Origin: Acidimicrobiia bacterium
GTDB taxonomy: Bacteria; Actinomycetota; Acidimicrobiia; Acidimicrobiales; JANYDT01
DNA: 64,000 bases
Assembly: GCA_031368215.1 (NCBI GenBank)
Contig: JANLRD010000086.1
Coordinates: 16-64,015 of the forward strand
Direction: 5' to 3'
Made by a program: the position numbers and the translations under genes. The notes under the pieces are model-generated. The model had not been told where the DNA came from, made no database searches, and worked only from the letters and a program-made list of their open reading frames with translations. Positions 1 to 64,000 of this stretch are shown one piece after another (within the stretch, counting starts at the first letter, position 1; every line of letters begins with the position of its first letter).

Positions 1-590
1 TGCGTGGTCGGCCGACGGCGTCGAGATGCCGCGAACGTAAGTGTGCCTACGACTGCGGCTATCACGTGGGGAAGCTCGAAATGGAAGCCGGACTGTCCGT
101 TCGAACCATCGGCGATGAGGCCGATCATCTGCACCGCAACGATGGCGCCCACGACGGGAAGCAGCGACAGCGACCACCGCGGTCGCCACGAGACGATCGC
201 CCCGATGCTGCCGAGCACGACGCCCAGCGCGGCGTCTCGCGACAGGTGCGCCGCAGTCGGGCTGCCCACGATCTGACCGAAGGGAACCTCGCCGACCAGC
301 CATGCGCCGGCCACGCCTATCTGGATCGCCGAGAGGACGCCGAGGGCGAGGCGTAGTAGCAACGACGGATCGGGTCGGATCGCCCGAACGGCCCGGAGCG
401 AGTCCGCAGAAGGCGAAGCTGTCCGAATCGCGTGCAGTGCCTGATCGACCGTCGCCACCGGCCGGGGACCCGACGGATGACCGAGCTGGCTCGCGCTCGA
501 CTCGCGTCGGCGAAGCTCGAATACGTTTTCGACGGGATCGCCGTCGTCGTCACCGTGTCGACCACTAACGGGGGCAAGCGGATCGTTCAT
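1..590 (-). CDS. Putative anti-sigma factor / membrane protein (N-terminal part; gene runs off the window start)
   Basis: Hand translation of the minus strand from ATG 590-588 gives MNDPLAPVSGRHGDDDGDPVENVFELRRRE..., then a hydrophobic helix LLRLALGVLSAIQIGVAGAW (codons checked 359-300). The frame stays open to the window edge, so it is absent from the ORF track. Its ATG overlaps the sigma-factor stop (ATGA, 587-590), the usual sigma/anti-sigma coupling. No ZAS HxxxCxxC motif, so the role is inferred from position only. Confidence 0.45.
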   Translation of the reverse strand, partial: MNDPLAPVSGRHGDDDGDPVENVFELRRRESSASQLGHPSGPRPVATVDQALHAIRTASPSADSLRAVRAIRPDPSLLLRLALGVLSAIQIGVAGAWLVGEVPFGQIVGSPTAAHLSRDAALGVVLGSIGAIVSWRPRWSLSLLPVVGAIVAVQMIGLIADGSNGQSGFHFELPHVIAAVVGTLTFAASRRRRPTT

Positions 591-1093
591 GCCGCGCCCG
601 CCTTACCGGAACCGAGCTCTGTCGCGACCAGGAGTTCGCTGAAGGCCTGGCGGGCACGACCGAGACGTGACCGGACTGTACCGATCGGGACATCGAGGGT
701 GCCCGCCGCCTCTTCGTAGGAGAGACCGAGGACACCGACGATCACGAGGACTTCGCGATGGTCGACCGAGAGCTGATGGAGCAGTTCGATGAGCTCGTGC
801 GTTGCGTCGTTCTCCAGCGGTTGCATCAGCCGGTCGAGCTCGTGCACCTCGAAGCTCGCCGGGCGCCGCGCCGCCGCATTCGCCTGATCGTTCACCACGT
901 TGCGGCAGATGCGTAGGAGCCACCCTTCGAACGAACCGCGCCGGTCGAAGGTGTCGAGGTACTTCCACGAACGGACGAGGGTTTCCTGTACTGCCTCCTC
1001 GGCGGACCACCGGTCTCTCGTCAGCGATCTTGCAAACGTTGTGAGCGCCCCTTCGTGCCTGCGCACGAGCTCGTCGAAGACCCAGTCGTTCAC
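587..1093 (-). CDS. RNA polymerase sigma-70 factor, ECF subfamily
   Basis: 168 aa, GTG start. Region 2 (VQETLVRSWKYLDTF, FEGWLLRICRNVV) and the region 4 HTH (LSYEEAAGTLDVPIGTVRSRLGRARQAF) are typical of ECF sigma factors. Confidence 0.92.
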   Translation of the reverse strand: MNDWVFDELVRRHEGALTTFARSLTRDRWSAEEAVQETLVRSWKYLDTFDRRGSFEGWLLRICRNVVNDQANAAARRPASFEVHELDRLMQPLENDATHELIELLHQLSVDHREVLVIVGVLGLSYEEAAGTLDVPIGTVRSRLGRARQAFSELLVATELGSGKAGAA

Positions 1094-1126
1094 GGCTCCA
1101 GTCTGTCATCCCGCACCGGCGCCGCC

Positions 1127-1152
1127 GACGGCATCGGAACCCCTTCGGTTCC
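1127..1152 (-). promoter_or_regulatory. Candidate ECF-type (autoregulated) promoter
   Basis: On the minus strand: GGAACC (1152-1147), 17 nt, CGTC (1130-1127), about 35 nt upstream of the sigma GTG. This fits the generic ECF GGAAC-N16-17-CGT pattern. The -35 lies in a palindrome GGAACC-N5-GGTTCC (1136-1152), so a GGAAC also faces the divergent gene at 1263. Motif match only. Confidence 0.3.
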
Positions 1153-1262
1153 CACGACGCCGACGGCTGCGAGTCGGTACTGCGTTCTCGCCAGGGTCCA
1201 CCCGCGGGGTCTGAGCCGATTTGAGCCTTTTCTTTTCGGCATCCTTTGCCGATAGTGGTTTC

Positions 1263-2825
1263 ATGCGAACTCTGCGTCGACGGGCCACATTCTTGGTTGC
1301 GCTCGTTGCGCTCGTGGGACTTGGCATCAGCTCGGCAGGAGCGATTCCGACACAGGTGTCAGGAGACGGAAACCCGCGCTTCCCTTGCGGGATCGAGCAA
1401 GGACCAACGTGGAGCAGCAGCGGCAGGACGGGATCGACGTGGTACGTCGCGTCGATCACCGATCGGTCCGAGTGCGCCAAGAGCGCCGCATGGGCCGCGC
1501 AGCTCGGTGCACGCATCGTTGGCAGCACCGGTGACGACGTCCAGTCGTTCCGAGCCGACGGCTATGGCTGCGTGCTCGTGCGATCGCAACTCCAGATCGC
1601 TTGCTACGTCGGCGAGGGTGGGCTGGGCGTGGTCGGCGTGTTCGTCGTCGGCGACCCCGCTCGAAGCCCGCTTGTGCCGAGCTCAGCGCAGCCCGACCCT
1701 CCACCTCCCCCGACACCGACGACCGGACTTGCGCCGCCGGTCGCGACCGATCCGGCCGCGGGCGTCCCGACGGGATTCGTCGAGGGCGCACGATGCGGAC
1801 AGGGCGGCGTCGACCACTACGCGGGCCGTCAGTGGGAGTTCCGCCTCGCAGACGGCACCAGGGTGCGGGGATCCAACTGGACGGTGAACACCTTCTCCTT
1901 CTTCACCGACGCAACGTGCAGCACGATCCGGCCTCTCATCCCGATGCTGGCCGACTCGGTGTCGCGGAGCCACAGCCCTGCCGTCACCAGCGTCGAGTCG
2001 TGGGGCTGTGTCTCGGCCACGACGTCGGACAGCGCCGTGCTGCCCCTTGCCGGATGCGCCCGGTCGATCTTCCCGACTGGCGTCTCGTACGGCGACGGCA
2101 CGCCCTCACTCGCGCCCCGGCTCGAGCAGGTCATCGTCTCGCCGGACACCACGACGGGCGCGGGGACAGTGAGCCCCGCCGACGGTGGCACGCTTGTGCC
2201 GTTCACTACAGCTCAGGCACGGAGCCTCAGCGAACGGATGAGCGCAGTCCAGTACGACATCCGCAACTTCGGCGTGACGTTCGTGGCGCTCAATTGGGTC
2301 ACCGCCCAGGATCACCTGTCCGGGACGACCGCCCTGGCGACGTCGAAGGTCGGTCGCGCATGTGGTGGCACCCCCAGCGGATACTGGCCTGCGACGCCGG
2401 TGCCCTCGGCCCCGTGGGTCAAACGCTCCGATAGGGGCAACACCTGGACCTTGGCAACGGCGGGCGGCTACCCCTGTGTCATCGCGGCGGCGGTGTTCGG
2501 GATCTTCCTGCCCAATCTGGTGATCAGTAGTGGCGCGGCGAGCCTGGCTGCGTCGCAGCTCGATCGCTACGGATGGTCGTGCGTCCCGAATCCGGCGTCG
2601 ACCTCGGCGGTGTGCTCGCTGTCGCCGTCGCGCTCCGCCGACTTCTTGACCACGGGCCTCGGACGCCCGTTACCGACAGCGTTTCGCGTCGGCGTCGCCG
2701 CGGCGTTCCCCCACGAACCGATCGATCGAATCAAGACAATCATCGACGCCACCCTCGTGCGGGTTCGCTTTAGGGCGCCGAGGCCGGTGATCGTTGCGTC
2801 GCCGACGATCTCGCGCGCTCCGTAA
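1263..2825 (+). CDS. Secreted hypothetical protein with three four-Cys repeat modules
   Basis: ORF 1221-2825, start moved to ATG 1263 (MRTLRRRATFLVALVALVGLGISSAGA is a signal peptide). Contains a Pro-rich linker (PDPPPPPTPTT) and three divergent copies of a roughly 85-aa module with 4 Cys (CG..[ST]W[YT][VL]..C..[YW]G.CV..C). No family recognised. Confidence 0.7.
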   Translation: MRTLRRRATFLVALVALVGLGISSAGAIPTQVSGDGNPRFPCGIEQGPTWSSSGRTGSTWYVASITDRSECAKSAAWAAQLGARIVGSTGDDVQSFRADGYGCVLVRSQLQIACYVGEGGLGVVGVFVVGDPARSPLVPSSAQPDPPPPPTPTTGLAPPVATDPAAGVPTGFVEGARCGQGGVDHYAGRQWEFRLADGTRVRGSNWTVNTFSFFTDATCSTIRPLIPMLADSVSRSHSPAVTSVESWGCVSATTSDSAVLPLAGCARSIFPTGVSYGDGTPSLAPRLEQVIVSPDTTTGAGTVSPADGGTLVPFTTAQARSLSERMSAVQYDIRNFGVTFVALNWVTAQDHLSGTTALATSKVGRACGGTPSGYWPATPVPSAPWVKRSDRGNTWTLATAGGYPCVIAAAVFGIFLPNLVISSGAASLAASQLDRYGWSCVPNPASTSAVCSLSPSRSADFLTTGLGRPLPTAFRVGVAAAFPHEPIDRIKTIIDATLVRVRFRAPRPVIVASPTISRAP

Positions 2826-2914
2826 CCTTTGCGTCCTGGCGATCGGACGAAACTGTCGTCGACGCTCTTTTCCGTCGAAGGGAACGATCGGCCTGCCCGA
2901 TCGGTCTACACGTC

Positions 2915-3430
2915 ATGAAGCTCATCCTCACGCACCCTGCCCGGCGTTCTCTCGGGCTGGCAACGGCGACCCTTGCCGTGCTCGTGACCACCGCATCGGG
3001 CGCCGGCGCGCATGTCCACACCTCACCGGAGAAGGTGAAGCCGGGCGCTTCGGCCACCGTGTTCTTCGTCATCGGCCATGGATGCACCGGCTCACCCACT
3101 ACGGCAGTCGCCATCAAGGTGCCGGCGACGGTGTCGAACGTTTCCGGTGTCGCCCCGAAGGGCTGGACGGCGTCGGTGAGAAACTCCGTCGTCACCTTCA
3201 CCGGCGGCATGCTCGTCGACAAGACGAAGGGCAGCTTCGGCGTGAGGTTCACGGCACCGGCGAAGACGGGAACACTGTTCTTCCCGACGGTGCAGACCTG
3301 CGCGAAGGGGAAGAACTCCTGGATCGATGCTCCACTGGCCGGTGGCGCAGAGCCGGAGAACCCGGCTCCGTTCGTGGCGGTCACGAACACTCCCGCAGCA
3401 GCGACGAAGAAGGTCGCCGCAACCCCGTGA
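2915..3430 (+). CDS. ycnI: YcnI family (DUF1775) copper-binding protein
   Basis: 171 aa. Signal peptide ending AGAHVHTSPEKV, with His right after the cleavage site, plus a GHGC motif and a beta-rich body typical of the YcnI/DUF1775 domain. No C-terminal TM anchor is visible. Confidence 0.8.
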   Translation: MKLILTHPARRSLGLATATLAVLVTTASGAGAHVHTSPEKVKPGASATVFFVIGHGCTGSPTTAVAIKVPATVSNVSGVAPKGWTASVRNSVVTFTGGMLVDKTKGSFGVRFTAPAKTGTLFFPTVQTCAKGKNSWIDAPLAGGAEPENPAPFVAVTNTPAAATKKVAATP

Positions 3431-3440
3431 ATGGAAGGCG

Positions 3441-4226
3441 CTACCGGCTCGGCGCGGACTGTTGCGACCACCATGAGCGGAGCAGCGCGACCGCCTCATC
3501 GCGTTCGAGCGGACCGTGGGTCCGCTTGTGTTCGAGCAGCATGCGCAACGCCTCGCCGACCGGGCGCCCGGTGATGCCGAGGAGTTCCATCACCTCTTCG
3601 CCGTTGAGATCGGGGCGTTCAGCGTTTCGTTCGGCTTCGGCGGCAAGACCGCGCACGCGTTGCTCAAGCTCGTCGACCCGCTGATGGAGCGCGGCCACCT
3701 TGTTGGCGTGGCGAGTCGTGCAGTCGCAGCGCACCAGTTCGTTGAGATCGCCGAGGAGGTGACCGGCATCGCGCGCGTAGCGGCGCACGGCGGAGTCCTC
3801 CCAGCCGTGCTGATAGCCGTGGAACCGGCCCGACAGGCCGACGAGTCGGCCGACGTCGGCCACCAACGCCGGCTCGTAACCGAGTTCGGTCAGCCGGGCA
3901 ATCGCCATGCGTTCCCCAACGGCCTCGTGATGGTAAAAGGTCACCTTGCCGTTGCGGAAGCGCCGCGTTGCCGGCTTGCCGACATCGTGGAGGAGTGCGG
4001 CAAGACGAAGTCGTAAGCGCGGAGACGTCTTCGCAGTGACCGCGATCGAATGACTGAGTACGTCCTTGTGACGATGGATCGGGTCCTGCTCCATTGCGAG
4101 CGCCGGGATCTCGGGCATCATGCGCTCCAGGAGTCCCGACTCGAGGGCGATGCTCAGGCCTTCCGTGGGATCGGGGGCGAGAAGGATCTCGTTCAGTCGC
4201 TCGCGATCATCCGCACTGTCCATCAT
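3441..4226 (-). CDS. HD-domain protein equal to the C-terminal half of a class II CCA-adding enzyme (no nucleotidyltransferase head)
   Basis: 261 aa. HRHKDVLSHSIAV, AALLHDVGKPATRRF, VTFYHHEAVG, RFHGY..WEDSAVRRY and RCDCTTRH match the neck/HD/tail of actinobacterial CCA tRNA nucleotidyltransferases. An in-frame TAG (4239-4241) lies just upstream and the next gene starts at 4293, leaving no room for the Pol-beta head domain. Confidence 0.75.
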   Translation of the reverse strand: MMDSADDRERLNEILLAPDPTEGLSIALESGLLERMMPEIPALAMEQDPIHRHKDVLSHSIAVTAKTSPRLRLRLAALLHDVGKPATRRFRNGKVTFYHHEAVGERMAIARLTELGYEPALVADVGRLVGLSGRFHGYQHGWEDSAVRRYARDAGHLLGDLNELVRCDCTTRHANKVAALHQRVDELEQRVRGLAAEAERNAERPDLNGEEVMELLGITGRPVGEALRMLLEHKRTHGPLERDEAVALLRSWWSQQSAPSR

Positions 4227-4292
4227 GATGCAAGCATCCTACGGGTGCCGCGCGCGAGGACCCACCGACTTCGGTCAGTAGCGTGTCCGTCC

Positions 4293-5477
4293 ATGGAACC
4301 CCAGTACAGCTGCCCGACCCCTTTCGGAACGGTCCAACTGCACCGGGCCCACGTGGACCGCACAGGGACGCTGCAGGCATGGGACGGAGCGGACCTTCTG
4401 CTTCTCGATCATGTCAAGGAACTCAACCCTGTGCCCGGGTCGCGCATCCTCGTGATCGGTGACACGTTCGGCGCGCTCACGACCGCGCTGTCGTCGTTCG
4501 GAGTCGTGGTGATGTCGGACTCTGCGGTGTCAGAGCGGGGGATCAAGGAGAACCTCGCTCGGAATCCGGAAACTGCCACCGGGCAAGGCGTGACCTTTGT
4601 GGATGCATCGCTCGAGCGTGATGCGCTTGTTGCAGCCGTTGGTGGTCCGGTCGATCTCGTCGTGTGGAACGTCGGGCGAACGACGGAGTCGGTTTCGCAC
4701 GCGACGTCGCTTCTCAGCGCTCTCGGGGGCGGAGCGACCATCGTGTTGGCGGCCGGCCTCGACAAGAACCTCCCGCCGCGCACCGGTGAAATCCTGCGCA
4801 GCGTCGGCGAGGTGACGACCCACCCGGGACGCCGCAAGGCCCACGTGTTCGAGGTCCGCCCCTTTGTCGGGGAGTCCACGTTCCGATCGGTCGAGCCGTC
4901 GAAGGCGACCGAGGTCGTTGTCGCCGAGCACGGACTGGTAATGCACGGCGGACCCGGTGTCTTCTCGTCGGACCGGTTCGACCTCGGTACCCGTCTGCTG
5001 GCCGGACAGATCGCGTCGCGCGCCGAATCGCTCGGGGTCGTACGAAGCGTCGTCGATCTCGGGTGTGGGAACGGCGCGCTCGGCATCCTCGCGCTGCGAC
5101 ACTTCCCTGAGGCGTCGGTCCACTTCCTCGACGATTCGCGCACCGCCGTCGCTACCGCTCGGCGCAACGTGCAGGCCAACGCGGCGACGTCGGCGGAGCG
5201 TGCGCACTTCCTCTGCGCCGACGTGTTCGGCGACGACTGGACGGAACCGGTTGACCTCGTGCTCTGCAATCCGCCCTTCCACCACACCAAGGCGATGAGT
5301 GATGAAGTGGCATGGCAGATGTTCGTGCAATCGCACCGGTACCTTGCCCCGGGCGGGGAACTCTGGGTCGTCGGCAACCGCCACCTCGGCTATCACGCCA
5401 AGCTTTCGCGGCTGTTCGGCAACGTCCGCCAACTCGACGCGCATCCGAAGTTCGTCGTCCTCGCGTCGACCCGCTGA
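4293..5477 (+). CDS. rRNA (guanine-N2)-methyltransferase, RlmG/RsmC family
   Basis: ORF 4050-5477 trimmed to ATG 4293, because the upstream part overlaps the convergently read HD gene. Has a two-domain layout, a SAM motif VVDLGCGNGALG and the catalytic NPPFH motif. Confidence 0.85.
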   Translation: MEPQYSCPTPFGTVQLHRAHVDRTGTLQAWDGADLLLLDHVKELNPVPGSRILVIGDTFGALTTALSSFGVVVMSDSAVSERGIKENLARNPETATGQGVTFVDASLERDALVAAVGGPVDLVVWNVGRTTESVSHATSLLSALGGGATIVLAAGLDKNLPPRTGEILRSVGEVTTHPGRRKAHVFEVRPFVGESTFRSVEPSKATEVVVAEHGLVMHGGPGVFSSDRFDLGTRLLAGQIASRAESLGVVRSVVDLGCGNGALGILALRHFPEASVHFLDDSRTAVATARRNVQANAATSAERAHFLCADVFGDDWTEPVDLVLCNPPFHHTKAMSDEVAWQMFVQSHRYLAPGGELWVVGNRHLGYHAKLSRLFGNVRQLDAHPKFVVLASTR

Positions 5478-5573
5478 GCCGTACGGTGCGCGGTTACAGA
5501 TGAGATGGCGCCCGACGTCTCACCGACTGCTCATGCTGGTCGTCGCACACTTGAACCGAGAAAGCGCTGCATC

Positions 5574-6146
5574 GTGAGCATCGACACCGTCACCCTGTTC
5601 TTCGCCCTGTTGGCCATCGCACTCCAAGTCGCAGTTGTTGCCTTGATGCTCAGCGCCGCCGCCGGTCGATCTGTGCGATCCGCGGTTGTCGACACCATCG
5701 GTCCGATTGCGTTGTGGGCGGCCGCAGCGATCGCCACGGTGTGCATGGCCGGCAGCCTGTACCTCTCCGAGGTAGCCAAGTTCACGCCCTGCAAACTCTG
5801 TTGGTACCAGCGCATCGCCATGTACTCGTCGGCATTCCTTCTCGTGATTGCCGCCGCCCGACGCGACGGCGCGGTGCGGCGTTTTGTCGGGCCGCTGGTC
5901 GTGATCGGGGGGCTGATCTCGGGCTACCACGTGCTGCTCGAGCGATTCCCCCACCTCGAGTCCGGTGCGTGCGATCCCGCCAATCCGTGCTCGCTGATCT
6001 GGTTCGAGAAGTTCGGCTACATCACCATCCCGGTCATGGCGCTGACCGGTTTCGCTGGCGTCATCGCTGCACTGCTCATCCATCGTGCGTGGGCCGGGGT
6101 CGGCTCACCCGCGTCGTCACCGTCCCAGGAGTCCCGCCATGGCTAA
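5574..6146 (+). CDS. Disulfide bond formation protein, DsbB/BdbC family
   Basis: Four-TM protein with the CKLCWYQR redox motif and a second Cys pair (GACDPANPC). The start is uncertain: GTG 5574 was preferred over ATG 5505. Confidence 0.8.
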   Translation: MSIDTVTLFFALLAIALQVAVVALMLSAAAGRSVRSAVVDTIGPIALWAAAAIATVCMAGSLYLSEVAKFTPCKLCWYQRIAMYSSAFLLVIAAARRDGAVRRFVGPLVVIGGLISGYHVLLERFPHLESGACDPANPCSLIWFEKFGYITIPVMALTGFAGVIAALLIHRAWAGVGSPASSPSQESRHG

Positions 6147-6795
6147 CGCCCCACAACCCGCCCCGAAGTCCCGTCGCACGCTGATTGTGGCGGTGGTGTC
6201 CGCCGTTCTGGTCGTCGCTCTGGGCGTCGTGGCAGTGGTGGCAACCAGGAAGGACTCTTCTTCGTCCGACCCGACCGATGTGAGCGCCGTCAGCATCGAG
6301 ACGGGCGACGTGACGGTCACCGGGGCGGAGTTGGTTCGACCGCCCGACGCGCCGGCGATCGACCCTGCCATCGGTGCCAAGGCTCCTGCGCTGAACGGAC
6401 TCGGCTTCGACGGCTCGCCGGTGTCGATCACCCCGGGGGAGCGGCCGACGATCGTGATGTTCGTCGCACACTGGTGCCCGCACTGCCAGCGCGAGGTGCC
6501 GCAGGTCGTCAAGTGGCTGGCCGCCGGTGTCGCCAAGGGGGTCGACATGAAAGCCGTTGCGACCTCCACCGACGCGAAGCTGCCGAACTACCCGCCATCG
6601 AGTTGGCTCGCCGGCGAAGGCTTTACTGTTCCGACCCTCGTCGACAGCACGGAGTCAACCGCAGCGTCCGCATACGGGCTCGATGCGTTCCCGTACTTCG
6701 TCGCCGTCGACGCGAAGGGCTACGTCACGAAGCGGATGGCGGGCGAGCTCACCGAGGCGCAGTTCACCGACCTCGTCGCGGCGGCCAAGGCCTGA
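6139..6795 (+). CDS. TlpA/ResA-like membrane-anchored thiol-disulfide oxidoreductase
   Basis: N-terminal TM anchor (TLIVAVVSAVLVVALGVVAVVA) and a thioredoxin fold with WCPHC. ATG 6139 overlaps the end of the DsbB-like gene by 8 nt. Confidence 0.85.
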   Translation: MANAPQPAPKSRRTLIVAVVSAVLVVALGVVAVVATRKDSSSSDPTDVSAVSIETGDVTVTGAELVRPPDAPAIDPAIGAKAPALNGLGFDGSPVSITPGERPTIVMFVAHWCPHCQREVPQVVKWLAAGVAKGVDMKAVATSTDAKLPNYPPSSWLAGEGFTVPTLVDSTESTAASAYGLDAFPYFVAVDAKGYVTKRMAGELTEAQFTDLVAAAKA

Positions 6796-6877
6796 TCTCA
6801 CCGAGCGCTGAGTCGCAGACTCAGGGGCGCCGCGGCAGTCCCGCCGAAGTTCGGTCAGGGCACCCGGGGCCTTCCAT

Positions 6878-8437
6878 GTGCGAATGACCTCCGATCTTCG
6901 CCAGGATGGAGCCGTGACCGATTCCTCGAGCGCCACCGTGTCCGTCCACGGCCTGACGAAGCGATACGGCACGAGCACCGTGCTCGATCACGTGAGCCTC
7001 GCAGTGGCGCCCGGTGAGATTCGGGCGCTGCTCGGCGGCAACGGTGCCGGGAAGTCGACCCTCATCAAGATCCTCTCCGGGGTCGTTCGCGCCGACTCCG
7101 GATGGGTCGAGGTCGGCGGCGAGCCCACGGTCATCGCAACGCCCCGTGACGCAAGTGCCGCCGGGATTGCGACCCTGCATCAGGAGCTTGCCATCGTTCC
7201 GGGCCTTTCTGTTGCCGAGAACGTGCTGCTCGGGCGACCGACGCCCCACCGGCTCGGCCGGGTTCGCTGGGGCATGGTCAACGGGCGGGCGAAAGAGCTC
7301 TTCGCCCTTCTCGGCCAGGACATCGACGTACGCCAGGACGCCGCCCGCCTCAGCCCTGTCGCGAAGACGATGACGGCGATCGCCCGTGCGCTTTCGCTCG
7401 ACGCGCGTCTGCTGATCCTCGATGAGCCGACGGCCTCGCTCACCGACCAGGAGACCTCACAGCTGTTCACCGCGGTGCGCAACCTCGCCGCTTCGGGAGT
7501 GGGCGTGCTCTACGTCTCGCATCGGCTCGATGAGATCGTCTCGCTGTGCGGCACGTACTCCGTCCTCCGCAACGGCCAACTGGTGGCCGAGGGCGCGATG
7601 GCGGAAACGTCGCCCGACGCGCTCATCACGGCGATGGCCGGCCGTTCGTTCGACGCGCTATTCCCCCCGAGGGCGTCGCTGCCGGCCGGCGAGCCCCGAC
7701 TCGTCGCCCGGGGGCTCCACGGGAAGGTCGTCCGCGACGGAGAAATCGACCTCTTAACGGGGGAAATCGTGGGGATTGCCGGTCTCGCCGGTTCGGGTCG
7801 CAGCGAGCTGCTCCGCCTGGTTGCCGGTGCCCAGCGCAGACACCGCGGCTCGGTGACCGTCGATGGGCGCCCCCTCCAGCGTGGGTCGATTCCGCAAGCC
7901 CAGGCCGCCGGCGTGGCGTTGGTCCCGCAGGAACGGCGCGCCGATGGGCTTGTGCCCGACTCGATCGAGCGCAACGTGAACCTGACCCGCCTTCGGGCGC
8001 TCTCCTGGGGTGGCGCCGCCGTGGCGCGCCGCCGATCGAGTGCCCACGCCCGTGAGAACGCCGATCGGCTCGACGTCGTCCGCCAGTCGCTCCGCCAACA
8101 GGTCCTGACCCTGTCCGGCGGCAACCAGCAGAAGATTTTGCTCGCCAAGTTCCTCGCGCTCGACCCGTCGGTGCTATTGCTCGACGAGCCGACAAGGGGT
8201 GTCGACGTCGGTACCAAGGCGGAGATCTACTCGCTGCTGCGCTCGCTCGCCGAAGCCGGTACCGCTGTGTGCGTGGTGAGCTCGGAGCTCTCCGAGCTCA
8301 TCGGACTGTGCGACCGGATCGTCGTTCTCCAGGACGGCACCAAGGTTGCCGACCTCGCCGCCGCCGGTCTCTCCGAGGAAGCTCTCCTCAACGCCTGTTA
8401 CGGCCGCATCCCGGTTGTCGCCGAACCCCGCTCGTAG
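6878..8437 (+). CDS. Sugar ABC transporter ATP-binding protein (duplicated ABC domains)
   Basis: 519 aa. Walker A GGNGAGKST, signature LSPVAKT/LSGGNQQK and Walker B LLILDEPT/LLLLDEPT are each present twice, the RbsA/MglA-type architecture. Confidence 0.92.
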   Translation: MRMTSDLRQDGAVTDSSSATVSVHGLTKRYGTSTVLDHVSLAVAPGEIRALLGGNGAGKSTLIKILSGVVRADSGWVEVGGEPTVIATPRDASAAGIATLHQELAIVPGLSVAENVLLGRPTPHRLGRVRWGMVNGRAKELFALLGQDIDVRQDAARLSPVAKTMTAIARALSLDARLLILDEPTASLTDQETSQLFTAVRNLAASGVGVLYVSHRLDEIVSLCGTYSVLRNGQLVAEGAMAETSPDALITAMAGRSFDALFPPRASLPAGEPRLVARGLHGKVVRDGEIDLLTGEIVGIAGLAGSGRSELLRLVAGAQRRHRGSVTVDGRPLQRGSIPQAQAAGVALVPQERRADGLVPDSIERNVNLTRLRALSWGGAAVARRRSSAHARENADRLDVVRQSLRQQVLTLSGGNQQKILLAKFLALDPSVLLLDEPTRGVDVGTKAEIYSLLRSLAEAGTAVCVVSSELSELIGLCDRIVVLQDGTKVADLAAAGLSEEALLNACYGRIPVVAEPRS

Positions 8438-8491
8438 TTTCGCGTACCAGCCCACGCCCCTCCCTCCCTTCGACCACGGTTCCCTCTTCCC

Positions 8492-9457
8492 ATGCATCGA
8501 CTCCGACCCATCCTCGGCCCGCTCGCCCTCGGCTTCCTGCTCCTGCTGTTTGGCTCGCTCTATCCCGATCGCTTTCTCACCCGCACCAACATCCTCGTCA
8601 ACATCTTCGGGCAGGTGGCGTTCGTCGCCATCGTCGCGAGCGTGCAGACCATCGTGATGGTGGTCGGTGACTTCGATCTCTCGGTGTCGGGCCTCGCCGC
8701 GCTGTCAACGGTGATGTGCGCAACGATCCTCAACACCGCCACGATCGACGGGACCCCGAAGCAGGCCGGCTCGGTGTTCTTTGCTGTGCTCCTCGGGCTG
8801 GTCGTCGGTTTGCTCGGTGGCATGCTCAACGGGATCCTGGTCTCCTACCTCGGTGTGCTGGCATTCATCGCCACCCTCGGCATGACGGTTGTGTATTCGA
8901 ACCTTGCTCGGTACCGGGTCGAAGGGAAGCCCGTCTACGGCCTCGTGCAGAACAACTTCGTTGCCGCGGCGCAGGGCAAGACCTTCGGTGTCCCGAACCC
9001 GGTGTTCGTGGCCGTCGGCGTGGCCGCAGCGGTGTGGTTCCTGCTCGACCAGACGCCGCTCGGACGTCGCATGTACGCCGTTGGTGGCAACCCCGACGCT
9101 TCGCGGTACTCCGGCCTCAACGTCCCCCGCGTTCGCTTCACCGCGTTCGCACTGTGCGGTGTCGGCGTGGCGATCGCCGGCATCTTGCAGGCGGCGTCGA
9201 ACGCGACCGCCAACAGCACGGCGCCGGACCCGTGGATGCTGCAATCGATCGCCGGCGTCTTCCTCGGCATGGCGATGTTCCGCAACGGCCGACCGAACCT
9301 GCCGGGAACAATTCTCGGCGTGCTCCTGCTGCGCACGCTCGACAACGGCCTCAACTACACGAGCATCAACGACTACCTGCAGAGCGTCATCTCCGGAGCG
9401 GCGATCGTGATCGCCGTTCTTCCGCCGGCTCTTTCCCGGCTGCGGGAACACCGGTGA
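8492..9457 (+). CDS. Sugar ABC transporter permease (RbsC/AraH-like)
   Basis: 321 aa polytopic membrane protein. GDFDLSVSG and the GGNPDASRYSGL loop are typical of the ribose-type permease family. Confidence 0.9.
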   Translation: MHRLRPILGPLALGFLLLLFGSLYPDRFLTRTNILVNIFGQVAFVAIVASVQTIVMVVGDFDLSVSGLAALSTVMCATILNTATIDGTPKQAGSVFFAVLLGLVVGLLGGMLNGILVSYLGVLAFIATLGMTVVYSNLARYRVEGKPVYGLVQNNFVAAAQGKTFGVPNPVFVAVGVAAAVWFLLDQTPLGRRMYAVGGNPDASRYSGLNVPRVRFTAFALCGVGVAIAGILQAASNATANSTAPDPWMLQSIAGVFLGMAMFRNGRPNLPGTILGVLLLRTLDNGLNYTSINDYLQSVISGAAIVIAVLPPALSRLREHR

Positions 9458-10995
9458 GCACAGCGATCCTGGCGATCGACGTCGGTACGACGTCGGCCAA
9501 GGCCTCGGTGGTCGTGGACGGCCATGTGGGTGTCGTGTGCGAGTCGCCGATCGCGATGAGTCACCCGCAGCCGGGCTGGGTGGAGCAGGACGCCGAAGCC
9601 TGGTGGCTTGCCGCCGCCGACGCCGCGGTGCGCGCACTCGACGCCGCGGACGACGCGGTGCCCGCCACGCGCTCGGCAGTTGCGGCCATTGCCGTGACCG
9701 GACAGATGCAGGACCTTCTCTGCATCGGGAACGACGGCCCGCTCCGACCCGTGATCCTCTACGCGGATGGCCGAGCTGCCGTTCAGCATGAGGAGCTCCT
9801 CGGTCACCTCGGCCCGGCGTGGTCCGTTGCCGTCGGTGCGGAGCCCGATGCGACGAACGTCGGCGCGAAGTGGGCGTGGCTGCAGGCCAATGAGCCCGAG
9901 ATCGTGCAGCGGACCACTGCTGTCCTGCTCGGCGCAGCCGGGTATGTGGTGTGGCGCTTGGGCGGTGCTGCAACCTCGGATCCCACCACCGCCGCGACCA
10001 CGGGGCTCTACGACCTCCACCGGGGAGCCTGGTGGGCACCTGTCGTCGAGCATCTGAGCATTCCGGTGCCGGCGCTGTGCTCGCCAACGGGTGCTGCAGC
10101 GACGCTCGGCGCATCCGTCTGGGGGCTTCGACCCGGGTTGCCGGTGATCCACGGGTGCGGCGATGCCGTTTCGACCACGATCGGCATCGTGGGCGACGCT
10201 CCGGGTCGACCGTACGCGTACATAGGAACGTCGGGATGGGTGGCGACCGTTGTCGGTGACTGTGCGCCGCGCGAGGGCGTCATCCTTCTTCCCGCGCTCG
10301 GGCCGGAGTCCTTTGTCGCGATTGCGCCGATCCTCACCGCCGGCGCCGCGGTCGACTGGATGCGTGCAGTGCTCTTCGACGTCGCAGGGACGGGAATGTC
10401 CGGTGCCGTGGACGCCGACCCGGCACTCGACGCTGGCGATGCGTTCGATGCGTTCGGTGCGTTCGGTGCGTTCGACGCTCTCGCCGCTGAGGTGTGTGCC
10501 GCCGCCGAACAAGTCCTCTTCCTGCCCCACCTCGACGGTTCGCGTTCCCCGCACCCGAACCCGAACGCCACCGGCGTGCTGATCGGTGTCCGCCGTTCGA
10601 CGTCTCGGAGTGTGCTCGCCGCGGCCGCCTACGAAGGAGTCGCTCACGCGTTGCGGGCCATCGCGGTGTCGGTCGCGCCCGACGCGACAGAGCTCCTCCT
10701 GTGCGGTGGTGCCTCCCGATCGGCGGTGCTCGCGCAGGTTGTCGCCGACGTGTTCGACCGACCCGTGGTGGTGGCCGACGAAGCGCACGCATCGCTTCGT
10801 GGCGTCGCCAGCATGGCCCGCGTTGCGCTCGGCGAGGCTGCGTTCGTCCCCACGGCTGCCGGACGCCGCTACGTCCCGCGCCCGTCGTTTTCGGCCGCTC
10901 ATCGCCAGATCGCACCGATCGTTGATTCGCTGAACCAAGGCCTGACTCCTACACTTTTCGCCTTGGCTGGCCTCCGGCAGACGTCTGTGCGCTGA
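9454..10995 (+). CDS. FGGY-family carbohydrate kinase
   Basis: In-frame part of ORF 8716-10995. The GTG at 9454 overlaps the permease stop (GTGA). ILAIDVGTTSAKA, HPQPGWVEQD, FLPHLDGSRSP and LCGGASRS match xylulokinase/glycerol-kinase-like FGGY kinases. Substrate unknown. Confidence 0.88.
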   Translation: MSTAILAIDVGTTSAKASVVVDGHVGVVCESPIAMSHPQPGWVEQDAEAWWLAAADAAVRALDAADDAVPATRSAVAAIAVTGQMQDLLCIGNDGPLRPVILYADGRAAVQHEELLGHLGPAWSVAVGAEPDATNVGAKWAWLQANEPEIVQRTTAVLLGAAGYVVWRLGGAATSDPTTAATTGLYDLHRGAWWAPVVEHLSIPVPALCSPTGAAATLGASVWGLRPGLPVIHGCGDAVSTTIGIVGDAPGRPYAYIGTSGWVATVVGDCAPREGVILLPALGPESFVAIAPILTAGAAVDWMRAVLFDVAGTGMSGAVDADPALDAGDAFDAFGAFGAFDALAAEVCAAAEQVLFLPHLDGSRSPHPNPNATGVLIGVRRSTSRSVLAAAAYEGVAHALRAIAVSVAPDATELLLCGGASRSAVLAQVVADVFDRPVVVADEAHASLRGVASMARVALGEAAFVPTAAGRRYVPRPSFSAAHRQIAPIVDSLNQGLTPTLFALAGLRQTSVR

Positions 10996-11083
10996 CCATT
11001 ACGGGAACGTCGATGACGTCGACGCGCTTCTCCGACCAACGCAACACCACCACGACCTCAGAACGACACAGGAGACACCTTTT

Positions 11084-12157
11084 ATGACTGGTTCCAAGCG
11101 ACGGTTGGCTGCTGCCGGCCTGGCAGCGATGTTCGTCATCGCCGGCCTGAGCGCATGCGGCAGCGACAGCGCAGACACGACAGCAGCGCCGGCCGAGACC
11201 GAGGCCGCAGCGGCAGAGACCACCGCGGCACCGGCCGCGGAGACCACTGCGGCACCGGCCGCCGCGACTGAAGCGATGGCCGCCGAGACCACAGCCGCGG
11301 CAGCAGTAGCCGCAGGCGGGGGCAAGAAACTTGCCATCGTTTCGCCCTACTACTCCAACCAGCCGGCCACGAAGGAAGTCGTCGACGCGTTCAAGTCGGC
11401 GGCCGAGGCCAAGGGCTACACCGTCACCCTGGTCGACACCAAGGGTGACCTGCCGACGGTCAACAACGAGATGCAGAACGCGGTGTCGCAGAAGGCCGAT
11501 GCCATCGTGCTCGGCATGGGCGATCCGAAGGAGTTCTCGGCCGGCCTGAAAGCGGCCAAGGAGGCTGGCATTCCGGTGTTCGGACTCGATGCCGGCGCAG
11601 CTGACGGCGTGACTGCCAACATCACGTCGGACAACGACTTCCTCGGCACGACCAGCGCCCAGGCGATGCTCGACGCGATCGGTGGGAAGGGTTCGGTCAT
11701 CATGATCCACTTCGATCCGTTCGAGCCGGTCCGCCTGCGCGACGCTGCCGCGAAGAAGCTCTTCGAGGAGAAGGGCATCAAGATCATCGAATACGTGCAG
11801 GGTGACCCGGCCGACTCGACCGGCTTCGCCAAGACGACGGTGAAGGACTTCCTGTCCAAGTACCCGAAGGGTCAGGTATCGGGCGTGTGGGCCGGCTGGG
11901 ACGCCTCCGCACTCGGGGCCTACCAGGCCACCCAGGAGACCGGTCGGACCGAGGTCATCGTGACCGGCGTCGATGGGCAGGACTTCGCCCGCGCCGAGGT
12001 CAAGAAGGGCGGCAACTGGGTCGCCACCGTCCGCCAGGACTGGGGCGCCATCGCTGCGAAGGGTCTTGAAGTCATCGAGGCGAACTTCGGCGGCACCGCC
12101 CCCGCATCGCCGACAATCGTCGTCCCGGGCGAGCTCATCACCAAGACCAACGCCTGA
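11084..12157 (+). CDS. Sugar ABC transporter substrate-binding lipoprotein (RbsB-like)
   Basis: RBS AGGAGA lies 8 nt upstream. Lipobox LSACGSD, an Ala/Glu/Thr linker that includes a 24-nt x2 tandem repeat (11216-11263), then a type I periplasmic-binding fold. Confidence 0.9.
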   Translation: MTGSKRRLAAAGLAAMFVIAGLSACGSDSADTTAAPAETEAAAAETTAAPAAETTAAPAAATEAMAAETTAAAAVAAGGGKKLAIVSPYYSNQPATKEVVDAFKSAAEAKGYTVTLVDTKGDLPTVNNEMQNAVSQKADAIVLGMGDPKEFSAGLKAAKEAGIPVFGLDAGAADGVTANITSDNDFLGTTSAQAMLDAIGGKGSVIMIHFDPFEPVRLRDAAAKKLFEEKGIKIIEYVQGDPADSTGFAKTTVKDFLSKYPKGQVSGVWAGWDASALGAYQATQETGRTEVIVTGVDGQDFARAEVKKGGNWVATVRQDWGAIAAKGLEVIEANFGGTAPASPTIVVPGELITKTNA

Positions 12158-12200
12158 TCCGAAACACGTCGAGCCGTTGACCGGCTCGAGCGCTGTTCGC

Positions 12201-12243
12201 GCCGCCTCCCGTCCAACCCATCCCGGGTTCTGCGGGAGGCGGC
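12201..12243 (+). terminator. Stem-loop downstream of the sugar ABC operon
   Basis: GCCGCCTCCCG (12201-12211) pairs perfectly with CGGGAGGCGGC (12233-12243) and is followed by TTCG. A second 8-bp hairpin lies at about 12168-12188. No U-tract, as is usual in GC-rich genomes. Confidence 0.45.
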
Positions 12244-12330
12244 TTCGCGTCGTCGCGAGGTCGATCGCCGGGACGCGCGTGACTCGGGGCCTGGTCCCGT
12301 CGTCGGTGCGTCCGGAACTATCGTGCCCAC

Positions 12331-13719
12331 ATGACGAATGACGGACGTCTCGACGTTGCCGAGTCCATCCTCGATGTGGTCGGGAACACGCCGATCGTGA
12401 AGGTCAAGCGACTCGCGGCAGCGCACGGAGTCCGGGCAACCATCGCCATCAAGATGGAGCCGCTCAACCCTGGAGGATCGGCCAAGGACCGCGTGGCGAT
12501 CGCCATGATCGACGCTGCCGAACGCGATGGCCTGATCAAGCCGGGTGGCACGATCGTGGAGCCGACATCGGGCAACACCGGCGTCGGCCTCGCCATCGTC
12601 GCCGCGCAGCGGGGTTACAAGTGCGTCTTCGTGGTGACGGACAAGGTGTCACCGATCAAGGTCGATCTTCTGCGCGCATACGGAGCGGAGGTCGTCGTCT
12701 GCCCCGTCTCGGTGCCGCCCGAGGACGACAACAGCTACTACTCCACCGCTGAGAGGCTTTCTCGCGAGATTCCAGGTGCGTACCGCCCGAACCAATACGC
12801 CAACCCGAACAACCCGCTAGCCCATGAGCACTCCACGGGTCCCGAGATCTGGCGGCAGACCGCGGGAACGGTCACCCACTTCGTGGCGGGCATGGGCACC
12901 GGTGGCACGATCACCGGCACGGGGCGCTACCTGAAGCAGAAGAACCCCGACGTGGTTATCGTCGGGGCGGACTCGGAGAGCTCGGTCTACACCGGTGGCT
13001 CCGGTCGCCCGTATCTCGTCGAGGGCATCGGCGAGGACTTCTTCCCCGACACCATCGACCTGTCCGTCGTCGACCACGCCTACCCGATCTCCGACGAGGA
13101 CAGCTTCCTCATGGCACGCGAGCTCGCTCGCGTCGAGGGCATTCTCGTAGGTGGTTCGGGCGGAAGCGCCGTCGCGGCCGCGCTGCACCACGCGAAGATC
13201 GCAGATCTCGGGCCCGAGCACCTGATCGTTGTGCTCGTGCCGGATTCGGGTCGCGGTTACCTGGCGAAGGAGTTCAACGACACGTGGATGGAATCGTTCG
13301 GCTTCCTCCGCCGTGACGGCATCACCGTGGAGACGGTGCTGACCGCTCGACGGTCGTCCACTCCGAGCCTGCTGTATGTGAATCCCGAACAGCCGGTGAA
13401 GGACGCGATCGACCTGATGCGCACACACGAGATCAGCCAGCTCCCGGTCATCAAGAACGAGCCGCCGTTCGCCAATGCCGAGGTGGCGGGCTCAGTGGAC
13501 GAGGTCCGGTTGATGCATCTTGCGCTGGCAGACCCGTCGTCGCTCGACAAGCCGGTCGGGCTCGTCATGGGTCCCAAGCTCGCCACCGTTGGCATCGGCC
13601 AGTCCCTCGAACACGCCGTTGCCCAACTCGGCGAGGCGAGCGCCCTCCTCGTCCTCAAAGGCGGCCGCCCTCACACCGTCCTGGCCAGAGCCGACGTCCT
13701 CCGCTACCTCCGCGGCTGA
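12331..13719 (+). CDS. cbs: Cystathionine beta-synthase (PLP domain plus CBS pair)
   Basis: 462 aa. NPGGSAKDR (PLP lysine), TSGNTGVGLA and GTGGTITG motifs, followed by two C-terminal CBS domains. Confidence 0.9.
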   Translation: MTNDGRLDVAESILDVVGNTPIVKVKRLAAAHGVRATIAIKMEPLNPGGSAKDRVAIAMIDAAERDGLIKPGGTIVEPTSGNTGVGLAIVAAQRGYKCVFVVTDKVSPIKVDLLRAYGAEVVVCPVSVPPEDDNSYYSTAERLSREIPGAYRPNQYANPNNPLAHEHSTGPEIWRQTAGTVTHFVAGMGTGGTITGTGRYLKQKNPDVVIVGADSESSVYTGGSGRPYLVEGIGEDFFPDTIDLSVVDHAYPISDEDSFLMARELARVEGILVGGSGGSAVAAALHHAKIADLGPEHLIVVLVPDSGRGYLAKEFNDTWMESFGFLRRDGITVETVLTARRSSTPSLLYVNPEQPVKDAIDLMRTHEISQLPVIKNEPPFANAEVAGSVDEVRLMHLALADPSSLDKPVGLVMGPKLATVGIGQSLEHAVAQLGEASALLVLKGGRPHTVLARADVLRYLRG

Positions 13720-13813
13720 CGCGCGCGTGGGGAGTGAGGTTGCCCCTCGGTTTGTCCGGTGCTGCGCCGCTCGCTTCACTCGACTGCTCGCAACACGAGT
13801 GACGCGGAAGTGG

Positions 13814-13880
13814 GGAGAGAGGTTGCCCCCATATATGGGGGCAGAACGCCTCCCAACGTCGTTGGGAGGCGTTCTGCCGC
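13814..13880 (+). repeat. 67-nt double-hairpin intergenic element, copy A
   Basis: GGAGAGAGGTTGCCCCCATATATGGGGGCAGAACGCCTCCCAACGTCGTTGGGAGGCGTTCTGCCGC. Hairpin 1 is TTGCCCCCA/TGGGGGCA(G). Hairpin 2 is a perfect 15-bp stem. It is 61/67 identical to copy B (61078-61144). A partial duplicate of the left end (GGGGAGTGAGGTTGCCCC) lies at about 13729-13746. Confidence 0.85.
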
Positions 13881-13938
13881 GCGGCCGACGGTCGGGCGAA
13901 CGGTCGACGGAGGCCGGTCCGTGGACGAGACTGCTGGC

Positions 13939-15111
13939 ATGGGAGAGATCGAGGAACAGCTCGGCTGGGGCTTTGAGACCCGGGCCATCCACACCGGTCA
14001 GGAGGCCGATCCCCGCACCGGTGCCGTGGTGCCGCCGATCAGCCTCGCCACCACATTCGCCCAGGACGGCGTCGGCGGCCTCCGCTCGGGTTCCTACGAA
14101 TACTCACGGTCGGGCAATCCGATGCGAACTGCGGTCGAGACCTGTCTGGCCTCTCTCGAGGGAGCCGACCACGGGTTCTCCTTCGCCAGCGGTCTTGCTG
14201 CCGAGGACGTCCTCCTGCGGTCGATGCTCGTCCCCGGCGACGGCGTGATCCTCGGCAACGACGCGTATGGCGGGACCTTCCGTCTCATCGACAAGATCTT
14301 TAAGCCGGCAGGGCATCCGTGGTGGGCGTTCGACCTCACCGACACGGAGCGCCTCGCCGCCGAGTTCCCGCCGAGGGCAACGGTCGTGTGGCTCGAGACA
14401 CCGACCAACCCCCTGCTCACCTGCTTCGACATCGCTGCCGTTGCTGCGGTTGCCCATGCGAATGGAGCGCGCGTCGTCGTCGACAACACCTTCGCCACCC
14501 CGTATCTGCAGAACCCGCTCGCCCACGGTGCCGACGTCGTCGTGCACTCCGCGACCAAGTACCTCGGCGGTCACAGCGACGTGGTCGGCGGTTTCGTTGC
14601 CACGAGCGATGAAGCCCTCGCTACCCGTCTGCGCTTCCTTCAGAACGCCACCGGAGCGGTGCCGTCACCGTTTGATCTCTACCTGCTCCTGCGCGGTGTG
14701 AAAACGCTAGGTGTACGTATGGATCGTCATTGCTCGAACGCAAGAGCGGTCGTCGATCTCCTCGTCGGCCACGATCTCGTCGAGCGGGTGCTCTACCCAC
14801 AGCTTCCCGACCATCCCGGTCATCAGGCGGCCGAGCGACAGATGAGCGGCTTCGGCGGCATGGTGAGCTTCGTCGTCGAGAGCGAAGAGCTCGCGCTTCG
14901 TATTGTGGAGCGGACGAAGGTGTTCACGCTCGCCGAATCACTCGGTGCGGTGGAGTCGCTGATCGAACACCCGGGACGCATGACGCATGCGAGTGCAGCC
15001 GGGTCGGAGCTCCAGGTCCCTGCCGGCTTGGTGCGCTTGTCCGTCGGTATCGAGTCCGCCGACGACCTGCTCGCCGACCTCGCGCACGCGCTCGACTCCG
15101 TCACGCGCTGA
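13939..15111 (+). CDS. metB: Cystathionine gamma-synthase/gamma-lyase (PLP-dependent, MetB/MetC family)
   Basis: ORF 13759-15111 trimmed to ATG 13939, because the upstream part is the repeat element. FETRAIHTG, YSRSGNP and HSATKYLGGHSD (PLP lysine) motifs are present. Confidence 0.9.
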   Translation: MGEIEEQLGWGFETRAIHTGQEADPRTGAVVPPISLATTFAQDGVGGLRSGSYEYSRSGNPMRTAVETCLASLEGADHGFSFASGLAAEDVLLRSMLVPGDGVILGNDAYGGTFRLIDKIFKPAGHPWWAFDLTDTERLAAEFPPRATVVWLETPTNPLLTCFDIAAVAAVAHANGARVVVDNTFATPYLQNPLAHGADVVVHSATKYLGGHSDVVGGFVATSDEALATRLRFLQNATGAVPSPFDLYLLLRGVKTLGVRMDRHCSNARAVVDLLVGHDLVERVLYPQLPDHPGHQAAERQMSGFGGMVSFVVESEELALRIVERTKVFTLAESLGAVESLIEHPGRMTHASAAGSELQVPAGLVRLSVGIESADDLLADLAHALDSVTR

Positions 15112-15159
15112 AGGTCCCCAGGATGTCGCTGCGGCGGGCGCCGCGCGCCGCTGCAACCG

Positions 15160-16119
15160 TCAGCCTAGAAACTTGGCGATTTCGAGGTAGAGCGGGATCC
15201 CGATGACGAGGTTGAACGGGAACGTGATGGCCAGTGCCGCCGTGAGGGGAACGGCGATGTCCACGTCGGGGAGGGCAACGCGCACGGCCGCCGGAGCGGC
15301 GATGTAGGAAGCACTTGCCGTCATTGCACCGAACACGGCGGCGCCACCGACGCTGAGCCCGGCCAGGGTTCCCACGGCGACGCCGAGCGGGCCGAACACG
15401 AGTGGGGCGGCAAGGGCAAACGTGATCACGGCCGGCCCGCTGCGCCGGAGTTCGCCAAGGCCATCACCGGCTCGCGCTCCGAGGTCGAGGAGGAAGAGCA
15501 CCAGGATTCCCTGGAACGGCGTGACGAAGAACGGAGCGATGCGTTCGGCACCGTCGGCCCCGGAGAGCGCTCCGATGACGAGCCCACCGCCGAGCAGCAG
15601 GATGCTCCGACCGGTGAGCACTTCGTGCAGGGCCGGCCCGAACTTCATATTCGCGCTACACCGTGCCGCGAGAAGGAGCGCCACGATGATCCCGGGGATC
15701 TCCAGGATTGCGAGGAGTGACGGCAGGAAGCCTTCAACCTTGTACGCGCCCCGCTCCATGAAGGTCATCGCCGCAGTGAAGGTGACGGCCGAGACGGAGC
15801 CGTAGAACGCCGCCATCGCCGCGGCCGCAGTTATCGGCATCCGGGCGATGCGTTGCAGAACGAAGAAGGTGACGGCCGGAATCAGGCAGCCGATGGCGAT
15901 GGTGGCAATCGCCGGCAGAGCGAGGTCTCGGGCGTCGGCTTTGGCCAGCGCCGCGCCACCCTTCAGCCCGATGGCAAGGAGGAGGTACGTGCTGAGCAGC
16001 GTCGGAAGTGGACTGGGGAGCTTGAGGTCGCTCTTGACCCGGGTGCCGAACATCCCGAGCCCGAAGCTGAGGACCGGGGGTGAGAGCAGGTTGGACCTGG
16101 CCAGGGTGAGGACGGACAC
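15160..16119 (-). CDS. sbtA: Sodium-dependent bicarbonate transporter family permease (SbtA-like)
   Basis: Polytopic protein with LLSPPVLSFGLGM..., AIGLKGG and two inverted halves typical of the Sbt_1/DUF897 family. GTG 16119 was preferred; the longest ORF uses TTG 16149. No adjacent PII-like sbtB is visible. Confidence 0.75.
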   Translation of the reverse strand: MSVLTLARSNLLSPPVLSFGLGMFGTRVKSDLKLPSPLPTLLSTYLLLAIGLKGGAALAKADARDLALPAIATIAIGCLIPAVTFFVLQRIARMPITAAAAMAAFYGSVSAVTFTAAMTFMERGAYKVEGFLPSLLAILEIPGIIVALLLAARCSANMKFGPALHEVLTGRSILLLGGGLVIGALSGADGAERIAPFFVTPFQGILVLFLLDLGARAGDGLGELRRSGPAVITFALAAPLVFGPLGVAVGTLAGLSVGGAAVFGAMTASASYIAAPAAVRVALPDVDIAVPLTAALAITFPFNLVIGIPLYLEIAKFLG

Positions 16120-16227
16120 CCCTCGATGATAGAAGGAAAATTCTGGCAATAATCATCCGGAATCCAAATTCTTGTGTCGCTCGGCGGTCCTCCGCCCGCG
16201 AGTTGAGCGGCTGGGGCCCCCTTCCCA

Positions 16228-16395
16228 CGCGCTATCGTCAGCGGCGTTCTGGTGAACGGGAAGTCGGTGAAAGTCCGACACGGTGCCGCCACTGTGAGCA
16301 GGGAGCACGTTCTCGAAGTGCCACTGGCCATCTGGCTGGGAAGGCGGGAACACGCGTTGATCTGCGAGTCAGGAGACCGACTGGAACGCACATAT
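16228..16395 (+). promoter_or_regulatory. Cobalamin (B12) riboswitch
   Basis: GGTGAACGGGAAGTCGGTGAAAGTCCGACACGGTGCCGCCACTGTGA, GCCACTGG...GGGAAGGC and the B12 box GAGTCAGGAGACCGAC (16366-16381) lie directly upstream of a corrinoid/iron-type ABC uptake operon. Confidence 0.9.
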
Positions 16396-16438
16396 CCACG
16401 AAATGATCCCCACGTCGCATGGGGAAGGAGCCAAAGAA

Positions 16439-17815
16439 ATGCCTGTTCTCAACCGCCGCCTCGGCGCGGCTGTAGTCGCCTCCCTGCTTGGCGCAGGAAT
16501 GATGCTCACCCCGGCGGCGTCCGCCGCCACAGCAACACTCGGGTCCACCTGCAAGACCGTCGGGGCATCGGCAACGGCGAAGTCCGGCGGGGCGCTTTCC
16601 TGCACCAAGACCTCGTCCGGCAAAAGCCGGTGGACCGCCGCCGTGTTGCCGCCCGTCGCTGCGCCCGCAACCCCGGCCGTCTCCGCTCCCTCGAAGAACC
16701 TGACCGACGGCTGTGCCGCTGCGGGATCCGATGGTCTTGACCTGTTTCCCGACAAGGCCACGATCAGCGACGCCAAGGGGCTCGTGATCACCTATGCGAA
16801 GTCGTACAAGGTCGTGAAGGTGACCAACCCGTGGCGAGGAGCGAAGAGCGGCTTCACCTACGTGCTGAACCAATGCGGAACGAAGGCCCCGGCCCTGACG
16901 GGCGACCTTGCCGGCGCCACCGTCATCGAGATCCCGGTCAAGTCGGCCTCGATCATGTCCACCAACCTCGCGCCGCAGTTCGACGCGCTCGGCCAGGCCG
17001 ACAAGATCGTCGCCGTCGACACGCCGTCGTTCTACTCAACCGCTTCCGTCGTGAAGCGAATTGTGAGCGGAGCCGTGAAGGGCACCGGCGGTGGCGCGAA
17101 AGCGAACGTGGAACTGCTGGTGTCGCTGAAGCCCGACGTGGTCATCACCTACGGAACCGGTTCCGGTTCTTTCGACGGCATCGACAAACTCCTCACCGCG
17201 AAGCTGCCGACGCTCGTGGAGGCCGGCTACATGGAGGAGACACCTCTCGGTCGGGCCGAGTGGGTCAAGCTCATCGGTGCACTTACCAATACCGAAAGTC
17301 GCGCCGAGGCTGAGTATGCGCGATGGAAAGCCGACTACCGTGCCCTCGCGGCCAAGGTGGCGAACGTCAACCAGCGTCCCGTGGTCATCAGCGGTTCGAT
17401 GTTCCAGGGAACCTGGTACATGCCCGGCGGCCGGAGCTTCGCGGCGCAGTACATCCGCGACGCCGGGGGATCGTATCCGTGGTCGAGTGACACTTCGACG
17501 GGTTCGCTCTCGCTCGATTTCGAAGCAGTCCTCGACAAGGGCTACGACGCCACGGTCTGGGTCAACGCCGGTTTCCAGTGGAGCACCCTTGGCGATGCGA
17601 CGGCGGAGGACAGTCGCTATGCGCGCCTACCATCGTTCCGTGCTGGGAACGTGTTCGGGAACGATAAGCGGGTCAACGCCACCGGGGGTTCGGACTACTT
17701 CGAGACTGCGGTCGTCCGTCCTGACCTCGTGCTCGCCGACATGATCTCGGTCGTCCACCCCGAGATAGACCTCGGTCGCGGTTCGACGACCTGGTTCCGC
17801 AGGATCTCGAAGTAG
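16439..17815 (+). CDS. Secreted ABC transporter substrate-binding protein (Peripla_BP_2, iron-siderophore/cobalamin type)
   Basis: RBS GGAAGGAG then ATG 16439. Signal peptide MPVLNRRLGAAVVASLLGAGMMLTPAASA, an extra Cys-containing N-terminal segment, then a class III binding-protein fold. At 458 aa it is longer than usual for the family. Confidence 0.85.
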   Translation: MPVLNRRLGAAVVASLLGAGMMLTPAASAATATLGSTCKTVGASATAKSGGALSCTKTSSGKSRWTAAVLPPVAAPATPAVSAPSKNLTDGCAAAGSDGLDLFPDKATISDAKGLVITYAKSYKVVKVTNPWRGAKSGFTYVLNQCGTKAPALTGDLAGATVIEIPVKSASIMSTNLAPQFDALGQADKIVAVDTPSFYSTASVVKRIVSGAVKGTGGGAKANVELLVSLKPDVVITYGTGSGSFDGIDKLLTAKLPTLVEAGYMEETPLGRAEWVKLIGALTNTESRAEAEYARWKADYRALAAKVANVNQRPVVISGSMFQGTWYMPGGRSFAAQYIRDAGGSYPWSSDTSTGSLSLDFEAVLDKGYDATVWVNAGFQWSTLGDATAEDSRYARLPSFRAGNVFGNDKRVNATGGSDYFETAVVRPDLVLADMISVVHPEIDLGRGSTTWFRRISK

Positions 17816-17828
17816 CGGGGTCGCGATC

Positions 17829-18797
17829 ATGACCCTGCGCATCGCCAGCCTCATTCCTTCGGGAACCGATCTTTCGGCGGCGCTCGGGTTCGCCGATTGT
17901 CTCGTCGGGGTGTCGCATGAGTGCGATCACCCCGACGCGGACGATCTCCCGGTGCTGACCTCGAGCAGCATCCCGCCGCCCACGGTCGACGGACCGTCGA
18001 TTGAACCGGCTGAAATCGACCGCCTCGTGAGCGCATCGGTGCAGGCGGGTGAAAGCCTCTACATCACCGATCGCCCGCTCCTGCAGTCGCTCACACCGAC
18101 GATCGTCGTGAGTCAGGACGTGTGTGATGTGTGCGCCGTGAACGCCGAATCGGCTGCTTGCGACATTCCGGTCGGTGCCGATCTCGTTCTGCTCACCGCC
18201 ACGTCGCTCGAAGGTCTCAAGCTCGACATCCTTACGCTCGCCGGCGCGCTCGGAGCACCCGAGCGCGGTGACGCGCTCGTGCTCGACGTGGAAGCCGGAC
18301 TCGCTCGCTCTGCCGCACAGGCAACGTCGGCGGAGGGTGTTCGCCCGACGGTGGTCGCTCTCGAATGGAGTGATCCGCCTTTCCTCGGTGGACACTGGGT
18401 CCCCGAACTGATCGAGCATGTAGGAGCGTCCCACCTGCTGTCGGGTCCTGGAGAAGCGTCGCGGCGTTCCACGTGGGATGAGATCGCCTCGGCCGATCCG
18501 GATGTGATCATCTTCTGCCCCTGCGGGTACAACCTCCACCAGTCGAGCCTCGAGGCGAGCGCGCTGGTGGCCCGGCCGGAGGTGGCGTCGCTGCGTGCGG
18601 TTCGCGAAGGGCGCTTCTTCGCCGTCGACGCCAACCGCCTGCTGTCGCGCTGCACGACTGCGGTGGTTGAGGCTGCCGAAGTGATCGCTTCGCTGGCCCG
18701 TCGTGAGGAGCACGAGCGCGACCGGGTCATACCAGCCGGAGCGGCTCGGGTACCTACCGTGGTCGCTGCGCTCGCGTCCTCTTCCGCGAAGGGCTAG
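17829..18797 (+). CDS. BtuF-like cobalamin-binding-fold protein without signal peptide
   Basis: Starts directly with the first strand of the fold (MTLRIASLIPSGTDLSAALGFADCLVGVSHECDHP). Only 13 nt separate it from the previous stop, so no export signal can be added. Confidence 0.8.
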   Translation: MTLRIASLIPSGTDLSAALGFADCLVGVSHECDHPDADDLPVLTSSSIPPPTVDGPSIEPAEIDRLVSASVQAGESLYITDRPLLQSLTPTIVVSQDVCDVCAVNAESAACDIPVGADLVLLTATSLEGLKLDILTLAGALGAPERGDALVLDVEAGLARSAAQATSAEGVRPTVVALEWSDPPFLGGHWVPELIEHVGASHLLSGPGEASRRSTWDEIASADPDVIIFCPCGYNLHQSSLEASALVARPEVASLRAVREGRFFAVDANRLLSRCTTAVVEAAEVIASLARREEHERDRVIPAGAARVPTVVAALASSSAKG

Positions 18798-18809
18798 GTC
18801 ACAACGCCC

Positions 18810-19928
18810 ATGTCGTCGTCGGCTCGCATCGAAGCGCAGGCAGGGCATCGAGGGGCGCAAGGCATCGCTCCCGTTGTGGCGTCCACCGCGCTGATCCGTC
18901 AGAGGAGCCTGGTGTGGTGGGCATGGGTGGCGATGGCCGTGCTGCTCGCTTCGATCGTCGTTGCGTCGATCGCTCTGGGGTCCGTCTGGATCTCGCCTTC
19001 CCGTGTGATCTCGGTGCTGTTCAGCTCCAAAGGTGGCGACGCGACCGCCCGAACCATCGTGTGGAGCGTTCGCCTTCCCCGCACGGCGACGGCGATCCTC
19101 GCCGGAGCCGCGCTGTCGGTGTCAGGTCTCCTCCTGCAGACGCTGTTCCGCAACCCCTTGGCAGATTCCTCGATCCTGGGAGTCAGCGCAGGTGCCAGCC
19201 TCGGGGTGGCCATCGTCGTGCTCGGTTCGACGAGCTCGATCGCCGCGATCGGCCGATACAGCGGCGCATCCGCCATCCACGTCACGCTGGCCTCGGCTAT
19301 CGGATCATCGATCGTGCTCCTGTTCGTTCTCGCAATCGCGCAGCGGGTGGAGAGTCCGGTGACGGTGCTCGTCGCCGGACTCATGGTGGCGACGATCGTC
19401 GGCGCGCTGGTGAGCGTGCTCGTCTACTTCTCCTCGCTCGACGCCGCCCGAAGTTTCGTCACGTGGTCGCTCGGCAGCTTCCGCGGCACAAGTTGGAGCG
19501 AGGTCACGATGCTGACGATTGCGACCGGCATCGGCCTGTTCGTGGCTCTGATGCTGTCGAAGCAGCTCGACGGCCTCCTGCTCGGCGACCGCTACGCCGT
19601 ATCGTTGGGGATGAACCTCAAGCTCGTACGCGCGCTTGTCATTCTCTCCGCGGCGCTCTGCACCGGTGCGACGACGGCGTTCTGCGGCCCGATCGGCTTT
19701 CTGGGTATCGCCGTTCCCCATCTTGCACGAGGTGTCGTCCGCCACGGTCGCCATCGCGTGTTGATCGTCGCGACGGCTCTTCTCGGCGCCTCGCTTGCCC
19801 TGTTCTGCGAGATCGTGGCCCAGTGGCCCGGCGACGACCGGGTGCTGCCGATCAATGCCATCACCGCGCTCCTCGGCGCACCGGTCGTTCTCGTCGTGCT
19901 CCTACGCAACCGGCGAATGAGCCAGTGA
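18810..19928 (+). CDS. FecCD-family ABC transporter permease (BtuC-like)
   Basis: 372 aa polytopic protein. RLPRTATAILAGAALSVSGLLLQTLFRNPLADSSILGVSAGA and GPIGFLGIAVPHLAR are family hallmarks. Confidence 0.92.
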   Translation: MSSSARIEAQAGHRGAQGIAPVVASTALIRQRSLVWWAWVAMAVLLASIVVASIALGSVWISPSRVISVLFSSKGGDATARTIVWSVRLPRTATAILAGAALSVSGLLLQTLFRNPLADSSILGVSAGASLGVAIVVLGSTSSIAAIGRYSGASAIHVTLASAIGSSIVLLFVLAIAQRVESPVTVLVAGLMVATIVGALVSVLVYFSSLDAARSFVTWSLGSFRGTSWSEVTMLTIATGIGLFVALMLSKQLDGLLLGDRYAVSLGMNLKLVRALVILSAALCTGATTAFCGPIGFLGIAVPHLARGVVRHGRHRVLIVATALLGASLALFCEIVAQWPGDDRVLPINAITALLGAPVVLVVLLRNRRMSQ

Positions 19929-19929
19929 C

Positions 19930-20766
19930 ATGCCCATGATGTCGTCGATAGCCAGCACGCGCCCGAACGATGTCGCCATCGACCGCGAGGTGCTGCTCGA
20001 GGCCGACGACGTAAGTGTCGGTTACCGCCTCCGCCGCACCACAACCGTTGCGCTTTCGCAGGTGTCCTTCGTGCTGCGGCGCGGCGAGGTCGCTGCGTTG
20101 GTCGGCAGCAACGGCGCCGGAAAGTCGACACTTCTCCGCTCGATCATCGGCATGCAGCCGTTGCTCGCCGGTGCAGTTCGCATCGGCGGGCTCCCGCTCG
20201 ACGAGATGCCACGTCGCGACCGGGCGCAGCGGATCGCCGTCGTCCTCTCCGACCGGCTCGAGCCTCCGGGCCTGCGGGTCGAGGAGGTGGTCGCCCTCGG
20301 CCGTCATCCGCATCACGGCTGGCGTATCGAGCACAACGAGAGCGATGACGAGATCATCACCGCGGCGATCGCTTCTGCCGGGATCGACCACCTGATCGGT
20401 CGACGTTGCGCGGAACTCTCCGACGGCGAACGCCAACGTGTCGCGATTGCCCGGGCGCTCGCCCAGGAGCCCGAAGTTCTCGTGCTCGACGAGCCGACGG
20501 CCTTCCTCGACCCCAAGGGAAAGGCCCGCATGATGTCGCTGGTCCGACGGCTGACCGCCGGCGGGACCTTTGCGGCGATCATCGCGTCGCATGACCTTGA
20601 TCTCGTGCTGCCCCATGCGAATCAGGTCTGGGTTGCCGGTCGGCACACGCTCACCGTCGGGGACCTCGACGACGCCGCCGTCCGGCACGCCCTCGCCGAC
20701 GAGCTCGGGGCAGCAGTGGTCGAGAGCAACGGCGAACGCCACATCGCTATCTCCGGCGACGACTGA
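19930..20766 (+). CDS. ABC transporter ATP-binding protein (BtuD/FepC-like)
   Basis: Walker A GSNGAGKST, signature LSDGERQRV and Walker B VLVLDEPTAFLD. The ATG lies 2 nt after the permease stop. Confidence 0.92.
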   Translation: MPMMSSIASTRPNDVAIDREVLLEADDVSVGYRLRRTTTVALSQVSFVLRRGEVAALVGSNGAGKSTLLRSIIGMQPLLAGAVRIGGLPLDEMPRRDRAQRIAVVLSDRLEPPGLRVEEVVALGRHPHHGWRIEHNESDDEIITAAIASAGIDHLIGRRCAELSDGERQRVAIARALAQEPEVLVLDEPTAFLDPKGKARMMSLVRRLTAGGTFAAIIASHDLDLVLPHANQVWVAGRHTLTVGDLDDAAVRHALADELGAAVVESNGERHIAISGDD

Positions 20767-20879
20767 TCTCTCGGCCGCCGACGGGTTGCGACGCGGTTGG
20801 GCTGCGTCGTAGTATTTGGTCGACCTAAGTTTGTGGAGGAAGCTCCCCGAACTCCGACGACCGACGCACAAGTAGATTC

Positions 20880-21218
20880 GTGGACACCTCCCGGCGCACC
20901 GACCAGAGCATGCTCCCGAGCGAGATCGCGCCGTTGGTCACCGCCTCGTCGAACACGCCCTGTGTACTGCTGTGCGCCGGGAAGTCCTGCCGGAAGGCCA
21001 AGGGATTCGACGAACTGCGCGATTCGCTCGAAGTGCTCACCACGGTCACGAAGGTGAAGTGCGTCGACGTGTGCGATGGTCCGGTGGTCGGCGTGCGTCT
21101 TCCGGGCGAAACCGTGTGGTTCGAACGGATGCGCTCGGAAAAAGTACGAGCCGCCGTCACTGCGCTGCTCGCCAACAGCGCCCGGGTTCCGAAGAAACTC
21201 CGCGATCGCCGGGTCTGA
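20880..21218 (+). CDS. Thioredoxin-like [2Fe-2S] ferredoxin-domain protein (putative)
   Basis: Roughly 100-112 aa with the Cys pattern CVLLCAGKSC ... KCVDVCDGPVVGV and a WFERM segment typical of (2Fe-2S) ferredoxin-domain proteins. The start is uncertain (GTG 20880 or ATG 20910). Confidence 0.55.
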   Translation: MDTSRRTDQSMLPSEIAPLVTASSNTPCVLLCAGKSCRKAKGFDELRDSLEVLTTVTKVKCVDVCDGPVVGVRLPGETVWFERMRSEKVRAAVTALLANSARVPKKLRDRRV

Positions 21219-21263
21219 CCGACGGGCTCGACAGAGCTCGCCGTCGGGTGGAGCGCGGCCCGT

Positions 21264-22622
21264 CTACGCGAAGAGGGTCTCGCCGAGGAACCCGCCGGGC
21301 GACGCCACGCCGGGCGGAACGGCGAAGAGTGCGGAACCGGTGTGCTGGAGGTACTCCATGAGCGTGTCGTTCTTGGAGAGCTGCAGCTGCATTGGGATGT
21401 AGTGGGTCGCCGGGTCGCGGACGAAGGCGATGAAGAACAGTCCGGCATCGAGTCGGCCGAGTCCGTCGGACCCGTCGGTGAAGTTGTAGCCACGGCGAAG
21501 GATGCGCATGCCGTTGTTGCTCGACGGATGGGCGAGGCGCATGTGCGAGCCGACGGCAATCAGCGGCTCGTCGCGAGCCCCGGTTGACTCGAAGTCCGGA
21601 ACGGTGAACTCGGTGCCCCCGGAGAGCGGCGCGCCGTCGCCCTTCGTCCGCCCGATCAGCCTCTCCTGCTCGGTCAGCGACGTGCGATCCCACGTCTCGA
21701 TCCGCATGCTGATGCGACGGGCTACGAGATAGGAGCCGCCGGCGAGCCATCCGTGCTTCGAATCCGGCGTCGAGGAAGGCACCCACACGTGCTCGTCGAG
21801 CAACGCCGGATCTTCCGCCTTCAAGTTCGCCGTGCCGTCCTTGAACCCGAAGAGGTTGCGTGGCGTGGTCTGCGAGGTCGAGGTCGACGACGTGCGTCCG
21901 AAGCCGAGCTGGGACCATCGAACCGTGGCCGTACCGAACGCGATGCGGGCAAGGTTGCGAACAGCGTGTACGGCGACCTGGGGATCGTCGGCACACGCCT
22001 GCACGCAGAGATCGCCGCCGGAGCGGGCGGGCGAGAGGTTGTCCTTCGGAAAGAGCGGAAGCTCCGCCAACGATGGCGGCCGGCTAGCCGCGATTCCGAA
22101 CCGGTCGACGCCGGCGGCCGTCTCGAACAGCGACGGCGCGAAGCCGATGGTGATCGTGAGCCGTGATGCGGACAGGCGCGCTTCGCCGGTGTCGTCGGGA
22201 GGTGCAAGCGGTGATCCGTCGACTGCTCCGAATGCTCCCACCGGCAGACCCTGCGTCATCTTCGCCGCCGCGTCGGTCCACTGCTGCAACAGGCGGATCA
22301 GACGATCTCTGCTCGTGGTGGTGACGTCGAATGCGGCGAAGTGCAGCCGGTCTTGGGCCGGCGTGGCGATCCCCGCCTGATGGACACCGAAGAACGGGAC
22401 GGCGCCGGTGTCCGTGAGTGAGGCAGCCGGACCCGTGCCGGTCGCGTTGCGTCGGCTGAATGCCGCGGCACCGGCAGCGACGGCTGCGACACCAACGCCT
22501 GCTGCGCCGAGCAGACGGCGGCGGGACACTCGAGGCTGGGGGGTCGAGATGATAGTACGCGCGCTGAGGGTCGCCTGATCGCTGGCCTCGACGTCGGGCG
22601 CCTTCGTCTGGGTGTCGTTCAC
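21264..22622 (-). CDS. efeB: Dyp-type peroxidase / deferrochelatase EfeB (Tat-exported)
   Basis: ORF 21264-23132 trimmed to GTG 22622, which overlaps the efeO stop (GTGA). Has a Tat signal SRRRLLGAAGVGVAA. FFGVHQAGI, FGFKDGT and RRGYNF motifs are those of EfeB. Confidence 0.9.
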   Translation of the reverse strand: MNDTQTKAPDVEASDQATLSARTIISTPQPRVSRRRLLGAAGVGVAAVAAGAAAFSRRNATGTGPAASLTDTGAVPFFGVHQAGIATPAQDRLHFAAFDVTTTSRDRLIRLLQQWTDAAAKMTQGLPVGAFGAVDGSPLAPPDDTGEARLSASRLTITIGFAPSLFETAAGVDRFGIAASRPPSLAELPLFPKDNLSPARSGGDLCVQACADDPQVAVHAVRNLARIAFGTATVRWSQLGFGRTSSTSTSQTTPRNLFGFKDGTANLKAEDPALLDEHVWVPSSTPDSKHGWLAGGSYLVARRISMRIETWDRTSLTEQERLIGRTKGDGAPLSGGTEFTVPDFESTGARDEPLIAVGSHMRLAHPSSNNGMRILRRGYNFTDGSDGLGRLDAGLFFIAFVRDPATHYIPMQLQLSKNDTLMEYLQHTGSALFAVPPGVASPGGFLGETLFA

Positions 22623-23806
22623 AGCACGACGGCGGCAGTGAGACGTGAAAGGGGCTCGCCCAGCGCATTCACGGCGTCGGCCATTGCCTTGATCTGTTCG
22701 GCCGAGAGGTCGCGGTAGTTCACGAAACCATCGCCCTTCTTCTGCGCGTCGAGCAGCTTCTGCACGTCGTCGAAGCGCTCGTCGAGCTCGGCGAGCAGCG
22801 CCGGGTTCTTCTCTCGAAGCACGGGTTCGAGCACCTCGAAGGCCATCTTCGCCCCTTCGACGTTGGCCTGGAAGTCCCAGAGATCGGTTCCTGACCAGAC
22901 CTCCTCTTCGCCCGTCACCTTGCCCGTGGCCACCTCGTCGAGAAGCTCCTTCGCACCGTTGCTCAGCTGATCGGGCGAGAGTGTCACGACGGACACGCGA
23001 CCGCGGAGATCCTTCGTATCGGCAACGAGTTGATCGGCGAGCGCGGCGCGTTGCCCGGCGGTGAGCGCGACATACGACGCGTCGTTGGCCGGCGGCCAGA
23101 GGTCCTTCTCGATCCGATGCCAGCCGGTCCATTCCTGGCCCGCTTCGAGGTCGGCTTCGCGAAGGTCCAACTTTGGGTCGATGTCACCGAACGACTCGGC
23201 GACAGGCTCGATCCGTTCCCAGTGCATGCGGGTCGACGCGTAGTTCGTCCGCGCATCGTCGTCCTTGCCGGCGCGGTACAACTCGGCGAAGGTCTCGGTC
23301 TTCTCCAGCAACTCGTCGGCCTCCCTGCGAACGAATGCGGTGTACTGCTCGGTTGCGTCCGTGAGCAGCGTCTCGACCGCCGGGGCGGCCACCGCTGAAC
23401 CTGAGTCGGTCACCGTGAAGTCGCTGCGGATGCCGTCGCCGGTCATACCGGGTTTGCATGTCGCGATGTACGTGCCGGGCTTGATCCGCACGACGAGGTT
23501 CCGGGTGATGCCCGGGCCGATGTTCTCGACCTCGCCGACGACGCGCACGCCGTCCTCGGCGAAGAGATAGAACTCGTTGACGTTCGAACCCCTGTTGGTC
23601 ACGGCGAAGGTGAGAGTTCCGCTCGGAGCGTCGGCCGACGATACGGAGCATGCATCGTCAGTCGCCGTGACGGTGAGCTTGGCGGGATCGTTTCCACTCT
23701 TCGTGGTAACGGAATCGGCCTTCTGCGTGCAGGACGTGAGCAGGGCACCGGCGCCCACGAGGGCGATGATCACGACGCCGCGGCGAAGGCTCGGAGGGGC
23801 GATCAT
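22619..23806 (-). CDS. efeO: Iron uptake system component EfeO (cupredoxin plus M75/imelysin-like domains)
   Basis: ATG 23806 overlaps the efeU stop (ATGA). Lipoprotein signal ALVGAGALLTSC, an N-terminal cupredoxin-like region (TNRGSNVNEFYL, GTYIATCKPGM) and a C-terminal WTGWHRIEKDLW region. Confidence 0.88.
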   Translation of the reverse strand: MIAPPSLRRGVVIIALVGAGALLTSCTQKADSVTTKSGNDPAKLTVTATDDACSVSSADAPSGTLTFAVTNRGSNVNEFYLFAEDGVRVVGEVENIGPGITRNLVVRIKPGTYIATCKPGMTGDGIRSDFTVTDSGSAVAAPAVETLLTDATEQYTAFVRREADELLEKTETFAELYRAGKDDDARTNYASTRMHWERIEPVAESFGDIDPKLDLREADLEAGQEWTGWHRIEKDLWPPANDASYVALTAGQRAALADQLVADTKDLRGRVSVVTLSPDQLSNGAKELLDEVATGKVTGEEEVWSGTDLWDFQANVEGAKMAFEVLEPVLREKNPALLAELDERFDDVQKLLDAQKKGDGFVNYRDLSAEQIKAMADAVNALGEPLSRLTAAVVL

Positions 23807-24696
23807 GCCGGCTGTCCTTTGGGGGTGATTCGGGCGGGGGCGCTCGGCCGTCGACGCATGAGCAAGATGAAGGCCGTCATCACCGGGATGACATAAAGCA
23901 GCCACGCCCCGGCTTGCAGCCACGTCGTGGTCGGGGAGAAGTTGAACGTGCCCTTCAGCAGCGTTGCCAGCCAGCTACCCGGACGGACCCAGGACGAGAC
24001 GTCGAACGCGAGACGGTTCAGCCCGGGAAGGACGTCAGCCTCCTGGAGGTCGTGAATGCCGTAGGCGAGCACACCGCCGGCAACGAGGACCAGCAGCGCA
24101 CCGGTCCAGGTGAAGAAGCGGGCCATGTTCAGCTTCAGCGCGCCCCGGTAGATCGCCACGCCGATGAGGACCGCGACCGCAAGGCCGAGGGTGGCCCCGA
24201 TCAGCGGATCCGTCGACGACCCGGTTGCCTGCGCCGCCGCCCACAGGAACAGCGCCGTCTCCAGCCCTTCACGGCCGACCGCGAGCACGGCGACGAGAAC
24301 GAGTGCACTTCCGCCGGCGGCGACGGCCGCGTCGATGCGGTGTTCGAGCTCGCCCCGGAGCGACCGCGCGGTGCGCGCCATCCAGAAGATCATCCAGGTG
24401 ACGAAACCCACCGCGAGGATCGAGAGGGTGCCGCCGATCGTCTCCTGCGCTCGGAAGCTCAGGCCCCGGGGACCGTAGGTGAGAAGCGCCCCGAACGCGA
24501 GCGACACGCTGACCGCGATCCCGACGCCGCTCCAGATCCGCGGTGCGAGCTCACGTCGGCCCGACTTGTGGATGTAGGCGAGCAGGATGCCGACAACGAG
24601 TGCCGCCTCGAGGCCTTCGCGCAGGCCGATCAGGAAGTTCGCGAACACGTTGCGGCCTTGCTCGAAGTCATGTCCTCGAGCGTATCCCCAAAACAT
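23803..24696 (-). CDS. efeU: FTR1/EfeU high-affinity iron permease
   Basis: 297 aa, 7 TM, with two REGLE motifs (GLREGLEAALV and GREGLETALF). Confidence 0.92.
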   Translation of the reverse strand: MFWGYARGHDFEQGRNVFANFLIGLREGLEAALVVGILLAYIHKSGRRELAPRIWSGVGIAVSVSLAFGALLTYGPRGLSFRAQETIGGTLSILAVGFVTWMIFWMARTARSLRGELEHRIDAAVAAGGSALVLVAVLAVGREGLETALFLWAAAQATGSSTDPLIGATLGLAVAVLIGVAIYRGALKLNMARFFTWTGALLVLVAGGVLAYGIHDLQEADVLPGLNRLAFDVSSWVRPGSWLATLLKGTFNFSPTTTWLQAGAWLLYVIPVMTAFILLMRRRPSAPARITPKGQPA

Positions 24697-24768
24697 TAGG
24701 TGTGCCTACACCGCGGTGCATGGAGAGCCGCAAAGTCTCCGTTCGCCGCCCCACCGCTACCCCAGCGG

Positions 24769-24904
24769 CCGCAGATGAGACGTCACCCGCCGCAGATGAC
24801 CCCGTCCGTGCCGCACATCCGGCAGTTTCCAGCCGTTTTGAGTCGAAATCGGCCGATGTGCGGCAGAGAGGCTGGGAGGTGCGGCAGGCGAAGCGGATCT
24901 GCGG
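24769..24904. repeat. Phased 21-bp motif module, left copy (3 reverse plus 3 forward motif copies)
   Basis: CCGCAGATG at 24769 and 24790 and CCGCACATC at 24811 are in 21-bp phase. After a 44-bp step come GATGTGCGG at 24855, GAGGTGCGG at 24876 and GATCTGCGG at 24896. Region 24787-24888 aligns ungapped with 25889-25990 at about 75/102 identities by hand count. Confidence 0.85.
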
Positions 24905-24998
24905 CGGCGGAGTCGTTCGCCTGGCCGGGTCCGGCTGTCGTCCGATCGACACACCCGGTGAACGGCTGACGTGCGGGCGGCTTCGACCCGGTGTCGCC

Positions 24999-25799
24999 TC
25001 AGCGAACGGGCGCCGTGAAGTGCTCGGCGAGCGCGTCGAGTTGGTCCTCGGTCACACCGGCGTGGAGGAGGTACCGGGTGGCCGACCCGTAGCGCTCTGC
25101 GAGTTCGGCGAGAAAGAGGTGCATCGTCTCCTGGGGAGCGGAGAGGAAGGACGACGGCTGGCTGATCATCGCATCGAGACGCTCAGGTGTCTGGTCCCGG
25201 ATCAGGGCGATGAGTTCGGGCATGGCGAGGGCACTCATCGCATAGTCCTCGGCGATCACCCGGCGGTCGACACCGAACGCCGACAGCAGGAGCGCGACGA
25301 GCACACCGGTCCGGTCCTTGCCAGCAGTGCAGTGCACCAGCGCCGGGCTCGTGGCGCTGTCAGCCAGCACGCTGAAGCAGTCCGAGATACGTGCTGCGCC
25401 GAGTTCGCACATCTCGAGGTAGCGGTCGGCAAGGAACCGTTCCGCTGACAGCGTCGACGCCGCGATCGAACCCGGGTCCCACACCTGCGTGAGGATCGGG
25501 ATCGAGTGCACCTCGAGGTTGCGGAGGGGGCTCAGGCGACGCTCGGGTTCGGTACGCAGGTCGAGCACCGTTCGAATCCCGAGGCGTTCGACGAACAGCA
25601 CGTCGGTCGGTGTGGCGAAGTCCGGTGTCGCCGACCGGAACAGCCGACTCCGCCGCACCCGGCGGCCGTCGGCGCACGGTGTGCCACCGACTTCTCGGAA
25701 GTTGAGGAGTCTGACGGCACGGTCAGCCGGTCGCTCGAACCGCGGCGCGTCGTCGCGGTCGAAGCGGAGAACTGCGGAGTTGGCGTCCATGCGCCGCAC
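24999..25799 (-). CDS. Tyrosine-protein phosphatase family protein (Y_phosphatase3 type), paralogue 1
   Basis: 266 aa (GTG 25799 or ATG 25790). NFREVGG near the N-terminus and the catalytic loop HCTAGKDRTG. Confidence 0.88.
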   Translation of the reverse strand: MRRMDANSAVLRFDRDDAPRFERPADRAVRLLNFREVGGTPCADGRRVRRSRLFRSATPDFATPTDVLFVERLGIRTVLDLRTEPERRLSPLRNLEVHSIPILTQVWDPGSIAASTLSAERFLADRYLEMCELGAARISDCFSVLADSATSPALVHCTAGKDRTGVLVALLLSAFGVDRRVIAEDYAMSALAMPELIALIRDQTPERLDAMISQPSSFLSAPQETMHLFLAELAERYGSATRYLLHAGVTEDQLDALAEHFTAPVR

Positions 25800-25891
25800 G
25801 GTACAGAGCGAACGCCAACACTCGGCAACAGCAAGGCATCCGCCGAGTGAATTAGGCGGCTGCGAAAACCGTCCCCTTGCGACGGCGGCCG

Positions 25892-26161
25892 CCGCAGCTC
25901 AGCCGGTCTGTGCCGCAGATCGCCGGGTTTCCTGCGGTTCCGGGCGGAACTCGACTGATGTGCGGCAGGTTGGCGGGGATGTGCGGCAGGTTGGCGGGGA
26001 TGTGCGGCAGGTTGGTGGTGGTGTGCGGCAGGTTGGTGGTGGTGTGCGGCAGGTTGGCGGGGATGTGCGGCAGGTCGGTGGTGGTGTGCGGCAGGTTGGT
26101 GGTGGTGTGCGGCAGGTTGGTGGTGGTGTGCGGCAGGTTGGTGGTGGTGTGCGGCAGGTTC
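25892..26161. repeat. Phased 21-bp motif module, right copy, with a 9.6-unit tandem array (25960-26161)
   Basis: CCGCAGCTC at 25892 and CCGCAGATC at 25913, a 44-bp step, then 9 complete 21-bp units plus a 13-nt partial unit. Units start at 25960, 25981, 26002, 26023, 26044, 26065, 26086, 26107, 26128 and 26149. Variant a is GTGCGGCAGGTTGGCGGGGAT (units 1, 2, 5). Variant b is GTGCGGCAGGTTGGTGGTGGT (units 3, 4, 7, 8, 9; unit 6 has T>C). Confidence 0.95.
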
Positions 26162-26200
26162 GCAGAAGGCGGCGAGCCCGTCGCGGCTACCTTGGCGCAG

Positions 26201-26938
26201 ATGACCGGTTCGGCGCCGTGGTCGATCGTGGCCCGCAACCTTCCCGACCACGCGTCGAACCCGATTCACACGGACGCCGGTGCCCGGGCGGCCGGATTCC
26301 CACGCGCGCTCGTCGCCGGTGTGACGACCTATACCTACTGCGTTCATCCGATCGCCGAGCACTGGGGAATCGAGTGGGCGCGCTCCGGATCGGCAGAAGT
26401 CTCGTTCGCATCGCCGGTGTTCGACACCGAGACCCTTTCGTTTCCGGTGACCGTCGACGCGGACGACGGCCTCCACCTCGAGGTCCGGGTCGACCGCTCG
26501 GACCGACCCCTCGTGCGCGTCGATGCCCGGCGTTGCGCCTCCTTGCGTCCGGTTCGTTCGCCCGGAGAGACAGAGACGCTGGAGCCGATGATCGTTGATC
26601 TCGACGGAGAATTCGACCCGAGCTACGCCGCACGCGCCGGCGATGACCTCGACCTGTTCAGAGCTGCTGGCGTCGTCCATCCCGGCGTGTGGCCGAGGCT
26701 GGCCAACCACATGTTCCACGAACAACTCGTCAACGGCGCCTGGATCCACACGCGCTCGCACATCAGCCACCATGCGCTCGCTCCGCTCGGTGCGAATGCC
26801 GTCGTGCGCGGCCTGGTGTTCGACCGTTTCGTGCGGCGCGGGCTGCGCGCCGTGGCCGACGTCGAGATCACCGTTGAGGGCGTACTGGTCGCGTCGATCG
26901 AGCACGAAGCCATCATCGACGTGACGGTCACGGAGTAA
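26201..26938 (+). CDS. MaoC-like dehydratase / double hot-dog fold protein
   Basis: ORF 25877-26938 trimmed to ATG 26201, because the upstream part is the repeat array. NPIHTDAGARAAGFPRALVAGV is the MaoC dehydratase motif, and a second hot-dog-like half follows. Confidence 0.75.
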   Translation: MTGSAPWSIVARNLPDHASNPIHTDAGARAAGFPRALVAGVTTYTYCVHPIAEHWGIEWARSGSAEVSFASPVFDTETLSFPVTVDADDGLHLEVRVDRSDRPLVRVDARRCASLRPVRSPGETETLEPMIVDLDGEFDPSYAARAGDDLDLFRAAGVVHPGVWPRLANHMFHEQLVNGAWIHTRSHISHHALAPLGANAVVRGLVFDRFVRRGLRAVADVEITVEGVLVASIEHEAIIDVTVTE

Positions 26939-27013
26939 TCGCCGCCGCATCCGCTTGCTCCTCGGTCTCCGATCATGTGACATGGTCTCCGGTCATGTGA
27001 CCGGTTCGAGGCG

Positions 27014-27394
27014 TCAGCGCGCGTTGACGTTCACCGGGTGCAGGATTGCGGTCATCCGCACCGCCCCGGCCGGATCGAACCCCGACACGTCCGTGGCGTG
27101 CTTCTCGCCGACCCGGAGCATCGTGATTCGTTCAGGGTCAGGCTCCCAGGTGACGTTGGCGCGGATCTCGACGAACGACCACTCGTTGTCGGGGTTCAGC
27201 ACGAAGAAGGTCGCCTTGGGATTGGCCACCATGTTGCGGTACTTCTTGCGGCCGGTCGTCATCGACACCTTGATCATGTCGTCCTCGAACAGGAACCACA
27301 CAGCGGTCGACTGCGGGTACCCGGCAGGATCGATCGTCGTGATCACCCCGGTGATGGGACGATCCAGGAGGGCGCGGGCGTCGGCGGAGAACAT
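27014..27394 (-). CDS. PPOX-class (pyridoxamine 5'-phosphate oxidase family) probable F420-dependent enzyme
   Basis: MFSADARALLDRPITGVITTIDPAGYPQSTAVWF...GRKKYRNMVANPKATFFV is a split-barrel flavin/F420 family signature. ATG 27394 was preferred over the longer ORF start 27472. Confidence 0.75.
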   Translation of the reverse strand: MFSADARALLDRPITGVITTIDPAGYPQSTAVWFLFEDDMIKVSMTTGRKKYRNMVANPKATFFVLNPDNEWSFVEIRANVTWEPDPERITMLRVGEKHATDVSGFDPAGAVRMTAILHPVNVNAR

Positions 27395-27505
27395 CCGCCG
27401 AGCATGCCACGGCGAGCCGAGTACCGGTGGGCCAGACTTCATCGCATGACTCGCCTGCCGGGAGAGGGCCACCGTTCTCGGCTCCAGTGCGATCGGCCGG
27501 CAGCG

Positions 27506-28681
27506 ATGAACGCAAACGGTGTTCCATCACCGTTCGACCGTGCATCTGGTCCCTCCGGTGACCGTGGGGCAGAGTTGGTGCCTGCTCGTGACCCGTTTCT
27601 CGACGTGCTCCGGGCCGTGTCGATCTGTCGGGTCGTCCTGCTCCACACGCTGCTCCGACCACCGACTGTGTACCTCCCCTGGGTGATGTGGATCTACCCG
27701 GGCATGCCCGAGGTGTTCTTCGTGAGCGGCGCCGTCACCGCGCAGATGCTCTCCCGCCGCAGCGCGGGTGAGGTCGTCGTCCGACGCATCCGACGCATCG
27801 CGCTTCCCTACGTGTGGTTCGCCGCATGCGCGCTGTTCGTCATGATCACGACCGATCTCCGAAGCGACCAACCCGGCGCCTCCTTTCCGTGGAAGCACGT
27901 CTGGCACTGGGCAGTCCCCCTGCTGGCGCCGACCGGATCACGCGATCGTGTGTTCCTGTGGGGCCAACTCTGGTACGTCGGGGCCTTCCTGTGGCTCGTC
28001 TTCGCTGCCGCCGGACTGCTCTGGCTGCATCGCCGGGTCGGCGCGTGGAGTGCCCTTGTCCCGCTCGCGGGTTTTGTGTTCACGCAGTGGTTGACGAAGA
28101 TCCACGGCGTCGTCGTGGACGAGGCGATCATCACCGCATTCCAGTTCGGCATCTTCTTCGCACTCGGTCCCTCCTATGCGCGCATACGGGGTTGGGGGAG
28201 TCGGTCCCTTATCGCGCTCGGGGGTGGCTTCGGCGCGCTTGGAGTGCTCACGGCATTCGTCATCGAGCCGATCCACGACAAAGGCACGCAGGAGCTCTAC
28301 AGCTCGAGGTCTGCCCATCTCCTGATCGGCGCGGCGTGGATGCTCATCGCTCTTTCCGCTCGAGCGCCGATTGAGCGATGGATCTCGCATCGGCGGGGAG
28401 CGGTCGACGCTGTTGTCGGTCGGATCAACCAGCGGACGTTCACCCTCTACCTTTGGGGCCTCCCGGCGAACGCCGTGGCCAACTCGCTCAGTCGGCGCAT
28501 CGACTCGCAACCCGCCCGCATCGCTGCCTATCTCGTCCTGACTGCGGTCGCGCTGGCCGTCTTCGTGGTCTGCTTCGGTCAACTCGAAGATGTCGCCGCT
28601 CGGCGTCGCCGTCGCTGGCTTCCCGTCGGGGTCGCGGGAGGTCAGGCCGTGGCAAGTTCCGTCGCCGGGCCGGTTACCTGA
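27506..28681 (+). CDS. Acyltransferase family 3 membrane protein
   Basis: ORF 27038-28681 trimmed to ATG 27506. Has about 10 TM segments. The N-terminal DVLRAVSICRVVLLHT and FFVSG motifs are typical of the Acyl_transf_3 (OafA-like) family. Confidence 0.8.
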   Translation: MNANGVPSPFDRASGPSGDRGAELVPARDPFLDVLRAVSICRVVLLHTLLRPPTVYLPWVMWIYPGMPEVFFVSGAVTAQMLSRRSAGEVVVRRIRRIALPYVWFAACALFVMITTDLRSDQPGASFPWKHVWHWAVPLLAPTGSRDRVFLWGQLWYVGAFLWLVFAAAGLLWLHRRVGAWSALVPLAGFVFTQWLTKIHGVVVDEAIITAFQFGIFFALGPSYARIRGWGSRSLIALGGGFGALGVLTAFVIEPIHDKGTQELYSSRSAHLLIGAAWMLIALSARAPIERWISHRRGAVDAVVGRINQRTFTLYLWGLPANAVANSLSRRIDSQPARIAAYLVLTAVALAVFVVCFGQLEDVAARRRRRWLPVGVAGGQAVASSVAGPVT

Positions 28682-29124
28682 AGGCCGTCAACGGCGCGCT
28701 CGAGGATCGCCGCCATAGTCGCGATCTCTTCGCGTGTCATGTGCGCAAACAGATGCTGGCGAACTCCTGACACATGGACCGGAGCAAGGATCCGTACGGT
28801 GTCCCAGCCGAGGTCGGTCAGGTGCGCGTAATAGCCGCGCCGGTCGGTCTCGCACTTGATCCTCTCGACGAGGCCCCGGTGAACCAGCTGATCGATCTGG
28901 TAGGTGAGGCGACTTCGTGGACTCACGACGTCCTGCGCCAGCTCGGTCATCCGAAGCTGGCGCTCGGGAGCCTCGGACAGCAACGCCAGGACTTCGTAGT
29001 CGGCGAACCCCAGACCGAACGGTGAAAGGTCCCCGGAGAGTCGGTCGGCGAAGGTTCGCTGGAACCGCAGGAACAATCGCCAGGCGTGCTGCTCGTCGTC
29101 GGACAACCAGGGGGTGTCGGGCAT
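28642..29124 (-). CDS. MarR family transcriptional regulator
   Basis: 160 aa winged HTH (LRMTELAQDVVSPRSRLTYQIDQLVHRGLVERIKCETDRRGYYAHLT). Its 3' end overlaps the convergent acyltransferase gene by 40 nt. Confidence 0.9.
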   Translation of the reverse strand: MPDTPWLSDDEQHAWRLFLRFQRTFADRLSGDLSPFGLGFADYEVLALLSEAPERQLRMTELAQDVVSPRSRLTYQIDQLVHRGLVERIKCETDRRGYYAHLTDLGWDTVRILAPVHVSGVRQHLFAHMTREEIATMAAILERAVDGLQVTGPATELATA

Positions 29125-29150
29125 GAATCGACCCTAGCGACTCGGTATTT

Positions 29151-29759
29151 CTACGTCGTCTCGTGGGTGTGAGCCGAAGGGGTCGCGACCCAGCAACCTT
29201 CGATGTGGTCGTCGATCATTCCCGATGACTGCATGAACGCATACATCGTCGTCGGCCCGACGAAGCGAAACGCGTGCCGTTTCAGCTCCTTCGACAACGC
29301 GATGGCCTCGGGGCACGTGACGCGCAGCCCGTCATGTTCCGTCGGCCGAGACCCTCGGCGCTCCGGTTGGAAGGACCAGCACAGCGCATCGAGCGACTCG
29401 CCCCTCTCCAGGAGTTCGACGGTTGCACGCGCGTTGTCGATGGCGGCTGTGATCTTGGCGCGGTTGCGCACGATGCCGGCGTCCGCCATCAGCAGGTCCA
29501 CCTTCCGCTCGTCGTAGGACGCAACCGTGTGAGGGTCGAAGCCGTCGAACACCTCCCGGTATCGCGCCCGCTTACGGAGGATGGTGATCCACGACAGACC
29601 GGCCTGGGCTCCCTCCAAGCACAACTTCTCGAGCACCCTGGCCTCGCCGTGCAGGGGCTGACCCCATTCGCTGTCGTGGTAGGCCGTATACAGCTCGTCG
29701 GTGCCGCACCACCAGCACCGGGTGCGGCCATCTGCACCGGTCAGGAGACGCCCGCTCAC
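29151..29759 (-). CDS. tag: DNA-3-methyladenine glycosylase I
   Basis: RCWWCGTDELYTAYHDSEWGQP, LEGAQAGLSWITILRKR and FRFVGPTTMYAFMQSSG are Tag hallmarks. GTG start. Confidence 0.93.
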   Translation of the reverse strand: MSGRLLTGADGRTRCWWCGTDELYTAYHDSEWGQPLHGEARVLEKLCLEGAQAGLSWITILRKRARYREVFDGFDPHTVASYDERKVDLLMADAGIVRNRAKITAAIDNARATVELLERGESLDALCWSFQPERRGSRPTEHDGLRVTCPEAIALSKELKRHAFRFVGPTTMYAFMQSSGMIDDHIEGCWVATPSAHTHETT

Positions 29760-29848
29760 CGGCCCGAGGCTAGGCCGGACAGGGTAACGGCGTTCGCCGG
29801 CGAATTCGGTTCGGTCAACCGGGGACGGCCCGGGTAAGCTGATCCTCC

Positions 29849-30481
29849 ATGCCGCACACCTCAGACCAGCGCTTCTTGGTTCTGCATGGCTGCAAGCTGA
29901 AGGGCTTCTCCGAGCCGTCGGCCATCGGCCCGGTCATCGGGATGAAGCCGCCGGCTGTGACCAAGATCCTCCAGGGGCTGGTCAAGGAGGGTCTCGCCAA
30001 GTATCTCGAAGGTGGGCGGATCTCCGGCTATGCCCTCACCCCCGCCGGGAAGGAAGAGCAGGTGCGCCTCGCTGAGGCCGACCTGGCCGGCAGCGGCTCC
30101 CGGACGGTGGTGCAGGTTTCGTACGAGAAGTTCCTCGTCCTCAACGCCGACCTCCTCGCCGTCTGCACCGCCTGGCAGGTCCGCGACCTCGACCGCAACA
30201 TCCTGAACGACCACGGCGACCGCGACTACGACGCCGGTGTAATCAAGCGCTTGGCTGACGTGCACCTCGGGGTGACCCCGATCACCGGTGCGCTGTCGGC
30301 CGCCCTCGACCGGTATCACCACTACCAGCCCCGCCTGCAGCTGGCGCTGGACAAGGTGAGGAAGGGCAGCCACGAGTGGTTCGCCAAGCCGATTCTCGAC
30401 TCCTATCACACGGTCTGGATGGAGCTCCATGAGGATCTCCTCTCCACGCTCCGTATCGAACGTGCGTCGGAAGACGCCTGA
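29849..30481 (+). CDS. Hypothetical protein with N-terminal winged-helix-like region
   Basis: 210 aa. The N-terminus (PAVTKILQGLVKEGLAKYLEGGRISGYALTPAG) looks wHTH-like. The helical C-terminal domain was not recognised. Confidence 0.6.
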   Translation: MPHTSDQRFLVLHGCKLKGFSEPSAIGPVIGMKPPAVTKILQGLVKEGLAKYLEGGRISGYALTPAGKEEQVRLAEADLAGSGSRTVVQVSYEKFLVLNADLLAVCTAWQVRDLDRNILNDHGDRDYDAGVIKRLADVHLGVTPITGALSAALDRYHHYQPRLQLALDKVRKGSHEWFAKPILDSYHTVWMELHEDLLSTLRIERASEDA

Positions 30482-30539
30482 GCAACCAGCGCGGCGATTG
30501 TCGCCCGCAGCCATCCCCGTGAGGGGAAAGGATCCGATC

Positions 30540-30662
30540 ATGCCCCGCTTCGGCGAAACCCACCCCGCTCCGTTCGACACACGTCAGGAGCCTCTTATGT
30601 CGCGTTTCGGCGAAGTGCGCACCGCTGTGCCCTCTGTGCCCTTTGACGGGAGGAACCTCTGA
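30540..30662 (+). other. Candidate 40-codon leader ORF made of two degenerate duplicates of the dapA start region
   Basis: ATG 30540 (RBS GGAAAGGA) and the in-frame ATG 30597 (RBS AGGAG) encode MPRFGETHPAPFDTRQEPL-MSRFGEVRTAVPSVPFDGRNL*. The TGA stop overlaps the dapA ATG (TGATG at 30660-30664). Both halves mimic the DapA N-terminus MSRFGEVLTAMVTPFD. Confidence 0.5.
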
Positions 30663-31549
30663 TGTCGCGTTTCGGCGAAGTCCTCACCGCGATGGTGACC
30701 CCCTTCGACGCCACCGGCGCCCTCGACCTCGACGCCGCCCAAGCGCTCGCCCGTTGGCATGTTGCCCAGGGCAACGACGGTCTCGTCATCGCCGGAACCA
30801 CCGGTGAAGCGCCGACGCTCTCCGACCGGGAGCAGCTCGACCTCATCAAGGCAGTATGCGAAGCCGTCACCGTTCCGGTGATCGGCGGGGCTGGGTCGAA
30901 CGACACGCCGCACGCGCTCCATCTCACCAGAGCCATGGCCGGCCTCGGCTGTGCGGGCGTGCTGACGGTGACCCCGTATTACAACCGCCCCTCGCAGGCC
31001 GGCATCGAACGTCACTTCCGGGCTGTAGCCGCGGCCACCACTCTTCCCGTGATCATGTACGACATACCGGTCCGTACCGGACGCAAGATCGCCAACGAGG
31101 TGATGCTCCGCCTCGCCCGCGAGTGCTCGAACGTCGTTGCCGTGAAGGACGCCGCGAGCGATGTCTCGTCATCGGCACGGCTCATGGCCGAGGCTCCGTC
31201 GGGCTTCGAGCTCATCAGCGGGAACGACGACCAGACCCTTCCGCTGCTGTCCATCGGCGGGAGCGGCGTCATCGGCGTGGCCACGGCGTGGGCGGCGTCG
31301 GAGCACAAGGAGATGATCAGCTCGTTCAAGAAGGGTGACGTCGACCGGGCGCGGTCGGTCAACGCCCGGCTCCTTGGTTCGTACTCCTTCGAGACCGGCG
31401 ACGCGAGCCCCAACCCGCAACCGGTCAAGGCGATGCTGCGAACGCTCGGCCATCCGGTCGGCTACTGCCGCCCGCCGATGGACGGCGAGCCCGACGACCT
31501 CGAAGATCGCGCCCGCAAGGTCTACGCCGATCTCAAGGCAGGTTCGTGA
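30662..31549 (+). CDS. dapA: 4-hydroxy-tetrahydrodipicolinate synthase
   Basis: 295 aa. TAMVTPFD, GLVIAGTTGEAPTLS, TPYYNRPSQ and VAVKDA (Schiff-base Lys) motifs. Confidence 0.95.
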   Translation: MSRFGEVLTAMVTPFDATGALDLDAAQALARWHVAQGNDGLVIAGTTGEAPTLSDREQLDLIKAVCEAVTVPVIGGAGSNDTPHALHLTRAMAGLGCAGVLTVTPYYNRPSQAGIERHFRAVAAATTLPVIMYDIPVRTGRKIANEVMLRLARECSNVVAVKDAASDVSSSARLMAEAPSGFELISGNDDQTLPLLSIGGSGVIGVATAWAASEHKEMISSFKKGDVDRARSVNARLLGSYSFETGDASPNPQPVKAMLRTLGHPVGYCRPPMDGEPDDLEDRARKVYADLKAGS

Positions 31550-31559
31550 GTCCCTACAC

Positions 31560-31605
31560 ACTGCGCTGCGCTTCTCCGCTGCGCTGCGCTTCTCCGCTGC
31601 GCTTC
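31560..31605. repeat. 18-nt tandem repeat (2.5 units) in the dapA-rnj spacer
   Basis: CTGCGCTGCGCTTCTCCG at 31560-31577 and 31578-31595, then a partial CTGCGCTTCG. Confidence 0.85.
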
Positions 31606-31649
31606 GATGCTCGCAACACCAGTCTCGCCTCCGCGGACGGGTCCCCGTC

Positions 31650-33386
31650 GTGAGTCGTCGAGGCGGTCCGCCCCGCCCCGTCGCTGCACTGGCGGAAGAG
31701 GCACTCGCGCCCGTCGGGACGGCACCTGACGGAACCGTACGGGTCATCTTTCTCGGCGGCCTGGGCGAGGTCGGTCGCAACTGCTGCGCCATCGAAGTGA
31801 ACGGCCGGCTGATGCTGGTCGACGTCGGGTTGATGTTCCCGGATTCCGACATGCCGGGCATTGATCTCGTGCTGCCGGACTTCACCTACCTGCGCGACAA
31901 CGCCGATCGCATCGACGGCGCGATCCTCACCCACGGTCACGAGGATCACGTCGGTGGACTTTCGTACCTCCTGCGTGACATCTCGTTCCCGCTCTACGCC
32001 ACCCAGCTAACGCTGAACCTGGCGCGGGGGCGCATCGAGGAGGCCGGCCTGCTCGGCCGCACCTCCTTCAACGCGTTGGTCGACGGTGAGCGCCGCACCA
32101 TCGGCGCGTTCGACATCGAAGTGATCCCGGTCTCGCACTCCGTGCCCGACTCCATAGCGATCGCCTTCCACACGCCGCAGGGCGTGATCATGCATTCCGG
32201 TGACTGGAAGCTCGATCTCACCCCGATCGACGGACGCACCACCGACCTTGCCCAGATCGGCGCGTTGGCGGAGAACCACGGCATCCGCCTGCTGATGGGC
32301 GACTCGACGAATGCCGAGGTCGACGGTCACACGGAGTCCGAACGCGTGATCGGCAAGCAGCTGCGCGACATCATCCGCGACCAGGATGGGCGCCGCGTCG
32401 TCGTGGCCTGTTTCGCCTCGCACATCCACCGGGTGCAGCAGGTCATCGACGCCGGTATCGCGTCGGGCCGCAAGATCACCACACTCGGCCGGTCGATGCA
32501 GCGCAACCTGCAGATCGCCCGTGACATGGGCAAGATCAAGCTGAGTGACCGCGATATGTTCGACATCGAACGGCTCGGTGATCACGATCCATCGAAGGTG
32601 CTCATCGTCTCCACCGGGTCGCAGGGCGAGCCGATGTCGGCGCTGTCGCTCATGGCCGCGGGCCAGAACCGGTTCGTGAAGCTCGGTGACGACGACACCG
32701 TTATCTTGTCGAGCCACGCGATCCCCGGCAACGAGACGTCGGTCGGAAAGGTCATCGACGGTCTCTGCCGACTCGGCGTCGAAGTGATCCACTCGGGACT
32801 CGCCAAGGTGCACGTGAGCGGTCACGCCAAGCGTGGTGAGCTCAAGACCCTGCTCTCGGTCGCCAAGCCGGAGTTCTTTATCCCGATCCACGGCGAGTTC
32901 CGGATGCTCAGTCACCATGCGCGCTTAGCAATGGACATGGGGATCAAGCCGTCCAACGTGCTCATCTGCGAGGACGGCGATACCGTCGACCTCACCAAGA
33001 AAGGCGCCGACTACGGACCGAACGTGCCGAGCGGCTATCTCTACGTCGACGGCATCGTCGGCGACGTCGGGCTCGGTGTGTTGCGTGACCGCCGCGTCCT
33101 GGCGAGTGAAGGTGTTCTCGTTGTCGTCGTCACGATCGATGAGGACCACGGCCACATCATCACCGACCCCGAGCTCATCACCCGCGGCTGGGTGTACGCG
33201 CCCGAAGCGGAAACCCTGCTCGGCGAGGCCGCCGTCGTGATCCGCAAAGCGCTTGAGCAGGCCATCGCCGACGGCGCACGCGACCACGAGACGATGAAGC
33301 GGACCGTTCGTACCGCGACAGGACGCTTCGTCAGCGAGCGAACGCGGCGAAAGCCGATGATCGTCCCGGTCGTCATCGAGGTTTGA
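31650..33386 (+). CDS. rnj: Ribonuclease J
   Basis: ORF 31335-33386 trimmed to GTG 31650, because the upstream part overlaps dapA and the spacer repeat. Metallo-beta-lactamase motif THGHEDHVGG, a beta-CASP region and the C-terminal domain are present. Confidence 0.93.
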   Translation: MSRRGGPPRPVAALAEEALAPVGTAPDGTVRVIFLGGLGEVGRNCCAIEVNGRLMLVDVGLMFPDSDMPGIDLVLPDFTYLRDNADRIDGAILTHGHEDHVGGLSYLLRDISFPLYATQLTLNLARGRIEEAGLLGRTSFNALVDGERRTIGAFDIEVIPVSHSVPDSIAIAFHTPQGVIMHSGDWKLDLTPIDGRTTDLAQIGALAENHGIRLLMGDSTNAEVDGHTESERVIGKQLRDIIRDQDGRRVVVACFASHIHRVQQVIDAGIASGRKITTLGRSMQRNLQIARDMGKIKLSDRDMFDIERLGDHDPSKVLIVSTGSQGEPMSALSLMAAGQNRFVKLGDDDTVILSSHAIPGNETSVGKVIDGLCRLGVEVIHSGLAKVHVSGHAKRGELKTLLSVAKPEFFIPIHGEFRMLSHHARLAMDMGIKPSNVLICEDGDTVDLTKKGADYGPNVPSGYLYVDGIVGDVGLGVLRDRRVLASEGVLVVVVTIDEDHGHIITDPELITRGWVYAPEAETLLGEAAVVIRKALEQAIADGARDHETMKRTVRTATGRFVSERTRRKPMIVPVVIEV

Positions 33387-33419
33387 GGCAGGGGTGGTCC
33401 GCCACGTAGCGTTCCTCGC

Positions 33420-34727
33420 ATGGCGACCTGTACCAACCACGGCGGACGCGAGACTTACCTTGCGTGTTCGGCGTGCGATCGACCGTTCTGCTTCGACTGC
33501 CTCACCCAAATGGCTGTTGGGCAGAAGTGTCGTCATTGCGCCAAAGGCATCGCCCCGAAGGCATCGGGCGAATTGCCGGGTCGGGCCGCCACCACGTTGC
33601 TGTTGGCCAAGAAGGACCGACATCTTGCGCTGAAGCTGACGATTGCCGCGCTGGCAACCGCCAACATCCTGATGCTCGCAAACGGCAACGCGGCGTTCGG
33701 GCTCCTGCTCGGGCCCGTGCGTTTCGCGGCCCGTGCATCGAGGTTTCAGAACGGCGTGGATTGGCGTCTGCTGACCGGTGCGGTCGGTTTCGCCAACCTT
33801 CCAACGGCGGCGTTGGGCCTTGGCCTGAGTTGGTGGCTCGGTCGTTTCCTGGAACTGAAGCTCGGTCACGTCCGGCTCGCACTTCTCGCCATTGTGGGAG
33901 TTGCGGCCGGGTTGGCGGCGTGTCTGACTGTGCAGCCCGATGCGAACAATTTTGCAGCGCTCGGAACGGCGGGATCGTTCATCGGCGCCTACGGGGCCGG
34001 GCTTGTTATGAACCAGCTTCCCCGCCTCCGTCTTCCCGTCGTCGGCTACGGCTGGATCTTCGCGCTGTTCTTTCTCGGCTCCACTTTGGTCCGGGTGCTT
34101 TCGGATCGCGGAACGTTGATCGTGCTGTTGACTTCCGCCGCCGTTGGTGCGGCGGTCGGTCGTGTCGCCTTGAGTGACCTCACGACAGCGTCGGAACCGA
34201 AGCAGCGTGTGGTTCTCGCGGTCGCGTTCGTCGCCCTCGCCGGCTTCTCCGCAGTCCGCGCGTCGCAGGCGTCGATCGGAGCCTTGGACCCGAACGCGGA
34301 ACGGATGAGTGCTCTCAACGCCCTACTCCGGTCGGTCGAGCCACCGACCTCGCATGATCCCGGCTGGTTTCGGGTGACGTGGTGGGAGGACGAGAACGAT
34401 ATCGGAGACTCCCAGAGCTACCAACTTCGCTGCAGTCCGTTGCCCCAGGACAAGCCTCAGGCGTCGGGTTTAGGGTTTCGTTGGAAGGCGTCAAACGCCG
34501 CCGGGGCGTGCGGCTGGCTCGCGTCGAACAAGGTCCCTGACCGAGGGGAGTTGCAGGATGTCGGGTGCACGTCGCTGGCCCCGTCGACGGAGGTTGCGCT
34601 GATGTCGCGCGTCCAACTCGTCGGTGACTACGGCAACAGGGACATCGATGTTTCGATCCGCTCGAGCGGTTGTGCAGGTCCGTCCGCCCAGGCACTCGAG
34701 CTGTTCTTTCCCGCCGACGACCGGTAG
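33420..34727 (+). CDS. Zinc-ribbon/B-box plus rhomboid-like membrane protein (catalytic residues apparently absent) with C-terminal Cys-containing domain
   Basis: The N-terminus CTNHGGRETYLACSACDRPFCFDCL..GQKCRHC matches the zinc ribbon of actinobacterial rhomboid proteases. WRLLTGAV... aligns with the rhomboid WRLLT motif. GTAGSFIGAYGAG stands where GASGAIFG is expected, and no AHxGG His is seen. About 130 extra C-terminal residues carry 4 Cys. Confidence 0.65.
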   Translation: MATCTNHGGRETYLACSACDRPFCFDCLTQMAVGQKCRHCAKGIAPKASGELPGRAATTLLLAKKDRHLALKLTIAALATANILMLANGNAAFGLLLGPVRFAARASRFQNGVDWRLLTGAVGFANLPTAALGLGLSWWLGRFLELKLGHVRLALLAIVGVAAGLAACLTVQPDANNFAALGTAGSFIGAYGAGLVMNQLPRLRLPVVGYGWIFALFFLGSTLVRVLSDRGTLIVLLTSAAVGAAVGRVALSDLTTASEPKQRVVLAVAFVALAGFSAVRASQASIGALDPNAERMSALNALLRSVEPPTSHDPGWFRVTWWEDENDIGDSQSYQLRCSPLPQDKPQASGLGFRWKASNAAGACGWLASNKVPDRGELQDVGCTSLAPSTEVALMSRVQLVGDYGNRDIDVSIRSSGCAGPSAQALELFFPADDR

Positions 34728-34981
34728 CGCCGCACCGGAGTCCTCCTCACCGGACGCCAGAGCCGTACGACGTCGGCATCCCAGATCCGGGTTTCTGGCA
34801 TCCCGGATAGGCCGCCTCGCGTTGGAAACGGCCGCGAAATCGAGGGTTTGGGATGGCGTTTGCCATGGTCTGGGATGCCGGGGGCCGGTTCCCAGTCGAG
34901 CCGCTGCGGCACCCGGGGCTGGCGCGGGCGTTCGGGAAAAACAGAACCTGTCACACGGGCCCGGCTACCCTGAAACGCACT

Positions 34982-37750
34982 GTGCCTTCCTCCCAGCGGA
35001 CTTCCCCACGCTCGGGCGGCTCGACGAAGCGACGCTCCGCGTCGTCTTCTCGGGGACGCTCAACCACGTCGACGCGCGCCCGGCGAGCCCTGTCGCGGCC
35101 GAGCACGTTCGGTCAGACCAGGGAGTTCCTGGGCACCCACCTCGGTCGTCAGGCCGATGACGTGTGGGGCCTGGTCCTTCTCGTGGTCGGCGTTCTCACC
35201 GGACTCGGCATGTTCTTCGGGCTCACGGGCATCTTCGGGGAGGTCGTCCGCAGCGGCGCTGGCGCCGTGCTCGGACAGGCAAAACTGCTGGTCCCGATGG
35301 CTTTGATCGCGGTCGGCTACGTCTTGGTGCGGGGCCGCCCCCGGGAGGAACCGGTCCGGGTCGCCATCGGTTCGCTGTTTCTGACCCTTTCAGTGGCTGG
35401 CCTGCTCCACGTGCGCGCCGACGACGCCGGATTCGGTTCGCCGCTGCGGACCCTGCGTGGGGCCGGCGGGTACGTCGGCCTGGTCGTAGCCGAACCGTTG
35501 ACCCGGATCGTGGCGACATGGGGAGCGGTCATCGTCCTGTGCGTCCTGGGTCTTCTCGGCGCGCTGATCCTGGTCCGGCTCCGCGTTCGAGACGCCGTGA
35601 ACCGGACCGCCGACGGCATGCGTCCGGTCGGCGTAGCGACGCTCCGCGGCATCTCGTCGCTGTTCACGCTCACGTTGGCGTCCGAACGCGAGGAACGCTC
35701 TTCCGCACGCGATCGTCATCCCACGTCTCCGGCGCGCATCTCGATGCGCGAGCGGCGCCTCACCCATCCCGGTTCCGGTGCCCTCCGGCGTGATCCGAAG
35801 TCCGCCGGCGACTACTTCCAGCCCGGCTACGACGACCTGATGAACGAAGCGCCCGACACTGTCGAAGACGTCGTCGAACCGGTGAAGCCCAAGCGGGTGC
35901 GCAAGAAGTCGGCAGCAGAACCGGTGATCGATCTGGCCGCGGCGGAAGATGCCGCCGTGGAGGCCGCGACCCCGAAGCCGGTCGAAGTCACCCTTCCACC
36001 GGAGCCGGTCTGGACCGACGAACAGCCGGTGGTCGCGGCCGTACCGCTGCCCGGGCTCGGGCCCAAGGCGAAGCCCGCGGTGGTGTGGAAGCTTCCGCCG
36101 AGCGCACTGCTCAAGAAGGGCAAGGCCGTCGAGATCGACAAGCGGGCCGTCGAGTTGGCCGGTCGTGTGCTTGAAGAGGCTCTTGCCGCCCACGGGGTGG
36201 AGACACGTCTGATCGGGATGACGGTGGGCCCCACGGTCACGCGTTACGAACTCGAGCTCGGACCCGGGGTGAAGGTGGCCAAGGTCACGGCGCTCCACAA
36301 GGACATCGCCTACGCGATGGCCACCGCTGACGTTCGCATCCTGGCACCGATCCCCGGCAAGTCGGCCATCGGCGTCGAAGTCGCGAACAAGCAACGCCAG
36401 TTGGTGGCCGTCGGTGACGTGCTCTTCACCCCGGAAGCCCGAAAGGCCGTAAGTCCGCTTACGGTCGCTATCGGTCGCGACATCGACGGCCGGCCGGTCA
36501 CGGTCGACCTCGGCAAGATGCCGCACGTGCTGGTGGCCGGCACGACCGGGTCGGGCAAGTCGAGCTGCATCAACTCGCTCCTCACCTCGATCCTCATGCG
36601 GGCCACGCCCGATGAGGTGCGCATGATCCTCATCGACCCCAAGATGGTGGAGCTCTCGCAGTACAACGGGCTCCCGCATCTCTTGACGGCGGTTGTCACG
36701 AACCCCAAGAAGGCGTCGAACGCCTTAGCGTGGGCGGTCGACGAGATGGAGCGCCGCTACGAGATGCTGGCGCGTCTTCGCTTCCGCGACATCGGCGGCT
36801 ACAACGACGCGGTGGCACGCGGTGATCTCGACGATCCGTATGCCGACGACCCGGCCGGTGGGATCGGGCTTCCACCGGTCAAGCACGAGAAGCTCAGCTA
36901 CATCCTCGTGGTCGTCGACGAGCTCGCCGACCTGATGATGGTTGCGGCGCGAGATGTCGAAGAGGCGATCTGCCGCATTGCCCAGAAGGCGCGTGCCGTC
37001 GGCATCCACCTGGTGATCGCTACTCAGCGCCCATCAGTCAACGTGATCACCGGTCTGATCAAGGCGAACGTGCCGTCGCGTTTCGCGTTCGCCGTGTCCT
37101 CGCTGACCGACTCGCGGGTCATCATCGATCAGCCGGGTGCCGAGCGACTCATCGGGCAGGGCGACATGCTGATGCTCACGGTTTCCTCGAACGTCGCGAC
37201 GCGTGTGCAGGGGAACTTCGTCAGCGAGGAAGAAGTCCGCGGCATCGTGAACTTCTGGAACCGCCAGGGCAAACAGGTCGCCGAGTCGCGGCCCTCGTCT
37301 GCTCCGGCGATCGACGCCGACGACGACATGGGGGCGAAGGAGTACACGTCCGGTTTCGTCGGTCAGCGTTCTCCCGGACCTCTGCTCGAACCCTCGTCGG
37401 ATCCCGTCTTCGGCTCATCGGGTGTCGTGTCGGGCCCGGGCGCGCCGTCGGCGTTCAGCTACGGCGGAGTCGGGGAGCTCAGCGGCAGTCCTCTCACGTC
37501 AGCGGGTACCGACGGTGGCGACGAGGACGACGACGACCTCTTCGACGCAGCAATGGACCTCGTCGTGCGGAGTCAGTTCGGGTCCACCTCGATGCTGCAG
37601 CGCAAGCTGCGGGTCGGCTTTTCGCGCGCCGGCCGTCTGATGGACCTTCTCGAGACTCGCGGCGTTGTCGGGCCGACAACCGGCTCGAAGGCCCGCGAGG
37701 TGCTGATGACGGTCGAAGAGCTCGAAGCGCTGCGCCCGCGGCCGCAGTAG
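34982..37750 (+). CDS. ftsK: DNA translocase FtsK
   Basis: N-terminal TM domain, a Pro-rich linker, the motor domain (VAGTTGSGKSSCINSLL, VVVDELADLMM, ATQRPSV) and a gamma winged helix (STSMLQRKLRVGFSRAGRLMDLLE). The longest ORF starts at 34853 inside an inverted-repeat region, so GTG 34982 was preferred. Start uncertain. Confidence 0.93.
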   Translation: MPSSQRTSPRSGGSTKRRSASSSRGRSTTSTRARRALSRPSTFGQTREFLGTHLGRQADDVWGLVLLVVGVLTGLGMFFGLTGIFGEVVRSGAGAVLGQAKLLVPMALIAVGYVLVRGRPREEPVRVAIGSLFLTLSVAGLLHVRADDAGFGSPLRTLRGAGGYVGLVVAEPLTRIVATWGAVIVLCVLGLLGALILVRLRVRDAVNRTADGMRPVGVATLRGISSLFTLTLASEREERSSARDRHPTSPARISMRERRLTHPGSGALRRDPKSAGDYFQPGYDDLMNEAPDTVEDVVEPVKPKRVRKKSAAEPVIDLAAAEDAAVEAATPKPVEVTLPPEPVWTDEQPVVAAVPLPGLGPKAKPAVVWKLPPSALLKKGKAVEIDKRAVELAGRVLEEALAAHGVETRLIGMTVGPTVTRYELELGPGVKVAKVTALHKDIAYAMATADVRILAPIPGKSAIGVEVANKQRQLVAVGDVLFTPEARKAVSPLTVAIGRDIDGRPVTVDLGKMPHVLVAGTTGSGKSSCINSLLTSILMRATPDEVRMILIDPKMVELSQYNGLPHLLTAVVTNPKKASNALAWAVDEMERRYEMLARLRFRDIGGYNDAVARGDLDDPYADDPAGGIGLPPVKHEKLSYILVVVDELADLMMVAARDVEEAICRIAQKARAVGIHLVIATQRPSVNVITGLIKANVPSRFAFAVSSLTDSRVIIDQPGAERLIGQGDMLMLTVSSNVATRVQGNFVSEEEVRGIVNFWNRQGKQVAESRPSSAPAIDADDDMGAKEYTSGFVGQRSPGPLLEPSSDPVFGSSGVVSGPGAPSAFSYGGVGELSGSPLTSAGTDGGDEDDDDLFDAAMDLVVRSQFGSTSMLQRKLRVGFSRAGRLMDLLETRGVVGPTTGSKAREVLMTVEELEALRPRPQ

Positions 37751-37759
37751 AGCGACGCC

Positions 37760-38617
37760 GTGCACGCTCGGGTACCGGCATCTTCGGCCAACCTCGGTCC
37801 AGGCTTTGACACCCTCGGTGTCGCTCTCGAACTGTGGACCGAGGTCACGGTCACGCCATCGGACCGGCTCCACCTCACGGTGACCGGCGAAGGCTCGTCG
37901 TTTCCGCTCAACAGCAATCACTTCGCCGCCAAGCTCGCCCGTCAGGTGCTCGGCCACGACCGTCTCCGCATCGACATCACGAGCGAGGTGCCGGTGGCGC
38001 GTGGCCTGGGTTCCTCCGCGGCACTCGGCGTCGGCATCGTCGCGGCGTGCGGACATCCGGACCCGTTGAGCTTCATCGGATTGCTCGAGGGCCATGCCGA
38101 CAATGCGGCAGCGTGCGTACTCGGCGGCTTCGTCACCGGCGCGATCATCGATGGGCGTGTGGTCGCCAGCCGCCTCCCGCTCGACCCGGCATTGACCTTC
38201 GTCGTGGTCATTCCGGAACGGCATCTCTCGACCAAGGATGCGCGCCAGGCACTTCCCGACCACGTGCCCCTGCCCGACGCCGTGTTCAACCTCTCTCGGA
38301 TGGGGGCACTGATCGCTGGTTTCGCCGACCATCGCCGGTTGGTGCGAGGGGCGTTCGACGATCGCCTGCACCAAGCGCAGAGGGCGCCGCTGTTCCCCGA
38401 GTCGGGCCGGATTCTGACTTCCCTGGTCGACGCCGGTGCGTTCGGGGCAACCTGGTCGGGCGCGGGCCCCACGCTGCTTGCCACCTGTCACGTCGACGTC
38501 GCGTCGGTGGTCCGCGACGTCGGGGCGACAGCACTGCTCGACGCCGGGGTGCCGGGCCGATCGCTCGTCGTCGCTCCGGACCGGGTCGGGCTCGTGCTGA
38601 CGCGCGAGAACCGATGA
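37760..38617 (+). CDS. thrB: Homoserine kinase
   Basis: GTG start. PASSANLGPGFD, the GHMP motif PVARGLGSSAA and EGHADNAAACVLGG. Confidence 0.9.
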   Translation: MHARVPASSANLGPGFDTLGVALELWTEVTVTPSDRLHLTVTGEGSSFPLNSNHFAAKLARQVLGHDRLRIDITSEVPVARGLGSSAALGVGIVAACGHPDPLSFIGLLEGHADNAAACVLGGFVTGAIIDGRVVASRLPLDPALTFVVVIPERHLSTKDARQALPDHVPLPDAVFNLSRMGALIAGFADHRRLVRGAFDDRLHQAQRAPLFPESGRILTSLVDAGAFGATWSGAGPTLLATCHVDVASVVRDVGATALLDAGVPGRSLVVAPDRVGLVLTRENR

Positions 38618-39414
38618 GCGGTTTGTCGTTCCGCTCTCCGCGCGGGCGACGGGCCATGCGGGTCGGGCTCGGCACGTTCGTGGCTGCCCTGGCATCGGTT
38701 GGCGCCCTTCCCCTTCGCCCGGCCGACGCCGAGGTCGGACCGGACCGGGCAGAGCTCATCGCGCGGCTCGTGTCGGCGTATCCCGTCACTGTGGGAGTGG
38801 GTGCGGGGGGCCAACTCGTGGTTCGCGGTCGCACGATTCCCGTTGCCGAAGCGCGTACCGCGGGCACGGTCCAGGACCGGATGTCGATGGCCACGATGGG
38901 CGACCAGTTTTCGATCCCGTATCCGCGGGGTTGCCCGTTGCGGACCCCGGGCAACGACGAGGACCCCGGCCGACTCCGCAATGAGCCGTTCTTCCGGGCC
39001 ATGTACGGAGGCTCGCGGACCGAAGTGGCGAAGACTCTCAGGTCGGTGAAGTGGTTCGGCTCGACCCTCCAGGCGACAACCACGAACGACGTCGACAAGC
39101 GTCTTGTCGCCGTGGCTGCTGAGCTCGCTCAGCGACCCGACCTCGCCCGATATCTCTCCAGGCCGGGTGGTGGCTTCAACTGGCGCAAGATCGCCGGAGA
39201 GAACATCTTAAGCACGCATAGCTTTGGTATCGCATTCGACATCAACGTGGCGTTCTCCGACTACTGGCGGTGGAGCGGTGGGGTGAGGGCGTACCGGAAC
39301 CGGATCCCGTGCGAGATCGGCGAAGTGTTCGAGCGCCACGGGTTCATCTGGGGGGCGAAGTGGTTCCACTTCGACACCATGCACTTCGAGTACCGACCCG
39401 AGCTCCTTGCCTGA
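38614..39414 (+). CDS. Secreted M15-family metallopeptidase (D-Ala-D-Ala carboxypeptidase-like)
   Basis: The ATG overlaps the thrB stop (ATGA). Has a signal peptide. STHSFGIAFDI and GFIWGAKWFHFDTMHFEY match the M15/VanY-type Zn peptidase core. Confidence 0.8.
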   Translation: MSGLSFRSPRGRRAMRVGLGTFVAALASVGALPLRPADAEVGPDRAELIARLVSAYPVTVGVGAGGQLVVRGRTIPVAEARTAGTVQDRMSMATMGDQFSIPYPRGCPLRTPGNDEDPGRLRNEPFFRAMYGGSRTEVAKTLRSVKWFGSTLQATTTNDVDKRLVAVAAELAQRPDLARYLSRPGGGFNWRKIAGENILSTHSFGIAFDINVAFSDYWRWSGGVRAYRNRIPCEIGEVFERHGFIWGAKWFHFDTMHFEYRPELLA

Positions 39415-39464
39415 TCCGACACCGAGGTGGGTTGTTGCCGCCCGGGCTCGCTAGCCTCCCCGTC

Positions 39465-40430
39465 ATGAGCGACGATGTGCAGCTGCACGACTACGAGGTC
39501 CTTGCCGAAGGGCTGCGCTTTCCCGAGGGGCCGGTGTGGTGCCCGGACGGTTCGGTGCTCTTCGTCGAGATAGCGCGCGAACGCCTCGCCCGCGTGCGGC
39601 CCCTTCGCGGTGGCGGCTGGTCGGCGCCGGAGACGGTCGCCGACATACCCGGGGGCCCGAACGGCGCCGCGCTCGGCCCGACGGGCGAGGTCTACATCTG
39701 CAACAACGGGGGCTGCTTCGAATGGATCGCACGGGGGTCCGCTGTCTTCCCGGGATCCCGGCCCGACTCGTATGCGGGAGGGTCGGTGCAGCGGGTCGAT
39801 CCGCTCAGCGGTTCGGTCGAGACGCTGTACACCACGAGTACCGCAGCCGACGGCTCGACTGTGGCGTTGCGGGCACCGAACGATCTGGTGCTCGACGGAT
39901 ATGGTGGCGTGTGGTTCACCGATCACGGCACCCGTGGCCCCCGGGAAGAAGATCGAACCGGGATTCACTACGCGCGCCTCGACGGCTCCTCGTGTCGAGA
40001 GATGGTTTTTCCGACGGAGCATCCGAACGGCATCGGTCTGTCGCCGAACGGCGACACGGTGTACTGGGCCGAGACCCATACCGGGCGGGTGTTCGCCCGA
40101 TCGATCATCGAACCGGGCGTGCTCGGACCGGCCGGCCCGTACCGCGGCTGCCTTGCCGGGCTGCCCGGCTTCCAATTGCTCGATTCGCTCGCGGTCGACG
40201 GCGAAGGGAACGTCTGCGTCGCCACACTGATGCGAGGCGGGATCACCGTGGTGTCAACGTCCGGTTCGTTCCATCATGTGGCCATGCCTGAGCCCGCCAA
40301 CGATTCGATGACGACCAACATCGCCTTCGGTGGTCCGGAGTTCCGCACGGCGTTCATCACCCTGTCCTCGTCGGGCCGCCTGATCGCAGTGCCCTGGCCG
40401 ACTCCGGGGCTACGCCTTGTCGGACAATGA
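39465..40430 (+). CDS. SMP-30/gluconolactonase/LRE family protein
   Basis: ORF 39270-40430 trimmed to ATG 39465. EGLRFPEGPVW, PNDLVLDGYGGVWFTD and PNGIGLSPNGDTVYWAET are beta-propeller lactonase motifs. Confidence 0.85.
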   Translation: MSDDVQLHDYEVLAEGLRFPEGPVWCPDGSVLFVEIARERLARVRPLRGGGWSAPETVADIPGGPNGAALGPTGEVYICNNGGCFEWIARGSAVFPGSRPDSYAGGSVQRVDPLSGSVETLYTTSTAADGSTVALRAPNDLVLDGYGGVWFTDHGTRGPREEDRTGIHYARLDGSSCREMVFPTEHPNGIGLSPNGDTVYWAETHTGRVFARSIIEPGVLGPAGPYRGCLAGLPGFQLLDSLAVDGEGNVCVATLMRGGITVVSTSGSFHHVAMPEPANDSMTTNIAFGGPEFRTAFITLSSSGRLIAVPWPTPGLRLVGQ

Positions 40431-40443
40431 AAGGATCATACGT

Positions 40444-41019
40444 ATGCGTATGATCGCGGTGGTCGTCAGCTCGATCGACGGGTACATCACCAAACACGAC
40501 ACCGGCGCTACCTCCTGGGCATCGGCCGAGGATCAGAAGCACTTCTTCGGGTTCCTGCGTTCATGCGATGTCTCTGTCATGGGTGGCGAGACATACCGCG
40601 CCAGCCGCGCCGCGATCCGTTCGGAGGTCATTGCGCGTCGGGACCGAGAGGCCGCAGAAGGCGAGCGTCCTCGCCGGCGGATCATCTGGACACGTGCTCC
40701 TCAGTCCTACGAAGCCGATGCCGTCCCCGGTCTCCTCGAATTCACCAGCGAACCACTCGATGCGATCGTGTCCCGGCTCCGTGACGATGGCCATCAGCGC
40801 TGCGCGGTGCTCGGCGGAGGCGAGGTGTACGGGGCGTTGCTTGCCGCTGACCTCGTCGACGAGATTCTGCTCACCCTCGAACCGGTTGCATTCGGCACCG
40901 GCGTGCGGCACACGGGTAATGGCCATATCGTCACCGCGCGCTTCTCACTGGCCGCTGTCGAGCGGTTGAACACCGACACCCTGCTCCTCACTTACGGGCG
41001 TCCCGCGCTGCCGGGCTGA
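40444..41019 (+). CDS. RibD C-terminal domain / dihydrofolate-reductase-family protein
   Basis: RBS AAAGGA lies 10 nt before ATG 40444. MRMIAVVVSSIDGYIT, SVMGGETY and VLGGGEVYGALLAADLVDEILLTLEPV are the family pattern. Confidence 0.8.
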   Translation: MRMIAVVVSSIDGYITKHDTGATSWASAEDQKHFFGFLRSCDVSVMGGETYRASRAAIRSEVIARRDREAAEGERPRRRIIWTRAPQSYEADAVPGLLEFTSEPLDAIVSRLRDDGHQRCAVLGGGEVYGALLAADLVDEILLTLEPVAFGTGVRHTGNGHIVTARFSLAAVERLNTDTLLLTYGRPALPG

Positions 41020-41025
41020 CCGACC

Positions 41026-41931
41026 TCAGTCGAAGCGGGTCGTGATGACCCGGCCCCGCCGTTCGTCGGCCGATGGTGCGAGGCTGCTGACGACGAACGT
41101 CCGCTGGAGCCATCGGTCGGTTCCGTCGAAGCGGGCGGTGAAGGGACTGCGTCCGTGCACTGCCCGATAATTGTCGACGATCAGCAGGTCGCCGGCCTCG
41201 AGGGTGACTGCAGTGCGGGCGCGTCCGATCGCTTCATTCACTTCGGCAATCGCCGTTTCGGCTCGTGCGTCCGTGCCGAAGGTGAGTTCGCCGTCGAACG
41301 TGAGCATGGGGGTTCCGTCGGCCGCTTCTTCGATCACCGGCGAAGGTCTCGTGACCCACGCCGAACCCGCGCCGAAGGACTCGTCCACACCGCACCGGAA
41401 GCGCGGTTGACGCAGGATGTCGACAGTTGCCGCTGGGAGGAGGGCAAGGATGTCGTCGACCGAACACAGCGTCGTCGCCGCGGCACGGTCCCCGCGCAAA
41501 CAGAGCAGGAGAAGGAATCTCGGCTTGTGGGGGTGGAAGGCGGTCTCGGTGTGGAACGCCAATTCGACGCCCGAGGACGTGGAGAGTTGGCGTCCGACCG
41601 ATGCTGCGAGCGGATAGAGGTCCTGCACGATGTCGCCACCGTGCTCCTGGGCGAAGCCGACCGGCTCACCGAGGCGCATCGCGGCGCCGAGGAGTGACCG
41701 CTCGCTGATCCGGTCGGGCTTGTGCACTCCCTGCCCGGTCAGCGGTGTGGCGGGGACGTCGCCGATCTGGAAGCCTGGAACGAGCACCGCGCCCCGGTGC
41801 GTGCTGTTGTGCATGACCGCCACCGCCGCGTCGAGCGCAGAGGAGTGCGACGCCGCCTCGGCGGCGCGCAGGAACCGATCGGAGGCCAGAGTGTCGTGAA
41901 ATTCGTCCGTGGCCGGGAAGAATGTACCCAT
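41026..41931 (-). CDS. Clavaminate-synthase-like Fe(II)/2-oxoglutarate dioxygenase (VioC/AsnO-type amino-acid hydroxylase family)
   Basis: HTETAFHPHKPRFLLLLCLRG (the HxE facial-triad part) and VDNYRAVHGRSPFTARFDGTDRWLQR (distal His and Arg) match the TauD/CAS-like amino-acid beta-hydroxylase pattern. Substrate unknown. Confidence 0.75.
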   Translation of the reverse strand: MGTFFPATDEFHDTLASDRFLRAAEAASHSSALDAAVAVMHNSTHRGAVLVPGFQIGDVPATPLTGQGVHKPDRISERSLLGAAMRLGEPVGFAQEHGGDIVQDLYPLAASVGRQLSTSSGVELAFHTETAFHPHKPRFLLLLCLRGDRAAATTLCSVDDILALLPAATVDILRQPRFRCGVDESFGAGSAWVTRPSPVIEEAADGTPMLTFDGELTFGTDARAETAIAEVNEAIGRARTAVTLEAGDLLIVDNYRAVHGRSPFTARFDGTDRWLQRTFVVSSLAPSADERRGRVITTRFD

Positions 41932-42005
41932 GCCGTCTATGGTACATGTGTTCCTGAATCAGTCAATAGTGGAACGAACATTCCTAGTCCATCGCTTCTC
42001 GCAGC

Positions 42006-42842
42006 TCAGTCGTCGGTCAACGTGCGGAGCTCGGTCCAGGTGGTTTCCAGTCGGTCGAGGTGTTCGGTGGCAGCCTCTCCACGTCGGGCCACGGCAGCGG
42101 CCACCAGAAGGTTCGTCACCGCCAGCATCGCGACGAAGCTGTCGAACGGCCCCGGCCCTTCGCACGAGACGGTGAAGGTGTGTGCGGCCGTCTGGGCGAT
42201 CCTGGCGAGGGGCGAGTCGGTCAAGGCGATGACGGGCGCTCCATTCGACGACGCGTGGCTGGCCACTTCGAGCACGGCGTTTTCGTATCGCGCAACGTCG
42301 AGAACCACCAGTACGTCGCGCTTGCCGAGCCACGCCACCGACCTCACGAGCGACGCTGTGGCGCCTGTTGCGTGCGCGACGTCGGGTCGGACCATCGACA
42401 GTTGGGACACGAAGTCTGCCGCCACACCTGATGTTGCGTCGCTCGCGACAACGGCGACGCGGTCGGCCTTCAGTAGCAGATCGGCCGCGCGTCGGAGTGT
42501 TCTCGGCTCGATATCCCCGAGACTCGTCTGCAGGTTCGCGATCTCGACGGCGAGCGAGCGATCGCGTGGGTCCGACCCAACTAGACCCCGGCGCGCTCGC
42601 TCCGCAGCGGGGCGGAGTTGTCGGGCCAGCTCGTCGCGTGCTGCGTCCTGGAGTTCACGAAAGCCACGGAACCCGATCTTGGCGGCGAGGCGCATCACGG
42701 TGGCGCCGCCGGTCCGGGCCTGCGCGGCGATCTCGGCGACGGTGCCGAACGCCGCCGTGTTCGGGTCCTTCGCCATCACGTCGGCGACCCGCCGCTCGGC
42801 CCCGGTGAGCTCTGCCTGACGGAGCCGTTCGATCAGGGTCAC
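42006..42842 (-). CDS. MurR/RpiR family transcriptional regulator (HTH_6 plus SIS domain)
   Basis: GTG start. N-terminal HTH (LTGAERRVADVM...VAEIAAQARTGGATVMRLAAKIGFRGFRELQ) and a C-terminal SIS phosphosugar-binding domain. Confidence 0.88.
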   Translation of the reverse strand: MTLIERLRQAELTGAERRVADVMAKDPNTAAFGTVAEIAAQARTGGATVMRLAAKIGFRGFRELQDAARDELARQLRPAAERARRGLVGSDPRDRSLAVEIANLQTSLGDIEPRTLRRAADLLLKADRVAVVASDATSGVAADFVSQLSMVRPDVAHATGATASLVRSVAWLGKRDVLVVLDVARYENAVLEVASHASSNGAPVIALTDSPLARIAQTAAHTFTVSCEGPGPFDSFVAMLAVTNLLVAAAVARRGEAATEHLDRLETTWTELRTLTDD

Positions 42843-43024
42843 CGGCCCAGTATGCCCCCAGCAGGGAAACCCGACGTGGTCGGCCCTCAGAGGGAGCGGA
42901 AGTCGGAGTCCACGATCACGTTCGCGTGTTCGTCGCGAGAATCGTTCGGGTCGCCGACGGAGATGCGCGGGCCGATCCGACCCGTCGAACGGAAGCGAGG
43001 CGGGGACGGGTAGCGTGGACCATC

Positions 43025-44380
43025 GTGTCGGGACGGTTCTGGATTGAGACGCTCGGCTGCCCGAAGAATCAGGTTGATTCCGACAAGCTGACAGGGAAGC
43101 TCCTGGCCGACGGCATGGAACCGGCCAGTTCGGCGGGCGACGCTGATCTTGTGCTCGTCAATACCTGCGCCTTCATCGAGTCGGCCCGGCAGGAGTCGAT
43201 CGACGTGACGCTCGCGCTCGCGGATGGTCGCAAGGCGGGGGCACGGGTCGTCGTCACGGGTTGCATGGCTGAGCGGTACGGCAACGAACTGGCGCTGGCG
43301 CTTCCCGAGGTCGACCGCGTCGTCGGATTCGGCGGCGCGATCCACGACCACGACCACGACGACGAACACGAACACGACCATCTGACGCAAACGCCGATGG
43401 CCGGTTCCACGGGGGTGCCGGTCGTGCTCGGGCGTACCCGTTCGGGGCCGACGGTCCCGGCCTTCGATCTTCTGAACCTGCCGCGGCCCAAGTCGGCCGC
43501 TCCGTGGGCCTACGTCAAGATCGCCGAGGGGTGCGACCGTACCTGCGGCTTCTGTGCGATCCCGTCGTTCCGGGGGCCGCAGCGCAGCCGTGACATCGCC
43601 CAGATCCTCGACGAGGTCGATGCCCTCGACGTCCAAGAGGTTGTGCTGGTGGCCCAGGACCTCGCGTCCTATGGCAAGGACCGGCCGGGTGAGTTGGGGG
43701 CCGGCTCGATCGTCGGCCTCGTCGAGGCGGTCGCCACGCGTGTCAGGCGAACCCGGCTGCTCTACCTGTATCCAAGCGATCTTTCCGACGCCCTGATCGA
43801 TGTCATCTGTTCGCGGACGAATGTTCCCTACTTCGATTTGTCGTTGCAGCACGTGTCGAAGCCACTGCTCCGACGAATGCGACGATGGGGAGACGGTGAC
43901 CGCTTCCTGCGCCGTATCGAGGACATCCGTCGGCGGGAGCCGTCAGCTGCGTTCCGGTCGAACTTCATCGTCGGCTATCCGGGGGAGACCGAGGAGGACC
44001 ACGACCAACTTCTCTCCTTTATACGTGACGCCCGACTCGACTGGTGCGGCTTCTTCTCCTACTCACCCGAAGAAGGTACGTACGCCTACGATCTCCCCGG
44101 CCGAGTCTCTGCATCGCTGATGAGTGAGCGACTGGATGAACTGACCGAACTTCAGGACACGATCACCGCGCAGTCCCGTGACGCGCTCATCGGTACGGAC
44201 GTCGAGGTGCTCGTCGACCGTCCCGGAATCGGGCGATCCGTCCGCGAGGCGCCGGAGATCGACGGCGAGGTCCACATACCGATGGGACTTGGGGTCGGGG
44301 AGTTCCACACGGTTCACGTCATCGGCGCCGAGGGCCCCGATCTCCATGCGATCGTGCCCACATTCGCGGTTCGCCGCTGA
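43025..44380 (+). CDS. rimO: Ribosomal protein S12 methylthiotransferase RimO
   Basis: FWIETLGCPKNQVDS (UPF0004 domain), the radical-SAM motif CDRTCGFCAIP and a C-terminal TRAM domain. Contains an unusual HDHDHDDEHEHDH insert (43340-43384). GTG 43025 was preferred over ORF start 42926. Confidence 0.9.
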   Translation: MSGRFWIETLGCPKNQVDSDKLTGKLLADGMEPASSAGDADLVLVNTCAFIESARQESIDVTLALADGRKAGARVVVTGCMAERYGNELALALPEVDRVVGFGGAIHDHDHDDEHEHDHLTQTPMAGSTGVPVVLGRTRSGPTVPAFDLLNLPRPKSAAPWAYVKIAEGCDRTCGFCAIPSFRGPQRSRDIAQILDEVDALDVQEVVLVAQDLASYGKDRPGELGAGSIVGLVEAVATRVRRTRLLYLYPSDLSDALIDVICSRTNVPYFDLSLQHVSKPLLRRMRRWGDGDRFLRRIEDIRRREPSAAFRSNFIVGYPGETEEDHDQLLSFIRDARLDWCGFFSYSPEEGTYAYDLPGRVSASLMSERLDELTELQDTITAQSRDALIGTDVEVLVDRPGIGRSVREAPEIDGEVHIPMGLGVGEFHTVHVIGAEGPDLHAIVPTFAVRR

Positions 44381-44388
44381 GTCCGCCG

Positions 44389-44952
44389 ATGGCCGCCACG
44401 CGTACCCCTCGCTTCGACCCCGGAGCGTTCGTCACCCCGGCGAACGCCCTGACTGTCGTGCGCATGATGCTCACACCCGTGGTGCTGGTGCTCATCGCCT
44501 CGTTGCGCTTCGACCTCGGCACCTTCGCGCTGTGGGCCGTTCTTTGCTGGACCGACTACTTCGATGGCATCCTCGCCCGTCGTTTCGGCACCACCCGATC
44601 GGGTGCCTTCCTCGATCCTCTCGCCGACAAGTTCATGACGTTGGGCGCCATGGCCGTGCTCGTCGTGAAGGGCGTGTACTTCTGGCCGTGGGTCGCCCTC
44701 ACGGCGATCCGTGAGGTAGCGATCACGCTGTACCGCTCGTTCGTCGGCACGAAAGGCATCTCGGTCCCGGCGCGTCTGTCGGCCAAGTGGAAGACCTTCG
44801 CCCAGCAGAGCGCCGTTGGCTTCTCCATCATGCCGTGGGTCGGCGAGCACGCAGCCTGGCTGGGCCACACGCTGCTCGTGATCAGCGTCGTACTCACCCT
44901 GGTCAGCGGGGGCCAGTACCTCGTCGCAGCCCGAAAGGTCCAGCCGGCTTGA
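44389..44952 (+). CDS. pgsA: CDP-diacylglycerol--glycerol-3-phosphate 3-phosphatidyltransferase
   Basis: 187 aa. CDP-alcohol phosphotransferase motif DYFDGILARRFGTTRSGAFLDPLADK. Confidence 0.9.
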   Translation: MAATRTPRFDPGAFVTPANALTVVRMMLTPVVLVLIASLRFDLGTFALWAVLCWTDYFDGILARRFGTTRSGAFLDPLADKFMTLGAMAVLVVKGVYFWPWVALTAIREVAITLYRSFVGTKGISVPARLSAKWKTFAQQSAVGFSIMPWVGEHAAWLGHTLLVISVVLTLVSGGQYLVAARKVQPA

Positions 44953-44961
44953 CCCGCGGCC

Positions 44962-45912
44962 TCAATACCCTCGAGCGCGGTCGACCAGACCGGTGATCTG
45001 ATCGGTTCGTCCGGCCCGAAATGAGCGGACGTTCGCGGCGATGACGGTCGCGGCTGTGGCCGGGTCGGTCTGGGCAGCGACGTGGGGCGTAACGGTCACC
45101 TGGGGATGTCGCCAGAACGGATGGTCTCCGGGAAGCGGTTCTTCGGCGAAGACGTCGAGCACGGCGCGGCGGAGTTGCCCTTCGGTAAGCGCGGCCAACA
45201 GGTCCGATTCGACCACATGGCGTCCCCGACCGAGGTTGACGAGAGCGGCCCCGCGTCGGAACTTCACGAAGAGTCCCGTGTTCAACACGCCCGCTGTCTC
45301 GTCGGTCAGTGGAAGCAGATTGAGGACCACATCGGCGATCGCCACGGCGTCGGCAATGTTCGCTGTTGTCGTCCATGGCGCGTGATCTGCGGCCGTCGTG
45401 CGGATAGTACGTACACCTATCACCGTGGCTCCGGTCACGGCAATGTATTCGGCGCATCGCCGGCCGAGGAATCCGAAGCCGAGGATGGCGACGGTCTTCG
45501 TGGCCATCGACTTCGCATGCCGGGGCTCCCACGCCGCCCGCGCCTGCTTCTCGCGGTAGTCGTGGTGGAGCAGGCAGATGTCGAGCACGTGCGCCAGAGC
45601 CGTGGCCGCCATCTGGTCGGCCATCGCCGGATCGACGGTCCGCGCCAGCGGTAAGCCGGTGGGCACTGACGGATCCGTCAGCAAACGATCGACCCCGGCC
45701 CAGAGGCAGTGGACGAACCGCAACCCTCGGAACCGTCCAAGGTCGCCCGGGTCGATCCCCGGGACGAGGGCGACATCGATGGCGTCAACTGCCTGCTCGT
45801 CGGTGAGGTCGCTTGCGACAGCGACGTCCTCATCGGGCATCGCAGCCCGGAGCGCATCGACCCACATCCCTGTTGTCCGCACCGTCGGATCAAGCAGGAG
45901 GGCGACACTCAC
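44962..45912 (-). CDS. D-2-hydroxyacid dehydrogenase (glyoxylate/hydroxypyruvate reductase A-like)
   Basis: NAD-binding motif ILGFGFLGRRCA, plus NLGRGRHV and PFWRHPQVTVTPHVAA (catalytic His). Confidence 0.85.
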   Translation of the reverse strand: MSVALLLDPTVRTTGMWVDALRAAMPDEDVAVASDLTDEQAVDAIDVALVPGIDPGDLGRFRGLRFVHCLWAGVDRLLTDPSVPTGLPLARTVDPAMADQMAATALAHVLDICLLHHDYREKQARAAWEPRHAKSMATKTVAILGFGFLGRRCAEYIAVTGATVIGVRTIRTTAADHAPWTTTANIADAVAIADVVLNLLPLTDETAGVLNTGLFVKFRRGAALVNLGRGRHVVESDLLAALTEGQLRRAVLDVFAEEPLPGDHPFWRHPQVTVTPHVAAQTDPATAATVIAANVRSFRAGRTDQITGLVDRARGY

Positions 45913-46003
45913 CCGCAGATCTTGTCACCCGGCTCCGCCGATCGGTGTCTCCCGCGCTCCGTTTTCGTGGCAGCGCCTCGCAGCCGTCGGTCCGACAGGA
46001 CCG

Positions 46004-46474
46004 CTACTTCTTCTTGGCCTTCGGCGGTGTGTAGCGCTTCGATGGCGGAGCCAGCGGCTTGCCGGTGACCGTCTGAGTCGCGGTGGTGCCGGCCTTCTTC
46101 GCCTTGCGGGCCTGGTCAGCAGCAGTGCGAGGGTCGACGCCGTAGTCACCGCGCTGGATGCGGTCATCGATGAGCTTGCGCCGATCGGTCGAGATGCGGA
46201 ATGTCAGCCAGAGCATGAGGCCGAACAGCGGCGTCCCGAAGATCACGTACTTCCCCCAGGCCGGTCCGTAGACGCAGAGGATGGCCCCGATGCCGGCGAA
46301 CATACGGTTCGTCCGCCAGGTGAGCGCGATGAACGCACCGACGAGGGCGAGGCTGACGGCCAGCCACCAGAGCTTCTCGGTGCCTCTCGTGTAGGCCTGG
46401 ATCAACACCATGGCCACGGCGCAGTAGGCGGCCGCCAGGTAGAGAATCTTGCGCTCCATCGGCCGGAGACGCAT
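46004..46474 (-). CDS. Small membrane protein with Lys-rich C-terminal tail (hypothetical)
   Basis: ORF 46004-46921 trimmed to ATG 46474 (or 46459). Four predicted TM helices, then a tail RKAKKAGTTATQTVTGKPLAPPSKRYTPPKAKKK. Confidence 0.6.
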   Translation of the reverse strand: MRLRPMERKILYLAAAYCAVAMVLIQAYTRGTEKLWWLAVSLALVGAFIALTWRTNRMFAGIGAILCVYGPAWGKYVIFGTPLFGLMLWLTFRISTDRRKLIDDRIQRGDYGVDPRTAADQARKAKKAGTTATQTVTGKPLAPPSKRYTPPKAKKK

Positions 46475-46645
46475 CGTCTGCTTCGTCTCTTCTCGGTTCA
46501 GGTACACCCGGGGCGGCCGAGCCCGGCGGGTTTTCTCGGATTTCGGCGTTCGGCTGAGGAGTCCCACGACCTTCACGCTACCTGTGGTCGGCGTTGGGTC
46601 CGCCGCAGGTATCCCGAGGCGGACCCATAGGTCAGGATGGGGAGC

Positions 46646-47887
46646 ATGCGCTGTGAAGTTGTCGCCGTCGGCACGGAGTTGCTGCTCGGCCAGATCGTCG
46701 ACACGAATTCGTCCTGGATCGGCGAGCAGTTGGCGGCGGCCGGGATCGATACCCACTTCCAGACGAAGGTCGGTGACAACCACCAGCGGATCGTCGACGC
46801 GCTGCGGATGGCCCTGTCGCGCAGCGATGCCGTGATCTGCTGTGGTGGTCTCGGTCCCACCCAAGACGACATCACCCGTGAAGCCATCGCCACAGTCATG
46901 AACGTCGCGCTCGAACGACACGACGACATCGTCGAGCGGATCCGGGCGATGTTCAGTGCCCGCGGCCGGGAGATGTCGGAGAACAACGCCCGTCAGGGAG
47001 ACGTGCCGAAGGGGGCGTCGATCATTGCGCAGACGCGTGGCACGGCGCCGGGGCTGATATGCCCCGTCGGCAAGAAGGTCATCTACGCAGTGCCGGGCGT
47101 GCCGTACGAGATGAAGGACATGCTCGAGCGCGCGATCCTTCCTGACCTTGTGGCCCGGACCGGCAGCGTCGCCACGATCCGCAGCCGGGTCCTGCGGACA
47201 TGGGGCATCGCCGAGTCGACGCTGGCCGAGCGAATCGCGTCGCGCCTCGACGCGCTCGACCTTCCGGGCGCACCTCCTCTCACGATCGCGTTTCTGGCCA
47301 GTGGGATCGAGGGCATCAAAGTGCGGCTGACCGCCAAGGCGCCGACCGAGGCCGATGCCCTTGCGTTCCTCGACGCCGAGGAGCGCGAGGTCAGGGCCAT
47401 CCTCGGTTCACTCGTGTTCGCCGTCGACGACGCCACCATGGAGGCGACCGTTGGTTCGATCCTGGTCGAGCGCGGCTGGACCATTGGTCTCGCCGAATCC
47501 GTCACGGGCGGACTCGTGGCTTCGCGGTGCGTCGCGGTGCCGGGAGCGTCCACGTGGTTCCGCGGCGCGGTGGTCAGCTACGCCACCGAGGTCAAGCAGA
47601 CCGTGCTCGGCGTGCCGGAAGGACCGGTGGTCTCCGCTGCGGCCGCGCTGGCCATGGCTCGCGGGGCGAGGTCGGTGCTCGGTGCCGACGTGGGCGTTGC
47701 CATCACCGGCGTCGCCGGTCCCACCGAGCAGGACGGACAACCGGTCGGGACGGTATTCGTCGGCCTCGTCACGCCCGATGGGGAGCACACCGAACAGCTG
47801 TTGCTCCCCGGCGATCGCGAACGGGTGCGCAACTTCTCCGCCATCTCCTCTATGGATGTCGTCCGACGTACCCTGGCCAGTTCATAA
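46646..47887 (+). CDS. cinA: Competence/damage-inducible protein CinA (MoCF-binding plus PncC NMN deamidase domains)
   Basis: MRCEVVAVGTELLLGQIVDTNS is the CinA N-terminus. The C-terminal part ESVTGGLVA...GTVFVG is the PncC domain. Confidence 0.92.
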   Translation: MRCEVVAVGTELLLGQIVDTNSSWIGEQLAAAGIDTHFQTKVGDNHQRIVDALRMALSRSDAVICCGGLGPTQDDITREAIATVMNVALERHDDIVERIRAMFSARGREMSENNARQGDVPKGASIIAQTRGTAPGLICPVGKKVIYAVPGVPYEMKDMLERAILPDLVARTGSVATIRSRVLRTWGIAESTLAERIASRLDALDLPGAPPLTIAFLASGIEGIKVRLTAKAPTEADALAFLDAEEREVRAILGSLVFAVDDATMEATVGSILVERGWTIGLAESVTGGLVASRCVAVPGASTWFRGAVVSYATEVKQTVLGVPEGPVVSAAAALAMARGARSVLGADVGVAITGVAGPTEQDGQPVGTVFVGLVTPDGEHTEQLLLPGDRERVRNFSAISSMDVVRRTLASS

Positions 47888-47962
47888 GCGCGCGAAACTA
47901 CAGGGCACGCGTGGCCGAACGGCAATTTCTCCGGTGTGCCGCGGTCGAAGTCGACTCGCGGA

Positions 47963-49231
47963 TCAGGGAGTCGCGGTCCAGGTTGATACACCTTGTGCGC
48001 CGGGACAACGGGCGCCGACTCGCGCGCTGATCGCACGGCCGCGGGCGCTGGATGGATCGACCGCACGCGCCCACCCGATGCCGTCGAGGCGATGCGGGGC
48101 GAAGAAAATGCCGACCAGGCGCGGACCATCGAAGCGGAGTTCCAGCACGCCCGTCTCGCCGGTGGCCCCGCTGCGAGGACCCCAGATGAAGTTGCCCAGC
48201 GAATAGGCGACCACGGCGTCGCCGGCGAGCGTTTTCACGGGCACCACGGGTTGCAGGACGTGAGGATGTGCGCCGAGTACGGCGGTCGCACCGGCATCGA
48301 CGAGGAGGCGGCCGAGCTTCTGTTGCACCCCCGACGGACATTCGTCGCCCTCGATGCCCCAGTGCAGCACCACGATGACCACATCGTTCGCCGCTTTCGC
48401 GCCCCGGACCGCGGCAAGGAGATGCTGGGTCTCGCGGTTGACGGCGTGCTTCCCTGCCGAGGCGATACCTGGGCGCGTCGCCGTGGCCGGCCATGCGCCG
48501 CTCGGGATGATCTGGCTGGCGGCGAGAACGGCGACCGCGGTGCCGCCAATCTCGAACTCGGCGGGAGCGAGGGCTTCGGCGAGGTTCCGTCCGGCGCCGA
48601 CGTGCGCGACGAGCGCACGGTCGAGGTTCTCGATGGTGTCGTCGAGCGCGTCGAATCCGAAGTCGAGCGAATGGTTGTTGGCGAGCGAGACCACATCGAT
48701 GCCGGCGCGGGCGATCGCATCGGGGAACGATGGGACGGAGCGGAACGTGAATTCCTTGATCTGGGCCCGGCCACGTGTGGAGACCGCGGTCTCGAGGTTC
48801 ACGATCGCGAGATCGGCGTCGGCCAGCGGCGGCCGGATTCCGGCAAACGGATCGGTCCCGGTGTTGAGGGGGCGGGTGAGGAGGGTGTCCCCGCCGAACA
48901 CGACCGTCCAGCTGCCGCTCGAACGCGGAGCGGTCCCTCCCGGGGTCGGCGGGCCTGCGGTCGGACTGTTCGTCGGCGTCGCCGGGTACGCCGGGCCGGC
49001 TACCCCGGTGGGCGGGCCGGTGGGCGGGGCCCCCGTGGTCGTGGGCGCCCGTTGATCGGTGCTCAGGATCGGTCCGGCCGGGTTCGTCGGGGCGTCGCCG
49101 GCTCGGCCGCTCTTCGACCAACCGGTCGCGAGGAGAACGACGATGGCGCCGCTGAACAGGGCCTTTGCCGTGTGGCCTGTCCGCCGGACGGGAAGCGAGG
49201 CAGGGGATGCGGGTCCGTCGATGCCGCGCAT
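47963..49231 (-). CDS. CapA-family (PGA_cap) metallophosphatase-like membrane-anchored protein
   Basis: TM anchor, a Pro/Thr-rich linker, then FGGDTLL, NLETAV, SLANNHSLDFG, HWGIEG and GAHPHVLQP motifs of the CapA family. Confidence 0.85.
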   Translation of the reverse strand: MRGIDGPASPASLPVRRTGHTAKALFSGAIVVLLATGWSKSGRAGDAPTNPAGPILSTDQRAPTTTGAPPTGPPTGVAGPAYPATPTNSPTAGPPTPGGTAPRSSGSWTVVFGGDTLLTRPLNTGTDPFAGIRPPLADADLAIVNLETAVSTRGRAQIKEFTFRSVPSFPDAIARAGIDVVSLANNHSLDFGFDALDDTIENLDRALVAHVGAGRNLAEALAPAEFEIGGTAVAVLAASQIIPSGAWPATATRPGIASAGKHAVNRETQHLLAAVRGAKAANDVVIVVLHWGIEGDECPSGVQQKLGRLLVDAGATAVLGAHPHVLQPVVPVKTLAGDAVVAYSLGNFIWGPRSGATGETGVLELRFDGPRLVGIFFAPHRLDGIGWARAVDPSSARGRAISARVGARCPGAQGVSTWTATP

Positions 49232-49251
49232 CCGAGCATGCTTGCATGTTG

Positions 49252-49287
49252 TCGAACGTTTGTTTACGATCTCGAACGTTCGTTTGG
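49252..49287. promoter_or_regulatory. Two tandem LexA (SOS/Cheo-type) box candidates upstream of recA
   Basis: TCGAACGTTTGTTTAC (49252-49267) and TCGAACGTTCGTTTGG (49272-49287). Both carry the GAAC-N4-GTTY core. They lie 20 bp apart in the capA-recA divergent spacer, about 210-245 nt upstream of the recA ATG. Confidence 0.5.
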
Positions 49288-49495
49288 GGCACCCGAACCC
49301 GCTCTCGATCGAACACTCTTCGACCGGCCGTCTGTGGTTCGTCGAGGTGACCGTCCGCCGTCGACCCCGAGGAAATCACATGCCTGTCATTTTTGTCTCA
49401 CCCCTCTCGTACAGTGAGCCCCAATGAAAACGTTCCCCGCACGAGACACGAAAGACGCCGGCAAAGACTCCGGCAAGAGGACACAAGGAGCAGAG

Positions 49496-50539
49496 ATGGA
49501 GCGAGCCAAAGCACTGGAGATGGCCCTCGGCCAGATCGACAAGCAGTTCGGCAAGGGGTCGATCATGCGACTCGGCGAAAACACCCACATGAGGATCGAA
49601 GCGGTGTCCACCGGCTCGCTTGCCGTCGATCTCGCCCTCGGCATCGGCGGCTTGCCGCGGGGCCGGATCTGTGAGATCTACGGTCCGGAGTCGTCCGGCA
49701 AGTCCACGCTGGCGATGCATGTCGTGGCCGAGGCCCAACGCAACGGCGGCACGTGTGCCTACATCGACGCCGAGCACGCCATGGACCCGGTCTATGCGAG
49801 CGCCATCGGCGTCGACATCGACAACCTGCTCATCTCCCAGCCCGACACCGGCGAGCAGGCCCTCGAGATCTGCGACATGCTCGTGCGGTCCGGTGCGCTC
49901 GATGTCGTCGTGATCGACTCCGTCGCCGCGCTCACCCCGAAGGCGGAGATCGAGGGGGAGATGGGCGACACGTTCGTCGGCCTCCAGGCCCGCCTCATGA
50001 GCCAGGCGCTCCGCAAGCTCACCGCCTCGATCAGCCGCACCAACACCGTGGTGATCTTCATCAACCAGTTGCGGGAGAAGATCGGCGTGATGTTCGGCTC
50101 GCCGGAAACCACGCCGGGTGGACGCGCCTTGAAGTTCTACTCGTCGGTCCGCATCGACATCCGCCGTATCGAGTCGATCAAGGACGGCGCCGACGTCACC
50201 GGTAACCGCACCCGGGTGAAGATCGTGAAGAACAAAGTCGCCCCGCCGTTCAAACAGGCCGAGTTCGACATCATGTACGGCAAGGGGATCAGCCGCGAAG
50301 GCTCGGTGCTCGATGTCGGCGTCGAGTGCGCCGTCATCAAAAAGTCGGGTGCCTGGTTCACCTACGAGGGTGAGCAGCTCGGCCAGGGTCGGGAGAACGC
50401 CAAGAACTTCCTGTCCGAGAATGCCGAACTGATGATGGAGATCACCGAGAAGATCCGCCAGAAGGTCGGCATCGTCGAAGTCGTCGGCGACGCGTTGGAT
50501 GACCTCGATGACGACGACGAGCCGATCTCGCTCGACTGA
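49496..50539 (+). CDS. recA: Recombinase RecA
   Basis: RBS AAGGAG then ATG 49496 (the longest ORF starts at 49424). [20 protein letters not shown], Walker [10 protein letters not shown] and VVIDSVAAL. No intein. Confidence 0.97.
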
Positions 50540-50547
50540 GCCTCGGT

Positions 50548-50583
50548 GACCCACGCAAACCGCCTTGGTGGTCCGCGTGGGTC
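50548..50583 (+). terminator. Stem-loop 9 nt downstream of recA
   Basis: GACCCACGC (50548-50556) pairs perfectly with GCGTGGGTC (50575-50583) around an 18-nt loop. No U-tract. Confidence 0.4.
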
Positions 50584-50736
50584 GAACGACTCGTTTGCCG
50601 GCTGACGTCTCAAGCTGGGCCGCCGACTCGACGATTGCTGTTGTGTGTGGTGGCGGACTCGGCCGCATCGCCCGGGAAACCAGGTGATGCGGCCAGTCTC
50701 CGTTTTCGGCCCGGGGTCGCTTCAGCGACGGTCGGC

Positions 50737-51594
50737 TCAGTCACCAGGGATGAGCAGTGCGTCGCTTATCCGGTTCAGCTCCGCTTCGGTCGCTCCACCG
50801 TCGAGGGCGTAGGCGCGGGCACCACCGCCGGCGTCCCAGTGGGCGAGCACGGCAGTCAATGGTTGGCGGCTGACGCCGAGGATGGGAAGTGCATCGGTCA
50901 CCGACAGGCCTCGGGACGCGAAGCCGTCGCGCAGGTCGTCGACCCGATGCGCGGTCCGGTAGAGGTTGGTGAGCAGGAAGTCGTCCATGATGTCGTCGTC
51001 GCTCACGCCGAGGATGCGGTGGAGCAAGGCCGTCGACACCCCTGTACGGTCCTTTCCTCCGGTGCAGTGGTGCAGCGCTGGGAGTGCATCGGGTTGGGCG
51101 ATCGAACGGAGGTAGCCGACCAGCATTCGCTGCGACATCTGGACCATGTCGAGGTAGTTGCCCTCCCAGAAGTCCGGTTCCGGGAGCGGACGGGTGCCGG
51201 CCAGGACGTCGCGGATCACGTCGATCACGCTCTCGTCGAGCGACGAGAAGTCGGCCGTACCGAGCAACACGATCTCGGCACCGTCGGGTCCGACTGGCAG
51301 ACGGCTCGGCTGGCGCTCACGTTCTCCGGCCAGACGGAAGTCGTGGACGCGGCGGAGCCGCAATGCCGCGACGGTGGCCACGTCGTCGTCGGTGAGCGCG
51401 GCGAGGTGGTCGCTGCGGAAGATGACGCCCCGGCGCATGACCCGGCCGTCGCCAACCGCGTAGCCGCCGGCGTCGCGGAAGTTGTAGTTGCCGGTCAGCG
51501 GGACTCGTCGTTCGAACGACGGCGCTCGGCCGGGGAGGTCGTCCCGGGAGATGCCGCGAGCTATCGCATACGCGAGGCGTTCTTCGAAGTCCAT
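50737..51594 (-). CDS. Tyrosine-protein phosphatase family protein (Y_phosphatase3 type), paralogue 2
   Basis: 285 aa. NFRDAGG and the catalytic loop HCTGGKDRTG. Same family as 24999-25799. Confidence 0.88.
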   Translation of the reverse strand: MDFEERLAYAIARGISRDDLPGRAPSFERRVPLTGNYNFRDAGGYAVGDGRVMRRGVIFRSDHLAALTDDDVATVAALRLRRVHDFRLAGERERQPSRLPVGPDGAEIVLLGTADFSSLDESVIDVIRDVLAGTRPLPEPDFWEGNYLDMVQMSQRMLVGYLRSIAQPDALPALHHCTGGKDRTGVSTALLHRILGVSDDDIMDDFLLTNLYRTAHRVDDLRDGFASRGLSVTDALPILGVSRQPLTAVLAHWDAGGGARAYALDGGATEAELNRISDALLIPGD

Positions 51595-51651
51595 TCGGGG
51601 TCGAGCTTGCCACGAAGCGCTCCCGCTCGACGTTGTGGCCCGTAACGCGCC

Positions 51652-51688
51652 TCGGGGCGGATCGCCCGAGGTGGACGATCCGCCCCGA
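51652..51688 (-). terminator. Strong stem-loop downstream of the 51754-52212 gene
   Basis: TCGGGGCGGATCG (51652-51664) pairs perfectly with CGATCCGCCCCGA (51676-51688), a 13-bp GC-rich stem with an 11-nt loop. It sits between two co-directional minus-strand genes. Confidence 0.5.
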
Positions 51689-51753
51689 AGGCGGGGAAGT
51701 TGGGTTGTTCCGGTCGGCGTGTTGGGACGGGGCCGGACGCCGAGAGGTGTGAC

Positions 51754-52212
51754 TCAGGAGGCGGAAACGGGCTTCACCGTTGTCGGCACCGCCGTCGTAA
51801 CGGACGCCTTGGCCGCATCGATCGCCGCCTTGTTGGCGGCCCGGGTGGCTTCGCGTGCTGCCTTGTTCTGGTCCCGGGTCTGCTCCCAGGCGCTCTTGTT
51901 CGCCGTCTTGGTGGTCTCACGGGAGGTCTTGCACGCAGCCTTGGCGGCCTCGCGGGCGTCCTTGGTGGTCGCTGCGGCGGCACCGGTCATGCAGCTCTGG
52001 AAGGTGGCATCGCGGCGTGCCGAGTTCGCCGAATAGGTCGCATCGCGGCGGGCCTTGTTGGCGTCGTAGGTTGCCTGGATGCGGGCACGGTTCTCGACGC
52101 GTACGGCGTTCACCACGTCGGACTTCGGGGTGGAGAAGGCGGGGGCCGAGATTCCGACAACGGCGGCAGCGGCGATGCTGATCGAGGCGATGAGGCGGGT
52201 TGAACGGTTCAT
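51754..52212 (-). CDS. Secreted Ala/Lys/Arg-rich helical repeat protein (hypothetical)
   Basis: ORF trimmed to ATG 52212 (RBS AAGGA). Signal peptide MNRSTRLIASISIAAAAVVGISAPAFS and internal repeats ANKARRDATY/ANSARRDATF. Confidence 0.65.
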   Translation of the reverse strand: MNRSTRLIASISIAAAAVVGISAPAFSTPKSDVVNAVRVENRARIQATYDANKARRDATYSANSARRDATFQSCMTGAAAATTKDAREAAKAACKTSRETTKTANKSAWEQTRDQNKAAREATRAANKAAIDAAKASVTTAVPTTVKPVSAS

Positions 52213-52391
52213 GATGGTTCCTTTGGGAAGAGAGTGGGTTCTGGATTCCTGCGAGCGGTGGTGTCGTTCGGCCGGTGCGGTGGTGAGTTTTTCGAGCCGA
52301 AGAGAGCATCGGCCGACCACATGAGGGAGTTGTTGGCATTCAGTTGCAATCCCACCAGCGGGTGTGAACATCGTTCGGCAACTCGCGTTCC

Positions 52392-53927
52392 GTGCGCCGC
52401 GGGTCCGGCCGTGGCAGGGCTGCCCGTAGACTCCTCGCCGTGTCGTCGCCGGAAACAGGATCGAAGCGCTACGTGATCCATACGTACGGCTGTCAGATGA
52501 ACGAACATGACTCCGAGCGCATCTCCGGGCTCCTCGAAGCCGACGGCTACGTGCGGGTCGACTCCGAGGACAATGCCGACGTGGTCGTCTACAACACCTG
52601 CACGATTCGGGAGAACGCCGACAACAAACTGTTCGGCAATCTCGGTCGGGTGAAGGAGCTCAAGGACGCCCGACCGGAGCTCAAGATCATGGTGGGCGGC
52701 TGCCAGGCGCAGAAGGACCGTGGGCTGATCCAGCAACGGGCGGGGCATGTCGACGTGGTGTTCGGCACCCACAACGTGCACCGAGCTGCGGAACTGCTAC
52801 GGGAGTCCTATGCACGCGGACCTCTGATGGAGATCTTGGAGGAGGCCGAGTCGTTCCCGAGCGCTCTCCCCGTCCGCCGCGAAGAGGAGTGGTCAGCATG
52901 GGTCACGATCCAGATCGGCTGTGACAACTCCTGCGCGTTCTGCATCGTTCCTTCGGTTCGCGGGGTCGAATCAAGCCGCACCTTCGACGAATTGCTTCAC
53001 GAAGTCCGTACCCTTGCGGCGGCCGGCACCGTCGAGGTGACGCTGCTCGGACAGAACGTCAATAGCTACGGACGCGACCTCACCACCTCGTGGCGGGACC
53101 GTCACGGAACGCCGGGCAGTGCCGAGGCGTGCGGACCGTCGTGGGCCACCGAGACCGCCGGTCCGCGGGCGCGAGCGCTCTTCGCAGATCTCCTGCGGGC
53201 GGTAGGCGCGGTCGAAGGGATCAGGCGTGTGCGCTACACCTCACCGCACCCGAAGGACATCCGCGTCGACACCATGCTGGCGATGGCCGAGGTGTCGACC
53301 GTCATGCCCCACCTCCATTTCCCGCTGCAGTCCGGAAGCGACGTGATCCTTCGCGAGATGCGGCGTGGCTACACGGCGGCGAAGTACTTGGAGAAGCTGT
53401 ACGAAGCCCGACGTTGGGTCGACGATCTGAGCATCACCAGCGACATCATCGTCGGGTTCCCGGGCGAGACCGAGGCCGATTTCGTGCAGACCCTCGAGGT
53501 GGCGGCCGAGGCGGAATTCGACAGTTGCTATCCGTTCCAGTTCTCGCCGCGCCCCGGCACCCGCGCGGCCGACATGGTGGACCAATTCGTGGCCGCCGAT
53601 GTCGTGTCCGAGCGATTCGCCCGCCTCAACCACGTGCTCGAACGGAGCGCCACCCGCAAGCACGGGGCACGGGTCGGTCGCGTCGAGGAGGTGCTCGTCG
53701 AAGGCCCCTCGAAGAAGGATCCCCGGGTCACCAGCGCGCGTACGAAACAGGGCAAGCTCGTCCACTTCCCCTACCGTTCCGCTGACGGCGAGCAGCGCGC
53801 CCTTCCGGCCGGCACATTCGCGACGGTTGAGATCACCAGTGCGGCTGCCCACTTCCTCCGCGGCGAACTGCGCGAAATCACCGAACGCCCCCGCCACCGC
53901 ACCCGAATCCCCGTCACCGCGCTCTAG
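52392..53927 (+). CDS. miaB: tRNA-2-methylthio-N6-dimethylallyladenosine synthase MiaB
   Basis: YVIHTYGCQMNEHDSE, the radical-SAM motif CDNSCAFCIVP and a C-terminal TRAM domain. The start is GTG 52392 or GTG 52440. Confidence 0.93.
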   Translation: MRRGSGRGRAARRLLAVSSPETGSKRYVIHTYGCQMNEHDSERISGLLEADGYVRVDSEDNADVVVYNTCTIRENADNKLFGNLGRVKELKDARPELKIMVGGCQAQKDRGLIQQRAGHVDVVFGTHNVHRAAELLRESYARGPLMEILEEAESFPSALPVRREEEWSAWVTIQIGCDNSCAFCIVPSVRGVESSRTFDELLHEVRTLAAAGTVEVTLLGQNVNSYGRDLTTSWRDRHGTPGSAEACGPSWATETAGPRARALFADLLRAVGAVEGIRRVRYTSPHPKDIRVDTMLAMAEVSTVMPHLHFPLQSGSDVILREMRRGYTAAKYLEKLYEARRWVDDLSITSDIIVGFPGETEADFVQTLEVAAEAEFDSCYPFQFSPRPGTRAADMVDQFVAADVVSERFARLNHVLERSATRKHGARVGRVEEVLVEGPSKKDPRVTSARTKQGKLVHFPYRSADGEQRALPAGTFATVEITSAAAHFLRGELREITERPRHRTRIPVTAL

Positions 53928-53952
53928 CGCCTTCGCGAAACGGACTCTTCAC

Positions 53953-54828
53953 ATGCCTCCGACAGCACCAGGGAATCAAGGCCAGGCCGAGTTCTGGTCG
54001 GCGACCGGAGGGGAGGCCTGGGTCGATCTACAGGACCACATGGACACTCAGCTGGCGGTCATCGGTGCGGCCGCGCTTGCCGCCCTCGACGCGCAGACCG
54101 GCGAGTCGATCATCGACATTGGCTGTGGTTGCGGGGCGACCACGCTCGACCTCGCCGCGGCGGTGGGAGAGACGGGAAGGGTCGTCGGCCTCGACATCAG
54201 CGCGCCGATGAGCGACCTTGCGGCGCGGCGTCTCGCCGACCGTGGTTTCGGTCAGGCGACGGTGTTGCTGGGCGACGCCCAGACCGCCACTCCGGCCGAT
54301 GTCGGCGGCCAGGTCGATGCCGTGTTCTCGCGCTTCGGGGTGATGTTCTTCGACGATCCCGTCGCTGCCTTCGTCAACATACGCGCGCTTACGAATGCCT
54401 CTGGTCGAATGGCCTTTGTCTGCTGGCAGGAGGCGCGCAAGAACCGGATCTTCGGTGATCTCGGGCGTGAGCTCGCTGCGCTGTTTCCGGGACAGCCGGC
54501 GCCCGATCCCCACGCTCCCGGACCGTTGGCCTTTGCCGATGCCGAGCGTGTGCTCTCGATTCTGCTGACGGCCGGCTGGTCGCGCATCGAGATCGCGGAA
54601 CACGTCGCACCGATGCTGCTCTTCGGAACGACCGACTTCGAGGTCGCCCTCGACGCGAGTCTCCGCGTCAGTGGGGTCGCTCGTCTGATGCTCGGTGCCG
54701 ATGAAGTTACGAGGCAGAAGATTCATGAGGTGGCTCGTCGCGTGTTGGAGTCCCAATGGACGGAGAACGGCGCCGTGGTCGACAGCGCGACATGGATAGT
54801 GACCGCGAGGAATGGAGCGGGCGTGTGA
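53953..54828 (+). CDS. Class I SAM-dependent methyltransferase
   Basis: ORF 53599-54828 trimmed to ATG 53953. SAM motif IIDIGCGCGATTLDLA and post-I motif VVGLDIS. Confidence 0.85.
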   Translation: MPPTAPGNQGQAEFWSATGGEAWVDLQDHMDTQLAVIGAAALAALDAQTGESIIDIGCGCGATTLDLAAAVGETGRVVGLDISAPMSDLAARRLADRGFGQATVLLGDAQTATPADVGGQVDAVFSRFGVMFFDDPVAAFVNIRALTNASGRMAFVCWQEARKNRIFGDLGRELAALFPGQPAPDPHAPGPLAFADAERVLSILLTAGWSRIEIAEHVAPMLLFGTTDFEVALDASLRVSGVARLMLGADEVTRQKIHEVARRVLESQWTENGAVVDSATWIVTARNGAGV

Positions 54829-54877
54829 CGGTCCGGCGAACGGTCAGCAGAGTGACCGCGAGGAATGGGCCGGGCGC

Positions 54878-55216
54878 GTGATCTTCCACATCACTACTGC
54901 GTCGGCGTGGGCCGACGCCCAGCTCCTCGACGAGTACTCAGTGTTCAGCCTCATCTCGGAGGGCTTCATCCATCTCTCGACCGCAGAACAGGCACTTGGC
55001 TCGGCGGCGCGGTACTACGACGAGGTGGCCGGGCTCGTCCTCCTGCAGGTCGATGAGGCCCGGTGCAAAGCCGAGGTTCGGTGGGAGCCCCCGGCTCACG
55101 ATCCGATGTCTGATGCCTGCTTCCCCCATCTCTACGGACCCCTGAATCTCGATGCCGTGCTCGATGCGCGTCCGTTGACGAAAGATGACGAAGGACGATT
55201 CGTCTTTCCGTACTGA
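54878..55216 (+). CDS. DUF952 domain-containing protein
   Basis: GTG 54878. IFHITTASAW...GFIHLSTAEQ...FPHLYGPL is the DUF952 pattern. Confidence 0.75.
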   Translation: MIFHITTASAWADAQLLDEYSVFSLISEGFIHLSTAEQALGSAARYYDEVAGLVLLQVDEARCKAEVRWEPPAHDPMSDACFPHLYGPLNLDAVLDARPLTKDDEGRFVFPY

Positions 55217-55268
55217 GGGACGACTCGGGGAATTCGGTCAGCTGGCCGCACTGTGACAGGGTGAAACG

Positions 55269-56141
55269 ATGACGACCGATTTCGACCCACAGATCGCCCG
55301 ACGCACGTGGATGACGCTCGAGCCGATTCACGCGATGGTCTACTTCACCCCGCACGGGACGCCGATTTATGACGCCGCCGGGCTCGAAGGGCGTCAGCAC
55401 TACTTTGCCTCGCGGGCTGCGGCCTTCGGAAGGGTCAGCCCCGAAGTGGTCACGTCGACGTTCTTCAATTTCTCCCCATCGCTGGTTCGTTCGGCCATGG
55501 CGACAGTGTGGGACCGAGTGTCGCCCGAGGAAGCACTGGCCGCCCGCCTTCGCGTCGTCGACGCCTCGCTCCGCGGCGCCGCGCCCGACCTGATCGCCAA
55601 CGACGCCACGAAGCGTGCGGCTGAGCTGGCGACGATCGCCGCCCGTTCGGCATGCGAGCGAGTCGACGGCAAGCCGCTGTTCGCCGCCCACACGTCATTG
55701 GCGTGGCCGACCGAGCCGCATCTCGTCCTGTGGCACGCCCAGACGCTGCTGCGGGAGTACCGCGGTGACCTGCATATCGCGCTGCTTCTCGGCGAAGGGC
55801 TCAGCGGACTTGATGCCCTGATCACCCACGGGGCCACGGGCGTCGTTCCCCTCGCCATGCTCCGGCAGTTGCGCGGTTGGGGCGAGGACGAATGGAATGC
55901 CGGCATCGAATCGCTGCGTTCGCGCAACATCCTCACGCCAGACGAGGTCGCTCTCACCGAGACGGGAGTTGCGCTGCGACAGTGGATCGAAGACCGCACC
56001 GACGAACTCTCGGCCGATGCCTGGGCCGTCCTCGGCACGGACGGCTGTCGTGAGCTGCGGGCGTCGGCACGGCCGCTGTCGGCAGCAGTGATCGACGCCG
56101 GTTGGTCTCCGTTGCGCAAGCTGCCTCCCGGTGAGGACTGA
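55269..56141 (+). CDS. Conserved hypothetical protein (helical, actinobacterial type)
   Basis: 290-aa clean ORF with coding-like composition (LEPIHAMVYFTP..., LWHAQTLLREYRGDLHIALL). Family name not recalled with confidence. Confidence 0.6.
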   Translation: MTTDFDPQIARRTWMTLEPIHAMVYFTPHGTPIYDAAGLEGRQHYFASRAAAFGRVSPEVVTSTFFNFSPSLVRSAMATVWDRVSPEEALAARLRVVDASLRGAAPDLIANDATKRAAELATIAARSACERVDGKPLFAAHTSLAWPTEPHLVLWHAQTLLREYRGDLHIALLLGEGLSGLDALITHGATGVVPLAMLRQLRGWGEDEWNAGIESLRSRNILTPDEVALTETGVALRQWIEDRTDELSADAWAVLGTDGCRELRASARPLSAAVIDAGWSPLRKLPPGED

Positions 56142-56406
56142 GACGCAGCGTCACGGCGCGCTCCCGGATTCGGGTCCGCCGGCCGTTGCTCGCGAGCGAA
56201 GTGTCGCTCATCGTCGGCTGCATCGAAGCGACACCGGCGGTCTGGGACGGCGCGATCTACGTCGCAACCCGGGGCCGGAAGTTCTTCGCTCTGCGCTGAT
56301 GCGGTCCACCCGCGCGCTGAGGCACCGTTCCGTTCTGAGGGTCGCTTCACGTTCACCTGAGCGTTTGGCGCCCGGCGGGTGATTCTGCTCAGGTTCCGGG
56401 CTCGAT

Positions 56407-57558
56407 ATGTCGAAACTGCTCCACATGGCCGCAGCACCCGATTCGATCGAAGAGCGCATCGACGATGCGATCCTCGAACGCGGGCTGGTGGACACCTGCC
56501 GCATGATGCGAGGAGGCTCGGCGAGCGCTTCCGTTACGGTTCCCTTGGTCGGAGGCTGGATTGCTCACTCGGCCGGGACCGACGCCACCATCATCGCGGC
56601 ATGGTCGGCCGTGATGTTCGTCGTGTCGTTGGCGACCGTCGCCTGCTCCTCGCTCGCGTTGCGGGCACATCCGTGGTCCGACCCGAGGATCTGGATGCGA
56701 CGAATGCACATCGCGTTGGGATGCTCAGGTGTCGCGACCGGTCTCGGAGTGCTCCTCGTTGATCCGTGGAAGGGCGGCCGGGTCGACCCCATGTGGTCCG
56801 TTTCGCTGATGATGTTCTCGGCGATCCTGGCGGTGAACGTGCTCGTCGGATTCGGCCTCCGCTCGTCGCTTCCCATCTTTAGTGCTCCGATCGTCGTGGC
56901 CGCCATCGTGTCGTGCCTGCGGCTCGGCGGCCTCCTCGGCGGCGTTCTCGGCTTCGGTTGCGTCGTGTACTGCGTCGTGATCCTCGGGACGAATCAGATC
57001 GCGGGTGATGCGTTCCGTCGGGCGACGGAACTGCGAGTCCGCAACGAACACCTGGTAGCCGACCTCGAGAGGGCGAACGAACTGCTCGAGCGACGTGCCC
57101 ACAGCGATGTGCTCACGGGTCTCTCCAATCGCGCCGGGCTCTGGAGCGAGTTGGAGCGCCGCGAAGCTCATCCGGACGACACCACGGTGCTGTTCATCGA
57201 CCTCGACGGTTTCAAACCGATCAACGACAACTTCGGCCACACCGCCGGAGATGAGGTCCTGCGGATCGTCGCCGACCGCCTCACCCGCATAGTACGGACC
57301 GGCGACATCGTCGCCCGAATGGGTGGTGATGAGTTCGTCATCGTCGCCCGTGGATTCGACGACAGCGATGCCGACGCCTTCGGCGATCGGGTTCGGCGGT
57401 CGATCCAGGAGCCGATGTTCGTTCACGGCAACCTCATCGAGATCTCCGCGGCAATCGGCGTAGCGACGCACGTGCCCGAGCACACGATGCAAACGACGTT
57501 GGCCGAGGCCGACAAGCTGATGTACGCCATGAAGCGCGCGCATCGCCAGGCGGTCTGA
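56407..57558 (+). CDS. Membrane-anchored diguanylate cyclase (GGDEF domain)
   Basis: N-terminal multi-TM region, then HSDVLTGLSNR and RMGGDEFVIV (GGDEF active site). Confidence 0.9.
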   Translation: MSKLLHMAAAPDSIEERIDDAILERGLVDTCRMMRGGSASASVTVPLVGGWIAHSAGTDATIIAAWSAVMFVVSLATVACSSLALRAHPWSDPRIWMRRMHIALGCSGVATGLGVLLVDPWKGGRVDPMWSVSLMMFSAILAVNVLVGFGLRSSLPIFSAPIVVAAIVSCLRLGGLLGGVLGFGCVVYCVVILGTNQIAGDAFRRATELRVRNEHLVADLERANELLERRAHSDVLTGLSNRAGLWSELERREAHPDDTTVLFIDLDGFKPINDNFGHTAGDEVLRIVADRLTRIVRTGDIVARMGGDEFVIVARGFDDSDADAFGDRVRRSIQEPMFVHGNLIEISAAIGVATHVPEHTMQTTLAEADKLMYAMKRAHRQAV

Positions 57559-57595
57559 GCTCGGCTACCTCGGCGCGGCGCTACCGTTGGCGTCG

Positions 57596-58033
57596 ATGCG
57601 TGGAGTGGTGCAGCGAGTCGTTCGGGCGAGTGTCACCTCGGAAGGCGCGGAAGTCGGGGCCATCGGGACCGGTCTGTGTGTGCTCGTCGGGGTGACCCAC
57701 AACGACACCGACGCGCACGCGGTGAAATTCGCCGGCAAGTTGTGGCACCTCCGCATCTTCGATGATGAGGCAGGCGTAATGAACCGCTCGGTGGCCGACA
57801 CCACACGAGCGCTGCTCGTCGTCAGTCAGTTCACGCTCTACGGCGACACCTCGGCCGGACGCCGTCCGAGTTGGATCAACGCAGCACGACCCGAGGTCGC
57901 TGAGCCGCTCGTCGATCGTGTGGTGACCGAACTGCGATCGCTCGGCGCGACCGTGGAGACCGGGCGCTTTCGGACCAACATGCAGATCACTCTGGTCAAC
58001 GACGGACCGGTCACGGTCATCGTCGACGTCTGA
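57596..58033 (+). CDS. dtd: D-aminoacyl-tRNA deacylase
   Basis: MRGVVQRV..., SQFTLYGD and NDGPVT motifs. The longest ORF uses TTG 57587. Confidence 0.93.
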   Translation: MRGVVQRVVRASVTSEGAEVGAIGTGLCVLVGVTHNDTDAHAVKFAGKLWHLRIFDDEAGVMNRSVADTTRALLVVSQFTLYGDTSAGRRPSWINAARPEVAEPLVDRVVTELRSLGATVETGRFRTNMQITLVNDGPVTVIVDV

Positions 58034-58066
58034 GCCCGGCGCCCGCTCCAGCGGACACGCACCGGC

Positions 58067-60364
58067 TCAGGCGGACTGGATGGCCCGCCAGACCTTCTCC
58101 GCGGTGGTCGGCATGTCGATGTGGCGGACACCGAGGTGGGCGAGGGCATCGACCACAGCGTTCTGGACGGCAGGGGTGGCGCCGACGGTGCCGGACTCGC
58201 CGATGCCTTTCGCCCCGAGCTCATTCACGTGGGTCGGTGTTTCCATCGACACCCGTTCGAAGCTCGGCAGTTCCGCCATGGAGATGACGCCGTAGTCGGC
58301 GAAGTTGCCGGTGAGCGGGTTGGCGTCGGCATCGAACACGACTTCTTCGAGCAGAGCCTGGGCGGCACCCTGGGCCAGGCCGCCGTGCACCTGGCCGGTG
58401 ACGAGCAGTGGGTTGAGGATCCGCCCGGCGTCGTCGCAGGCGACCATACGAAGGAGCGTGACCTTGCCGGTCTCGGCATCGACCTCGACCACGGCGACGT
58501 GGGCGCCGAAGGGGAACGTACCGGCGTTCGCTTTGTAATCGAGGGAAACGTCGAGCTTCGTTCCCTGCGCCGCAGCAGCGACTGCGAGATCGGCCCAAGA
58601 ACGGCTGACCGCCGGAGTGCCGACCACATGGAACGCTCCGCGCGACGTGTCGAGCACCACGTCTTCGACGGGTGCCTCGAGCAGTGATGCCGCGAGTTCG
58701 CGGGCCTGGTCGACCATTTCGCCGGCGGCCGACCAGATCGCCGTACCGGCGATCTGCAGCGACCGCGATCCGCCGGTCATGCCTCCACGCGCAACGTCGT
58801 CGGTGTCGCCGTGTCGTACTTCGATCCGATCGACCGGTACACCCGTTCTCTCCGAGATGAGCATCGCCCAACTCGTTTCGTGGCCGGTACCGTATGGGGT
58901 GGAGCCCGTACGTGCGCGTACCTTTCCATCGTCGAGGATCTCGACGGCCGCGAACTCGGAGCCACCTCCGCCCGCAGTGACCTCGACGTAGCACGACACG
59001 CCGATACCGAGGAGCTTGGAGCTTCCGCTCGCTCGTCGGGCCACCTGCTCGGCCCGAAGATCTTCATAGCCTGCAGCAGCGAGGACCCGGTCGAGCGCGC
59101 CGGCGTAGTCCCCACAGTCATACGGAGCACCGGCCGAGGTGGTGATGGTCTCGTTGAACGGGGCGCGGAGATTGCGGCGGCGAACTTCGACGGGGTCTAC
59201 CCCGATCTCGGCCGCAAGGATGTCGACCATCCGTTCGATCGCGGCCGCCGCCTCGGGTCGGCCGGCCCCGCGGAACGCCCCGACTGGGGTGGTGTTGGTG
59301 AGTACCGACCGCGACGAGAACTCGATGTCGTCGATGTCGTAGACCCCGGGCTGCATCAATTGGGTCATGTGGGGCAGCACACCGCCGTAGCGAAGGTAGG
59401 CACCACAGTCCTGCAGCACCGTGAGTTTGTAGGACTCGATGCGGCCGTCGACGCTCGCTCCGATCTCGGCGAACTGAACCTGGGCGCGGCCGTGGGCGAG
59501 GTTGGCCATGTCGTCGGTGCGCGACGACACCCATCGAACCGGACGGCCGGAAATTTTCGCGAGACGGGGGAGCAGGACGTCCTCCGGAGAAGGCGTGGCC
59601 TTTGCCCCGAATCCTCCGCCGACGTCGGGGGTGATAACACGAACGTCTTCGTTGGCGATCTTGTGCGCAGCGGCGAGGAAATCTCGGAACGGGTGCGAGC
59701 CCTGACCGCTTGTCCAGTGGTGCAGACGCCCGTCTGCGTCAAATGCCGAGGCCGCGGTGCGGGGCTCGATCGGCGAGGGGGCGACGCGGGAGTTCACCAC
59801 GCGCTGTCGGATCACGACCGGACTGGCTGAGGGGTCGACCGAACGCATTGGCTCGATGCTGAGGGCGATGTTCGAGCCGTGGTCGGGATGAATGAGTGTC
59901 GGCGAATCCACCGCATCCTCGACGTTGACCAGCACGGGCAGCGGTTCGTAGTCGACGACGACCACCTCGGCGGCGTCGGGGCCCTGGCCGCGGAGCTCGG
60001 TGAGGATCACGGCGATCGGTTCACCGACGTAGCGAACGGTGTCGCCCGCCAGCCAGGGTCGGGCCAGCGTGCCTGGCGACCCGGGGAAGTCGCCTGGGTA
60101 GCTTCCGAGGTCGGCAATGTCCGCGGCGGTGACCACGGCGACGACGCCTGGCATGGCCAGCGCCTCGGCGGCATCGACGGAGATCTTGGCGTGAGCCATC
60201 GTGGCGCGCACGTAGTGGACATGCAGCGCGCCCTCGAGCAGCGGATCGCGGATGTCGTCGACATAGGTGCCTCCGACGGTCAGCATCCGAGGGTCCTCGA
60301 CCCGGCGGACCGAGGTACCGAGGATGGATGTGCCGGAGAACGATGGGGTGGCGAGGTCAGTCAT
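58067..60364 (-). CDS. Xanthine dehydrogenase-family molybdopterin-binding large subunit (CoxL/aldehyde oxidase-like)
   Basis: 765 aa. The N-terminal a/b-hammerhead region (RVEDPRMLTGGTYVDD) and two molybdopterin-binding domains (GGGFG, GxGE near the C-terminus). No FeS or FAD subunit genes are adjacent. Confidence 0.88.
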   Translation of the reverse strand: MTDLATPSFSGTSILGTSVRRVEDPRMLTVGGTYVDDIRDPLLEGALHVHYVRATMAHAKISVDAAEALAMPGVVAVVTAADIADLGSYPGDFPGSPGTLARPWLAGDTVRYVGEPIAVILTELRGQGPDAAEVVVVDYEPLPVLVNVEDAVDSPTLIHPDHGSNIALSIEPMRSVDPSASPVVIRQRVVNSRVAPSPIEPRTAASAFDADGRLHHWTSGQGSHPFRDFLAAAHKIANEDVRVITPDVGGGFGAKATPSPEDVLLPRLAKISGRPVRWVSSRTDDMANLAHGRAQVQFAEIGASVDGRIESYKLTVLQDCGAYLRYGGVLPHMTQLMQPGVYDIDDIEFSSRSVLTNTTPVGAFRGAGRPEAAAAIERMVDILAAEIGVDPVEVRRRNLRAPFNETITTSAGAPYDCGDYAGALDRVLAAAGYEDLRAEQVARRASGSSKLLGIGVSCYVEVTAGGGGSEFAAVEILDDGKVRARTGSTPYGTGHETSWAMLISERTGVPVDRIEVRHGDTDDVARGGMTGGSRSLQIAGTAIWSAAGEMVDQARELAASLLEAPVEDVVLDTSRGAFHVVGTPAVSRSWADLAVAAAAQGTKLDVSLDYKANAGTFPFGAHVAVVEVDAETGKVTLLRMVACDDAGRILNPLLVTGQVHGGLAQGAAQALLEEVVFDADANPLTGNFADYGVISMAELPSFERVSMETPTHVNELGAKGIGESGTVGATPAVQNAVVDALAHLGVRHIDMPTTAEKVWRAIQSA

Positions 60365-60426
60365 CGGGGCGAAGGTTACCGCCCGTGCTCGTTGATGGCG
60401 CCCCGCGTTGGAACGAGGTGCGCCAG

Positions 60427-61047
60427 CTAGTCCGGACGGGAGGGTTCCCCGCTGCGGTAGTGGCGCCGGCAGAGCAGCTCATAGGTGACCACGTCGCCGA
60501 ACAGGGGCTCGGCGGAGGCGTCTGTGGTGTCGCCGACGACGACCACGTCGCCTTCGTACACCAACCGGCCGTTCACCAGACGCGCATTGTGCGTCGCTCG
60601 TTCTCCGCACCAGCAGCGCGCTTCGACGTGGAGCTGCACCCGTTCGTCGGCGATCTCGAGGAGACGTTCTGTGCCGGGAAACAGGCGGCCCCGGAAGTCG
60701 GTGATCAGCCCGAAGGCGTAGACATCGGCGTGGAGCACATCGACCACGAGCGCCAGCTGGTCCGCCTGGTCGCGGGAGTAGAACTGGGCCTCGTCGCAGA
60801 CGAGGTAGTCGATGCCGCTGTGCGTGCTGGCAAAGCCGGAGGCCATGGCGAAGAGGTCGAGATCGTCGTTGACCTGGACGGCCTGCTCAGAGAGCCCGAG
60901 GCGGCTGGAGACAAATGCCCCTTCGCGATCGAGCTTGGAGAGGAGGAGACCCTTCTTGTGCCGGCGGCTCAGGTTGTGATGGATCTGCAGCGCCAGGGTG
61001 CTCTTCCCCGAGCCCATGGTTCCGAACGAGAAGCGAAGCAGTGCCAC
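60427..61047 (-). CDS. tdk: Thymidine kinase
   Basis: GTG start. GTMGSGKST P-loop, VCDEAQF, and a Zn-ribbon lid with ARCWCG ... CRRH. Confidence 0.92.
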   Translation of the reverse strand: MALLRFSFGTMGSGKSTLALQIHHNLSRRHKKGLLLSKLDREGAFVSSRLGLSEQAVQVNDDLDLFAMASGFASTHSGIDYLVCDEAQFYSRDQADQLALVVDVLHADVYAFGLITDFRGRLFPGTERLLEIADERVQLHVEARCWCGERATHNARLVNGRLVYEGDVVVVGDTTDASAEPLFGDVVTYELLCRRHYRSGEPSRPD

Positions 61048-61077
61048 AGGCCGAGAACCGTAGTGCGCTCCCCGTCA

Positions 61078-61144
61078 GGAGAGAGGTTGCCCCCATATAT
61101 GGGGGCAAAACACCTCCGTGCGTCGCTGGGAGGCGTTCTGCCGC
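61078..61144 (+). repeat. 67-nt double-hairpin intergenic element, copy B
   Basis: GGAGAGAGGTTGCCCCCATATATGGGGGCAAAACACCTCCGTGCGTCGCTGGGAGGCGTTCTGCCGC, in the tdk / 61335 divergent spacer. It is 61/67 identical to copy A. Confidence 0.85.
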
Positions 61145-61334
61145 ATTCGCTTTCCGAACGGTGGCCAGCCCGTGTGCGAACGTCCCGCGTCACCGCTACA
61201 GTCCGCGCTCCATTCCTTGTACGCGGAAACTCGTGGAGTGGCCGGAACGACCGCGCGTCCACGGTGGCGCTGAGCCGGACGACGTTTCCCCCCTCGTGGC
61301 ACCTCGTTGCCTTTCTGTCCATCCGTGGAGTCCT

Positions 61335-62834
61335 ATGAAATGGTTCCTGATTCAGTTGTTCTTTCTTGCGCTCGCATGCTTTGGCCTCGGTGCGCTGTTT
61401 CATCGGCTGCTGTGGAGGAAGGGTCCGAGCGCCGGTTCGTCGTCGACCGGCTCGGTCAACCTTGTCTCCGCGCTGGAGGAGGCGCAGAACCGCAGGATCA
61501 ACGGTGACGCAGCCGCCGCCCGGGCCGCCGAGTCGGCCGCGGTGCGGGCCGAGCACGACAAGGTCCTGGCCGATCGGGAGTCGAGGATCAAGGAGTTCGC
61601 GGCGCTGTCCTTCGAGCACGCTGCCGCGAAGGCGGCTCTGGCCGATCGGGACGAGTCGGTCACCGCGTTGCGGTCGCAACTCGACGCCGCCGCACCGGCG
61701 TCATCGGCTGCCTCCGCCGAGAACCAGGGCCTGCTCGGCCAGGTGGAGAGCCACCGGGCGACCATCGAGGAACTCCGCTCGCAACTTGCTGCCGCCGGCG
61801 CCGACAAGGACGCCGCCCTGGCCGCGATGCGCGCGGACTACCACGGACGCCTTGCCGCTCTCAGCTCGAAACACGACGCTGCTCTCGCTGAGCTTCGTGT
61901 CGAGTGCGACGGGCGTCTGGCCACCGAGAACGCAGCTCTCGCTGCCCTCCGCTCCGAGCACGACCTGGCGGTGCAGGAAGCGCGCGGCGACCGTGATCGC
62001 ATCCTCTCCCGCCTGCGCAGCGACCACGAAAGGTCCCTCGCCGAGCTTCGTCGCCGGGCCGAATCGGCCGAGCACGACCTGACCAGACTGACGGCAGTGC
62101 ACGAGGGATGCGCCGGAAAGCTCGCGCGCCTACGAGAGAAGCTCGACACCACACACGGCGAGGTGTTGGGACTGATGTCCGAACCCGAAGCGACGAAGCT
62201 CCGAGTTGTCGACGACCTCGAAGCCATCGAGGGCATCGGACCGGCGATGGCGAAGGCGCTCGAGGGCGACGGCATCTTTACATTCGCAGCGCTCGCCGGC
62301 GCCGACGAAGCGCGACTACGTTCCGCTATCGAACAGGCCGGTCAGCGATTCGCGCCGTCGATCCCAACGTGGGCGCGGCAGGCGGCGTACCTGGCCGTCG
62401 GCGATCACGACGGTTTCACGACCTACACGAACGAGCTGATCGCCGGTGTCGACCCGGCCGGGCTCACCGTCGAGGCCGGCAACGACGGTCGTTTCGACGC
62501 CGGGGAGGTCCAGGCAATGGAGTCCGGCGCAGAAGATCCCGGAGGTGCGGCCGCCTTCGAAGGCGTTGACGTCCCGGCCGACGACCTGTTGCGAATCGAA
62601 GGAATCGGCCCGAAGATCAGCGAGATCTTGATAGCCGGCGGGGTTCGGACGTTTCGGCGGCTCGCTGTCATGCGCGAGGAGCGTGTCCGTTCCATCGTGA
62701 ACGCCGGCGGGGTCTCGTTCATCCCGAGCGTTGGCTCGTGGGCCGCCCAGGCGGCCCTGCTCAGAGACGGCGATGAGGCCGGATTCCAGGCCCTCGTCGA
62801 TCGGCTCGTGTCCGGTCGCGACGACGGCGGATGA
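61335..62834 (+). CDS. Membrane-anchored coiled-coil protein with two C-terminal helix-hairpin-helix (H3TH, COG3743-like) modules
   Basis: ORF 60915-62834 trimmed to ATG 61335. N-terminal TM (MKWFLIQLFFLALACFGLGALF), about 270 aa of Ala/Arg/Glu coiled coil with internal repeats, then two roughly 75-aa repeats DDL..IEGIGP......G..TF..LA......W..QA.L..GD. Confidence 0.75.
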   Translation: MKWFLIQLFFLALACFGLGALFHRLLWRKGPSAGSSSTGSVNLVSALEEAQNRRINGDAAAARAAESAAVRAEHDKVLADRESRIKEFAALSFEHAAAKAALADRDESVTALRSQLDAAAPASSAASAENQGLLGQVESHRATIEELRSQLAAAGADKDAALAAMRADYHGRLAALSSKHDAALAELRVECDGRLATENAALAALRSEHDLAVQEARGDRDRILSRLRSDHERSLAELRRRAESAEHDLTRLTAVHEGCAGKLARLREKLDTTHGEVLGLMSEPEATKLRVVDDLEAIEGIGPAMAKALEGDGIFTFAALAGADEARLRSAIEQAGQRFAPSIPTWARQAAYLAVGDHDGFTTYTNELIAGVDPAGLTVEAGNDGRFDAGEVQAMESGAEDPGGAAAFEGVDVPADDLLRIEGIGPKISEILIAGGVRTFRRLAVMREERVRSIVNAGGVSFIPSVGSWAAQAALLRDGDEAGFQALVDRLVSGRDDGG

Positions 62835-63228
62835 CGGGTGTGGCCGACCACCAGCCCCGAGCCGGAGAGCCTTTGTGGGAACGCCGCAAGGCGTGGCCTC
62901 TGCTCGCTGGGCAGCGCGGTCGCGCTGACCGGGCGGGCGGTGCTCGACTACTCGTGGGCCAATTCTGACGGACGTCTCAGGGACAAGGCCCAGAAGGCAC
63001 TGTCGGAGAAGTTCCCCGAAGCCAAAGTCCGGGTGCACGGTCCCGACGCGATCATCACGGGACTCCCAGACGGGGTCGACGCGATCGGATCTCCGCATTC
63101 GCCACGGCGACCGAGTCCCCGTGGCCTCGAACGCCACCGCAGCGGGACGCGCTGCCAACCGCCGCGTCGAGATCGTGTTCTTCGGAGCAGAAGGAACCGG
63201 CGACCGAGAAGTCGCCTTCATCGGCTGA
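62835..63228 (+). pseudogene. Decayed OmpA-like (peptidoglycan-binding) C-terminal domain remnant
   Basis: Reading on in the frame of the upstream gene past its TGA gives ...VLDYSWANSDGRLRDKAQKALSEKFPEAKVRVHGPD...GLPDGVDAIGS. After a +1 shift near 63080 the sequence reads DLRIRHGDRVPVASNATAAGRAANRRVEIVFFG* (stop 63226-63228), the canonical OmpA_C ending (P.ASN.T..GRA.NRRVEI). The middle of the domain is missing. Confidence 0.4.
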
Positions 63229-63291
63229 CCGCGTGGGGACGAGATGCTGTCCCCCCGTTCGTCCGACGCCGGGGTCCGTCGGGTCGAACGT

Positions 63292-63358
63292 GCGGTCAAA
63301 CACCTCCGGGCACCGTTCAGAGGTGTTTTGCCCCCATATTTGGGGGCAACCTCTCTCC
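63292..63358 (-). repeat. 67-nt double-hairpin intergenic element, copy C (inverted)
   Basis: The reverse complement reads GGAGAGAGGTTGCCCCCAAATATGGGGGCAAAACACCTCTGAACGGTGCCCGGAGGTGTTTGACCGC. It lies 60 nt downstream of the ileS stop in the ileS orientation. Confidence 0.85.
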
Positions 63359-63417
63359 CAGGAGTCCCGCCCCGGATTCCTGGGTTGGCTCGAAGTGCGG
63401 CTCCGACATGGCCGCCC

Positions 63418-64000
63418 CTACGCCTTTGCGACGTGAACGGCCAGAAGGCCGTCGTCGTCGCCGACAGCAGTCGCACTTTCGGTTTCAACGGGTCCGACGA
63501 CGACGGAGAACGACGTGGCCAACACCTCGCCGACGATCAGCGATTCATGGGTTCGGAGCGCCCCGGCAAGAACAGGGTCGGACGTGGTCAGGGTGAGCGC
63601 GATGCGATCGCTGATGTGGAGCCCGCCGTCCTTGCGTGCCTGCTGCACGACCCGTACAGCATCACGGGCGAGTCCCTCGGCGACGAGCTCCTCCGTGAGG
63701 TCGGTGTCGAGCACCACGACCCCGGAGTTGCGCGGGAGCGCGGCCGAACGGTCCGGGTCGGCGGCCACCAGCTTCAGGGAATACTCACCGTCTTGGAGAT
63801 CGACGCCGGCCGCGGTCACCACCCCGGTGGACGGGTCCTGCCTCCACTCGCCCTTTTTCACCGCGCCGATGATCTGCTGGACGGCCTTGCCGATGCGCGG
63901 CCCGAGAGCCCCTGGCACGACCTGGAGCTCGAACCGGCCGGCTGCAGCGAGATCACCCGAGAGCACGACCGACTTCACGTTCAGCTCGTCGGCGATGATC
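63418..64000 (-). CDS. ileS: Isoleucine--tRNA ligase, C-terminal part (gene continues beyond window end)
   Basis: The minus strand at the window edge reads IIADELNVKSVVLSGD..., followed by EGLARDAVRVVQQARKDGGLHISDRIAL. This is the C-terminal region of actinobacterial-type IleRS. Confidence 0.85.
   Translation of the reverse strand, partial: IIADELNVKSVVLSGDLAAAGRFELQVVPGALGPRIGKAVQQIIGAVKKGEWRQDPSTGVVTAAGVDLQDGEYSLKLVAADPDRSAALPRNSGVVVLDTDLTEELVAEGLARDAVRVVQQARKDGGLHISDRIALTLTTSDPVLAGALRTHESLIVGEVLATSFSVVVGPVETESATAVGDDDGLLAVHVAKA

Follow-up and report, generated by a model that had tools for sequence, protein, structure and literature searches.

A phased intergenic repeat element with opposed arms, present in two copies around a phosphatase gene in one strain of uncultured Acidimicrobiia

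The closest described systems to the element reported here include the iterons of pSC101, R6K and pPS10 (19-22 bp), the centromeres R1 parC and pSK41 (20-bp repeats), and multi-site transposon ends, namely those of Tn7 with TnsB sites at about 22-bp phase, of Mu with L1-L3/R1-R3, and of Tn402 with 19-bp repeats. They also include BIMEs made of REPs, especially those of the IHF-binding RIB/RIP type (PMC2817692, PMC3333891), in which the REP units are hairpin palindromes of 20-40 bp, usually tagged GTAG or CGTC (PMC3733652), and usually number more than 100 per genome (PMC2817692). Finally, Correia repeat enclosed elements (CREE) and similar MITEs have a central IHF site; the arms of CREE are single 26-bp inverted repeats, with TA duplications and hundreds of copies (PMC2649163, PMC2229807, PMC10969869).

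The element that we describe, present as two modules in the window (the whole 64-kb stretch of DNA that was analysed), resembles each of these systems in part. Like iterons and parC, it has repeats of 20-22 bp in helical phase, of the kind on which multiple copies of one protein assemble along a single DNA face, and two repeat clusters flank a central segment; the direct repeats of 17-22 bp in helical phase by which iterons are recognised are present, with a 21-bp period and 93% matches. Unlike them, it lies in a chromosomal housekeeping context (dapA, RNase J, efeUOB) with no adjacent rep or par gene, its arms are opposed and not direct, and several copies occur at unrelated loci. At the modules we found no DnaA box with up to 1 mismatch, no A+T-rich unwinding element and, allowing up to 3 mismatches, no parS-like site, and the region gave no plasmid or phage matches. 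Several ~20-bp sites per arm, inverted arms and unequal site numbers recall the ends of Tn7, Mu and Tn402, but here a mere 35 bp separates the arms, which enclose no cargo, and no TG...CA termini, 5-bp duplications or transposase were identified at the copies. With BIMEs the element shares an intergenic, interspersed occurrence, short motifs arranged as a mosaic, alternating or opposed in orientation and joined by fixed-length linkers, a central segment suited to protein-induced bending, the tandem amplification of units and a lineage-specific motif sequence. It differs from REPs and BIMEs in that its units, each made of a 12-bp motif that is not a palindrome and a 9-nt spacer, keep strictly to a 21-bp phase and have no stem-loop of their own and no GTAG or CGTC tag, in that only a few copies are known (two in the 64-kb window, at least two loci in GCA_031423635.1), in that no RAYT transposase was seen in the genome fragments, and in that the arms lack covariation. 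CREE and similar MITEs are also ~100-150 bp long, with inverted arms round a bendable core, adjoin gene starts, vary in presence among close relatives and could influence promoters, whereas the element here consists of multi-unit phased arrays that expand by slippage, no duplication is seen at it, its ends are fuzzy, and its orthologous copy is apparently constrained. A CRISPR array, in which repeats of 23-50 bp alternate with unique spacers about as long, was rejected, the array here having a 12-bp motif and 9-nt, nearly identical spacers. A literature search with the motif string returned unrelated primers only. Both modules (Table 1) represent a single intergenic element, not described before and restricted to a lineage of uncultured Acidimicrobiia.

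Table 1. Modules, their parts and neighbouring genes in the window
Feature	Position	Strand	Description	Support
Left module	24766-24907		whole of reverse arm, centre and forward arm	
Left module, reverse arm	24766..24819	-	three units, CGGCCGCAGATG, CCGCCGCAGATG, GTGCCGCACATC, in 21-bp steps	nhmmer E=1e-35
Left module, centre	24820..24854	none	35 nt; A/T tracts TTT 24826-24828, TTT(T) 24836-24839, AAA(T) 24846-24849, ~10 bp spacing	
Left module, forward arm	24855..24907	+	GATGTGCGGCAG, GAGGTGCGGCAG, GATCTGCGGCGG; steps of 21 and 20 bp	
Right module	25889-26160		whole of reverse arm, centre and forward arm	
Right module, reverse arm	25889..25921	-	two units, CCGCCGCAGCTC, GTGCCGCAGATC, 21-bp step	
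Right module, centre	25922..25956	none	35 nt; tracts GTTTCC / GGTTCC / GGAACT	
Right module, forward arm	25957..26160	+	expanded to 9.6 units of 21 bp (one short-read assembly)	
Y_phosphatase3-family tyrosine phosphatase gene	24999..25790	-	263 aa from ATG; GTG alternative at 25799	Pfam E=3.5e-58; exact protein match in database
MaoC-like hotdog dehydratase gene	26201..26938	+		
FTR1/EfeU-like iron permease gene	23803..24696	-	first gene of efeUOB-like operon	Pfam E=1.2e-63
MarR gene	28642-29124		among nearest DNA-binding genes	
Winged-helix-like ORF	29849-30481		among nearest DNA-binding genes	

In each module a centre measuring exactly 35 nt separates 1-3 reverse units from 2-10 forward GATGTGCGGCAG units, which follow one another in 21-bp phase. 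A unit is the 12-bp motif GAT(G/C)TGCGGC(A/G)G followed by a 9-nt G-rich spacer; before expansion, the element is about 110-160 bp long. Units begin GATG or GGTG, and the left reverse-arm units are reverse complements of the forward motif. In the left module, CCGCA[G/C]AT starts at 24769, 24790 and 24811 in 21-bp steps and is followed after a 44-bp step by GATGTGCGG at 24855, GAGGTGCGG at 24876 and GATCTGCGG at 24896; in the right module, CCGCAGCTC at 25892 and CCGCAGATC at 25913 precede a 44-bp step to 25957. These motif positions, the 21-bp phase and the 44-bp steps on both sides all stand as given in the original prediction. The right forward arm is built of two unit types, GATGTGCGGCAGGTTGGCGGG and GGTGTGCGGCAGGTTGGTGGT, and TRF reports a 21-bp tandem at 25959-26160 with 93% matches and a score of 334, confirming in the window assembly the predicted amplification to 9.6 copies, a figure from one short-read assembly. 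The centre is G+C-rich apart from three A/T trinucleotide tracts about 10.5 bp apart (31-43% A+T over the 35 nt); A/T occupies centre positions 7-9, 17-19 and 28-30 in nine of nine modules, with a Fourier peak at 10-10.5 bp. The signature CGCA[CG]AT[CG]-N-[CG]AT[CG]TG[CG]G has a total length of 51 nt in every module and gave zero matches among about 100 unrelated loci. Motif, 21-bp phase and centre length are kept in paralogous and orthologous copies alike, and spacer sequences are not; in the paralogue alignment A3, the motif columns are invariant and the spacers differ. At the module edges similarity fades gradually.

The modules are structured, and the likeness of the two window copies lies far beyond chance. 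Aligned without gaps at an offset of 1102 bp, 24787-24888 and 25889-25990 agree at 76 of 102 positions (about 75 had been counted by hand), against a mean of 28.3 identities (sd 4.5, maximum 49) for the same 102-mer compared with the rest of the window, and a repeat search likewise returns 73% identity over 113 nt at spacing 1102, with the two modules in direct orientation. GTGCGGCAG occurs 13 times where 1.3 occurrences are expected, a count reached in 0 of 100 shuffles. A module compared with its own reverse strand gives 63/102 identities (nhmmer E=5e-9), which indicates opposed arms, that is, terminal inverted repeats. Logan assemblies of two other sequencing runs (L006 and L007) independently recovered the left module and the start of the right module; the repeat is therefore real, though the count of 9.6 units comes from a single short-read assembly. 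None of 20 arm-arm pairs shows a compensatory change, and where the arms vary, pairing breaks (at the S position, in 4 of 7 copies); the arms are therefore a sequence motif and not a stem. Folded singly, the 21-nt units reach 0 to -4.3 kcal/mol and form 2-4-bp stems that are inconsistent, and the sole internal symmetry of the unit is TGC-N-GCA. A structured RNA was accordingly rejected on these 0/20 pairs and on the lack of a family match in Rfam. With motif, phase and centre length conserved and no compensatory changes between the arms, the predicted character of the modules, opposed arms phased like protein-binding arrays, is borne out.

The same architecture is found at unrelated intergenic sites of related Acidimicrobiia MAGs. 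One such module, L096, lies between the stop of an acyl-CoA-synthetase-like gene and the start of a DUF2786 gene on another contig of the MAG that holds the orthologous locus L012; a different Acidimicrobiia MAG has another, L127, flanked by an MFS stop and an acyl-CoA-dehydrogenase-like start, and a variant form is present in L135. Both L096 and L127 were retrieved by the forward arm alone, and the reverse arm was then present at exactly the expected distance. At least two loci occur in MAG GCA_031423635.1, and at least four loci of the element are known. The element is therefore a dispersed family, apparently of low copy number, and not a locus-specific device. A census of genome contigs with the permissive pattern GTGCGGCAG-N12-GTGCGGCAG gave at least 118 matches, mostly Gly/Ala-rich coding repeats or chance, and the true modules among the matches listed were L041, L096 and L127 only. 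L019, a look-alike 21-bp array lacking the dyad, was rejected as a module, as were two JGI metagenome matches to a 22-base pattern, both coding-like and with no reverse arm. At all four loci one arm lies 40-110 bp from a gene start, a position that three quarters of random intergenic regions would fit too. A lipid-metabolism regulon, considered on account of the MaoC, acyl-CoA synthetase and acyl-CoA dehydrogenase neighbours, was rejected: just two of the four modules precede such genes, the families are abundant and the category is post hoc.

In relatives, the orthologous locus varies widely. L001 has the right module only, L012 has in addition to it a remnant of the left one, and both are missing from L002, L141 and L143; absent alleles were recorded for L002, L141 and L136. 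A two-sided bracket around the phosphatase gene was found in this strain only and in no other lineage, among relatives that were all located through the phosphatase gene, so that a phosphatase-less allele could not appear. The two copies flanking the phosphatase gene are incidental, a coincidence of this strain, and the gene sits between them but is no part of the element. The original prediction had pointed to one gene bracketed by two modules and had itself named conservation of this arrangement in no relative as evidence against it. As a functional unit the bracket falls, since no other lineage has both modules and single modules occur at L096 and L127; of the two points that it had proposed to check in relatives, unit number does vary (2, 5, 7 and 9.6), and a phosphatase gene between two modules recurs in none of those compared. 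The ordinary REP family at hundreds of sites that it had feared is not what the evidence at hand indicates, with at least four loci and none in the window beyond the two.

The right forward arm is a VNTR, with 9.6 units in the window and 2, 2+1, 5 or 7 in orthologues, all array lengths being taken from short-read assemblies; contigs with the same phosphatase protein and equal CDS identities to every other lineage carry 2, 5 and 7 units. In the left arm, the number of units ranges from 1 to 3 across copies. Between lineages, the right modules at the orthologous locus are 82-86% identical, compared with 67-72% at third codon positions of the phosphatase CDS, an estimate of constraint drawn from three to five lineages and about 100 nt; the intergenic DNA beside the modules can hardly be aligned. 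The 'empty' allele of L141 is nested within the module-bearing clade and retains a solo unit, and therefore looks like a deletion and not a pre-insertion site; the L141/L143 lineage has lost the right module secondarily. Because the module has been lost (L141/L143) or has decayed (the L012 remnant, the L135 variant), it is not essential. A candidate diverged left module in L001 (4830-4960) was rejected as a family member, as it derives from the PhoX-upstream spacer and a local 21-bp duplication. Other, unrelated short tandem repeats are present in neighbouring spacers of the relatives.

The right module lies about 40 bp upstream of the MaoC-like start codon, its array ending 40 bp before the ATG, and about 100 bp upstream of the divergent phosphatase start; the efeU-like start has the left module 70-120 bp upstream of it. 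Conserved as TAnnTT in L001, L012 and L002, a TACCTT box (26188-26193) that precedes the MaoC-like ATG by 7 nt suggests a leaderless promoter for the MaoC-like gene, promoter positions being placed here from sequence only. The immediate neighbours are phosphatase, MaoC, FTR1 and PNPOx genes, with no integrase, recombinase, rep or par gene. The array shares the reading frame of the MaoC-like gene, and in relatives gene calling carries MaoC on into it; we rejected a coding repeat because the extension varies in length (245-294 aa), the gene of L002 begins at the conserved ATG, and none of the other modules is coding. A similarity of a reverse-arm unit to the MaoC start region (CGCAGATGACC..., 78% over 23 nt) was judged to be chance.

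We favour, at roughly even chances, a model whereby the module is a docking or assembly platform just upstream of promoters for a putative DNA-binding protein. In this model, a sequence-specific protein would occupy the 12-bp motifs, and the 21-bp spacing, equal to two helical turns, would place the bound protomers all on one face of each arm. The phased A/T tracts would bend the 35-nt centre, or allow its bending, and the arms of opposite polarity would fold back together into a paired nucleoprotein complex, which probably modulates adjacent promoters because the modules lie close upstream of the MaoC-like, phosphatase and efeU-like starts. Slippage in 21-bp steps would alter the number of sites and leave the helical phase unchanged. 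The element may have spread to several intergenic sites by a duplicative process and then been inherited vertically under constraint, with occasional decay or deletion. It is tempting, if doubtful, to go further and to propose iteron-like chromosomal arrays in which the protein would zip the opposed arms across an intrinsically bent centre directly upstream of leaderless promoters and slippage would tune the number of protomers, making a contingency switch for the flanking genes. In the window, neither further modules nor further motif sites were found outside the two modules, an observation that speaks against the platform, since simpler sites in other places would be expected of an ordinary transcription factor; the additional simple sites that mark a transcription-factor operator array are thus missing from the 64 kb.

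The main rival, which we regard as unlikely, is a non-autonomous transposable element (MITE) whose arms would be multi-site transposase-binding ends collapsed round a short centre, a selfish sequence with promoter effects as side effects. Terminal inverted repeats and dispersed copies with presence/absence polymorphism (window left and right, L096, L127, variant L135) are features expected of a MITE; the dispersed copies sit at unrelated intergenic sites in at least three related genomes, presence differs between close relatives at three loci, and opposed arrays with a bendable centre recall paired transposon ends. Moreover, the left window module and L127 share idiosyncratic outer units at both ends, GCAGATG(A/G)..CACCC at left and GATCTGCGGCGG at right, which points to descent of the whole element. 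However, at filled compared with 'empty' sites no target-site duplication or sharp terminus is visible, the 'empty' L141 looks like a nested deletion with a solo unit, and orthologous copies are conserved above near-neutral sites. No transposase adjoins any copy, no parent element with the same ends was found among the fetched loci or IMG/VR viral contigs, searches of viral contigs (including an IMG/VR pattern scan), phages and plasmids gave nothing relevant, and the 64-kb window holds only two copies. A functionless, slippage-prone repeat, a short palindromic intergenic sequence duplicated a few times and expanding and contracting neutrally, appears improbable: it would agree with a unit number that shifts on very short timescales, with the dispensability of the module (L141, L002), with its decayed versions and with the tandem repeats in neighbouring spacers, but neutral decay should erode motif and spacer alike, whereas the motif columns, the 35-nt length and the A/T tracts are kept, paralogue spacers are unrelated, and orthologues are more conserved than third codon positions.

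A role of the module as a long RNA or single-stranded DNA hairpin, be it a REP/BIME-like terminator, an mRNA stabiliser or an RNase III target, we consider very improbable. The right module shows no folding advantage over shuffles (z=-1.1 and -1.7) and lies between divergent gene starts, so that no mRNA 3' end is available there; its asymmetric expansion to 10 units leaves no partner arm for pairing, the only variable stem position is mismatched in the 4 of 7 copies noted above, and Rfam gave no match at E≤1 save a chance snoRNA match. These points outweigh, in our judgement, the folding of the left module to -77.5 kcal/mol on the + strand (z=-4.0) and -79.7 kcal/mol on the - strand (z=-5.6), the position of three of the four loci downstream of a gene's stop codon, and one apparent compensatory change in a small hairpin of the centre, which reads GTTCC/GGAAC in the window and GTTTC/GAAAC in L001 and L012. 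Scarcely credible is the proposal, made in the original prediction, of recombination-prone cassette boundaries, by which the modules as direct repeats would mobilise or delete the phosphatase gene. Their direct orientation 1102 bp apart and a neighbourhood rearranged in relatives, with PhoX present or absent beside the left module, would suit it. Yet the longest exact word common to both modules is 12 nt, and this reading is therefore unsupported; moreover, the bracket is peculiar to this strain among relatives found via the phosphatase gene, the PhoX deletions of the window and L001 have different end points, neither within a module repeat, and no integrase or recombinase gene lies close by.

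Next to nothing is known of the cis-elements and DNA-binding proteins of uncultured soil Acidimicrobiia, and the unusually explicit architecture (12-bp motif, 21-bp phase, 35-nt centre, three phased A/T tracts) is a ready-made bait for a binding protein. If the platform model holds, a bacterium would change the number of sites upstream of promoters in steps that preserve helical phase; a contingency switch would be a type of regulatory device so far undescribed in Actinomycetota, and a MITE would be of a new bacterial type with multi-site ends. Under either reading, the element accounts for short-read assemblies of these genomes breaking here, and the assemblies of L006 and L007 both end within unit 2 of the right array.

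The two modules that flank the Y_phosphatase3 gene, on a 65-kb contig of an uncultured Acidimicrobiia MAG, were found where the original prediction had placed them, all of its coordinates being correct; its hand count of about 75 identities in 102 positions at an offset of 1102 became 76/102, against a background of 28.3±4.5 (maximum 49) for the left-module 102-mer over the rest of the window. A repeat search gave 73% identity across 113 nt, GTGCGGCAG occurs 13 times in the window (1.3 expected), and a profile built from the modules detected no additional one across the 64 kb. A gap-free alignment of seven modules, drawn from four independent loci, shows a fixed plan: one to three reverse units, a centre that is always 35 nt long and two to ten forward units, each unit comprising the motif GAT(G/C)TGCGGC(A/G)G and a 9-nt spacer that shows no conservation beyond being G-rich on the motif strand. 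All modules have a 51-nt dyad signature, CGCA[CG]AT[CG]...[CG]AT[CG]TG[CG]G, which had no match among about 100 unrelated loci. The G+C-rich centre departs from this composition at positions 7-9, 17-19 and 28-30: of nine modules examined, essentially all have A or T there, and Fourier analysis peaks at 10-10.5 bp. Phasing and A/T positions thus define arms with one motif per two helical turns and a centre with three A/T tracts, one per turn.

Modules, neighbouring genes and module copies in related lineages (L-numbers, contigs; unit numbers from short-read assemblies)
Feature	Position or carrier	Strand	Details
Left module, reverse units	24769, 24790, 24811		motif positions
Left module, forward units	24855, 24876, 24896		after a 44-bp step from the reverse units
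Right module, reverse units	25892, 25913		then a 44-bp step as in the left module
Right module, tandem array	25959-26160		21-bp period; TRF: 9.6 copies, 93% matches, score 334
efeUOB-like operon	21264-24696	minus	
Y_phosphatase3 gene	24999-25790	minus	
MaoC-like gene	26201-26938	plus	
Other neighbours			PNPOx, acyltransferase, MarR, Tag, dapA, RNase J
New module	L096, other contig of the L012 MAG		between AMP-binding gene stop and DUF2786/DUF7168 gene
New module	L127, another Acidimicrobiia MAG		between MFS stop and acyl-CoA-dehydrogenase-like start
Right module	window		2 reverse + 9.6 forward units
Right module	L001/L008-L011		2 + 2
Right module	L012-L014/L041		2 + 2, plus one degenerate unit
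Right module	L138		variant
Right module	L139		1 + 2
Right module	L140		1 + 5
Right module	L137		1 + 7
Right module	L141/L143		absent
Right module	L002		absent

Because the motif is invariant while its spacers are free, the two-turn phasing is strict, the arm polarities are opposed and the centre has one A/T tract per turn, we give about even weight to a model whereby the module would be a platform for a sequence-specific protein that loads on one face of each arm, the bound arms then pairing with each other over the bent centre. Slippage by 21 bp would alter the number of sites and keep their helical phase. The phosphatase and MaoC genes start divergently from the two sides of the right module, with 40 bp from the array end to the MaoC ATG, and the left module separates the phosphatase stop from the start of the efeU-like gene. 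A conserved TAnnTT box 7 nt upstream of the MaoC ATG and TACCGT 7 nt upstream of the phosphatase ATG suggest leaderless promoters, and placement directly upstream of likely (predicted) core promoters suggests that the module might affect transcription. If architecture is the sole measure, plasmid iterons, parC arrays and multi-site transposon ends come close to the element. Nearest to it are BIMEs whose linker binds IHF (PMC2817692, PMC3333891) and Correia-type MITEs that have an IHF site at their centre (PMC2649163, PMC2229807), yet it lacks defining features of each of these systems. A literature search turned up no account of the motif, and we rate the element as one of the interspersed intergenic repeat elements.

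A scan of contigs for two phased GTGCGGCAG copies gave at least 118 matches, mostly noise; among the matches listed were at least two new full-dyad modules (L096, L127), with motif starts 21, 46 and 21 nt apart. One orthologue of the L096 locus (L135) carries a variant module with the motif GATGTGTGCGCG and a 36-nt A-tract centre, while another (L136) has none. The left window module and L127 have the same idiosyncratic outer units at both ends, which argues that whole elements were copied, not motifs alone. No module was found in JGI metagenomes, IMG/VR, or phage and plasmid collections. Of the two outcomes foreseen, a locus-specific or a dispersed motif, dispersal over unrelated loci was borne out, and a REP family of hundreds of sites was not, with few copies among those visible; as far as can be seen, the family is dispersed, low-copy and confined to a narrow clade. 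At the L096 locus, three lineages, with or without the module, share a conserved inverted repeat GCTGTCACAG-N3-CTGTGTGAC, probably an operator, directly in front of the DUF2786/DUF7168 gene (L096 5895-5925, L135 about 745-775, L136 about 1355-1385). In the window, 45913-45975 holds CCGCAGATC-N13-CCGCCGATC (TRF period 22) followed by CCGTTTTCG, abutting the GTG with which a 2-hydroxyacid-dehydrogenase-like gene on the minus strand starts; this segment recalls a reverse arm plus half a centre, has no forward arm, is not significant with the module profile, and must be a half-module that has decayed or a chance resemblance. An uncultured Actinomycetes MAG (CAWBBE010000004.1, L019 6270-6400) has five perfect 21-bp tandem units, AAAGTGCGGCAGTGCCAGCGG, which end about 20 nt upstream of an ATG (cagATGaccggc); they have the core and period of the window modules without reverse arm or A/T-tract centre and may be an unrelated look-alike picked by the search pattern.

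Some 25 contigs were reached through the phosphatase and its cluster members, and among them the number of forward units in the right module varies (2, 5, 7, 9.6), all counts deriving from short-read assemblies. Both modules recur in independent Logan assemblies of the strain to which the window belongs; their contigs from two sequencing runs (L006 1-196, L007 1-198) both end within array unit 2, so that assemblies of this lineage break systematically at the array, as expected at k=31, and the figure of 9.6 units is not confirmed by Logan. L137, L139 and L140 encode one phosphatase protein, and their CDS have equal identities to those of each other lineage. The phosphatase CDS gave a neighbour-joining tree, a single-gene tree to be read with caution, in which L002 is the outgroup and L141/L143 is nested within the module-bearing clade; since L141/L143 also retains a solo forward-like unit, its lack of a module looks like a secondary deletion. 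Downstream of the phosphatase stop, L002, an 87% relative, has a different tandem repeat, GGTGAACCGAAGGTGTGCGGGCC (4815-4890, about 23 bp, about 3 copies), with one homologous copy in the window (about 24945-24980).

The two-sided bracket did not hold up as a conserved arrangement: the complete left module is confined to the window strain with its Logan twin, and the layout is therefore strain-specific. The PhoX-efeU spacer of L012 has only the outermost left-module pieces, ATGACACGTCACCC ... TGCGGCGaccGGCGGAG, and L001 has no left module at the locus; an apparent one was rejected as deriving from the PhoX-upstream spacer. In L012 (3793-6090), L002, L004 and L137-L139 a PhoX alkaline phosphatase gene separates the phosphatase from efeU; it is missing in the window (24908-24998) and L001, where the deletion end points differ, so that the losses would be independent or the spacer unstable. 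The longest run of identical bases common to both window modules is 12, leaving no substrate for homologous recombination, and the proposal that the modules are recombination-prone cassette boundaries is highly improbable.

Orthologous modules are 82-86% identical, against 67-72% at third codon positions of the neighbouring gene, and adjoining intergenic DNA is barely alignable, which indicates apparent constraint on the whole module (few sites). That the module is neutral repeat DNA seems quite unlikely to us. It is unlikely to be a MITE with multi-site ends: dispersal, presence/absence polymorphism and opposed arms would fit, but no duplication, sharp ends or transposase were seen, the 'empty' sites resemble deletions, and the orthologous copy is conserved. 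A hairpin RNA is very unlikely, for although the left module gives a stable fold (z=-4 to -5.6), none is obtained for the right one (z about -1 to -1.7), 20 arm pairs contain 0 compensatory changes, the sole variable arm position is mismatched in 4/7 copies, and Rfam has no match. An iteron origin (no rep genes, no DnaA box) and a par centromere (no par genes, no parS) were rejected, the context being chromosomal, as was a coding repeat, the MaoC extension into the array being inconsistent between relatives. REP elements were likewise rejected, since the units are not hairpins and lack the GTAG/CGTC tags of REPs (PMC3733652).

The window has other conserved or repeated segments. A stretch of some 65 nt in front of the phosphatase start (25791-25860; CACGGTACAGAGCGAACGCCAAC...GGCAAC.GCCAGGCGTC...GGTGAATT) is near-invariant across lineages down to 76% CDS identity, far above CDS third positions; it has no Rfam match and may be an unrecognised leader or operator. 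Immediately upstream of the efeU-like gene, the palindromic box TTAGGTGTGCCTACACC (24696-24712) has the core TAGGTG..CCTA, and its L012 version, TAGGTGCACCTA, is a perfect 12-bp palindrome; every relative keeps the box, even lineage L004 at 77% identity. It resembles an iron box of the DtxR/IdeR type, fitting 11 of 19 positions of the mycobacterial consensus, and its position makes the annotated efeU-like start at 24696 doubtful, with an alternative GTG at about 24648. The short convergent MaoC-like/PNPOx spacer holds a 20-bp direct repeat GGTCTCCGATCATGTGACAT (26964-27001; 1.9 copies, 94%), and the spacer from dapA to the RNase J gene a perfect 18-bp tandem repeat CTGCGCTGCGCTTCTCCG (31561-31603; 2.4 copies).
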